Of a stretch of 32,000 bases of DNA, positions 1-32,000 are shown in pieces. Origin of the DNA: Candidatus Heimdallarchaeota archaeon (GTDB lineage Archaea > Asgardarchaeota > Heimdallarchaeia > Heimdallarchaeales > Heimdallarchaeaceae). Numbering within the stretch: position 1 is the first letter of the stretch; each line of letters starts with the position of its first letter. Position numbers and translations under genes: made by a program. The stretch covers positions 78,706 through 110,705 of the forward strand of contig DAOVER010000002.1 of NCBI GenBank assembly GCA_030668875.1, in the 5' to 3' direction. The notes beneath the pieces are model-generated. The model was not told the origin of the DNA. It did not search any database and saw only the letters and a list, made by a program, of their open reading frames with translations.

Positions 1-1735
1 TCAATAATATTACAAAAATGATTGAAAGAGTGATCAGAGTTAATACTGAAAATGAGATAAAATCAAATTCAGGTGCTAATGCTTGAATAACAATTATTCT
101 AATCTCTGAATATTCACCTACATCTCCTCCAGAATCTATCCCCGCAACTCTCCAATGATATGTATTTGGTTCTAATGCAACTGATGATTCATATGAAAAT
201 CCAACTACTGTTTCATTAATGATTGGAGTTAGAAATCCATCACTCACATCTATCTGGATCAGATAGGAACTAATACCAGTTATTTCAGACCATTCGAATA
301 AAGGAGTATCATCTATTGTCACAATTCCATTATACGGATTAGTTAGCGTTGTAGCTCTGAGTTTGCTTGTATAGCTTATTGCTATAGAATCAATTAAAGG
401 AGTAGAATCTATATTAGTTGTTGTTAGAACAGCTTTCCACTTCAATATGTATCCTGTGTTACTAAAATTATGAACCACACCTGGTGTTACACTCTCCCAG
501 TTAGCACCATTGTCAGCTGATAGAAAGTAATCTATTGAAGTATCCGTTAAAATTGTATCTTCTTTAACAAGTGTTGCATATTTTAGCAAAGATTCTGCAT
601 CGCCTATGAAAACTGCAATAGATTGTGCAGTACCTTCAGTTCTGTACCTATAAATATTACTTACATCCAATATCTGTAATCCATTTGTCCCATCTGCGAG
701 ATAAACATAATCTCCAACCACTTCAATTGCAAAAGCATTTCCCGCAGTATCAAATTCAGTGTGTTTGATTGGAGCTGTTGGATCGCTTATGTCTAAAACA
801 CATAATCCATAGGAATTACTCGCACCATATAGAATATCTCCTATAGCATATACGCATTCAAAATCTCCAGCGAAATGACCTATAGAAAATGGAAGAAGGG
901 GATTACTGATATTAAATATTCGTAGGCCGTAAACTCCATTAGACACAAAAGCCAAATCTCCTGAAATGAATACATTTTTTGAATATTCACCAGGTCCGAA
1001 ATCACCAATATTCACAAGATTAAGTGGATTTGTTATGTCAACCACCCATAAATCAGCATTTCCTTCTGCAACAAATGCATAATTTCCACTTATTTTTAGT
1101 CCTCTTGCAATTCCAGTTGGTGGATTAGCTATATTGTCAGCTACAGATATACTAGCTTTATTCGTTACATCCATTGAGTATAATCCTAAATTTGTTGCAA
1201 CATAAGCATAATTCCCAACAACTTCTATTTGATCCCACGCAATTGTGTCTCCAATGTCGTATATGTCAACTTGTGTTGGATTATAAGGGTCACTTATATC
1301 AACAACATGAACTCCGCCATACCTATAACCTATAAACGCATAATCACCGTCTATACAAACATCCATTGCTCGATTAGCTAAAGTTGGAGTGTAATTTCCT
1401 ACAAAACTAGGTGACAAAGGATTAGAGATGTTAAGGATCATAACCCCATTATATTTGTCAGCAACATATGCTAGATCGCCATCAATAGTCACATCCAATG
1501 ATTCTCCTGATGATGGGTAGTTACCCAATTCTGAAGGTTCTTGATAAGAGATTCTTATCTCACCTGAACCCCAATCTGAAACATCTGAGTTAGCAAAATC
1601 ACGGTAAGTTGTGGATGAAAAATTTTCTGTGAAACTGCTTGTGACAGCTGTTACATTACTCGATAAATCCATGCTAATTACTACAATTAGCAAAGATGAT
1701 AAAATCATGAAATTAATAATGTTTTTTTTCCTCAT
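1..1735 (-). CDS. LVIVD-repeat (7-blade beta-propeller) cell-surface protein with Fn3-like domain and PEF-type C-terminal TM anchor; 3' end outside window
   Basis: Translated by hand and absent from the ORF track because it has no stop in the window. ATG at 1735, open for 578 codons to base 2. Starts MRKKNIINFMILSSLLIVVISM (signal peptide). Seven repeats such as LAYVADKYNGVMILNISNP, YAFIGYRYGGVHVVDISDP and YVYLADGTNGLQILDVSN, then an Fn3-like TPLFEWSEI...YHWRVAGID segment. Ends ...QALAPEFDFISFSVLTLITLSIIFVILL. Confidence 0.9.
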   Translation of the reverse strand, partial: MRKKNIINFMILSSLLIVVISMDLSSNVTAVTSSFTENFSSTTYRDFANSDVSDWGSGEIRISYQEPSELGNYPSSGESLDVTIDGDLAYVADKYNGVMILNISNPLSPSFVGNYTPTLANRAMDVCIDGDYAFIGYRYGGVHVVDISDPYNPTQVDIYDIGDTIAWDQIEVVGNYAYVATNLGLYSMDVTNKASISVADNIANPPTGIARGLKISGNYAFVAEGNADLWVVDITNPLNLVNIGDFGPGEYSKNVFISGDLAFVSNGVYGLRIFNISNPLLPFSIGHFAGDFECVYAIGDILYGASNSYGLCVLDISDPTAPIKHTEFDTAGNAFAIEVVGDYVYLADGTNGLQILDVSNIYRYRTEGTAQSIAVFIGDAESLLKYATLVKEDTILTDTSIDYFLSADNGANWESVTPGVVHNFSNTGYILKWKAVLTTTNIDSTPLIDSIAISYTSKLRATTLTNPYNGIVTIDDTPLFEWSEITGISSYLIQIDVSDGFLTPIINETVVGFSYESSVALEPNTYHWRVAGIDSGGDVGEYSEIRIIVIQALAPEFDFISFSVLTLITLSIIFVILL

Positions 1736-1848
1736 ACTAAAACCCATTTTATCTTACTCTGATTAGTCTTAAAAACGTTTTGAGCAGTTTTGTTAAAATA
1801 TTCATACAACTAGTGAGATTTATTAATGCTAGATGTTCAATTATCTCG

Positions 1849-3513
1849 ATGAGAAAAACTCAAGCTTTATTCCTTATTGTTTTGTTTGTCAACTTTCAAT
1901 TTCTCAATGTTGTTATAAATTCTTCAGCGACATTTAATATTAAAAAACAAGAGACACTTGACCCCTATATCTGGTTTTGGGAAGAACTCTCAAATGCTCC
2001 TGGGCAAATTAGTGGCGAGGATGTAGTTTATTGGGGCGAGAATTTGGGACCCTATCACAATTACACGGAATTGACAGAAAAGCTTGTACTTCTAAATAGT
2101 ACTTTTCCTGATATAGTTGACGTATTCTCAATAGGAAAAACTTGGCATAATAATGATGTATGGTGTGTAAAACTAACCAATGAAACAATAACCAGTTCAA
2201 AAACAGAATATTACATCGTAGCAGAACATCATGCTAGAGAATTAATCTCTGTAGAAAATGCACTCTATTTCATAGATAAAATTGTATATGATTCAATCTT
2301 TGGTCTCTATGAGGAGCTATTATCGAGTAGAGAATTATATGTCATTCCTATGTTAAACCCAGATGGTATCTCAATTATTCATTGGTTTCCTGAGCAACGC
2401 AAAAATCTACACCCCATTGACGATGACGGGGATGGGATTAATGACACCGACATGGATGGTTTACTTGATGATGAGCTAGAGAGGACATATTATTGGAATC
2501 CTGCTGCAAATACTTCTGCAATTCGGGAATTTGATTTAGATGGTGATGGGTCAATTGCTGAAGACTTACCTGGGGGTGTCGATCTCAATCGAAATTATGG
2601 AGTTAACTGGGAAGGTACTGGTTCTTCATCAGTTAAAAGAAATCCTCTTTATCGAGGAGCTTATCCATTTAGTGAGAATGAAACTCAAATCATGAGAGAC
2701 TTCATGCGAGAACATGCTTTCAATTTTGCAATTAGTCTTCACAGTGGTATTAAATCTATAATCACACCTTGGGGTCATAATGGTTCCTTACCTTTAGCTG
2801 ATGAAGATGAATTTAATGCATTGCTAGTTGACTTGCAAGATATTCTCCATTGGCCACTTTGGAATGAATCAGGGGGATACCTCACAAATGGTGTGTGGGA
2901 AGATTATTGTTATGCAGCTCATGATATTCTCTGCTTTACCTTAGAGACTTACTATGATATCTGGACGGGGTCATATTTTGATTATTTCAATCCTCCTGGA
3001 AACCAGATTCTATCTAATTGTGAATATGTTTACCCAGCTATGATCTATTTAGCTGAAGAACCAAGATTAACTTATTCCAATAACCTCCCTAGTATAGAAG
3101 TAACTAATCCTTCAACGATTAATCAAGTATTTGAAAATTATACCATTACTTGGACAATGGATGACTTGGATGGAGATAATTTAAATTGTACAGTTTTAGT
3201 ATCCGAAAATGGTTGGAACTGGGATGTTTTGGCTACAAATCTAACAGATCAAACCTCCTTCTTCTGGAATGTAACTTCTGTAGATCCAGGTTCATATTAC
3301 CTAAAAGTCGCTGTATATGATGGAAAGGATTGGATTTCTGATGTTAGTGAAATTAGCTTAAACGTTCGAAATGTAAAACCTCCATCTCCTTTTGCTTTCT
3401 ATATTCTTGCAGGTATTTTTGGTACTCTAGCAGTTGTCTACCTCTTCTTCTATTTACGAAAATCTAAAAATCTTAGCAAGATGTGGGGACCCGAAGATAG
3501 TACTAAAAAGTAA
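1849..3513 (+). CDS. Membrane-anchored M14 zinc carboxypeptidase with Ig/Fn3-like domain
   Basis: HHARE (HxxE zinc motif), LNPDG, DLNRNY, SLHSG and LETY. Signal peptide after the ATG at 1849 (track start is TTG 1780). C-terminal TM FAFYILAGIFGTLAVVYLFFYL followed by RKSK. Confidence 0.9.
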   Translation: MRKTQALFLIVLFVNFQFLNVVINSSATFNIKKQETLDPYIWFWEELSNAPGQISGEDVVYWGENLGPYHNYTELTEKLVLLNSTFPDIVDVFSIGKTWHNNDVWCVKLTNETITSSKTEYYIVAEHHARELISVENALYFIDKIVYDSIFGLYEELLSSRELYVIPMLNPDGISIIHWFPEQRKNLHPIDDDGDGINDTDMDGLLDDELERTYYWNPAANTSAIREFDLDGDGSIAEDLPGGVDLNRNYGVNWEGTGSSSVKRNPLYRGAYPFSENETQIMRDFMREHAFNFAISLHSGIKSIITPWGHNGSLPLADEDEFNALLVDLQDILHWPLWNESGGYLTNGVWEDYCYAAHDILCFTLETYYDIWTGSYFDYFNPPGNQILSNCEYVYPAMIYLAEEPRLTYSNNLPSIEVTNPSTINQVFENYTITWTMDDLDGDNLNCTVLVSENGWNWDVLATNLTDQTSFFWNVTSVDPGSYYLKVAVYDGKDWISDVSEISLNVRNVKPPSPFAFYILAGIFGTLAVVYLFFYLRKSKNLSKMWGPEDSTKK

Positions 3514-3618
3514 CTAATCTGTTTTTTAATACATTTTATTCCTTTTTTTCTACCTCTAACAAATGTTTTATAGTTCATGCTCTTCTGTATGTTATAGGTA
3601 AAACACTTAGGGGTTCAA

Positions 3619-4716
3619 ATGTTTGACCAAACATATATTCTCTTTAAGTATGTCGTAGCTGTAGCACTAATCTTGGGTGGAGTTGCTGCAACATACTGGG
3701 GAATAAAAAGACAAAATCCATTCTATAAACTATGGGTAGCTTTTCTCATATCTTATGGTATATTTGAAATAATTGAGGTATTAGAAAACCAGAATCCAAC
3801 ATCATTGATTCTTTATCGTGCCTTGCAGATTGTTCAAGCAGTTGCCTTAATTATCCTTTTTGCAGCTTGTTTAGAACAATCTATGACTATTACATCCAGA
3901 GCTAGTAGAATTCTTGCAATCAGTCTATCTACTTTGGCACTTTACTTCATAGTTATTCCGTTAGATGTATCAATAGAGAGTTTCCGAATATTAACTATAT
4001 CAATTTATGGTGTTATTTTTACAGATATTTACGGATTCATTTATGGTTCTTTAATATTAGTAAGCTCCTTCCTCTTGATAGGTGTCTATATACGATACTT
4101 CAAACTTGCATCTTCATCAAAAAGTAGACGAGTGAAGGTAAAACGGGATATAACCTTACTTCTTATTATACTTCTAATTGGATTTGCAGTTCTAGTAACT
4201 ATAAGAAGGAAGATGCTTGAAGCTAATTCTCTAGTTTTTAATATAGCAGATCTTGCATATACCTTCGTTGTTGTCTTAGTAGTTTCATTTTATCAAAGCC
4301 AATCTCTATCTCATGGTATTGAGGCGATTTTAGTTGTAGATAGAGAAGGTAACCCTCTGCTAGGTTACTCCCCTCTCCGAGGTAGAAGGATATCTTTTGA
4401 AGAAAAAATAATAGCAGCTTCAGGATATCTTGCTGGACTTTTTCACTTTGTTCGTGAATATGTTGCTACATCCTCAGAAGAGCAATTCAGAGAATTAAAA
4501 ACTAGTTCCTCTACCATGTCATTCTATGTAGGAGAAAAAATCTTCATTATAATACAAACTAAGATTTCAAGTAAAGTATTAGCTAAAGCCACAAAACTGG
4601 TTATTAAAGAGTTGGATGGCTATCTCATGGATTTCAAAGCAAATAAAATGCTAACAGAGGAGCAAATTGAACATGTACAAACACTACTAAAAGAAAATTT
4701 TACTCTCATGGCTTAA
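3619..4716 (+). CDS. 7TM membrane protein fused to a C-terminal longin-like domain
   Basis: Seven hydrophobic segments in the first ~230 aa. The last ~130 aa follow the longin b-b-a-b-b-b-a-a pattern: IEAILVVD / GNPLLGYS / AASGYLAGLFHFVREY / FRELKT / TMSFYVG / IFIIIQT / two helices. Confidence 0.7.
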   Translation: MFDQTYILFKYVVAVALILGGVAATYWGIKRQNPFYKLWVAFLISYGIFEIIEVLENQNPTSLILYRALQIVQAVALIILFAACLEQSMTITSRASRILAISLSTLALYFIVIPLDVSIESFRILTISIYGVIFTDIYGFIYGSLILVSSFLLIGVYIRYFKLASSSKSRRVKVKRDITLLLIILLIGFAVLVTIRRKMLEANSLVFNIADLAYTFVVVLVVSFYQSQSLSHGIEAILVVDREGNPLLGYSPLRGRRISFEEKIIAASGYLAGLFHFVREYVATSSEEQFRELKTSSSTMSFYVGEKIFIIIQTKISSKVLAKATKLVIKELDGYLMDFKANKMLTEEQIEHVQTLLKENFTLMA

Positions 4717-4767
4717 TCTTGCTCAACTTCACTAAAACTTATATTTTTCAAAGAATTACTATTACTA

Positions 4768-6084
4768 ATGGTTTCAATTTCATTTGTTCTAGGAACAAGA
4801 CCTGAAATAATAAAATTAGCTCCAATAATACATGAAGCTGAGAAAAGAGAGATTTCCTTTAATATAATCCATACAGGTCAACATTACGACATGGAAATGT
4901 CAGAACAATTCTTGGAATCCTTAAACATTCCTTCTCCTGATATTAATCTAGAAGTAAAATCCTTAACTCTCCATGCTCAACTGGGAAATATGGTAGAAAA
5001 GCTAGGAAACTATTATAAGAATAATAAACATGATATTGTGTTAGCTGTAGGTGATACAATAAGTGTTCTAGCAGCTGCTTTAGTTAGTAATCAAAATAAT
5101 ATCCCCTTCGGTCATATTGAAGCTGGTTTGAGATCTTATGATAATACTATGCCTGAAGAAATTAATCGCAGACTTGCAGATAGCATTGCAACACTTCATT
5201 TCGCTCCTTCTGACAGGGCTGTTTTAAACCTCCTAAATGAAGGAATTGAACCTGAAAGAGTATTCAATACAGGAAATACTATAGTAGATGCCATTCGTAT
5301 CTATTCTGCGAAATTATCTAAAAGGAAGACTTCACAGGCTGATAAGATTCTTCAAGATGTAAAAGGAGAATATTCCATTTGTACAATCCACAGAGTATCT
5401 AACGTTGAGAACAAAGAGAACTTGTTAGAAATTATCCAAGCCTTAGAATCTTTTAGAGGATATCTGAAGATCTTTTTATTACATCCTAGAACAGAAAAGA
5501 AGCTGCACGAGTATAAATTATACGATAAATTCAAACAGATCGAAGGGTTACATATATACAAGTCTGTAAATTACATGTCAATGTTGAAGCTACTAACCGA
5601 TGAAAAGTGTCAACTCATTATCACCGATTCAGGAGGTATAATTGAAGAAGCGTCGGTATTGAAAATTCCATGTATAACTATCAGACCAAATACAGAGAGA
5701 CCAGAAACAGTTGAAGGAGGGGTAAACTTTCTTGTACGACCTAAAGCTCTGGAAATTCTTCAAACTATTGAACTTATTTTGTCAGATGAAGATATAATAG
5801 AGAAAATGAAAATATTTACAAATCCATACGGTGATGGCTTTAGTAGTGGTAGGATATTGGACATTATTGAAAATAAGCTTACAAAGATGATATTTCAATC
5901 ACCGGAATCATATAAATTTGGATCAAAGTCATTTTACCTAATAGATATACAAATACCAATGAAAACAGCTTCTTTAGAAGAATTGTATGGATGTACAGTA
6001 ACTATGGTTTATGGTACGGATGGAGAGCCTTTACCAATACCAAAGAAATTAGAAAAAGGATATAGGGTTAAATTAACACTATAG
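4768..6084 (+). CDS. wecB: UDP-N-acetylglucosamine 2-epimerase (non-hydrolysing) with ~60-aa C-terminal extension
   Basis: GTRPEIIKLAP, HTGQHYD, GDT, HIEAGLRS, PEEINR, TIHR, TDSGG(I)IEEA, RPNTERPE and NPYGDG motifs. Confidence 0.95.
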   Translation: MVSISFVLGTRPEIIKLAPIIHEAEKREISFNIIHTGQHYDMEMSEQFLESLNIPSPDINLEVKSLTLHAQLGNMVEKLGNYYKNNKHDIVLAVGDTISVLAAALVSNQNNIPFGHIEAGLRSYDNTMPEEINRRLADSIATLHFAPSDRAVLNLLNEGIEPERVFNTGNTIVDAIRIYSAKLSKRKTSQADKILQDVKGEYSICTIHRVSNVENKENLLEIIQALESFRGYLKIFLLHPRTEKKLHEYKLYDKFKQIEGLHIYKSVNYMSMLKLLTDEKCQLIITDSGGIIEEASVLKIPCITIRPNTERPETVEGGVNFLVRPKALEILQTIELILSDEDIIEKMKIFTNPYGDGFSSGRILDIIENKLTKMIFQSPESYKFGSKSFYLIDIQIPMKTASLEELYGCTVTMVYGTDGEPLPIPKKLEKGYRVKLTL

Positions 6085-7074
6085 CAAGATGTCCCAGCCA
6101 TATATTCTAGCTAGTACATTTAACAAAACTCTAACTGCTGCGAAGATAGCTAAAAACCAAAAACCTGTCAGAATAGCTTCTGATTTTATCTTGTGTAAGA
6201 ATCTTGGAACTATGTTAGCAGTAATTAAAGTTCCTGCTGCCATACAGATTACTATGCCCCAGTGAATATACGATCCAAGAATTAAACGAAGTCCTAAACC
6301 AAAAGGAGTAGCAAATAGGATGGTGAATGTTGATGTAGCCGTTGCAACTGTTGCAGGAAGCCCTAATCCCATAGTCAGTATTGGTACATAGATAACCCCG
6401 CCACCTAAACCTAGGAGAGAACCGATAAATCCACCAAAGGTTGCAATTAATACTCCTGGAAGTAACTTTGCTTTGTATTCGAATTTAGTTCCTCTTTTGT
6501 CTTCTAATTTTCTAAGGAGAATAGTGTGTAACCACCATGGTTTATCCTTCTGACTTTCCGCAATTTCGATTTTATTAATTATTTTTTCTTTTACTGGAAC
6601 CCCTCGCTTTTTCTTACTCCAGCCAATAATAATTGTTGTAATTTTATATCCTGCAATTAAAAGCATTGTAACAGCAAAGATGATTTGATAAAGATCAATA
6701 TCGATACTCTGTTTCTTAATGAACAAATTTGAGAACAATGCTCCAGAAATAGCTCCTGGAATTGCAAAAATCATAAATGTTATAGCTACTCTGAAATCAA
6801 TAAGTTTTTCTCTAATATAGGAAATAGATCCACTTAAAGCTGTTATAATAATCACTCCTAAAGATGTAACTGTTGCTACATCACCAATTTTTAAATTCGG
6901 GTCACCTGTAGCAGAGACAAATTTATCTAGAAGAGCAGGAAACCCAATCAGCAGTATAGGGACGTTAAGTAAACCTCCTCCGATACCAAAAGTAGGAGAA
7001 ATTGTTCCAGATATTAATCCAGCAACGAACAAGAGAAGATAATGCCACCATTCAAATCCAGCAAATATTTCCAT
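6079..7074 (-). CDS. Sulfite exporter TauE/SafE (TSUP) family permease
   Basis: Two GIGGG/GLGGG(V)IYVP glycine-rich repeats, ATVTSL/AATSTF, about 8 TM. Probable ATG at 7074 (track start is GTG 7083). Confidence 0.9.
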   Translation of the reverse strand: MEIFAGFEWWHYLLLFVAGLISGTISPTFGIGGGLLNVPILLIGFPALLDKFVSATGDPNLKIGDVATVTSLGVIIITALSGSISYIREKLIDFRVAITFMIFAIPGAISGALFSNLFIKKQSIDIDLYQIIFAVTMLLIAGYKITTIIIGWSKKKRGVPVKEKIINKIEIAESQKDKPWWLHTILLRKLEDKRGTKFEYKAKLLPGVLIATFGGFIGSLLGLGGGVIYVPILTMGLGLPATVATATSTFTILFATPFGLGLRLILGSYIHWGIVICMAAGTLITANIVPRFLHKIKSEAILTGFWFLAIFAAVRVLLNVLARIYGWDILL

Positions 7075-7189
7075 TAGATGCACCCAATATTAACAATTGA
7101 TTAAAAAGAGTGTTACTTAAAACTTTAATGCTTAAACAAATATCTACAAGTAGAAATTATTTTAAAGTAGTTCGAAGTAGTAATCTCCT

Positions 7190-8059
7190 ATGAGTTCAGA
7201 AAAGGAAAACGCTATTGCTGAGCAGTTTCTTTCTCTAATCGATAAGAAAAATGTTTGGGAATTAGAAATACTTTCATCAATCATTAATATAAATTCTCAA
7301 AATCTAGCTGATTTCATCAAGGATCTGCCTATGGCTTTCGGATTAGCCGTTTCTGGGAAAAAAGTGCATATTACACCTGAACTTGTACGTGATGTTACGT
7401 CTGAAATTAAAGATACTTTTGTTTCCTGGTACCAGAGTACAGTACCCGGAACATACACCCAGTCTTCTTTGCTATCAAATGAGATTATCAGGGAAGATTT
7501 TGCTATGAATTTAAGATTAGAGAAAAAGGCTAAAGTTAAGATTACTATTTATGGTGATAACTTTCTCGTACAAAGAGTTGTTGACAGATACTTAACCAAA
7601 GGAAATTTACAAGTTGCATATAGTTATGAGGGGGGATATGAGCCAATAAATGCAGAAAAAACTATAGGTAATGATATTTTAGAATGTCAATTCAGTGTGA
7701 TAAATTATAGACGTGAAATATCTTCTCTTGCTAATCTTCTCTTTGAATTATCAGAGGGTTTCTTATTGGTTTTCAACCCCTTGGACAAAATGCAAGTAGT
7801 GAAATTAAACGATATGATAAATCTTCTCTCTCAGAAAAGAAGATCTGATTTATTTGTTACTTTTCTAGGTATAATCACTGAAGAAGAAGGACAAGAATCA
7901 ATCACTGAAATCGCAACAGTTCTATCAAAAATGGTTGGGAAACTTGAACATATTCATCAATTTAAAGTGTCTTTTGCAATTCTTTCAGATGAGAGACAAA
8001 TAGAGAGAAAAATAAACGACCTCTTACAAACCTCTCAACTATTGGTTAACAAAGATTGA
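7190..8059 (+). CDS. Winged-helix-like N-domain + degenerate Rab/Ras-like G-domain (pseudo-GTPase)
   Basis: aa ~115-285 align almost gap-free by eye to a Rab consensus (KITIYGD...; QFSVINYRREISSL; EGFLLVFNPLD; VTFLGIITE), but G1, G2, G3 and G4 residues are absent. aa ~8-62 show an a-b-a-a-hairpin wHTH pattern. Confidence 0.55.
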   Translation: MSSEKENAIAEQFLSLIDKKNVWELEILSSIININSQNLADFIKDLPMAFGLAVSGKKVHITPELVRDVTSEIKDTFVSWYQSTVPGTYTQSSLLSNEIIREDFAMNLRLEKKAKVKITIYGDNFLVQRVVDRYLTKGNLQVAYSYEGGYEPINAEKTIGNDILECQFSVINYRREISSLANLLFELSEGFLLVFNPLDKMQVVKLNDMINLLSQKRRSDLFVTFLGIITEEEGQESITEIATVLSKMVGKLEHIHQFKVSFAILSDERQIERKINDLLQTSQLLVNKD

Positions 8060-8061
8060 AA

Positions 8062-8754
8062 TTAACCAGGTCTCATTTCTTCATTTTCAACTAAATGTGG
8101 ATAAGCTCGAAATGCAATGTTTATTGGTATGAAACCTATACTTAGAAGTATTATTGCTACAGCTGTTATTCCTATCCCAATAATGTTTATTATTACTGCT
8201 ACTGCTTCGTTTGAAATTAACCAGCTTATGAAGAATAATGTAAAGGATAGAGACTGAACTCCAAACCCTATCGATAGGAAATGTTTTGGATACTTTACAA
8301 TGACTCTTTTAAGGTAAAGAGATGCCAACTGTTTCTGAAGGAAGAAAAATCCAATAGTATACGCAATACTGGATAATATAAGACATATTCCGCCAAGATA
8401 GATGAGAATGTCAGTGACTATCCACTCTATTAGGATTAATAGAAACAATCCGAGTAGTAATATCCCAGAACCAACAAAAATGAATATAGCAATCTGTTTT
8501 CCACGCTCCCATGCAAATTCGCTTTCATTCCTAAAATTCAGTGCAGCTTTTCCTATTCCAGCTAAGCCAATAATAATCGGTGCGTATAATATTTGTGAAG
8601 CATCCAATCCGTAAAGTACATCAAAAAGACCATTAGCGATAATGTATCCTCCTGACATAAAGTATAATAAAATACCTAATATTACGTAGAAGAAAACAAC
8701 TAGTATGCTCCCACTAGCAAAAAATTTCGAATTTCTATGAAGACTCATTATCAC
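8062..8754 (-). CDS. 6TM hypothetical membrane protein (paralog 3 of tandem triplet)
   Basis: Six hydrophobic segments; FLSIGF and LSIGFIPI resemble motifs in the two upstream genes; start overlaps the upstream stop. Confidence 0.8.
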   Translation of the reverse strand: MIMSLHRNSKFFASGSILVVFFYVILGILLYFMSGGYIIANGLFDVLYGLDASQILYAPIIIGLAGIGKAALNFRNESEFAWERGKQIAIFIFVGSGILLLGLFLLILIEWIVTDILIYLGGICLILSSIAYTIGFFFLQKQLASLYLKRVIVKYPKHFLSIGFGVQSLSFTLFFISWLISNEAVAVIINIIGIGITAVAIILLSIGFIPINIAFRAYPHLVENEEMRPG

Positions 8755-9473
8755 ACCTCTTCCTTATCTTTCTTCTCAACCAAAGTTTTTTCTTCTTCTT
8801 CCAATTCAAGAGATTTATCCTGTCGTTGAATATCTTTCCTCCTTAGTAAGTTTAGTGTGCTTGCTAATTGGAAAAGACCAAGAATTATCATAAATTGAGC
8901 GAATAGGATTAAAGCGAGTATGGTGAATGCTAACCAACTAGGTAATTGTAATTGTTGAGGATAAATATACTCACTATACCAAGACAATACACTTGGAAAG
9001 AATAGAACTAAAAATCCTATGGGAAGAAGAAACTCAGATTTTCTGTTAATATCATTTTTATCTAGCAAGTCATCAAAGAAGAATTTATTTAATGTAAATG
9101 ATGCTACTAATGTTACATAAAAAACAATAATTAAAGCTAGCCTTACGAAGATGACAGGAGAAGAATTCCATATCTCTTCTGTACCAAGAATGTAATAAAG
9201 AATTGTTATGCATATGTCAGATATTGCACTAACTAAAAACATTATACTAATAAGTAACCAAAATTTGAGCTCTCGATTTTCTCTTCCTGCTCGTATGATC
9301 CCTATTACAAATAGTAGAATCACACAATCAAAAGCTACTGATAGAATCAATGGTAAATTTGGATATGAAACTGCAAGCGGAGTTGTATTGCTTATTGTAA
9401 TTATAGTTTGAATCAAAACCATAGTCCAAGTAGCGTAGAAAAGATGTTTTGCAATATCCTTGGACGTATCCAT
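8751..9473 (-). CDS. 6TM hypothetical membrane protein (paralog 2)
   Basis: Probable ATG at 9473 (MDTSKDIAK), 4 nt after the upstream stop; the track start at 9539 overlaps the upstream gene. Six TM; LLPIGF motif; charged tail. Confidence 0.8.
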   Translation of the reverse strand: MDTSKDIAKHLFYATWTMVLIQTIITISNTTPLAVSYPNLPLILSVAFDCVILLFVIGIIRAGRENRELKFWLLISIMFLVSAISDICITILYYILGTEEIWNSSPVIFVRLALIIVFYVTLVASFTLNKFFFDDLLDKNDINRKSEFLLPIGFLVLFFPSVLSWYSEYIYPQQLQLPSWLAFTILALILFAQFMIILGLFQLASTLNLLRRKDIQRQDKSLELEEEEKTLVEKKDKEEV

Positions 9474-9477
9474 TTTT

Positions 9478-10485
9478 TCACCTAGTGATGTAAGGGTTTG
9501 TTTCACCACAATTTGAACAAAATACTGCATCATGTTCAAGTTCTAGACCACATTTGACACAGAACATTTTTTTGCCTTTTAATTCTTCAGGAGGAATTAT
9601 TGTGGACTTGTAATCAATTTCGTCTTCTTTTCTTTGTGAGGGAGCAATGGGTCTTTGTCTACTCAAACCTAGCATTGTCTGTGCAGGTTTCTGAGTTCTT
9701 TGAGCCCTTTGTTGAGTCATTGCAGCCTTCCGGGCTTCTTGTTTTTCAAAGAATCCTTCTGGAAGCTTATCTAGAATGCCATAAGCTCGTCGTAAATACC
9801 AAAAACCCATAATAACCATAACAACAGCTGCAATACCCATGAAATATGCTGTATTCACGAATGCTTCAGATCCTTCATTAGGAACTCTCCTTCCATTAAC
9901 ATCAATGTGTGTTACCGAATCTAAAGGTACTACCATGTACATAACAAACCTCACTAATAGCAATGCATATCCAATTGGGAGGGATAATTGACCTTTGAAG
10001 ATATTTCTCTTTTCCTGTCTAAATCCATCTAAAACCATTTTCATAAATATAAAACCAGCTAGCAAAGAAACATATGAAACAATAGTCAATATGTCGCTAG
10101 TAAGTTCATTGGAATCTGATGTGAGAATTATATTAGTTACAGTTAGACCATCAATTATATGTCCTGGTAAACTGATTAATCCGCCTATGAATACTAGAAT
10201 TGAAGAAAACAACAAATAGATGTTTTTCTCCTCTCTATAGAAGAGAAAGAAACCAACCGCTAACCCTATAATAACTATGTTAGAAACGATATATAATGCA
10301 ACTGAATATAGGCTTATGTCCGCATCTGTATTAAAGAACATTTCAATACCTTTTGCAATCACGATGATCAGTGTAGTCCAAGTTATTATCTTTCTTGTTC
10401 TATTAGAAATTTTTTTCTCGGATTGAACAACTTCTGCAACTGCGATATCTTCACCAGTAAATTGTAGTTTAATTTCTTTTGACAT
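9478..10485 (-). CDS. 6TM membrane protein with C-terminal double zinc ribbon (paralog 1)
   Basis: Six TM, LSLPIGY motif, Q/R-rich linker, C-terminal FCVKCG...FCSNCG. Confidence 0.85.
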   Translation of the reverse strand: MSKEIKLQFTGEDIAVAEVVQSEKKISNRTRKIITWTTLIIVIAKGIEMFFNTDADISLYSVALYIVSNIVIIGLAVGFFLFYREEKNIYLLFSSILVFIGGLISLPGHIIDGLTVTNIILTSDSNELTSDILTIVSYVSLLAGFIFMKMVLDGFRQEKRNIFKGQLSLPIGYALLLVRFVMYMVVPLDSVTHIDVNGRRVPNEGSEAFVNTAYFMGIAAVVMVIMGFWYLRRAYGILDKLPEGFFEKQEARKAAMTQQRAQRTQKPAQTMLGLSRQRPIAPSQRKEDEIDYKSTIIPPEELKGKKMFCVKCGLELEHDAVFCSNCGETNPYITR

Positions 10486-10583
10486 CTAAATTTATCTTGA
10501 CTGCCTAATATTTAAATATGCACAATTATGAGCAATTTCAAAGGTATTATTGTGTTTTTGTATAGTATGAATGAAAACAAAAG

Positions 10584-10599
10584 AGGTAAAGTATATAAG
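10584..10599 (+). promoter_or_regulatory. BRE/TATA-like promoter of the 10623 gene
   Basis: Purine-rich AGGTAAAG followed by TATATAAG (10592-10599), ending 23 nt before the ATG at 10623; spacing fits a leaderless archaeal transcript. Confidence 0.45.
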
Positions 10600-10622
10600 T
10601 ACGTTTTGTCTCTTTTTTTTTG

Positions 10623-11147
10623 ATGAGATTATCTTCCTCTTTGTCGCTGCTAGTTTTTACCTTAGCTTTTTTAAGCGTTCTAACTCCTGCCATGTATGAT
10701 TCTGAGGGATTTGCTCTTAACTGGATTGACATCCATGAATCTCCTGTTCTGTGGATTCTACTTGCAGCAACAATGCTCGTAGGATTACATGATGTTGAAT
10801 TACTTTATGGAATAAAGTTTCTGAGAAGCTCAAATAGTAGAATATTACGTATTTTACTCATTGCAGTAGCTGTAGGTATGTCGTACGCTATGGAATTATC
10901 TGTAAATTACCATTTATCAGGACTTACCTTCTGGACTGGAAGTATCATCTTTCGTTTCCCTGCTAATGCTTCTATACACGATGGTATTGGGATAGGTTAT
11001 CATTTGGTTCGTTTGTGCCGTATCATATTGCTCTTTGGCCTTCTCGAAGCTCTTATTGAGAAAGATCCTAAGAAAGGTAGTATCCATATTGAAAAATTAT
11101 ATGAAGATTCCTTCACAAAGGATAAGAAGAAGGAAAACAGTTTTTAA
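10623..11147 (+). CDS. Hypothetical membrane protein (~4 TM)
   Basis: 174-aa ORF with hydrophobic segments and a charged C-terminus; TATA-like box at the expected distance. Confidence 0.65.
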   Translation: MRLSSSLSLLVFTLAFLSVLTPAMYDSEGFALNWIDIHESPVLWILLAATMLVGLHDVELLYGIKFLRSSNSRILRILLIAVAVGMSYAMELSVNYHLSGLTFWTGSIIFRFPANASIHDGIGIGYHLVRLCRIILLFGLLEALIEKDPKKGSIHIEKLYEDSFTKDKKKENSF

Positions 11148-11190
11148 TTGAAGTTGACCTTACTTCAATATAAAACCCCATTTGATTGTG

Positions 11191-12249
11191 ATGACAGATA
11201 CAATATTTATTCCCTATGTCTCATTGCTAGTCTTAGATGAGATGGGGATGACTTTAAGAAGTTCTATATCCAACCCAGATATCTCAAGAGAAGAAATAAT
11301 GGGGATGGGAAATTTCTACAGTCCAGTTATATCTGCTTCATCACCCAATCTAGAGATTTATGGACCATTACCCATTCCACATTTTGGGAAATATCATCTA
11401 CTTATTGTGTCTTTTCGCAAAGCTGATTCTGAAAATAGAGTAATGAGATCAAAGGCTACAGACAATTTGTCATTCTGTCAATTACTAATTATCTATGACA
11501 AAAAATGCGACCAGAAAGTAAAATTTGGTCATAGCAAAATCTATGATACCGTTGAATCTTTCTTACAGCAATTTACAGACATCAAACAAATAACTGATAA
11601 TAGTTTGATTTTTCTAAGTGAGTCGCTTATTGAAAACATCTTGCTAGATGAACAGATAAAGTCAAAGAGTTTAGAGGATGTTGTACGTGACATAGCTTCT
11701 CGTTTTAATACAATTCAACAAATTTCTAACCTTCTTAATCGAAGAACCAAAATAGGGATTATTACTTCTGACTCGCTTTCTTATAACCTAATAATTCAGT
11801 CCCTTTTCCATTATCAGAATATAGATTTTATCTATGAATTTAGTAGAAATGAGTTTATTAGCAGAATTGATACATATTTTATGAGAATAGTGTTGACACT
11901 TCTATTTGACTTAGAAACGATTGCTGGAAAAGAGTATTTTAGAGAGATGGACTATTATATCTATTTAGCTTCATGTGAGGATATAACATCAGCTACTAGA
12001 CATATAAGAAATATTGATGAATTGAAAAAACGTGATCCTAAATCAAAAATCTTCTTAGTTACCTTTGAGAAAGCAGAGCAAATAGATTTAAACGTTAAAA
12101 AGGCTCTTTTTGCTGAATCAGAACGTAGGAAGAATGTTCAACTAATGATAACGGTTGGAGATTTGTTTAGAACTTTAGACAATGCGGTGTATTTGATACT
12201 TAACGATGTATTAGAGTTAAGAAATATTCTTCTTTCAACAAATATTTGA
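11191..12249 (+). CDS. uDENN/longin-like N-domain + degenerate Rag-like G-domain
   Basis: N-domain has LLVLDEMG, IYGPLPIP, YHLLIVSF and LLIIY. C-domain has KIGII, EYFREMDYYIYLAS and LKKRDPKSKIFLVTFEKAE, resembling Rag/Gtr1 (LRKYSPDAKIFVLLHKMD) but without GKS/T or DxxG. Probable ATG at 11191 (track start is TTG 11182). Confidence 0.5.
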   Translation: MTDTIFIPYVSLLVLDEMGMTLRSSISNPDISREEIMGMGNFYSPVISASSPNLEIYGPLPIPHFGKYHLLIVSFRKADSENRVMRSKATDNLSFCQLLIIYDKKCDQKVKFGHSKIYDTVESFLQQFTDIKQITDNSLIFLSESLIENILLDEQIKSKSLEDVVRDIASRFNTIQQISNLLNRRTKIGIITSDSLSYNLIIQSLFHYQNIDFIYEFSRNEFISRIDTYFMRIVLTLLFDLETIAGKEYFREMDYYIYLASCEDITSATRHIRNIDELKKRDPKSKIFLVTFEKAEQIDLNVKKALFAESERRKNVQLMITVGDLFRTLDNAVYLILNDVLELRNILLSTNI

Positions 12250-12283
12250 AAAGTATGTCTACGAGGTTCTAATCCACTTGATT

Positions 12284-13024
12284 TTATTTTTTGTTTTCTA
12301 ACCACTTCTCGATTATTCCGAATAATTGGAATCTACCTGCATCTTTTGGAATCACGTGACCTCCTTTCTCAATCCACGCCAATTCCTTATCAGAGGAAGC
12401 AACGTTGTCATAGATCCAACTTGGAAATCTTGCAGGTATACTAGGATCATTTTTACTCTGAACAACCAAAATCGGCACAGTAATCTTTGGAATAAGTTTT
12501 TTCACCCTTACTAATAACTTATGTAGCTCTGCTATGCTTTTTAATGGATATTTTCCATAGGCTTTGTGACTCTCTAAAGAATCTAGATCTTCCCATCCAG
12601 TTTCTATATTTTTCTTGTATTTATAGAAACTATGAATGGGCAAAATCCTTACTAATAACATTCGCCAATCTATTGGTTTGTATGGGGCAGCCATCGCTAT
12701 AATTCCTGCAATATCAGGATTGTTTGCTCCTAGATACAAAGTAATCGCTCCCCCCATAGACAATCCACCTATGAAGACTTTGTTATACTTTTTACAAAGA
12801 TCTTTAAGTTGATTTTGAGCATATTTCATCCACTCTTCCCATTTTGTATTAGCCATATTCTCAATAGTAGTTTCATGCCCTGGTAGAGTGATATTGTTAA
12901 CATAGTATCCTTTGCTAACTAAGAATTCTTCTAATGGAACCATCTCATAATGTGTTCCTGTAAAACCATGTATTAATAAAACAGCAGTATTCTTTGTATT
13001 GGAAGATATGTTTGATGAAATCAT
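12284..13024 (-). CDS. Alpha/beta-hydrolase carboxylesterase / monoacylglycerol lipase-like (Est30-like)
   Basis: HGFTG oxyanion motif, GLSMGG nucleophile elbow, D in KNDPSI, H in GGHVI. Confidence 0.92.
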   Translation of the reverse strand: MISSNISSNTKNTAVLLIHGFTGTHYEMVPLEEFLVSKGYYVNNITLPGHETTIENMANTKWEEWMKYAQNQLKDLCKKYNKVFIGGLSMGGAITLYLGANNPDIAGIIAMAAPYKPIDWRMLLVRILPIHSFYKYKKNIETGWEDLDSLESHKAYGKYPLKSIAELHKLLVRVKKLIPKITVPILVVQSKNDPSIPARFPSWIYDNVASSDKELAWIEKGGHVIPKDAGRFQLFGIIEKWLENKK

Positions 13025-13107
13025 TGTATTTTATTTTTCAATCCTATTAATAAATGGTCTCTTCCTATCATAGAAACACTCAATAACGTAATTTACTATT
13101 ACTCTCT

Positions 13108-13707
13108 GTGATTGATGCTATTTGGTATTGGATTATAATTGGTATCCTTTCTATAATCCTAATTGTCTGGTTAATATTTGCAATTTACCGTAATATCAGA
13201 TTTGAAGCAATTCAAGCATTCGGATATGTCTTCTTGATATTAGGGCTGTCATTTACTCTAGGTGAGTACCTTCCAATCCCTTATTACCAACATATCGCAG
13301 GAAGTTTAACCCTACTTGGTATACTTTTGATTATGTCGGGATTACTGTGTTCCTCTAGAAGATGGGTAAAAAGAAAGGGCACACGGGATTTGAATAGTTT
13401 CAGAAACATGTGTATTTTTGCATATATAAGACATCCAATATCGTTTGGTACAACTATTTTGGCTTTTGCGCTTATTTTTCTAGCAAATTCCATTCTCTCA
13501 AATGTATTTGCTGTTCTTGCAGTTATCAGCTTCTTTCTGGCATCTTATGAGAAAGATAGTTACATGGCAAAAAAATATGGCTACCCTTTCAGAGTTTATG
13601 CAAGCAAAGTTCCACGTTTTAATATTATTTTGGGTATAATAAAAGCAATTAGATCTAACGCTCTAAGTAAGGGGAAAAAGAAAACAGAAGAAATTCTTTA
13701 TGAATAA
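13108..13707 (+). CDS. ICMT/PEMT-family membrane methyltransferase-like protein (divergent)
   Basis: Five TM, YIRHP motif, KYG...Y...VPRF tail; the canonical HPxY Tyr and EE pair are substituted. Confidence 0.7.
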   Translation: MIDAIWYWIIIGILSIILIVWLIFAIYRNIRFEAIQAFGYVFLILGLSFTLGEYLPIPYYQHIAGSLTLLGILLIMSGLLCSSRRWVKRKGTRDLNSFRNMCIFAYIRHPISFGTTILAFALIFLANSILSNVFAVLAVISFFLASYEKDSYMAKKYGYPFRVYASKVPRFNIILGIIKAIRSNALSKGKKKTEEILYE

Positions 13708-13719
13708 TTTCTTGTCTAA

Positions 13720-14175
13720 TTATTTTATCAAATCAGTGATGATTGTAGGGCAGATGTCAATAACACCATTTATTTTTTCAAGCTGCTCTTGAAAATCATT
13801 AAGTTTCTCATCATTTTCAAACCAGCATTCCATCATTATCATATGATATCCGCTAGAAGAATATAATCTCAATATCTCGTCATTTTTCTTAAGTATCTGA
13901 ATTACAGCTAAAAATCTTTGAGGTGTTGTATCAAGACCAATTGAAGCTTTTACGCCAAAACCTAATTCTCGAGGATTTATCTCAAAAGAATATCTTGTAA
14001 TAATCCCTCCTTCCTCTATCTTCTTGACTCTTTTACGAATAGCTGTTTCAGTAACATTTTATTCATTAGCGATGTCAACGAAAGATTTCCTCCCATTCCT
14101 CAATAATTCTTTAATTACAGCCATATCAGAGGTTTTATTTTTACTGAAACTATTGTTCGAAATTCAAACCACCAT
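13720..14175 (-). pseudogene. lrpA: LrpA-like Lrp/AsnC transcriptional regulator with in-frame stop
   Basis: Hand translation: ...DMAVIKELLRNGRKSFVDIANE*NVTETAIRKRVKKIEEGGIITRYSFEINPRELGF...SSSGYHMIM...GVIDICPTIITDLIK*. The TAA at 14059-14061 lies in the HTH, where Leu (TTA) is expected. The start is either ATG 14124, or ATG 14175 with a second stop (TGA 14164-14166). Confidence 0.85.
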
Positions 14176-14222
14176 GTTTTGATATTTGAAAAGACTTATG
14201 TAAACCTATTCTTTTTATTAAA

Positions 14223-14906
14223 ATGGTGAATAATATGTCACTAAAAGAATATGAAGAAACTGGAAAAATCCCTCTAATTGGAACAATGTTCCCAAAGATG
14301 GCTGTAAATACAACTCATGGGTTGAAAAGATTACCTCATGATTACAAAGGAAAATGGTTAATATTATTTAGCCATCCTGCTGACTTTACCCCTGTTTGTA
14401 CAACTGAATTTGTTTCCTTTCAAAAGCATCATGACAAATTTGCTGCTATGAATACAGAATTACTCGGTCTAAGTATTGATCAAGTTTTTAGCCACATTAA
14501 ATGGGGCGACTGGATTAAAGAAAATTTAGACGTTGAAATAAAATTCCCAATCATTGCAGACCATGGTGAGGTTGCAAGACAACTAGGCATGTTACATGCT
14601 AAAGGTTCCAATACAGTAAGAGCTGTTTTTATAATGGATCCCAAGGGGATCATCAGATCAATACTATACTATCCTTCTGAACTTGGAAGAAACATGAAAG
14701 AAATTCTAAGGATGATCAAAGCTTTAAAAGTCGCTGATAAACACGATGTAGCAATGCCTGCAAATTGGCCAGAAAATGAACTATTTGGTGATGATGTTAT
14801 CGTTCCCCCTGCAGGAACTGTAGAAAAAGCAAAAGAACGACTTACTGATGAAACCATTGAATGCTTAGATTGGTGGCTATGTCATAAAGAAAACCCTGAG
14901 AAATAA
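14223..14906 (+). CDS. Peroxiredoxin, archaeal Prx6-type
   Basis: [15 protein letters not shown] peroxidatic Cys motif, [16 protein letters not shown]-terminal CLDWWLC. Confidence 0.95.
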
Positions 14907-14962
14907 TCTCTTTTCTTTCTTTTTATTTTACAGAAAAAATTAAATGATAGAATGCTTTTTCA

Positions 14963-15811
14963 TTGTTAATGAATGAAATTATAGATATTGTAAAAACACA
15001 CACTGACCCTGAAGTAAAAATCAGAGTCGCTAAGTTTCCATGTTCAAATAAAAAATATTCAAAACGTAATGTCATAATAGTTCCGGGGTGGTTAAGTGCT
15101 ATAGATAATTTCACCACAACTGCCAAAATACTACAAGCTTATGGCAATATCTTTATTTATGAACCTAGAGGATTTGGGGAATCTCTTACTCCTCACAAGA
15201 AAGGTCTTTTTACTATTGAAGAGTATAATGAAGAACTCAAATTAGTTATAGATCATTTAAAACTTAAAAACAAAGATTTCATAATATTAGGCAGTTGTTC
15301 TGGGGCTGCGATGGTTTTTAATTACGTATTAGATGGTACTGGTAAGAAACCCAGTGCTTTGGTGATTTTCAGTCCTCAAGAACATTACAAAACCCCCTTT
15401 TGGCTACCAATCCTAGGCTGGATTCCTACATTTTTTATGAGTTTTATACAAAAACTAATTATTATTTTTTATAGGTTCTACGTAAAAATTAGAAGTAAAA
15501 AAGAGTCCGAAAATGTTACATGGGCAGAGGAACGGTTGAAGAAAAATGATGCATGGAGTCTTCGAAGGTATGTTTTGGAGTTTATTATTTCATATGATAT
15601 TATAGGAAGACAGAAAGGAATCGATATCCCAATGCTCATTTTTGTAGCTAAAAAAGACTACTTCGTAGATGTAGCAAAATCCAAAGAGTTTACACACCAT
15701 CCTGATACTGAAATCTTCCAAGTTGATGTTTCAATGCATCGAGTACAAGAAGGAAATGAGAAATTAATAGCTGAAGAAGTGAACAAATACTTAAACAAAA
15801 TAAAATTGTGA
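14963..15811 (+). CDS. Alpha/beta-fold hydrolase with Cys at the nucleophile position
   Basis: VPGW, YEPRGFGES, LGSCSGA elbow, KDYFV acid, SMHRV His. Confidence 0.8.
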   Translation: MLMNEIIDIVKTHTDPEVKIRVAKFPCSNKKYSKRNVIIVPGWLSAIDNFTTTAKILQAYGNIFIYEPRGFGESLTPHKKGLFTIEEYNEELKLVIDHLKLKNKDFIILGSCSGAAMVFNYVLDGTGKKPSALVIFSPQEHYKTPFWLPILGWIPTFFMSFIQKLIIIFYRFYVKIRSKKESENVTWAEERLKKNDAWSLRRYVLEFIISYDIIGRQKGIDIPMLIFVAKKDYFVDVAKSKEFTHHPDTEIFQVDVSMHRVQEGNEKLIAEEVNKYLNKIKL

Positions 15812-15817
15812 CCATTT

Positions 15818-16678
15818 CTATTCAGAGGGAAGAAGAGACAGAATAATGGTTCCTACACCCGTTGATGTACCAATTATTGGAGATGCTGGAGTAACAAAGT
15901 ATCTGTTAATCTTCAGTTTTTTACAAAGTTTCTTAATTATATAATCAACACCTTCTTGATTTTCGACATGAGATATTACCAAATCATATGAAAGAGATTT
16001 ATCCACGTTTTTTATTGCAAGACTAATTAGACGTTTAGCCATTGATTTATTTGTAAAAAATCCAGGTAATTTAGATTTTAAAATTCCTGGTTTTTCCATT
16101 ACAGCTACTGGTTTTATTTTGATTAATTTTGTTAAATTTAAAACCAATTTTGACTTCAATCGCCCAGATTTATAGACGTTGTCCAATGTATGAAAACCAG
16201 CATTTAAGAAATAATTCTGCTTTATCTCATTAACATGTTTTTCAATCTCTTCAACTTTTGCACCTTTGGCGCTTAACTCGAATATTCTTAAGATTATTAA
16301 ACCTTGAACTCCAGAAGCTGTTTGAGTATCTATAACTGTAACCTTTTCTTTGAATTTCTTAGCCGCTATTCTATGTGAATTGAAGGTTGATCCACTTAGT
16401 TCACTTGAAACAGAAATGGAGAAAATATGATCATAACCGTGATGTTCAAAGCCTTCTTTTAATTTTTCAACAAAGTCGCTTGGTTCAGGATTTGTAGTTG
16501 GAGGAATTAAATCTCTTGTTCTTATTATATTGTAAAAATCATCGACTGAAATGTCAACCCCTAGCTTCCAATATCTGTCATCAAAATAAACAACATGTGG
16601 AATTATTGCTACGTTGTACTTTTCCATTAATTCCGCTGGTAAATCTGCTGCTGAATCTGTTATGACTCCAATTTTCAT
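15818..16678 (-). CDS. DegV/FakB-family fatty-acid-binding protein
   Basis: IITDSAADLP, PTTNPEP, ISVSSELSGS, IDTQTASG, SGR, IKP, IGTSTGVG. Confidence 0.92.
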   Translation of the reverse strand: MKIGVITDSAADLPAELMEKYNVAIIPHVVYFDDRYWKLGVDISVDDFYNIIRTRDLIPPTTNPEPSDFVEKLKEGFEHHGYDHIFSISVSSELSGSTFNSHRIAAKKFKEKVTVIDTQTASGVQGLIILRIFELSAKGAKVEEIEKHVNEIKQNYFLNAGFHTLDNVYKSGRLKSKLVLNLTKLIKIKPVAVMEKPGILKSKLPGFFTNKSMAKRLISLAIKNVDKSLSYDLVISHVENQEGVDYIIKKLCKKLKINRYFVTPASPIIGTSTGVGTIILSLLPSE

Positions 16679-16787
16679 TTGAACACTTTCTAGACAAAAT
16701 TCGGATTTTGTTGCTTATAAATCTGTTTGATGAGAGATGTCTTAAAGTTTATATTATATCTTGAATTTGTTTTCATTGGTATCTTCA

Positions 16788-18545
16788 ATGAATACAAAAG
16801 CAAAAATTGAAAGTGCTTTAGGAAAAATTAAAGCTGATATTATACTTAAGGGTGGGTTAGTAGCCAATGTTTTAACCAAGGAGATGCTTGAATCTGATGT
16901 TGTTATAACAGCTGGTTACATCAGCCATGTAGGAAAAGATACAGCTGATTTTGAAGACAAAAAGACTAGGATTATCGATTTAGAAGGAAAAATAATCTGT
17001 CCTGGGTTGATCGAATCTCATATTCATGTAGAATCTTCTATGTTATCTATAACGCAATTTTCAAGAGCTGTTATTCCTCATGGAACAACCACTTGTGTTA
17101 TCGATCCACATGAACTTGCTAATGTGGTAGGCGTTCAAGGACTAGAAGTTTTCCTAAAGCAAGCTAAGAAGTCACCTATTCGATTTTTGGTCGAAGCTCC
17201 TTCATGTGTCCCCTCTTTACCCGGATTTGAAACTTCTGGGGCAGAACTGAATTCTGCAACTATTGAAAAATTAATGGAACGAGAAGATATTTTTGCATTA
17301 GCAGAGATGATGAACTATCCCGGTGTATTGTATGCTGATAAGGAAGTCTTAGCAAAAATTGATACAGCAAAAAATGCTGGAAAGCTAATTGAAGGACATG
17401 CTCCTCTCCTAAACGGGAAAGAATTGCAAGCTTACATTGCTGCTGGAATATCTTCTGATCATGAAGCCTCTAGTGGAGAAGAAATTCTTGAAAAATTACG
17501 TTTAGGAATGAAGATACAACTAAGAGAAGGTTCCTTTGCTAAAGATTTATCGAATGTAGTTCACGAATTAAAAGAAATGGAAATTGATACTAGAAATATA
17601 ATGATCGCATCAGATGACCGGAATCCTGTTGATTTACTAGAGAAAGGTCATCTTGATTATTCTTTTAGATTAGCTGTTAACGCTGGTATGAACCCTATGA
17701 CAGTTCTACAAATGCTTACTATTAACCCTGCTACTCACTTAGGAATGGACAATGAAATTGGTTCTATTGCTCCAGGAAAAGTAGCTGATTTGATCATTGT
17801 TGATAATTTAAAGGATTTTAACTTAATTACTACTATAGTTGAAGGTCAGATTCTTTTTGAGGAAGGAGAACTTAAGCTGAAACCTAAGTCTGAGAGGTAT
17901 CCTAAATTTGTTGTTAATACTATGTTCAATTTAGAAATCCCTCAGTTAGCAGACATTATGTTTATGGTTCCTGAGAAAGAAAAAGTGAGAGTGCGAACAA
18001 TTGGAATAAATGAGCATTCTCTTATTACTGATCATTTGGTTTCAGAACTAGAAGTCGTGGATAAATTTATTGTTCCAGATTTAGAAAATGATGTTCTACC
18101 AGTAATAGTTATTAATCGGCATACGAGTGAGAAATACATTGGAAAAGGATTTTTGAAGGGTTTAGGGATAAAAAATGGTGCGGTTGCTAGTACGGTTGCT
18201 CATGATTGTCATCAGCTAATATGTGTTGGTACCGATTACAATATGATGATTGAAGCTATTTGGGAATTAAAAGACTCTAATGGTGGATTAGTTGTTGTCA
18301 CAGAAGAAGAGAATACAGTTTTACCATTAGAATTCGCTGGAATTATGAGTGTAAAGACATATGAAGAAGTTATAGTTGATTTCAAGCTTCTAGAAGAGGC
18401 TTTAGAAAAACTAACCCCTAAAATATCTGAGCCTTTTATGGCTTTAGCTTTTGTTGCATTGCCCGTTATACCTCACTTGAAAATTACAGATCAAGGATTA
18501 GTGGATGTTGATGAATTTGCACTAACTGATGTTATAACCGAGTAA
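16788..18545 (+). CDS. ade: Adenine deaminase (binuclear amidohydrolase type)
   Basis: ESHIHVESS, DPHE, EMMNYP, EGHAP, SDHE, REGS, SDD, AHDCH, LPVIPHLKITD. Probable ATG at 16788 (track start is TTG 16761). Confidence 0.95.
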   Translation: MNTKAKIESALGKIKADIILKGGLVANVLTKEMLESDVVITAGYISHVGKDTADFEDKKTRIIDLEGKIICPGLIESHIHVESSMLSITQFSRAVIPHGTTTCVIDPHELANVVGVQGLEVFLKQAKKSPIRFLVEAPSCVPSLPGFETSGAELNSATIEKLMEREDIFALAEMMNYPGVLYADKEVLAKIDTAKNAGKLIEGHAPLLNGKELQAYIAAGISSDHEASSGEEILEKLRLGMKIQLREGSFAKDLSNVVHELKEMEIDTRNIMIASDDRNPVDLLEKGHLDYSFRLAVNAGMNPMTVLQMLTINPATHLGMDNEIGSIAPGKVADLIIVDNLKDFNLITTIVEGQILFEEGELKLKPKSERYPKFVVNTMFNLEIPQLADIMFMVPEKEKVRVRTIGINEHSLITDHLVSELEVVDKFIVPDLENDVLPVIVINRHTSEKYIGKGFLKGLGIKNGAVASTVAHDCHQLICVGTDYNMMIEAIWELKDSNGGLVVVTEEENTVLPLEFAGIMSVKTYEEVIVDFKLLEEALEKLTPKISEPFMALAFVALPVIPHLKITDQGLVDVDEFALTDVITE

Positions 18546-18620
18546 TGTGATTAAATTAATTTAAGAAAATCAACACTTTCTTTCCACAAAATTTTTATCT
18601 CATTTATCTTGAAGTTAATA

Positions 18621-19340
18621 ATGACAAAATTACTCTTTCAAGATGATTCTTACATCAAGAATTTCGAGGCAGAAATCAAAGAAATTGTTGAAGATACAGT
18701 TGTTCTAAATCAAACGGCTTTTGCTTATCGTGGAGGTGGTTTACAAAGTGACACAGGCTATCTAGAAACAACTTCGGGTGAGAAATATGAACTGATAGAA
18801 GCATATTTCAAAGGGGGTAAAGTGTTACATAAACTCTCACCAACTCCTCAAAAGAGTTTGTTAAACCAGAAAGTTTCTTGTTCAATAAACTGGGATGCAC
18901 GTTATAGACAAATGAGGATGCATACTGCTCTTCATGCATTATCTGGAATACTATTCAAAAAATATGGCTCTACAGTTACAGGAGGAAATATAACTCCTGA
19001 GAAAAGCAGAGTGGATTTTGAAATTGATCATTTAAGACAAGAAAGAGTCGAGGAAATCGTAAAAGAAATTAATGAAATTCTGGTTGGAGACCACCCTGTT
19101 TCTGTTTCATATATGAAACGTGAAGAAGCTCTGATAATTCCTGATTTAATTAGAACGAAAGTGAATTTGATTCCAGAGCGTGTCAAAACACTCAGAATTG
19201 TTGAGATAAAAGGAGTGGATATGCAAGCAGACGGGGGAGTACACGTTGCTAATACAAATGAAATTGGAGAGTTTGTTTCACTTAAATCGGAAAATAGAGG
19301 TAAGAATAATAAAAGGCTATATTTCACAGTAAAACCCTAA
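18621..19340 (+). CDS. alaXM: Alanyl-tRNA editing protein AlaX-M
   Basis: QTAF...GGG(L)QSDTG, MRMHTALH (HxxxH), RVDF, QADGGVHV. Probable ATG at 18621. Confidence 0.93.
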   Translation: MTKLLFQDDSYIKNFEAEIKEIVEDTVVLNQTAFAYRGGGLQSDTGYLETTSGEKYELIEAYFKGGKVLHKLSPTPQKSLLNQKVSCSINWDARYRQMRMHTALHALSGILFKKYGSTVTGGNITPEKSRVDFEIDHLRQERVEEIVKEINEILVGDHPVSVSYMKREEALIIPDLIRTKVNLIPERVKTLRIVEIKGVDMQADGGVHVANTNEIGEFVSLKSENRGKNNKRLYFTVKP

Positions 19341-19433
19341 AAAATCAGGATTGAAAGGGGATTAACCAAAATCTTTTAAAATGTGTGTTATTGAACGATA
19401 AAACGAGAATATTAAAAGGAAATTGGGATATAC

Positions 19434-20303
19434 ATGAAAAAAAATAAATTGTTCGGGATATTATCAATTCTAACTTTCACGATTATGATATTTGCTAATG
19501 CATCACAAGGAGTTGCAATGTATCAACAAGCCTCGAATGTCTCAAGCACAACGGAAGATTTTTATGAAAGAATCGTTGCACCTGAAACTTTCAATGTGAC
19601 ATTCCTTAATGATGTTACATATGATCCAAGTATAAAAAAAGATGCTAAAATAAAATGGAAAGTACAAGACTTTGAAAGAACTGATGATTTTAATATAGCT
19701 GAAGGAGACAAAAACCTAAAAAATGGGGATACTATAATCCTTCAAATTGGTTCAGACCCCTATTTACAATTACCCAATGTTGAAGCATGGTGTCAAATAT
19801 ATATAAACGATGTAATGGCTCGTTATGATCCCACCAGCCTTCAGGTTTTAGCGGTCTTTAAATATACTCTACCAATAACCTTGGATTTCTATGAACATGG
19901 TGTTAATTATACTGAGGAAAGCTATTTCTATTACCTTGAAAATTCTACTGCAGTTGATCGAACTTACTGGACATTTGAAGAAAAAAAGGTAATTTATAAC
20001 TATACATCCATAACTGAAGTAAATAATGTGACTGATATTTCTATGGTTTATGATAGGGAATCTGGTTTAATGGACCAACTGTTTTATTCAGCACGTTTCA
20101 TAAATGGAACAGGTCACTTTTCAGGAGCAAACTTTACCTTAACTAGAACACATGGTTGGGGACTAGCCTATAACATAAGCACATTAGTTGTCTGGATTCC
20201 AATAATGATCGTTATAATTGGATTAATTGTTGCTATACGCATTCATCTATTCCAAAGAATTAAACTATATATTGAAGCAAGAAAGATTGTAAGAAAAGAA
20301 TAA
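19434..20303 (+). CDS. Secreted/surface glycoprotein with C-terminal TM anchor
   Basis: Signal peptide, multiple N-x-S/T sequons (NVS, NVT, NYT, NST, NGT, NFT), C-terminal TM and basic tail. Confidence 0.8.
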   Translation: MKKNKLFGILSILTFTIMIFANASQGVAMYQQASNVSSTTEDFYERIVAPETFNVTFLNDVTYDPSIKKDAKIKWKVQDFERTDDFNIAEGDKNLKNGDTIILQIGSDPYLQLPNVEAWCQIYINDVMARYDPTSLQVLAVFKYTLPITLDFYEHGVNYTEESYFYYLENSTAVDRTYWTFEEKKVIYNYTSITEVNNVTDISMVYDRESGLMDQLFYSARFINGTGHFSGANFTLTRTHGWGLAYNISTLVVWIPIMIVIIGLIVAIRIHLFQRIKLYIEARKIVRKE

Positions 20304-20436
20304 TAATCTCTCTCCTTTTGATTTTGTTTTATTTTACACTTTATTGTTATTTCCATTTTTATTAATTTTTCAACAAAAACGAAAACATTAAAAGCAAAAA
20401 AGACAGTTTTTTTATTCCAAAAGAAAATTATATAAT

Positions 20437-20455
20437 AAACTACCTTAGATAGTTT
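20437..20455. promoter_or_regulatory. Inverted repeat AAACTA-N7-TAGTTT upstream of AMP phosphorylase
   Basis: Perfect 6-bp palindrome 20 nt before the ATG, inside a 170-bp AT-rich intergenic region. Confidence 0.3.
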
Positions 20456-20474
20456 TTATTGGAAAGGGATAATT

Positions 20475-21998
20475 ATGCCTAATTTAAAAATCCAAAAAAT
20501 TGATATTAATATAGAACGTTCTTTAGCATTTGTTAATGCTAAGACACTAGATAAATTTAAAATTCAACATTCTACTAATGTTAAGATTAAAAGCGAAAAC
20601 TCTGAAGTTATGGGTGAAATAATTTCCACTGAGACTCTGGTTGAACCAGGTTTTGTTGGTCTCTCTGGGGAGCTTATAACAAAATTAATGAGTAAAGAAA
20701 ATAAGAAAGTAAGTGTTTTCACTAGAAAAAGACCAGCATCACTTGAACATGTTAAAAATAAGCAACTAGGGAAAATTTGGACAGAAAGCCAAATTCGATC
20801 AATTGTTAGTGATATTTGTGTTGGTCAATATACAGACTTAGAACTCTCCATGTTCACACTTGCTCAATACTATAAAGGACTGGAAATGAATGAAATCCAA
20901 TATTTAACACAATCTATGGCTGAATTTGGAACAACTATAGATTTTGATGAACCAGTGTATGACAAACACTCTATTGGGGGAATTCCTGGAAATAAAGTTT
21001 CACTAATTATAGTTCCAACTGTTGCAGCAGCTGGACTATTGATACCAAAAACTAGCTCCCGCGCAATCACATCTCCAAGTGGAACAGCTGATACAATGGA
21101 AGTTCTATGTGATGTGAATTTTTCCTCAGATGAGATTTTAGAAATAGCTCCCAAAGTACGGGGTATGCTTGTTTGGGGAGGTACTTTAGATTTATCACCT
21201 CTAGATGAAATTGTAATTCATAAAGTTGAACAACCGCTTGGTATTGATCCTCATAGTCAAATGTTAGCAAGTATCTTCAGTAAGAAAGTTTCTACTGGAG
21301 TTGATCATCTAGTATTAGACATTCCTACGGGCACTGGGTCAAAAATGCCAACAAGAGAAGAGGCTATTCAATATGCCCAAGAGTCTACTGAATTAGGAAG
21401 AAGACTCGGAATTCATATCGAAGCTGCCTTGAGTTACGGAGAACAACCACTTGGAAAAGCTGTTGGTCCAGCTTTAGAAGCCAGAGAAGCATTAGATGTT
21501 CTTCTTAGTAAAGGACCTACAAGTGTCTATGAAAAAAGTAATGAACTTTCCGGAATACTTTTTGAAATGGCTGGTCTAGCTCCCGCAGGTCAAGGAGCAT
21601 CCTTAGCTGCTGAATTTATTACAAAAGGTAAAGCAAAAGCAAAAATGGAAGAAATTCTAGCCGTTCAAGGAGGAAACCCCAATATTACGTCAGAAGAAGT
21701 TGAAGTTGGGGAATACACCGTAGAGGTCCTAGCACCTAAAGATGGATATATTGTAAAACTTTCCAACGTTGCTATTAAGAAAATAGCTTATGCTGCGGGA
21801 ACCCCAAGCCACAAAAAAGCTGGTGTCTATCTTCATAAGAAAGGTGGAGATTTCTGCAAAAAGGACGATAAATTAATGACTATATATTCTGATAGTGAAG
21901 GAAGACTTACCGAAGCGTTAAACCTTGCAACAAATTTGGCTCCTTATGTATTGGAAGGCATGATTTTAAAGAGAATATCTTCAGGACCCAAATTATAG
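20475..21998 (+). CDS. deoA: AMP phosphorylase (archaeal thymidine-phosphorylase family)
   Basis: DKHSIGGIPGNK, KTSSRAITSPSGTAD, SKK; 507 aa with the ~85-aa N-terminal extension typical of AMP phosphorylase. Confidence 0.93.
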   Translation: MPNLKIQKIDINIERSLAFVNAKTLDKFKIQHSTNVKIKSENSEVMGEIISTETLVEPGFVGLSGELITKLMSKENKKVSVFTRKRPASLEHVKNKQLGKIWTESQIRSIVSDICVGQYTDLELSMFTLAQYYKGLEMNEIQYLTQSMAEFGTTIDFDEPVYDKHSIGGIPGNKVSLIIVPTVAAAGLLIPKTSSRAITSPSGTADTMEVLCDVNFSSDEILEIAPKVRGMLVWGGTLDLSPLDEIVIHKVEQPLGIDPHSQMLASIFSKKVSTGVDHLVLDIPTGTGSKMPTREEAIQYAQESTELGRRLGIHIEAALSYGEQPLGKAVGPALEAREALDVLLSKGPTSVYEKSNELSGILFEMAGLAPAGQGASLAAEFITKGKAKAKMEEILAVQGGNPNITSEEVEVGEYTVEVLAPKDGYIVKLSNVAIKKIAYAAGTPSHKKAGVYLHKKGGDFCKKDDKLMTIYSDSEGRLTEALNLATNLAPYVLEGMILKRISSGPKL

Positions 21999-22025
21999 TG
22001 CTTAGTCCTCTAAATCATTTTTTTC

Positions 22026-22484
22026 CTATTTTTCCTTTTTCAAAACCATTCTATGCATATAGAGACTTTGATCAAAAAAGGAGATATTAAAACCCACTTT
22101 TTGCCAGAAAGGAGAAACAAAGGGGGAACAACATAATTGAACTGTATCGTTATTAATAATATCTCGAACTAGGATTTCAGCACTTATTTGTCCAATCCCT
22201 TTTCTTCTCATATCTTCACGAACTTCAAATACGTAAATTATAGGACATCCTATTGACATAAAGATGCTTTCTGTATTTGGGTCATCAGGAATTACAGCAG
22301 TAACTGCAACAATTTCCTCATTCTGAAAGAATCCATAACATTTGATTTCTTCATCAAAGAACATTCGATAGGATGTGAAAAATGGAAAAGCATGCGCTGG
22401 AACATCATCAAAATCAATTAAATGAACTATAATTTCATCGCTTTTCGTTTCATCGTTGTTCATGAGTCTGTTTATCATTGGCAT
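22026..22484 (-). CDS. GNAT-family N-acetyltransferase
   Basis: Motif A IYVFEVREDMRRKGIG; PFWQKVGF motif B. Confidence 0.8.
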   Translation of the reverse strand: MPMINRLMNNDETKSDEIIVHLIDFDDVPAHAFPFFTSYRMFFDEEIKCYGFFQNEEIVAVTAVIPDDPNTESIFMSIGCPIIYVFEVREDMRRKGIGQISAEILVRDIINNDTVQLCCSPFVSPFWQKVGFNISFFDQSLYMHRMVLKKEK

Positions 22485-22602
22485 TTGGTTTTAAAAAAAT
22501 TTGTCATTGTCCAAACATTCGTCGACCTTTACAATTGTTAGTTCAAATCAAGCGGAAGATTTTTTATTAATAGCATCATTTATTTTTGTTAAAGGGATTT
22601 CT

Positions 22603-23808
22603 ATGTCTGGATTTGGTAACGTCGAAAATGCAATGTTTGGAAAATCTATTTTCAAAAGCGAATCTACTCTTTATCCTGAGTATGTGCCAATAGAATTACC
22701 TACTAGAGAAGAAGAAATAGAAAGATTAGTAAGAAACTTTAGATCCTTACTAGGGCAAGAGGGATCCTTCTCTGTAAACGTTGCTATTGTAGGAGACGCA
22801 GGAATGGGGAAAACTGCTTTATGTAAATATACAATGAAACGGTTCGAAGAAGCAGCTAATAATAGGAATATCAATGTAAAATTTCTTTATTATAATTGCC
22901 ATTCATTTCGAAGTAAAACAGCTATCCTAAGAAATATCCTTTCCGAGCATTTCCATATTCAATCCCGTGGATTTAGCGATGAAGAAATTCTCGACATGTT
23001 AGTTAAACGATTAACTAGGGAGAGAATACGTCTGATTATTGGAATTGACGAAGCTAATATGCTTAACTCTGAAGACATCTTAAGCATCTTCCATGCAGGT
23101 GAGTATTTTGGTTCCGAACAATCAATGATATCAACAATTGTGATTTCAAGACCCATTGAGTGGCGTTCATTATTGAACGTGCCATTGTCAGGACATATTC
23201 ATGATCAGATTGATCTACCTGGATATAATAGGGATAACTTACTCCAGATACTAGAATATAGAGCTCAGACTGCGCTATATCCCACTTCCTATTCTGATGA
23301 AACCCTTAATTTGATAGCGGATATATGTGCATCCTCTCAAAATGCTAGACACGGATTAGAAATTCTATATCGTTCAGGTAAACTTGCTGATCTTAAACAT
23401 GAATCATTCATCAACCCTGAGTATATTCGTGCTGCAAGAGCTGATGTTTATCCTGAATTACGTAGAGATGTGTTAAAAGATTTAAGACAACATGAGCTAC
23501 TTGCAGCTTTAAGTGTCGCACGAAAACTTTCTATAAAAGGGATTACATCGACTACTGTTGACGATAGTTACGAAAGCTATGTTCTTTGTTGTGAAGAATA
23601 CGGGGAAGAAACAAGAGGTAAATCCACTTTTAGAAGTGCTGTGGAAACTTTGCACAAAGTAGGAATTATCGGAAAAACTGTGGGACCTATAGAAGAAGGA
23701 AAACGAGGAAGGAGAGCAAAAATAACTACTTTTGATATTCCTGCAACGGTACTAGTGGAAAGGATACATAATATCCTATCTAAATCCAAAGATTATTACA
23801 AGATCTAA
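22603..23808 (+). CDS. cdc6: Orc1/Cdc6-family replication initiator
   Basis: LYPEYVP.ELPTREEE, Walker A GDAGMGKT, Walker B IGIDE, YRA...LY, NARHGLEIL, C-terminal wHTH (GKRGR). Probable ATG at 22603 (track start is TTG 22501). Confidence 0.93.
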   Translation: MSGFGNVENAMFGKSIFKSESTLYPEYVPIELPTREEEIERLVRNFRSLLGQEGSFSVNVAIVGDAGMGKTALCKYTMKRFEEAANNRNINVKFLYYNCHSFRSKTAILRNILSEHFHIQSRGFSDEEILDMLVKRLTRERIRLIIGIDEANMLNSEDILSIFHAGEYFGSEQSMISTIVISRPIEWRSLLNVPLSGHIHDQIDLPGYNRDNLLQILEYRAQTALYPTSYSDETLNLIADICASSQNARHGLEILYRSGKLADLKHESFINPEYIRAARADVYPELRRDVLKDLRQHELLAALSVARKLSIKGITSTTVDDSYESYVLCCEEYGEETRGKSTFRSAVETLHKVGIIGKTVGPIEEGKRGRRAKITTFDIPATVLVERIHNILSKSKDYYKI

Positions 23809-24038
23809 TTGACACAAATCATTGTCATCGAATTCTTAACGCCCTCGATAATGATATTATTGTTCAAAACTTGATTCTTCAATTCATCCATTGATTCAAA
23901 TTCAATTTTAACAATAAGATCATAAATGCCGTAAACAGCATAAACTTCTTTGACCTCTTTCATTTCGTGTAACCCATCTTGAACGGCTTCAAGCATTCCC
24001 TGTTGAACATTAAGCAAGATGTATGCAGCTTGTGTCAT
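23805..24038 (-). CDS. Stand-alone Lrp/AsnC ligand-binding (RAM) domain protein
   Basis: AYILLNV...VKEVYAVYGIYDLIVKIE...GVKNSMTMI; no HTH. ATG at 24038 (track start is GTG 24047). Confidence 0.88.
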   Translation of the reverse strand: MTQAAYILLNVQQGMLEAVQDGLHEMKEVKEVYAVYGIYDLIVKIEFESMDELKNQVLNNNIIIEGVKNSMTMICVN

Positions 24039-24179
24039 TGTAATCACTCTTATGTTTCAGCTGTTCTTTTATTGATGAGTTTAAAAAACCTAACATAAGT
24101 ACAGTAGTTTTTATGCTAATAACAGCAAATACTAATCTCTGTCAATTTCGTGTGCATATAAGTAAAAAAAGGAATAACT

Positions 24180-25490
24180 CTAAGTTATTCGTAATTTTGC
24201 TTTACAAGCGGGGCAATCTCCGCTTATTTTCAGCCATTCATACAAGTGATTTTTGTGATATGCAATATCGCAAGAGGGGCAACGGATGATATCTTCTGGT
24301 TTATGTATTATCTGAAGACAAATCGAACAGGTTATCTTAACATCAGAATCTGTAGAAAGATTATATTCAGGTGTTGCAACTCTAAAATTAACAGGATAAT
24401 AGGTTTCAGGTGAATATGTTACGGTGTTATTTCTTAATGTGATATATTTATTAGACGCAACATTAATTTTACTGTCTTTCTTTTTATTTTTTACAGATCT
24501 GATTGCAACCCAAAAAATTGTTGTGGTACATATGAATAGATAAGCAACGATGAGAATGTACTTCACGGTGTTTATAGGATTGTACGGAGGGATGGGGGGT
24601 ATTGGATCAGGAATGATTACTTCCAATTTTTCCCATAGAAAACTTTGATGGGAATGAAACAAATCAAGTGGAATTTCATCTATATCTACTTCTCCAATTG
24701 AGAGAAAGATTCTAGCCGTATTCTCTAATTGCTCATGATCATAGAATAGCTTGAAGTTTACTAAAGTGTCATTTCTATCAATGGGACAATTGAAACTTAT
24801 TTTATACCATTGCTGAGGTTTCAAACCTTCTTCAAAGTTCAATGTTTCTACAATATTTCTTTCATAACTAAAATTTCCTACAAAGTTTTCATATATTTGA
24901 TTATCAATTGTTCCAAATGAAACAGAATACTCTATATCTGTCCACTCTTGAGTATTCAATTTTATGACCATCTTATCGATGCTAGAATAATATTCTGCAA
25001 AACGTTCAATTCCAAAATAGATATTTTCTAGGTTATTTATTGTTATGTCATAGGTCCATATTGGAATATTATTTTCAACTTGCCAACGGAAGTCAACTGT
25101 ATCAATGTTGAGTACAGAAAATGCAATCTGATAAACTCCTGTAAGAGTAAGTTCTGAAGTGAAGTGATGTTCTACCTCATCACCATATAAAATTAACCAA
25201 CTTTTTACAACATCTTCAGTAATGTCATCTATGATCTCAATAAGCAATCCTTGGTATTTTGATGATCCTACTGTGTTATGCCAAGTATCACATTGAACAT
25301 CAAAATTCAATTCTTCTCCATCCGCAAAAACATAAGCTAGAGAATTGTTGTGTTCATAATCCACTCTTTTGAAAAAAAACTCTCCAATTTCATCAATTTG
25401 GTCGTTTGCTTCTAATGGACGCACATTAATGAATACCACTAATAATAGTGTCGCTATAAAAAGAAAGGAAAGGTATTTTGACGGTTTCAT
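24180..25490 (-). CDS. Type I membrane protein with cytoplasmic RING finger (putative E3 ligase)
   Basis: Signal peptide, ~280-aa beta-rich ectodomain, Pro-rich stalk, TM (YILIVAYLFICTTTIFWVAI), C-terminal CSIC-x12-CPSC-x4-H-x2-H(L)YEWL-x5-CPAC. Confidence 0.85.
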   Translation of the reverse strand: MKPSKYLSFLFIATLLLVVFINVRPLEANDQIDEIGEFFFKRVDYEHNNSLAYVFADGEELNFDVQCDTWHNTVGSSKYQGLLIEIIDDITEDVVKSWLILYGDEVEHHFTSELTLTGVYQIAFSVLNIDTVDFRWQVENNIPIWTYDITINNLENIYFGIERFAEYYSSIDKMVIKLNTQEWTDIEYSVSFGTIDNQIYENFVGNFSYERNIVETLNFEEGLKPQQWYKISFNCPIDRNDTLVNFKLFYDHEQLENTARIFLSIGEVDIDEIPLDLFHSHQSFLWEKLEVIIPDPIPPIPPYNPINTVKYILIVAYLFICTTTIFWVAIRSVKNKKKDSKINVASNKYITLRNNTVTYSPETYYPVNFRVATPEYNLSTDSDVKITCSICLQIIHKPEDIIRCPSCDIAYHKNHLYEWLKISGDCPACKAKLRIT

Positions 25491-25494
25491 TTTA

Positions 25495-27615
25495 TCACTT
25501 TTTCTGTTTTTTTCTTAGAATAATTATACTAGCAATACCTAATAATGCTGCAAAGAAAGGCCAATATGCGGATGCAATTCCTGTATAATAGTGCCCCCAA
25601 GGATCGTAGAGATCATCATATGTAAAAGTGATAAAAATCTCTCCTGTGTGATAAGTTGCAAAAACTAATACATAACAAGTAATATTCGGTAGAACAACCT
25701 CTGAACTACCTTTGACAAGAAGTTCCCATGTTTCAGCATTAAAAACTAGTATGCTTGTTTGAACTACTTGAGAATCTGCAACTATACTGCGTTCTCTAGT
25801 TTCATTTATTCTGTTGTCTAATTCATAGAGAAAAACATCTTCAACTCCAAGATTCCTGTTTATTTCTTGTTTAAATTCTAAAGTCTCCTTGAGAACATTT
25901 ACAACATGAATTTCAACAAAATCCGATGAGACGAACGATACTTTTACAGTATGTTCAGGTTCTACATTAAAACTTGCAATTGTGCAATTGTCCTGATCAA
26001 CTATGATGGTCGATTCATCTATATCAGCTGCAAGAATATCGAAACCAACATTAGTTTCAGAAAAAACAATTGCTGAGGAATTTTCTTGAAGACCTATTAA
26101 TCCTTCATCTTCAGCTCCTATTAGCTTTAAGGTGATCTGTTGGTATGGAACTAAAACAAGCTCTTTCTTTTTACCAACATATAGCCTGGAATTCTCTTCT
26201 GCTGAACTTAGATCAATAGTATAGATTTCCGAGAGAACATCGTTACCCAACCAATCTTCTGTATAAACTTGGTAGGATAGATATTCTTCACGTTCTGTGA
26301 AGACTAAAGATAATAGATATGTGTCATTATTTATTTGAGTTGCATTTGTAGTTGTCCAAAAACTAACATTACTGAATTTGTAGTATACTTCAACAAATGG
26401 TACTCCTGTTACATCTTTAATCTCAAATAAAACATTAACAATCTTATCATCATTAAAGAAATCCTCACTGAAATATTCCCATGTGTCAATCTCAGGTGGT
26501 AGGTCATCTATCAGTACAACAAAAGTTATTTCTCTATATTCTCTTGTGTCTTCGTGATTTAGATGGCTAAGAGACACATCTATTTTAAGATCTAATTCTA
26601 CCGCATATTTGACAACTAATTCTCCAATAATATCTGGGAGATCACTAGTTTGGGGACCTTCTCCACCAAGAATGATATATGTTCCTGCTGTTGTTTCTGC
26701 TGCAATTTCTAACTGTTTTTGTGTTAATGAATCAGATCCACTTGCAGCAACTGTACATAGAATAAATCCTTGCGATTTCAAGCTCGCAAATAATTCATAA
26801 AGAAGCTCTCCATCATAATCATCTGATCCACCATAACCAATAACACTTCCTCCATCACATGGTTCATCAGTAATTAATACTATAAGCTTGACCGCATTGT
26901 CTCTCCAATTTAGTCTGTTTTGAGCAACCCAAAGCGCATCTCCCCAAGGCTCATGACCACCACCTGCGTCTGTTCTACTGAGAACATCTACTATGGTGGT
27001 TATATCCTTAGTTAGAGGGGTGACCAAGGAGTCATCATCATAAGGATTGGAAGAAGAACCTCCGAAGAGTATTAAACCAGTTTGTAAATCAGTAACATCA
27101 TCACTAATCTGGTTAATCACTCCAACTAAATCATCAGTTAGTACAGAAATTTCATCTCCCATTGAACCTGATTGATCGAGTATTATAACTAAATCTAATG
27201 GTTTTGACACAACAGTACTGGAAGATATGAGATCAATAATGTATCCTTCAGATAGCCACGATTCATTCTTAGCTAAATAACTTGTTGCAGAAGTCGTTGG
27301 ATTCATGATGAATCCATACTCATTAGTAGTAATATTAAGTTCAAGAGAATTTAAATCAATATTGGATAAGTTTGTCACATTGAATTGAGCTATAAATGCT
27401 CCATCCGGTAATATACTCGGAATTTTGTCCTCTCTATATGAAGGCAGATCAGTTACCATCTCAACTGTTACATTATGTAAAATGTTTGTATCTTCTTCAG
27501 TGGTCTGAATAGTAATTTTGACAGACTCCTGTATTCCATTAACTTGAATACTTGATAAAAATAAACTAACAAGCATCAAAACTAAAATCACTATGCTTTT
27601 TCTATTCAGTTTCAT
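25495..27615 (-). CDS. Cell-surface vWA (MIDAS) domain protein with C-terminal TM anchor
   Basis: Signal peptide, DLVIILDQSGSM (DxSxS), LILF, LITDE, beta-rich C-domains, FFAALLGIASIIIL-RKKQKK anchor. Confidence 0.88.
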   Translation of the reverse strand: MKLNRKSIVILVLMLVSLFLSSIQVNGIQESVKITIQTTEEDTNILHNVTVEMVTDLPSYREDKIPSILPDGAFIAQFNVTNLSNIDLNSLELNITTNEYGFIMNPTTSATSYLAKNESWLSEGYIIDLISSSTVVSKPLDLVIILDQSGSMGDEISVLTDDLVGVINQISDDVTDLQTGLILFGGSSSNPYDDDSLVTPLTKDITTIVDVLSRTDAGGGHEPWGDALWVAQNRLNWRDNAVKLIVLITDEPCDGGSVIGYGGSDDYDGELLYELFASLKSQGFILCTVAASGSDSLTQKQLEIAAETTAGTYIILGGEGPQTSDLPDIIGELVVKYAVELDLKIDVSLSHLNHEDTREYREITFVVLIDDLPPEIDTWEYFSEDFFNDDKIVNVLFEIKDVTGVPFVEVYYKFSNVSFWTTTNATQINNDTYLLSLVFTEREEYLSYQVYTEDWLGNDVLSEIYTIDLSSAEENSRLYVGKKKELVLVPYQQITLKLIGAEDEGLIGLQENSSAIVFSETNVGFDILAADIDESTIIVDQDNCTIASFNVEPEHTVKVSFVSSDFVEIHVVNVLKETLEFKQEINRNLGVEDVFLYELDNRINETRERSIVADSQVVQTSILVFNAETWELLVKGSSEVVLPNITCYVLVFATYHTGEIFITFTYDDLYDPWGHYYTGIASAYWPFFAALLGIASIIILRKKQKK

Positions 27616-27616
27616 A

Positions 27617-27632
27617 ATATATCAATATATCA
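27617..27632. repeat. Tandem 8-bp repeat ATATATCA-ATATATCA (copy 1 of ATATRTCAATATRTC)
   Basis: Read directly from the sequence, immediately upstream of the vWA start codon. Confidence 0.5.
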
Positions 27633-27681
27633 TTATATTGCAGACTATTTAAACTTTTTGTTTTTAATGTAAGTGTCTTTT

Positions 27682-27705
27682 ATATATCAATATGTCACAA
27701 TATGT
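27682..27705. repeat. ATATATCA-ATATGTCA-CAATATGT (copy 2 plus an extra half unit)
   Basis: Read directly in the divergent vWA / wHTH intergenic region. Confidence 0.5.
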
Positions 27706-27743
27706 AGAAATATTTATAATTCAGTAAATTATATGGATAATTA

Positions 27744-28094
27744 ATGGAAGAAAAATACTTGAAAAAAATGGTTGAATTACTAGAACAGATGAACAACCGA
27801 CTTAAGAGTATAGAAGCAAAATTATCTCTTGAAACAGCTCCAATATCATCTCTAGATTTACTAACAAAGATACCTAAATCTCATTTACAAACCTATTTTA
27901 CAGTTCAGGAACTTGAAGAAGCTACTTGTTCAGAAGTTGCTGAAGTTACAGGAAGATCGCATAATTTAGAATCGCGATACCTAAGAAGATTGAAGGATAT
28001 TGGTGTTTTACAAAATAAAAGAATTCCTGTCTCAAATTCTGAAGAAGAATGGAAAGGAACAGAAGTTAAATACTTTTTAGGAGAAAGTGATTAG
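27744..28094 (+). CDS. Winged-helix DNA-binding protein with N-terminal coiled coil
   Basis: LKKMVELLEQMNNRLKSIEAKL heptads; EATCSEVAEVTGRSHNLESRYLRRLKDIGVL HTH; wing KRI...EVKYF. Confidence 0.8.
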   Translation: MEEKYLKKMVELLEQMNNRLKSIEAKLSLETAPISSLDLLTKIPKSHLQTYFTVQELEEATCSEVAEVTGRSHNLESRYLRRLKDIGVLQNKRIPVSNSEEEWKGTEVKYFLGESD

Positions 28095-28095
28095 A

Positions 28096-28857
28096 ATGAG
28101 AACAATATGTGTCCATAGTTATAAGGGTGGAACTGGTAAAACCACATTTTTATTAAACATAGCAGGTTTATTAGCAAAACAAGAAAAAAAAGTTTTAGCA
28201 TTAGATTATGATCTTAGAGCTCCTTCTTTTCAGTCATATTTTAAGATGACAAAACAATCCTTCTTATCTCATTATCTACTTGAAGAAAAAACTGTTGGCG
28301 ATATAATTTTTCCATGTAAGATAGATGAAAAAGCAAATCTAGATTTGATATTCTCATCTATGGAGTTCTTGAAACAACACTCAAAACAACGGGATAAATT
28401 GTCTCGTGATGATGCAAAATATCTAGCAAAAATGTACAACTTACAGAAAAATGTTGAGAAGAAGTACGATTTTATGCTCATTGATACAATTCCAGGATTC
28501 TTTTATCGCTCAATAGATTCAATGATGATTTCTGATATAATATTACTTATTGTTACCCCTAGTACTTCAAATGTTCTCGGTATAGACGAATTATGCAACA
28601 ATATCTACAATATGCTACAAACAGAAACTAAAATGATTCTAATAATAAATAAGATAGAAGAAGAAGGTGTTGAAGCTGACAAAGAGATATTCGAAGAAAA
28701 CCTTGCTAAATTAAGAAAAATAGGCAAAGATAAATTTAGTAAAGTTGTAGAAGTGCCTTACTTTAACATATTAAGTGAAAGAATTCATGCTTTTGAAGAA
28801 CAACCACAAGAAGAATTCTTAAATTCACTTAAAGATATAATAAAATTAATAGAATAA
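28096..28857 (+). CDS. ParA/MinD-family ATPase
   Basis: Deviant Walker A SYKGGTGKTT, DYDLRAP, LIDTIPG, INK; translationally coupled to the wHTH gene (GTG 28087 or ATG 28096). Confidence 0.92.
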   Translation: MRTICVHSYKGGTGKTTFLLNIAGLLAKQEKKVLALDYDLRAPSFQSYFKMTKQSFLSHYLLEEKTVGDIIFPCKIDEKANLDLIFSSMEFLKQHSKQRDKLSRDDAKYLAKMYNLQKNVEKKYDFMLIDTIPGFFYRSIDSMMISDIILLIVTPSTSNVLGIDELCNNIYNMLQTETKMILIINKIEEEGVEADKEIFEENLAKLRKIGKDKFSKVVEVPYFNILSERIHAFEEQPQEEFLNSLKDIIKLIE

Positions 28858-28860
28858 AGG

Positions 28861-30228
28861 TTGAGCATGAAAAAACAAGAACATGATGACTCTTTAACTG
28901 AGATTAAAAAAGCACGGAAATACTTGGAAGAATCTCAGAAAAATCTAGCTAGATTAAAGAGTGGAAAAGGAGTAAAAAGAAAGTTCCGTTTTATGTTGAA
29001 GGAAAATACTTTGCTAGTAATACTCCTATCACTTTTGCTTATATTATCTATAGTTCTACCCGTTTTCTTCCTCAGACCCGACCCTATAATTAGAGATCCT
29101 ATGCAAGAGCATGTTGATACTACAATCAATCTGATACTAACAAATTTTACAGACAACTCTGGATTACCAATTTTTAATGAAACCCTACAAACTCCATCAT
29201 CTGAGCTATTAATCCTCTCCTCTCTTACTTATTCATTAATATCTCAAGCAGGATTTGAGCATGATCAAGAGGATTTTCAAGCCAAAATATCTCAAATTAT
29301 CAATACTTTAGAGAATGATACATTTGTTACTTATGAAAATCGAAGTGAACCATTACAAATTTTCTATCAATTTTTAGGACTCTATGCATTACTTCAAAGC
29401 AAGTTTATTCTAGACGCAAGTTTAGATATCATTAGTTCTGCTATGATACAGAATGTTCTTGTAAAAACTCTTGATTCCTATTTGTCCAATGAAAAATGGC
29501 TAATTATTCAACCAAGTAGTAATTCGAGCTACTTAATAGATCAAGCAATGGCAATATGGGGACTTGCCTCTTATAGACTACTAACAGGGAATAGCTGGGT
29601 ATCTGGATATCATTTTGAAGGTTTAATCCAAGACCTATTAGACTCCGTGTCAGAATTTTTCTTTAATTCTACAACTAATATCCTTTATCAAGAATATGAT
29701 CACTCAGTAAACGAAAGTAGAAATCATGCGGAAGTTGAGGATCTAATATTCTTTACAGTTGCTTTAGCCAAAGCAGAAAGATTATACACCTATTTTGATA
29801 AAAGCAGCTACAATGTTCATCAACAAATAATAAACGATTTTGTTGATGATGAATGGTTTGTTCATGCCATTAATACTTCTGACGAGGAAGTTTATATCAA
29901 AAATCAAGCTTTTTTCACTTTGGTTTCTTATCTGTTGAATCTTGGAAATGTAGGTATTGAAGTACAAAATAAAATTACAGAAAGCTTTTCGATGAACAAA
30001 GGTTTTATTGAGAAAGTTGGTGAGGAAGACATCACTTGTCAATCCTGTTTATATGGTTTGGTAGCTCTTGCTAGCAAGAACTGGAGCGTAATAGAGAATG
30101 AACGAGAGTCTGTAAATATTCCCTCATCAACTGCTTCTTCTCCTATTTTAATTTCTATAGTATTTATAGTGATAGCAGTAGTAATCAAGGTTTGGAGAAG
30201 GAAAATAGTAGTAAAAAGTAGATGGTGA
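28861..30228 (+). CDS. Membrane protein with N- and C-terminal TM helices and a helical (possibly alpha/alpha-toroid) ectodomain
   Basis: TM at ~aa 50-70 and at the C-terminus (then RRK). YLIDQAMAIWGLASYRLLTG resembles six-hairpin glycosidase helices (weak). Confidence 0.7.
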   Translation: MSMKKQEHDDSLTEIKKARKYLEESQKNLARLKSGKGVKRKFRFMLKENTLLVILLSLLLILSIVLPVFFLRPDPIIRDPMQEHVDTTINLILTNFTDNSGLPIFNETLQTPSSELLILSSLTYSLISQAGFEHDQEDFQAKISQIINTLENDTFVTYENRSEPLQIFYQFLGLYALLQSKFILDASLDIISSAMIQNVLVKTLDSYLSNEKWLIIQPSSNSSYLIDQAMAIWGLASYRLLTGNSWVSGYHFEGLIQDLLDSVSEFFFNSTTNILYQEYDHSVNESRNHAEVEDLIFFTVALAKAERLYTYFDKSSYNVHQQIINDFVDDEWFVHAINTSDEEVYIKNQAFFTLVSYLLNLGNVGIEVQNKITESFSMNKGFIEKVGEEDITCQSCLYGLVALASKNWSVIENERESVNIPSSTASSPILISIVFIVIAVVIKVWRRKIVVKSRW

Positions 30229-30335
30229 CCGAGACAAGATTCGAACTCGCGACCACGTGCAATTTGGTTTCACTAAGGAATAGGTCTTAATGATAATCCC
30301 CAAGCACGCATCCTACCAAACTAGACTACCCGGTC
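30223..30335 (-). tRNA. tRNA-Pro(GGG) with 36-nt intron at 37/38 (intron 30262-30297); CCA encoded
   Basis: Acceptor GACCGGG/CTCGGTC, D-arm GTCT/GGAT, anticodon stem CGTGC/GCACG, anticodon GGG (30301-30299), T-loop TTCGAAT, A73-CCA. Canonical BHB: TTGG pairs with intron CCAA between two 3-nt bulges; intron stem TCATTAAG/CTTAGTGA. Confidence 0.95.
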
Positions 30336-30340
30336 ATTTT

Positions 30341-30355
30341 ATATGTCAATATATC
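30341..30355. repeat. ATATGTCA-ATATATC (copy 3 of ATATRTCAATATRTC)
   Basis: Read directly, 5 nt upstream of the tRNA-Pro 5' end. Confidence 0.5.
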
Positions 30356-30491
30356 GACACACTATTTACTATCTTCTCTTTTTGTTTCTTGGTCTATCTC
30401 AACAAATCTGATTTTAAGCTTTTCTATGCAATTGCTAGATATATTTTTAAGAGATACTGATGTATTGCTGACAGAACAAGAGGAATAGTAT

Positions 30492-31874
30492 ATGAAAAGA
30501 AAAATACCTTATTACAGTGCAATAACTTTAATCTCGATTTTTGTTATAACTAACTTTTCTCCGGTTAACATTCAATCTGCAACATCTGGAGGAGTAGATG
30601 AGCAATTCGACACAACTACCTATCAGGACACTTACAATTCTAATGTTACTGGATGGGGAACAGGTCAAATTGAACTCCCTAGAAAAAATCCTGAGTTTCA
30701 AGATTTAATCAAAACTAGTACAACTGCAAGTAGCGTATATGGAGATGGAGATTACGCCTATGTAGGCGGAGCTTATGATGGTTTTTACATAATAGATGCT
30801 TCAATACCAACTAGTATGAGTTTAGCAGGATACTATAATGATTCTGTTGAAATTAACTGGGTTTATGGTAGCGTTGTTCAAGATAATAAAGCATATCTGG
30901 CAAATGGTGCTGATGGTTTATTCATTCTTGATATTACAGATAAAGCCAACCCTGTAAAACTTGGAGAAGTAGATTTACCTTCTACATCTTTAGATATAAA
31001 AATTCAAGGAACACATGCATACCTTCCTGTATATACTGGAGGAATTAGGGTAGTTGATATTTCCAATCCAACAGCTCCTTCTGAAGTATCAGGTTTAATT
31101 ACAACTACAAGTGATGCAAATGGTGTTGCAATTTCAGGAAATTTGCTATATGTTGCTGTTCATCATGCCGGTTTAGATGTTTATAATATCTCAACTCCCT
31201 CTGCTCCTGTATTTGTTAGTAACGTAGATTTAGATGGATACGCAAGGAAAGTAGAAATTTCTGGAAACTATGCATACGTAGCATGTGATTTAGGAGGTCT
31301 TCAAATTATAGACATTTCAGATCCAACAAATATGAGTCGAGTAATTTGGCTCGATGGTAACACTCGTTATTATGGACTTACATTAAATGGATCTTCTGTT
31401 TATGTCGCAGGTAGGTCTGGTATGAGTGAATACATTATGAGAATTTACGACATAAGCGACCCAGAAAATCCAATAGCTATAGGTTTTTACAATCTTGCTA
31501 ATCCTGGACTAGATGTTTTTGTTTCTGGTGATTATGCATATGTCGCAGCAGGATCAGCTGGTCTCTATTCCTTGAAAATTGCTGAAACAGGTACTCCTTT
31601 TAGTGAATCCTATTCTCTTTATGCTGTTGCTCAATCTACAACAATGTTAACCACAAATGTTGGTGAGATTATCAGCAAAGCTACACTATATGTCTCAGAG
31701 ACCTCTCAACCTGAGAACTCTTTAGATTATTATCTCTCTTCTGATGGAGGTACGAATTGGGAAGTAGTTACTGTTGGGGTTGAACATACATTTACAAATC
31801 CTGGAAGATATTTGAGATGGAAACTTGGACTGAGTACTGTTGATGAATCTACTAGCCCAACCGTAGTCAACTGA
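30492..31874 (+). CDS. LVIVD-repeat beta-propeller secreted protein, probably C-terminally truncated
   Basis: Signal peptide and seven LVIVD repeats. Paralogous to <1..1735 (YYLSSDGGTNWEVVTVGVEHTFTNPGRYLRWK vs YFLSADNGANWESVTPGVVHNFSNTGYILKWK) but stops before the Fn3 domain and TM anchor. Confidence 0.85.
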   Translation: MKRKIPYYSAITLISIFVITNFSPVNIQSATSGGVDEQFDTTTYQDTYNSNVTGWGTGQIELPRKNPEFQDLIKTSTTASSVYGDGDYAYVGGAYDGFYIIDASIPTSMSLAGYYNDSVEINWVYGSVVQDNKAYLANGADGLFILDITDKANPVKLGEVDLPSTSLDIKIQGTHAYLPVYTGGIRVVDISNPTAPSEVSGLITTTSDANGVAISGNLLYVAVHHAGLDVYNISTPSAPVFVSNVDLDGYARKVEISGNYAYVACDLGGLQIIDISDPTNMSRVIWLDGNTRYYGLTLNGSSVYVAGRSGMSEYIMRIYDISDPENPIAIGFYNLANPGLDVFVSGDYAYVAAGSAGLYSLKIAETGTPFSESYSLYAVAQSTTMLTTNVGEIISKATLYVSETSQPENSLDYYLSSDGGTNWEVVTVGVEHTFTNPGRYLRWKLGLSTVDESTSPTVVN

Positions 31875-32000
31875 AGAGTAATAACTTACCCAATCTTGTT
31901 ATTAGGGAAAATGAAGGGAAAAATTTAGAGGAATTATAAGAAAGAGAGCATATGTTAGTGAGAATAGGGATAGCAGCAAAGTTACAAGGAGTGTCAACAA
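31875..32000 (+). mobile_element. Probable left end of an IS607-family element (partial)
   Basis: Purine-rich repeats at roughly 11-nt spacing (AGGGAAAA at 31904 and 31915; weaker AGAGGAA at 31927), then a MerR-type HTH start. Lies just after the point where similarity to the LVIVD paralog ends. Confidence 0.5.
31952..32000 (+). CDS. N-terminus of a MerR-type HTH protein, probably IS607 serine transposase TnpA (partial)
   Basis: ATG 31952: MLVRIGIAAKLQGVST..., matching the M-x-x-x-I-G-x-A-A-K-L-L-G-V-S pattern. Only 16 codons are visible. Confidence 0.55.
   Translation, partial: MLVRIGIAAKLQGVST

Follow-up and report, generated by a model that had tools for sequence, protein, structure and literature searches.

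In eukaryotes, FLCN-FNIP, C9orf72-SMCR8 and GATOR1 NPRL2-NPRL3 are longin/DENN GAP complexes whose lysosomal targets are Rag or Arf GTPases, and CENP-M and the pseudo-G domains of p190RhoGAP are pseudo-GTPase scaffolds. Longins of the GAP type (the FLCN/SMCR8/NPRL2 class) carry a GP motif at the start of beta2 beside an arginine finger, and longins of the Lst4, FLCN and C9orf72 type form GAP complexes (PMC12290439). In Asgard archaea, longin-GTPase and roadblock-GTPase fusion proteins with recognisable GTPase domains have been described, and in strain MK-D1 GTPase and longin genes do not, as a rule, share an operon (Tran et al. 2024, PMC10933270). Asgard genomes encode dozens of small GTPases and longin/roadblock proteins, almost none of which can be paired from genome layout. 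As a consequence, experiments on the origin of the eukaryotic membrane-trafficking toolkit are blocked.

Here we describe a locus of this general kind in a 32,000-nucleotide stretch of Heimdallarchaeal DNA (the window), the genes of which are named by their first coordinate (Table 1). We interpret the region as a conserved gene group, specific to the Heimdallarchaeaceae, that would encode a single membrane-associated assembly in two modules and without a working GTPase of its own, a reading to which we assign a probability of about 0.4. Asgard longin/GTPase modules are known as a class; what is new is an Arf-less form with dead G domains. Like the Asgard longin-GTPase fusions, the locus pairs a longin with an Arf/Rag-like G domain, and the solved longin domain 8yqg is the best match of the N-terminal domain of 11191. 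Whereas those fusions give Pfam Arf or Ras matches, the members of the 11191 family that we examined have neither nucleotide-binding motifs nor a Pfam match, and, unlike the MK-D1 GTPase genes, they lie in operon-type linkage, with a GTPase gene beside the longin gene. The locus shares with the eukaryotic GAP complexes an association with Arf-family proteins and membranes; those complexes, which are heterodimers, have client GTPases, however, whereas the window has none. It shares with the eukaryotic pseudo-GTPase scaffolds a G-domain fold that selection has maintained although the G motifs are gone, but it is prokaryotic and membrane linked, and it encodes two different dead G domains side by side.

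Table 1. Genes and domains of the conserved region (nt, window coordinates).
Position	Strand	Feature	Basis
3619..4716	+	Membrane protein, ~7 helices; conserved 140-residue C-terminal domain at nt 4294-4716	Hydropathy, alignments
4768..6084	+	UDP-GlcNAc 2-epimerase, wecB	Pfam Epimerase_2 2.6e-105
6079..7083	-	TauE/SafE (TSUP) permease	Pfam 4.6e-35
7190..8059	+	Winged helix nt 7190-7441; Ras-superfamily G-fold domain nt 7526-8056, without G1, G3, G4	
8062..8754	-	Membrane paralogue 1, ~6 helices	hhalign, hydropathy
8751..9473	-	Membrane paralogue 2, ~6 helices	hhalign, orthologue lengths
9478..10485	-	Membrane paralogue 3; low-complexity tail; single C-terminal four-Cys zinc ribbon	Pfam Zn_Ribbon_1 2.3e-5, hhalign
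10620..11147	+	Small protein, ~4 helices	Hydrophobic segments
11191..12249	+	Longin domain nt 11203-11655; Arf/Sar-like alpha/beta domain nt 11665-12237, without nucleotide-binding motifs	

A preliminary description made from the letters alone had proposed these genes as one system. All of its open reading frames were present where it had placed them, its identification of wecB and the TSUP permease was correct, and a survey of synteny showed that the genes do neighbour each other in related genomes. We sampled five Heimdallarchaeaceae genera (g1 to g5), two of them with a single genome, one of these badly fragmented. The gene set was held together in three of the five, even after rearrangement. 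Gene order was identical in the window, in g2 and in the other 11 loci of g1 that we compared. The TSUP permease gene and 7190 are transcribed divergently across an intergenic gap of 106 bp; in g4, where protein identity is 25-46%, all seven genes were contiguous without wecB, and the TauE-7190 pair had been relocated as one block that now abuts 11191. In g5, 3619, TauE and the three paralogues were kept and 7190, 10620 and 11191 were missing together, and in g3 we found neither 7190 nor an 11191-type gene. The preliminary description had treated wecB and the permease as interruptions. For wecB this was right, as the gene is absent from the cluster in g4 and g5 and is a lineage-specific insertion outside the conserved set; the permease, in contrast, is a constant neighbour, found in the cluster in g1, g2, g4 and g5. 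The remaining genes fall into module A (3619, the permease and the three six-helix paralogues), which was present in four of the five genera, the fifth being too fragmented to tell, and module B (7190, 10620 and 11191), which was present or absent as a unit.

The most serious rival to a membrane scaffold, itself a plausible reading, is that there is no joint function and that the genes are neighbours through gene order inherited within one archaeal family, their products acting alone or with partners elsewhere. The flanks, which lie outside the proposed system (an M14 peptidase gene upstream; genes for an alpha/beta hydrolase, a membrane protein and a peroxiredoxin downstream), are collinear in g1, g2 and g4 and partly in g5, so that part, and perhaps much, of the conservation of the cluster is plain inheritance. 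Furthermore, the cluster genes form five transcription units on both strands, and 3619 and the paralogues persist in g5 without module B. However, at the level of protein identity seen in g4, the order of archaeal genes is usually eroded except within functional units, yet this one persists. The g4 rearrangement kept the moved pair inside the cluster, wecB was gained or lost without the other genes being scattered, and 7190 came and went with 10620-11191 across genera. On balance we consider inherited order alone a rather unlikely explanation.

The structural evidence centres on 11191. Its predicted model has the beta-beta-alpha-beta-beta-beta-alpha-alpha topology of a longin over residues 5-155, and Foldseek matched this domain to 8yqg (E 3e-5). 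VIA gave the same best match (Z 13.9), followed by Lst4 (11.7), FLCN (10.4) and C9orf72 (10.3), so that its likeness to the longins of the eukaryotic GAP complexes is one of type (Z 10.3-11.7). The best VIA matches of the C-terminal domain (residues 159-349) were Arf1 (Z 9.7), Sar1 (9.4) and HodArfR1 (9.2), against 7.6-7.9 for unrelated flavodoxin-like folds and 7.6 for LokiRagO, in a model in which residues 208-239, the expected site of beta2, beta3 and switch II, are poorly resolved (pLDDT <50). By hhalign, the domain was collinear with an Arf alignment across 156 columns (P 0.006). The preliminary description had called the protein uDENN-like with a Rag-like degenerate G domain. The N-terminal domain has a longin fold and the P-loop is missing, but the predicted C-terminal domain looks Arf-like rather than Rag-like. 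We rejected a Rag/Gtr assignment on three grounds: the order is longin and then G-like domain, the last helix ends the protein and leaves no C-terminal roadblock, and LokiRagO matched only at Z 7.6.

The nucleotide-binding motifs of this domain have been replaced: TSDSLSYN occupies the P-loop position, D240-x5-G246 that of DxxG and T-F-E-K that of NKxD. The loss extends to distant relatives. The C-terminal domain had no Pfam match. In the family of 56 clusters recovered by a profile search, none of the 20 members scanned had a Pfam match and none of the eight members read had a P-loop. The whole protein matched C9orf72 (TM 0.39, a weak match in shape), SMCR8 and Avl9-type proteins in the Atlas, and Foldseek alignments to DENND10 and C9orf72 spanned 224-231 columns; the C-terminal domain may thus be read as core-DENN-like. 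The VIA alignment of FLCN and C9orf72 covers the longin part only, however, the model, unlike the eukaryotic GAP proteins, has no helical dDENN bundle, and Arf/Sar is a better match for the C-terminal domain than a core DENN domain is. With a dN/dS of 0.05-0.07, indicating purifying selection, 11191 is the most constrained gene of the cluster.

In each of the four loci that we inspected, a relative of 11191 was the immediate neighbour of an intact Arf gene, and a multi-helix membrane protein was also present in two of these Arf-bearing contexts. In the Heimdall group this arrangement takes the form of an Arf cassette in which an intact Arf GTPase is encoded together with a seven-helix membrane protein, a DENN-like protein and a longin/dead-GTPase fusion; we found it in L015, with partial forms in L006, L031 and L005. 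The fusion protein is a homologue of 11191 in both of its domains (profile E down to 2e-20), and multi-helix membrane proteins occur in both settings. The window differs in having neither an intact Arf nor a DENN-like protein, and the membrane proteins of the cassette are unrelated in sequence to its own; conversely, its additions are a winged-helix dead GTPase, the three membrane paralogues and a seven-helix protein carrying a putative roadblock/longin-type domain. In our tree, proteins of the 11191 type formed a clade (100/100 support) on a long stem of 1.58 changes per site inside the Arf-linked family, and this clade is apparently an Arf-less, long-branch offshoot of a family that adjoins Arf. 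The cassette and the window gene set replace each other between genera, the cassette being carried by g3 and g5, absent from g1 and g2, and reduced to a broken remnant in one g4 genome. No genome with the cluster had an intact Arf gene in tandem with 11191; in all of them the position of the Arf gene in the examined relatives is taken by 10620, which immediately precedes 11191 on its strand. In the window's genome we found no orthologue of the DENN-like or membrane protein of the cassette, and at least 17 Arf-like matches lay elsewhere.

These observations also bear on a second alternative, that 11191, and perhaps 3619, is a working GAP/GEF or effector of an unlinked intact Arf-like GTPase and the system is therefore switch dependent. 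The tandem Arf gene of every relative examined, the Lst4-, FLCN- and C9orf72-type longin, the many Arf-like genes of the genome and the strong constraint on 11191 would all fit such a role. However, the GP motif of the GAP-type longins is missing before beta2, where the residue after the invariant G19 is Met, Leu or Ile, conservation of Arg23 is confined to the close family, and the long stem suggests a changed partner or function. We regard this alternative as unlikely.

The second dead G domain is that of 7190. Its AF2 model (pLDDT 76) shows a winged-helix topology in residues 1-84 and the canonical strand and helix order of a G fold, b1a1b2b3a2b4a3b5a4b6a5, in residues 116-286. Foldseek matched it to Rab11/Rab8 (E 2e-7, TM 0.7), and in VIA (residues 113-289) the top 50 matches were all G proteins, including RASL12 (Z 17.3), Sec4 (17.0) and RagD (16.4). 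In place of the G1 P-loop, GxxxxGK[ST], the sequence GDNFLVQR lies between beta1 and alpha1, and 16 of 17 homologues have neither the second Gly nor the Lys nor the Ser/Thr, the other retaining the Lys only. The G3 motif DxxG is NYRR, the 17 homologues having N/D-Y-x-R after beta3, where an invariant Arg replaces the Gly, and G4, [NT]KxD, is absent from all of them, with variable sequence after beta5. A Pfam scan gave no Ras, Arf or Roc match at E up to 1. The gene is under purifying selection (dN/dS 0.14-0.21, compared with 0.06-0.11 for neighbouring enzymes). On the predicted model, 7190 is a pseudo-GTPase, with a Ras-superfamily G fold, lost motifs and continued constraint, much as the preliminary description had it (a winged helix followed by a Rab-like domain without G motifs); both folds on which that description depended, G domain here and longin in 11191, were found. 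It is very unlikely that 7190 is instead a winged-helix transcription regulator of the divergent permease gene, with a dead G-like domain that senses or dimerises, unrelated to the longin proteins: the winged helix and the TauE-7190 pair, kept in g1, g2 and g4 and moved as one block, would suit such a regulator, but g4 orthologues wholly lack the winged helix and are still paired with TauE, TauE is kept in g5 without 7190, and the winged helix is similar to protein-binding forms of the PCI/DDRGK type (Pfam DDRGK E 0.0017, sub-threshold) and shares homology with the one in an intact wHTH-GTPase paralogue family (hhalign 94%, E 9e-8; Pfam Ras match of the paralogue 2.9e-9).

Taken together, these results indicate that 11191 descends from an Asgard family encoded next to an intact Arf in every locus examined, and that in its branch a small membrane protein stands in place of the Arf neighbour, the only other nearby G-fold protein also being dead. 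On the membrane proteins, one or more longin domains together with the two G-like domains, free of nucleotide, could make up a fixed platform for docking, much like Ragulator or the platforms built by longin heterodimers. This platform might serve as a constitutive adaptor, or might recruit and regulate in trans one of the many intact Arf-like GTPases of the genome. What we infer, beyond the observed folds, lost motifs, constraint, gene neighbourhoods, joint presence or absence and family ancestry, is that the products assemble physically, dock to the membrane and may signal. If the dead-G proteins are scaffolds, they would offer an archaeal precedent, tied to membrane proteins, for pseudo-GTPases discussed mainly in eukaryotes. 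A bolder version, that a membrane-anchored platform of longin-type domains and two distinct dead G domains took over the role of the Arf switch cassette in most Heimdallarchaeaceae, seems to us decidedly improbable; if true, the platform would be a prokaryotic equivalent, independent of nucleotide, of Ragulator/Rag-like or longin-heterodimer scaffolds, and would imply that pseudo-GTPase scaffolding predates eukaryotes. The window locus and the Arf-linked relatives of 11191 supply named candidate partnerships and a natural comparison between a live Arf cassette in sister genera and a version with only dead G domains.

The membrane proteins largely matched the preliminary description, which had listed a seven-helix protein at 3619, three six-helix paralogues and a four-helix protein at 10623 (here 10620). 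3619 is restricted to the window's own family among the 82 genomes of the class that were searched, and its dN/dS is 0.10-0.16. Its C-terminal domain (residues 226-365) has an invariant VD.EGNP motif in the beta1-beta2 loop of the alignments, and in the candidate longin fold the G-N-P lies at the place equivalent to the GP motif of GAP-type longins. Pfam Intu_longin_1 matched 4 of 18 members below threshold (best E 0.0026), hhalign gave weak signals to a longin profile (P 0.005-0.015) and to roadblock proteins of the same genome (P 6e-4), and the Robl_LC7 model matched seven other genes of the genome and not 3619. The domain is a candidate member of the roadblock/longin superfamily, with weak indications for either side.

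The kinship of the products of 8062, 8751 and 9478, to which pairwise BLAST is almost blind, was evident at the profile level only (hhalign 95-98% for each pair, E 2e-12 to 4e-8). Paralogue 2 probably starts at the ATG at 9473 rather than at the TTG at 9539, since its orthologues are 222-257 amino acids long and the later start removes an overlap with the upstream gene. In paralogue 3, the double zinc ribbon proposed earlier proved to be a single ribbon, the four cysteines of which are kept in 13 of 13 orthologues.

In our reading, the gene cluster in the window derives from a system in which longin/dead-G proteins (a longin domain joined to a G-like domain without nucleotide-binding motifs) are partnered with Arf, and has itself no Arf gene; it lies among membrane proteins specific to the lineage, and 7190 adds a second dead G protein. 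The window covers positions 78706-110705 of contig C40 in a metagenome-assembled Heimdallarchaeaceae genome (3.2 Mb, 92% complete), and a sequencing-run search found the stretch in marine-sediment DNA runs only, which are possibly the source of the assembly, with no RNA run among the listed holders. Spacing and strand divide the cluster into five transcription units (3619-wecB, TauE, 7190, 9478-8751-8062, and 10620-11191); the two divergent spacers between units measure 106 and 134 bp. Pfam matches were limited to wecB, the TauE/TSUP permease, and one zinc ribbon, and the uncharacterised proteins had no significant Pfam or NCBIfam match. With its listed TTG start (position 9539), membrane paralogue 8751 would share 62 nt with the gene upstream of it; starting instead from the ATG at 9473 leaves a 4-nt gap and gives a product of 240 residues, in agreement with the lengths of the orthologues.

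Features of the window and of the loci compared (L numbers; all other positions are in the window)
Feature	Position	Strand	Remark
M14-type carboxypeptidase-like	1780-3513	+	C-terminal membrane anchor
3619 membrane protein	3619-4716	+	
wecB	4768-6084	+	Pfam match
TauE/TSUP permease	6079-7083	-	Pfam match
7190	7190-8059	+	
Membrane paralogue 1 (8062)	8062-8754	-	
Membrane paralogue 2 (8751)	8751-9539	-	as listed
Membrane paralogue 3 (9478)	9478-10485	-	
10620	10620-11147	+	
11191	11182/11191-12249	+	
tRNA match	30226-30335	-	
Winged-helix GTPase paralogue of 7190	L001:595-1512		G000, contig C89
Arf-adjacent 11191 relative	L005:1-1639		
Cassette	L006:5680-9670		Arf, 289-residue soluble protein, multi-helix membrane protein, 11191 relative, second Arf
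Cassette	L015:2516-6059		genus g5
ORF of 299 residues	L018:15656-16555		152 nt upstream of window
Tandem TauE copies	L017:4150-6151		G004, congeneric
Apparent cassette remnant	L029:4832-6480		G029, genus g4
Arf-adjacent 11191 relative	L031:5515-8062		

Gene order was compared across five Heimdallarchaeaceae genera (g1 to g5, the window belonging to g1), a small sample that is a serious caveat. The order is the same in the window, in the 11 other g1 loci compared (mostly 47-71% identity), and in g2. In g4 (25-46% identity), 3619, the three membrane paralogues, 10620, and 11191 are contiguous and are followed by 7190 and TauE; wecB is missing, and the divergent TauE-7190 pair is inverted and relocated, so that 7190, here without its winged helix, adjoins 11191. 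The genes that the preliminary description had assigned to one signalling system are therefore indeed neighbours in g1, g2, and g4. In g5, 3619, TauE, and the three paralogues are retained, and 7190, 10620, and 11191 are jointly missing; the fragmented g3 genome yielded no 7190 and no gene of the 11191 type. This distribution implies a widespread module A (3619, TauE, and the membrane paralogues) and a module B (10620, 11191, and 7190) gained or lost as a unit. A strong rival explanation is that the neighbourhood is inherited synteny with no joint function: the genes on either side of the cluster (peptidase, hydrolase, membrane protein, and peroxiredoxin) are collinear too, such that part of the conservation reflects inheritance within one family. 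The presence or absence of 7190, 10620, and 11191 as a unit argues against it. The carboxypeptidase-like gene immediately precedes 3619 in g1, g2, and g4 and is absent from that position in g5, and at one g1 locus the TauE permease is present as two tandem copies between wecB and the 7190 orthologue.

An AF2 model of 7190 (17 homologues, pLDDT 76) begins with a winged helix (residues 1-84), which a disordered linker connects to a domain (residues 116-286) with exactly the strand and helix order of a small GTPase. Foldseek matched it to Rab11 and Rab8 (E 2e-7, TM 0.7), and all of the best 50 matches in an exhaustive structural search were G proteins, including RASL12 (Z 17.3), Sec4 (17.0), Rab28 (16.9), and RagD and an Asgard RagA-like protein (both 16.4). 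These matches identify a Ras-superfamily fold. With the motifs placed on the model, the P-loop site reads GDNFLVQR, the DxxG site reads N/D-Y-x-R with an invariant arginine, and NKxD is missing. The protein had been described as a winged helix with a Rab-like G domain lacking all G motifs; the winged helix, the G fold, and the loss of P-loop, DxxG, and NKxD stand, and the structural matches do not distinguish Rab-like from Ras-like or Rag-like. The motif loss is constant in homologues down to 38% identity, and the family has new invariant motifs, such as GGYEP in the switch I region. A dN/dS of 0.14-0.21 against three close relatives indicates a functional gene that is not in decay. The winged helix is homologous to that of a conserved 304-residue paralogue family (hhalign 94%, E 9e-8) that retains a P-loop and [NT]KxD and scores above the Pfam Ras threshold, and 7190 is thus a branch of the winged-helix GTPases that has diverged and lost its motifs. 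The intact paralogues (301-307 residues), seen also at L020-L028, have an unusual P-loop ending in GKQS, DIPP at the DxxG site, and NKxD or TKxD.

In the model of 11191 (pLDDT 71), the N-terminal domain has the order beta-beta-alpha-beta-beta-beta-alpha-alpha and matches the longin domain solved for a roadblock-longin protein from Lokiarchaea (Foldseek E 3e-5, Z 13.9), followed by Lst4 (Z 11.7), FLCN (10.4), and C9orf72 (10.3). The best structural matches of the C-terminal alpha/beta domain are Arf1 (Z 9.7), Sar1 (9.4), and a Hodarchaeal Arf (9.2); unrelated flavodoxin-like folds scored 7.6-7.9. Against an Arf profile, this domain aligned collinearly over 156 columns with the lost motifs in register (P 0.006), a value near that of the structurally certain G domain of 7190 (P 0.003). 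We give a G-domain origin of the C-terminal domain a probability of about two in three. Less likely is that 11191 is a full DENN-module protein with a core-DENN-like C-terminal domain: the whole protein has a weak shape match to C9orf72 (TM 0.39), and residues 208-239, where beta2, beta3, and switch II are expected, are poorly modelled, but the Arf and Sar1 matches speak for a G-derived domain. The Folliculin Pfam model gave only noise over the window's own genome. P-loop, DxxG, and NKxD are all lacking from 11191, which, at a dN/dS of 0.05-0.07, is the most constrained gene in the cluster. Of the uDENN-like and degenerate Rag-like domains originally proposed for it, the longin fold and the motif loss stand, and an Arf/Sar-like reading fits better than a Rag-like one.

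Searching 1.8 billion representatives with an 11191 profile yielded 56 clusters, and relatives of ~350 residues align across both domains. In a search for intact GTPase versions, none of 20 distant relatives scanned had a Pfam GTPase match and none of eight read had a P-loop. In each of the four genomic contexts examined, the relative has an intact Arf gene as its immediate same-strand neighbour. The operon-like cassette combines this Arf and the ~350-residue longin/dead-G protein with a soluble, putative DENN-like protein and a multi-helix membrane protein, each of ~290 residues; the soluble protein matched Pfam GAP1-M in L006, below threshold only. Its gene was found in g3 and g5 only and module B in g1, g2, and g4 only; module B and the Arf cassette are complementary in Heimdallarchaeaceae. 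One g4 locus has an Arf in two pieces, with DVDGQ for DVGGQ, and a longin/dead-G gene in three, the putative DENN-like and membrane genes being missing; it is apparently a broken cassette remnant, sequencing error being possible. A maximum-likelihood tree groups the 11191 type inside the family with 100/100 support, behind a long stem of 1.58 changes per site; this separate long-branch clade rules out simple orthology of 11191 with the g5 cassette protein. The long branches leave the exact sister of the clade uncertain, and its joining P0121 may be long-branch attraction. The ORF just upstream of the window drew no Pfam match at E 0.01 and does not resemble the putative DENN-like protein.

The minus-strand membrane proteins are, as first described, three paralogues, a relationship visible by profile comparison only (95-98%, E 2e-12 to 4e-8). 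The zinc ribbon of 9478, previously taken to be double, is a single four-Cys ribbon kept in 13 of 13 orthologues. We predict about four helices for 10620, for which no relatives beyond its own orthologues were detected, and none of the membrane proteins in the window showed detectable homology to the 292-residue one of the cassette. By hydropathy, 3619 has about seven helices, followed by a 140-residue domain (residues 226-365) with 33 invariant positions, among them VD.EGNP in the presumed beta1-beta2 loop. Pfam Intu_longin_1 matched 4 of 18 family members, below threshold, and hhalign gave P 0.005-0.015 against the modelled longin domain of 11191 and 6e-4 against the genome's own roadblock proteins; the Robl_LC7 model did not pick up 3619. 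The domain's profile found nothing below E 0.16 among PDB sequences and only 3619 itself in the window's own genome. Two predicted C-terminal helices would favour a longin arrangement, and the domain is a roadblock/longin-superfamily candidate with weak and divided sequence support.

Asgard longin-GTPase fusions (PMC10933270) and a Heimdall longin class resembling the FLCN/SMCR8 GAP longins (PMC12290439) have been published; full-text literature searches on these subjects gave no account of motif-less longin-GTPase versions, of motif-less longin/G proteins in tandem with Arf, or of this Arf-less membrane cluster. Most economically, the cluster's products would form a membrane-docked, nucleotide-independent platform; the genome has many Arf-like GTPases, and in a close variant the cluster would regulate one of them in trans.

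Introns are common in archaeal tRNA genes, and the tRNA match in the window probably contains one, because 71 model positions span 110 bases.

Follow-up and report, generated by a model that had tools for sequence, protein, structure and literature searches.

Organization of the locus

The window, that is, the whole stretch of 32,000 nucleotides analysed here, is AT-rich (about 33% GC). The closest relatives of its protein are labelled Candidatus Heimdallarchaeota or Heimdallarchaeaceae in the sequence sources. An open reading frame on its plus strand occupies exactly positions 7190 to 8059 and encodes the protein under study, hereafter the target; both the frame and the short sequence strings quoted in an earlier note on this DNA were recovered at the places given there. 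The target gene is present in one copy in its own genome. It is divergent from the gene of a TauE/SafE-family permease and convergent with its other neighbour, and is therefore monocistronic, so that operon structure ties it to neither. The genes and domains at the locus are as follows.

3619-4716: 7TM protein
6079..7083, minus strand: gene of a TauE/SafE-family permease (Pfam PF01925, E 5e-35), head-to-head with the target gene in genera g1, g2 and g5
7084..7189, no strand: divergent intergenic region between the target and TauE genes, holding two promoter-like A/T-rich elements conserved within the genus (7117-7130 and 7159-7167)
7190..8059, plus strand: whole target gene (stop codon 8057-8059; from the ORF list and translation), coding for 289 aa, read as a winged helix followed by a putative pseudoGTPase of Ras fold
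7190..7444, plus strand, aa 1-85: N-terminal winged helix with its trailing helix, acidic
7445..7525, plus strand, aa 86-112: predicted disordered linker
7526..8056, plus strand, aa 113-289: predicted Ras-superfamily G-domain fold without G motifs (from the fold, the PDB profile search and the alignment to canonical GTPases)
8062-10485: three-gene run of paralogous multi-pass membrane proteins, convergent with the target gene
11182..12249, plus strand: 355-aa protein whose N-domain recurs beside Arf-like GTPases elsewhere

The intergenic elements were drawn from the aligned upstream regions of 21 orthologous loci, and their sequence suggests that they may be TATA/BRE elements. The stretch occurs in sequencing runs of marine-sediment metagenomes, possibly its source; those listed are DNA runs throughout, with no RNA run among them.

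A Pfam search of the 289-aa protein returned only a sub-threshold DDRGK match (aa 2-74), with Ras, Arf and Roc absent even at E 10, and an NCBIfam search returned zero matches. These blank results fit the earlier proposal that motif-based surveys would miss the family. The sole cysteine of the target is C166 and its C-terminus reads ...LLVNKD, so that the Rab-type C-terminal cysteine prenylation motif is missing; as a test of Rab membership this has limited weight, because Asgard Rab-like proteins are likewise without a C-terminal cysteine tail (PMC10933270).

Predicted fold of the C-terminal domain

An AF2 model of the target was built on 18 orthologues and read through its secondary-structure boundaries and pLDDT. 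The model has a mean pLDDT of 78, rising to about 90 across aa 190-280, and consists of two domains, with pLDDT < 50 at aa 86-112. The second domain follows the order b1-a1-b2-b3-a2-b4-a3-b5-a4-b6-a5, and this predicted structure has the six-stranded sheet and the antiparallel b2-b3 hairpin of the G-domain fold.

When the model was compared with the PDB by Foldseek, the best 50 matches were all members of the Ras superfamily, mostly Rabs (E 9e-8 to 2e-6, target TM up to 0.74), and an ESM-Atlas shape search returned Arf, Ras and Roc clusters exclusively. A profile of the C-domain only, run against the PDB sequences, gave Ypt51 as its best match (E 4.5e-3), and the best 60 were mostly small GTPases; judged by sequence profile, these matches exceed chance. 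The earlier note had expected Ras/Rab matches and had named a receiver or flavodoxin domain as the outcome that would speak against them. The best structural matches are to the Ras superfamily, and the receiver or flavodoxin outcome did not occur.

The narrower wording, a Rab-like pseudo-GTPase, holds for the Ras-superfamily fold and not for Rab specificity. Ras, Rab and Rag tie as the nearest branch of the target C-domain; 'Ras-superfamily' is therefore justified, and 'Rab-like' is not specifically so. Identity of the target to Asgard small GTPases with solved structures and to eukaryotic Rab, Ras and Rag proteins is 10-16%.

Replacement of the G motifs

The target family was aligned by MAFFT with eight canonical small GTPases (seven from its own genome and one from a sister genus) and with seven paralogues. 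The alignment is nearly gapless and consistent with the secondary structure of the AF2 model, and the same register was obtained from independent profile alignments with Ypt51 (G3 to beta5), with the paralogue family (beta4 and G4) and with an Arf-like GTPase (G1). In this register the positions of the motifs are occupied as follows.

7553..7576, plus strand, aa 122-129: GDNFLVQR at G1/P-loop (canonical G-x4-GK[ST])
7631..7645, plus strand: GGYEP, part of EGGYEP (aa 147-152), at the switch I/beta2 junction (canonical Thr region)
7700..7717, plus strand, aa 171-176: INYRRE at G3 (canonical DxxGQ), with Arg175 at the position of the DxxG Gly
aa 194-199: VFNPLD at beta4 (placed by MAFFT and the paralogue profile alignment)
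7871..7882, plus strand, aa 228-231: IITE at G4 (canonical [NT]KxD; placed by hhalign and MAFFT)
7967..7987, plus strand, aa 260-266: VSFAILS at beta6 and G5 (canonical SAK, falling within this segment)

In the segment that stands for the P-loop, the first Gly is retained, while the second is replaced by Val, the Lys by Gln and the Ser/Thr by Arg. At G4, the hhalign alignment to the paralogue family sets LGIITEE (aa 226-232) on LGNKIDL. Every G motif had previously been described, from an alignment made by eye, as erased within a fold of intact spacing; all five are indeed replaced, at the register drawn then, and the near-gapless MAFFT alignment and the profile alignments agree that the by-eye version was essentially right. 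Orthologues with intact G motifs, which the earlier note had named as a further outcome against its reading, did not appear: GK[ST], DxxG and NKxD occur in none of the 18 aligned orthologues and in none of the distant members (23-38% identity). The replacements are common to every orthologue found, and the target is therefore not one decayed copy.

The replacing residues are themselves conserved. Every family member has V, L or I in place of the second P-loop Gly, and G122, N124, G148, G149, E151, R175, V260, S261 and F262 are invariant in the 18 close orthologues. The best-conserved feature of the family is GGYEP, in which G148 and G149 never vary and Y150 and P152 hardly do, stand-alone forms of 24% identity included, and K117, G122, GG(Y)xP, Q167 and V260 are kept even in the most distant forms. 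In some of the distant members the Walker-Lys position still carries Lys or Arg (GKNNLVKS, GVNSLVKR), apparently a relic of the P-loop.

In the AF2 model helix a1 begins at aa 124, two residues past the end of b1, instead of after a longer loop, and these secondary-structure boundaries, on which any statement about the pocket rests, suggest that the phosphate/base pocket may be filled. Sequence and predicted structure together present a GTPase fold in which the G motifs are absent, and conserved so across the orthologues, as in class i pseudoGTPases. The target would thus belong to class i, in which nucleotide binding is not expected, and has probably lost it. LokiRagO (8YL2), HodArfR1 (8OUL) and the eukaryotic Rab, Ras and Rag proteins, in contrast, bind GTP/GDP via canonical motifs that the target sequence does not have.

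The same conservation admits another explanation, in which the remodelled pocket binds a small ligand, either a non-canonical nucleotide or another metabolite, and the protein is a sensor and not a passive scaffold. Replacements of the G motifs that are invariant or nearly so (G122, N124, GGYEP, R175 and V260-S261-F262) are how a re-purposed pocket would look, and the Lys or Arg found at the Walker-Lys position in distant members points the same way. We nevertheless regard a ligand sensor as unlikely, since Val, Leu or Ile replaces the second P-loop Gly throughout, the Mg-binding Ser/Thr and the base-specifying Asp of NKxD are lost, most of the P-loop becomes helix in the AF2 model, and Pfam and NCBIfam return no match to a ligand-binding family. 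We continue to read the C-terminal domain as a probable class i pseudoGTPase.

The N-terminal winged helix

Folded alone on 24 sequences, the N-domain was modelled with a pLDDT of 87 in the order H-S-H-H-S-S, followed by a long trailing helix. The 50 matches listed by a VIA structure search were winged helices throughout; the scores were 6.7 for Rpn12, 6.0 for CSN and 5.9 for DDRGK1 (21% identity), with MarR-, IscR- and IclR-type regulators close behind, and the top-scoring match is a protein-binding PCI winged helix. Foldseek with the N-domain alone found nothing at E <= 0.001. In sequence, the N-domain profile search prefers the winged helix of MCM8 (E 0.012), and HTH regulators appear at similarly weak E-values. 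Membership of the DDRGK family was rejected, with 21.8 bits against a cut-off of 27.8 and the model touched, below threshold, by 2 of 24 members.

The 'PCI/ESCRT-II-like wHTH' of the earlier note is thus sustained as a winged helix, on the model and the VIA matches, while its PCI/ESCRT-II label is at most a hint. Unlike the winged helices of PCI/DDRGK1 type (Rpn12, CSN subunits, DDRGK1), that of the target has no helical-repeat region before it, and there is no room for one, as only two residues precede it. The target model has a single winged helix, to be set against the tandem pair of ESCRT-II subunits, and no ESCRT-II chain is among the 50 VIA and Foldseek matches listed, though a relationship may exist. 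As far as sequence and predicted structure reach, the label of an archaeal winged-helix plus pseudoGTPase protein stands.

In another explanation the target is a one-component transcription regulator: its winged helix would bind the intergenic region shared with TauE and control that gene, and the Ras-like domain would sense or oligomerise. The properties of the domain make such a function very unlikely. In each of the 23 loci examined, aa 1-85 carry a net charge of -2 to -9, the segment of the recognition helix is without a basic cluster, and the basic recognition helix or wing of MarR/IclR-like regulators is accordingly missing; this acidic character argues against DNA binding. In other Asgard families the same winged-helix module sits at the end of LRR, membrane and coiled-coil proteins, as a mobile module for interactions would, and its best structural match is the protein-binding PCI domain named above. 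The intergenic elements, for their part, resemble a pair of A/T-rich promoter boxes, not the palindrome of an operator.

Genus g5 also speaks against a regulator of TauE, as it keeps the TauE-adjacent gene without the winged helix. Two single-contig genomes of this genus encode the Ras-like domain alone (188 aa); a winged-helix match is absent genome-wide, and the gene has no room for one because 67 bp separate it from the next gene. In this one genus the winged helix would seem to be dispensable. For the target itself, a part in protein binding is the reading that we retain for this domain.

A motif-bearing paralogous family

The same genomes contain a paralogous family of about 301 aa, represented in the target's own genome by P0037 (L025:1498-2400) and found in Heimdallarchaeaceae sources only. 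These sources annotate the paralogue as 'ADP-ribosylation factor-like' or 'GTPase SAR1 family'. It resembles the target in domain order, in length (301 vs 289 aa) and in its winged helix, which is homologous to that of the target (33% identity, E 5e-8; hhalign 95.6%, E 1.3e-8). The two differ in the second domain: the target matches no GTPase model, whereas P0037 matches Pfam Ras above threshold (E 7e-10; Ras, Arf and Roc precomputed) and its family has an invariant G-x4-GK-x-S, an [NT]KxD and an S-x-T G5, although it is without DxxG. The winged-helix plus small-GTPase architecture therefore exists in motif-bearing and motif-less form side by side.

Between the G-domains of target and paralogue, hhalign gave an E of 0.043, and in the tree the target family sits on a stem of 3.6 substitutions per site, its sister not being resolved among long stems. 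Descent of the target G-domain from that of the paralogue is thus unsupported. As the G-domains are not specifically related, duplication from the paralogue is not established, and the winged helix could have been shuffled. We also considered descent from the Arf-like GTPase that lies beside a homologue of the 355-aa protein in g3 and g4, and rejected it, since hhalign (E 0.15) aligned the P-loop strand only.

Distribution and selection

Orthologues of the target were found at 38-88% identity. Of 29 Heimdallarchaeaceae genomes, 28 carry the family, with the frame intact. A profile search of 370 other Asgard genomes found it in none, and just 12 of 1.8 billion cluster representatives match it. 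Median dN/dS values, taken from codon alignments of 21 distinct orthologous genes, are 0.15 for the whole gene, 0.16 for the G-like domain, 0.22 for the winged helix and 0.93 for the linker. Both domains are under strong purifying selection and the linker is neutral. A dN/dS of 0.15 together with open reading frames intact in nearly all genomes of the family indicates, from the sequences, that a functional protein is retained and that the gene is not a pseudogene.

A decaying or fast-drifting duplicate of an Asgard small GTPase, with no function of its own, would be in keeping with the many Ras-superfamily paralogues of Asgard genomes (18 Ras-superfamily matches in this one, including the target's own winged helix) and with the very long stem branch, but it is hardly credible in view of the intact frames, of a relaxation limited to the linker, and of family-specific invariant motifs that persist across genera at 24% identity.

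Neighbourhood and candidate partners

Genera g1 and g2 share a set composed of the 7TM protein, TauE, the target, the three membrane paralogues, a 175-aa membrane protein and the 355-aa protein, and the cluster is conserved across three genera at protein identities of 24-60%. In g5 the TauE and target genes have been inverted together, which places them next to the 355-aa gene. At the syntenic g4 locus the genes of the 7TM protein, of TauE and of the three membrane paralogues are all present, and exactly the target, 175-aa and 355-aa genes are missing. Such conservation is weak evidence of linkage, because the synteny of the family reaches beyond the cluster. The cytoplasmic loop of TauE does not co-vary with the presence of the target, being conserved also in the genus without it.

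The 355-aa family has zero matches in Pfam. Its N-domain lies beside Arf-like GTPases at three other loci, in g4, in g3 and at a second locus of this genome. In g4 the gene of this type is 2 bp from the GTPase gene (Pfam Arf, E 2e-25), and its product and the 355-aa protein of the window are reciprocal best matches; at the second locus of this genome the N-domain homologue lies between two Arf-like GTPases. By language-model features, the 355-aa protein is nearest to Asgard proteins of Arf/Ras/Gtr1 type of about 347 aa (0.90), and the tail of the 7TM protein is nearest to roadblock/longin clusters (0.84). A GTPase-like C-half of the 355-aa protein and a longin reading of the 7TM tail are leads only: profiles of the 355-aa family gave E 0.086 against the target C-domain, E 0.82 against the paralogue family and no support against the PDB sequences. 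Complex prediction with the target and the 355-aa protein, run without controls, returned a score of 0.00, which speaks neither for nor against binding.

Discussion

Taking together the predicted fold, the replaced motifs and the selection on both domains, we consider it likely that the target is a soluble two-domain pseudoGTPase of the Heimdallarchaeaceae that acts as a nucleotide-independent binding module. Its Ras-like domain would no longer cycle and would instead be permanently 'set' to bind proteins through what was once the switch face, which is conserved; the winged helix would provide a second, accessory handle for protein binding. We infer constitutive binding, and with it an adaptor function, by likeness to the class i pseudoGTPases AAGAB, p190RhoGAP pG1/pG2 and CENP-M.

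The N-terminal domain of AAGAB is, like the target, a small-GTPase fold without G motifs, and AAGAB acts as a constitutive protein binder, its class i pseudoGTPase domain binding longin-fold sigma adaptins (PMC12490416). AAGAB differs in being eukaryotic, in having no winged helix and in showing no detectable sequence relationship to the target. It also binds via the face opposite the switches (PMC12490416), whereas the most conserved patch of the target is on the former switch I/pocket side. The AP sigma subunit that AAGAB binds is of longin type, and longin/roadblock-type domains are suspected in two cluster neighbours here. In p190RhoGAP pG1/pG2 and CENP-M, Ras-like folds without nucleotide-binding residues serve as structural or scaffolding modules (PMC5593906); these proteins, a multi-domain RhoGAP and a component of a kinetochore complex, are eukaryotic and of other architectures, and have only the superfamily fold in common with the target.

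As to partners, the conserved neighbourhood suggests that they may be membrane-associated or GTPase-associated proteins encoded nearby, such as TauE, the multi-pass membrane proteins and the 355-aa protein. The last of these is the leading candidate, but the assignment is the weakest step of the proposal and we hold it tentatively, as rather doubtful. More speculative, and in our opinion improbable, is a wider picture in which the cluster at 3619-12249 is an Asgard membrane module built around non-cycling GTPase-fold proteins. The pseudoGTPase would be its permanently 'on-shaped' subunit, docking on the N-domain of the 355-aa protein, putatively of roadblock/longin type and elsewhere a partner of Arf-like GTPases, and/or on the 7TM protein through the cytoplasmic domain of the latter. 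It would be an archaeal counterpart of the Rag-Ragulator or AAGAB-sigma pairing and would have replaced an ancestral switchable GTPase in three genera.

The pseudoGTPases of the literature are eukaryotic or bacterial. Asgard archaea serve to investigate how the GTPase-driven membrane traffic of eukaryotes arose, and their Ras-superfamily proteins are surveyed by G motifs or family HMMs, both of which the target family escapes. Structure-based Asgard surveys already pool hundreds of GTPase-fold proteins (PMC12962969). Our literature searches found no paper linking pseudoGTPases with Asgard archaea, no archaeal example, and no report of a winged-helix plus small-GTPase architecture in Heimdallarchaeota; the two Asgard GTPase papers searched make no mention of such proteins. 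The target is thus a candidate for the first archaeal pseudoGTPase, and where a lineage has many Ras-superfamily paralogues, degenerate members come as no surprise.

The reach of the finding is limited to one Asgard family, with no visible ancestry of, or tie to, eukaryotic pseudoGTPases. Within that reach, a likely nucleotide-independent binding module in the Heimdallarchaeaceae would mean that G-domains of the scaffold type, which do not cycle, arose among archaea as well. The same genomes offer a natural comparison set, in which the paralogue joins the same winged helix to a motif-bearing domain and the stand-alone form does without the winged helix, and the family points to conserved uncharacterised membrane- or GTPase-associated proteins as its candidate partners.

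Membrane proteins around the pseudoGTPase

The gene of the winged-helix pseudoGTPase lies among genes for membrane proteins, where the following features were recorded:

Window 3619-4716, plus strand: 365-aa protein that is predicted to cross the membrane about seven times and has a soluble tail of some 130 aa
Window 6079-7083, minus strand: TauE/SafE-family permease
Window 7117-7130 and 7159-7167: A/T-rich elements TTAAAACTTTAATG and ATTTTAAAG, conserved genus-wide
Window 8062-10485, minus strand: three tandem, overlapping genes for paralogous multi-pass membrane proteins of 230, 262 and 335 aa

The three membrane paralogues, the last of which has a zinc ribbon at its C-terminus (Pfam Zn_Ribbon_1, E 2e-5), are kept in all of the genera examined, the one without the pseudoGTPase among them. 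The 7TM gene is likewise conserved beside the cluster in all five genera, and the nearest neighbours of its tail, by language-model features (0.84), are Asgard roadblock/LAMTOR2, Fuz-longin and AP small-chain clusters, which we take as a lead only. At L042, a locus outside the window, two comparable 7TM-plus-tail genes (2956-4068 and 4254-5330) were seen near an Arf-like GTPase. In the permease, about 55 aa of cytoplasmic sequence are inserted between the two halves; within this insert the segment R...DKR..F.Y..KL.PG is invariant, and all four genera in the comparison conserve it. Both A/T-rich elements fall in the 106-bp intergenic region from which the two genes diverge, and probably serve these genes as TATA/BRE boxes.

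A possible GTPase-associated domain in the 355-aa family

Loci of the 355-aa protein family or its N-domain, and of two Arf-family genes of the source's own genome, are:

Window 11182-12249, plus strand; L040:2516-3568, minus; L042:1-699, minus; L062:1984-3300, plus: 355-aa family or its N-domain
L062 (G000:C18:13500-18000): two Arf-family GTPases of 302 and 314 aa (Pfam Arf, E about 1e-32)

The family has no match in Pfam; its N-domain carries the motif N-x-Y-S ... [YF]GPLP[IVA]P. In two sister genera, this domain directly adjoins genuine Arf-like GTPases, and it also occurs within a PAS-domain protein of the source's own genome that sits between the two L062 GTPases, each of which is extended at its C-terminus by about 130 aa. 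That contig carries at least four GTPase-like ORFs. The N-domain may be an uncharacterised GTPase-associated module, perhaps roadblock/longin-like.

The winged helix in other proteins

The paralogous winged-helix plus Ras family is represented in the same genome by:

L025:1498-2400 (contig G000:C89), plus strand: GTPase of about 301 aa, flanked by a gene for a DUF1998-type helicase and one for a large, glycosyltransferase-like membrane protein

In the family alignment (A2), the P-loop, G-x4-GK-[Q/K/H]-S, is invariant though atypical, [NT]KxD is intact, DxxG is absent and an invariant PAPGV replaces the switch I Thr. In other Asgard families (seven loci, L049-L055), the winged-helix module of the pseudoGTPase, with a consensus around ...FGF.I.GD.L.F....I.DFID.L...F.EW, lies at the very C-terminal end of an LRR protein and also of membrane and coiled-coil proteins 200-450 aa long. 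These results suggest that it is a mobile Asgard interaction domain.
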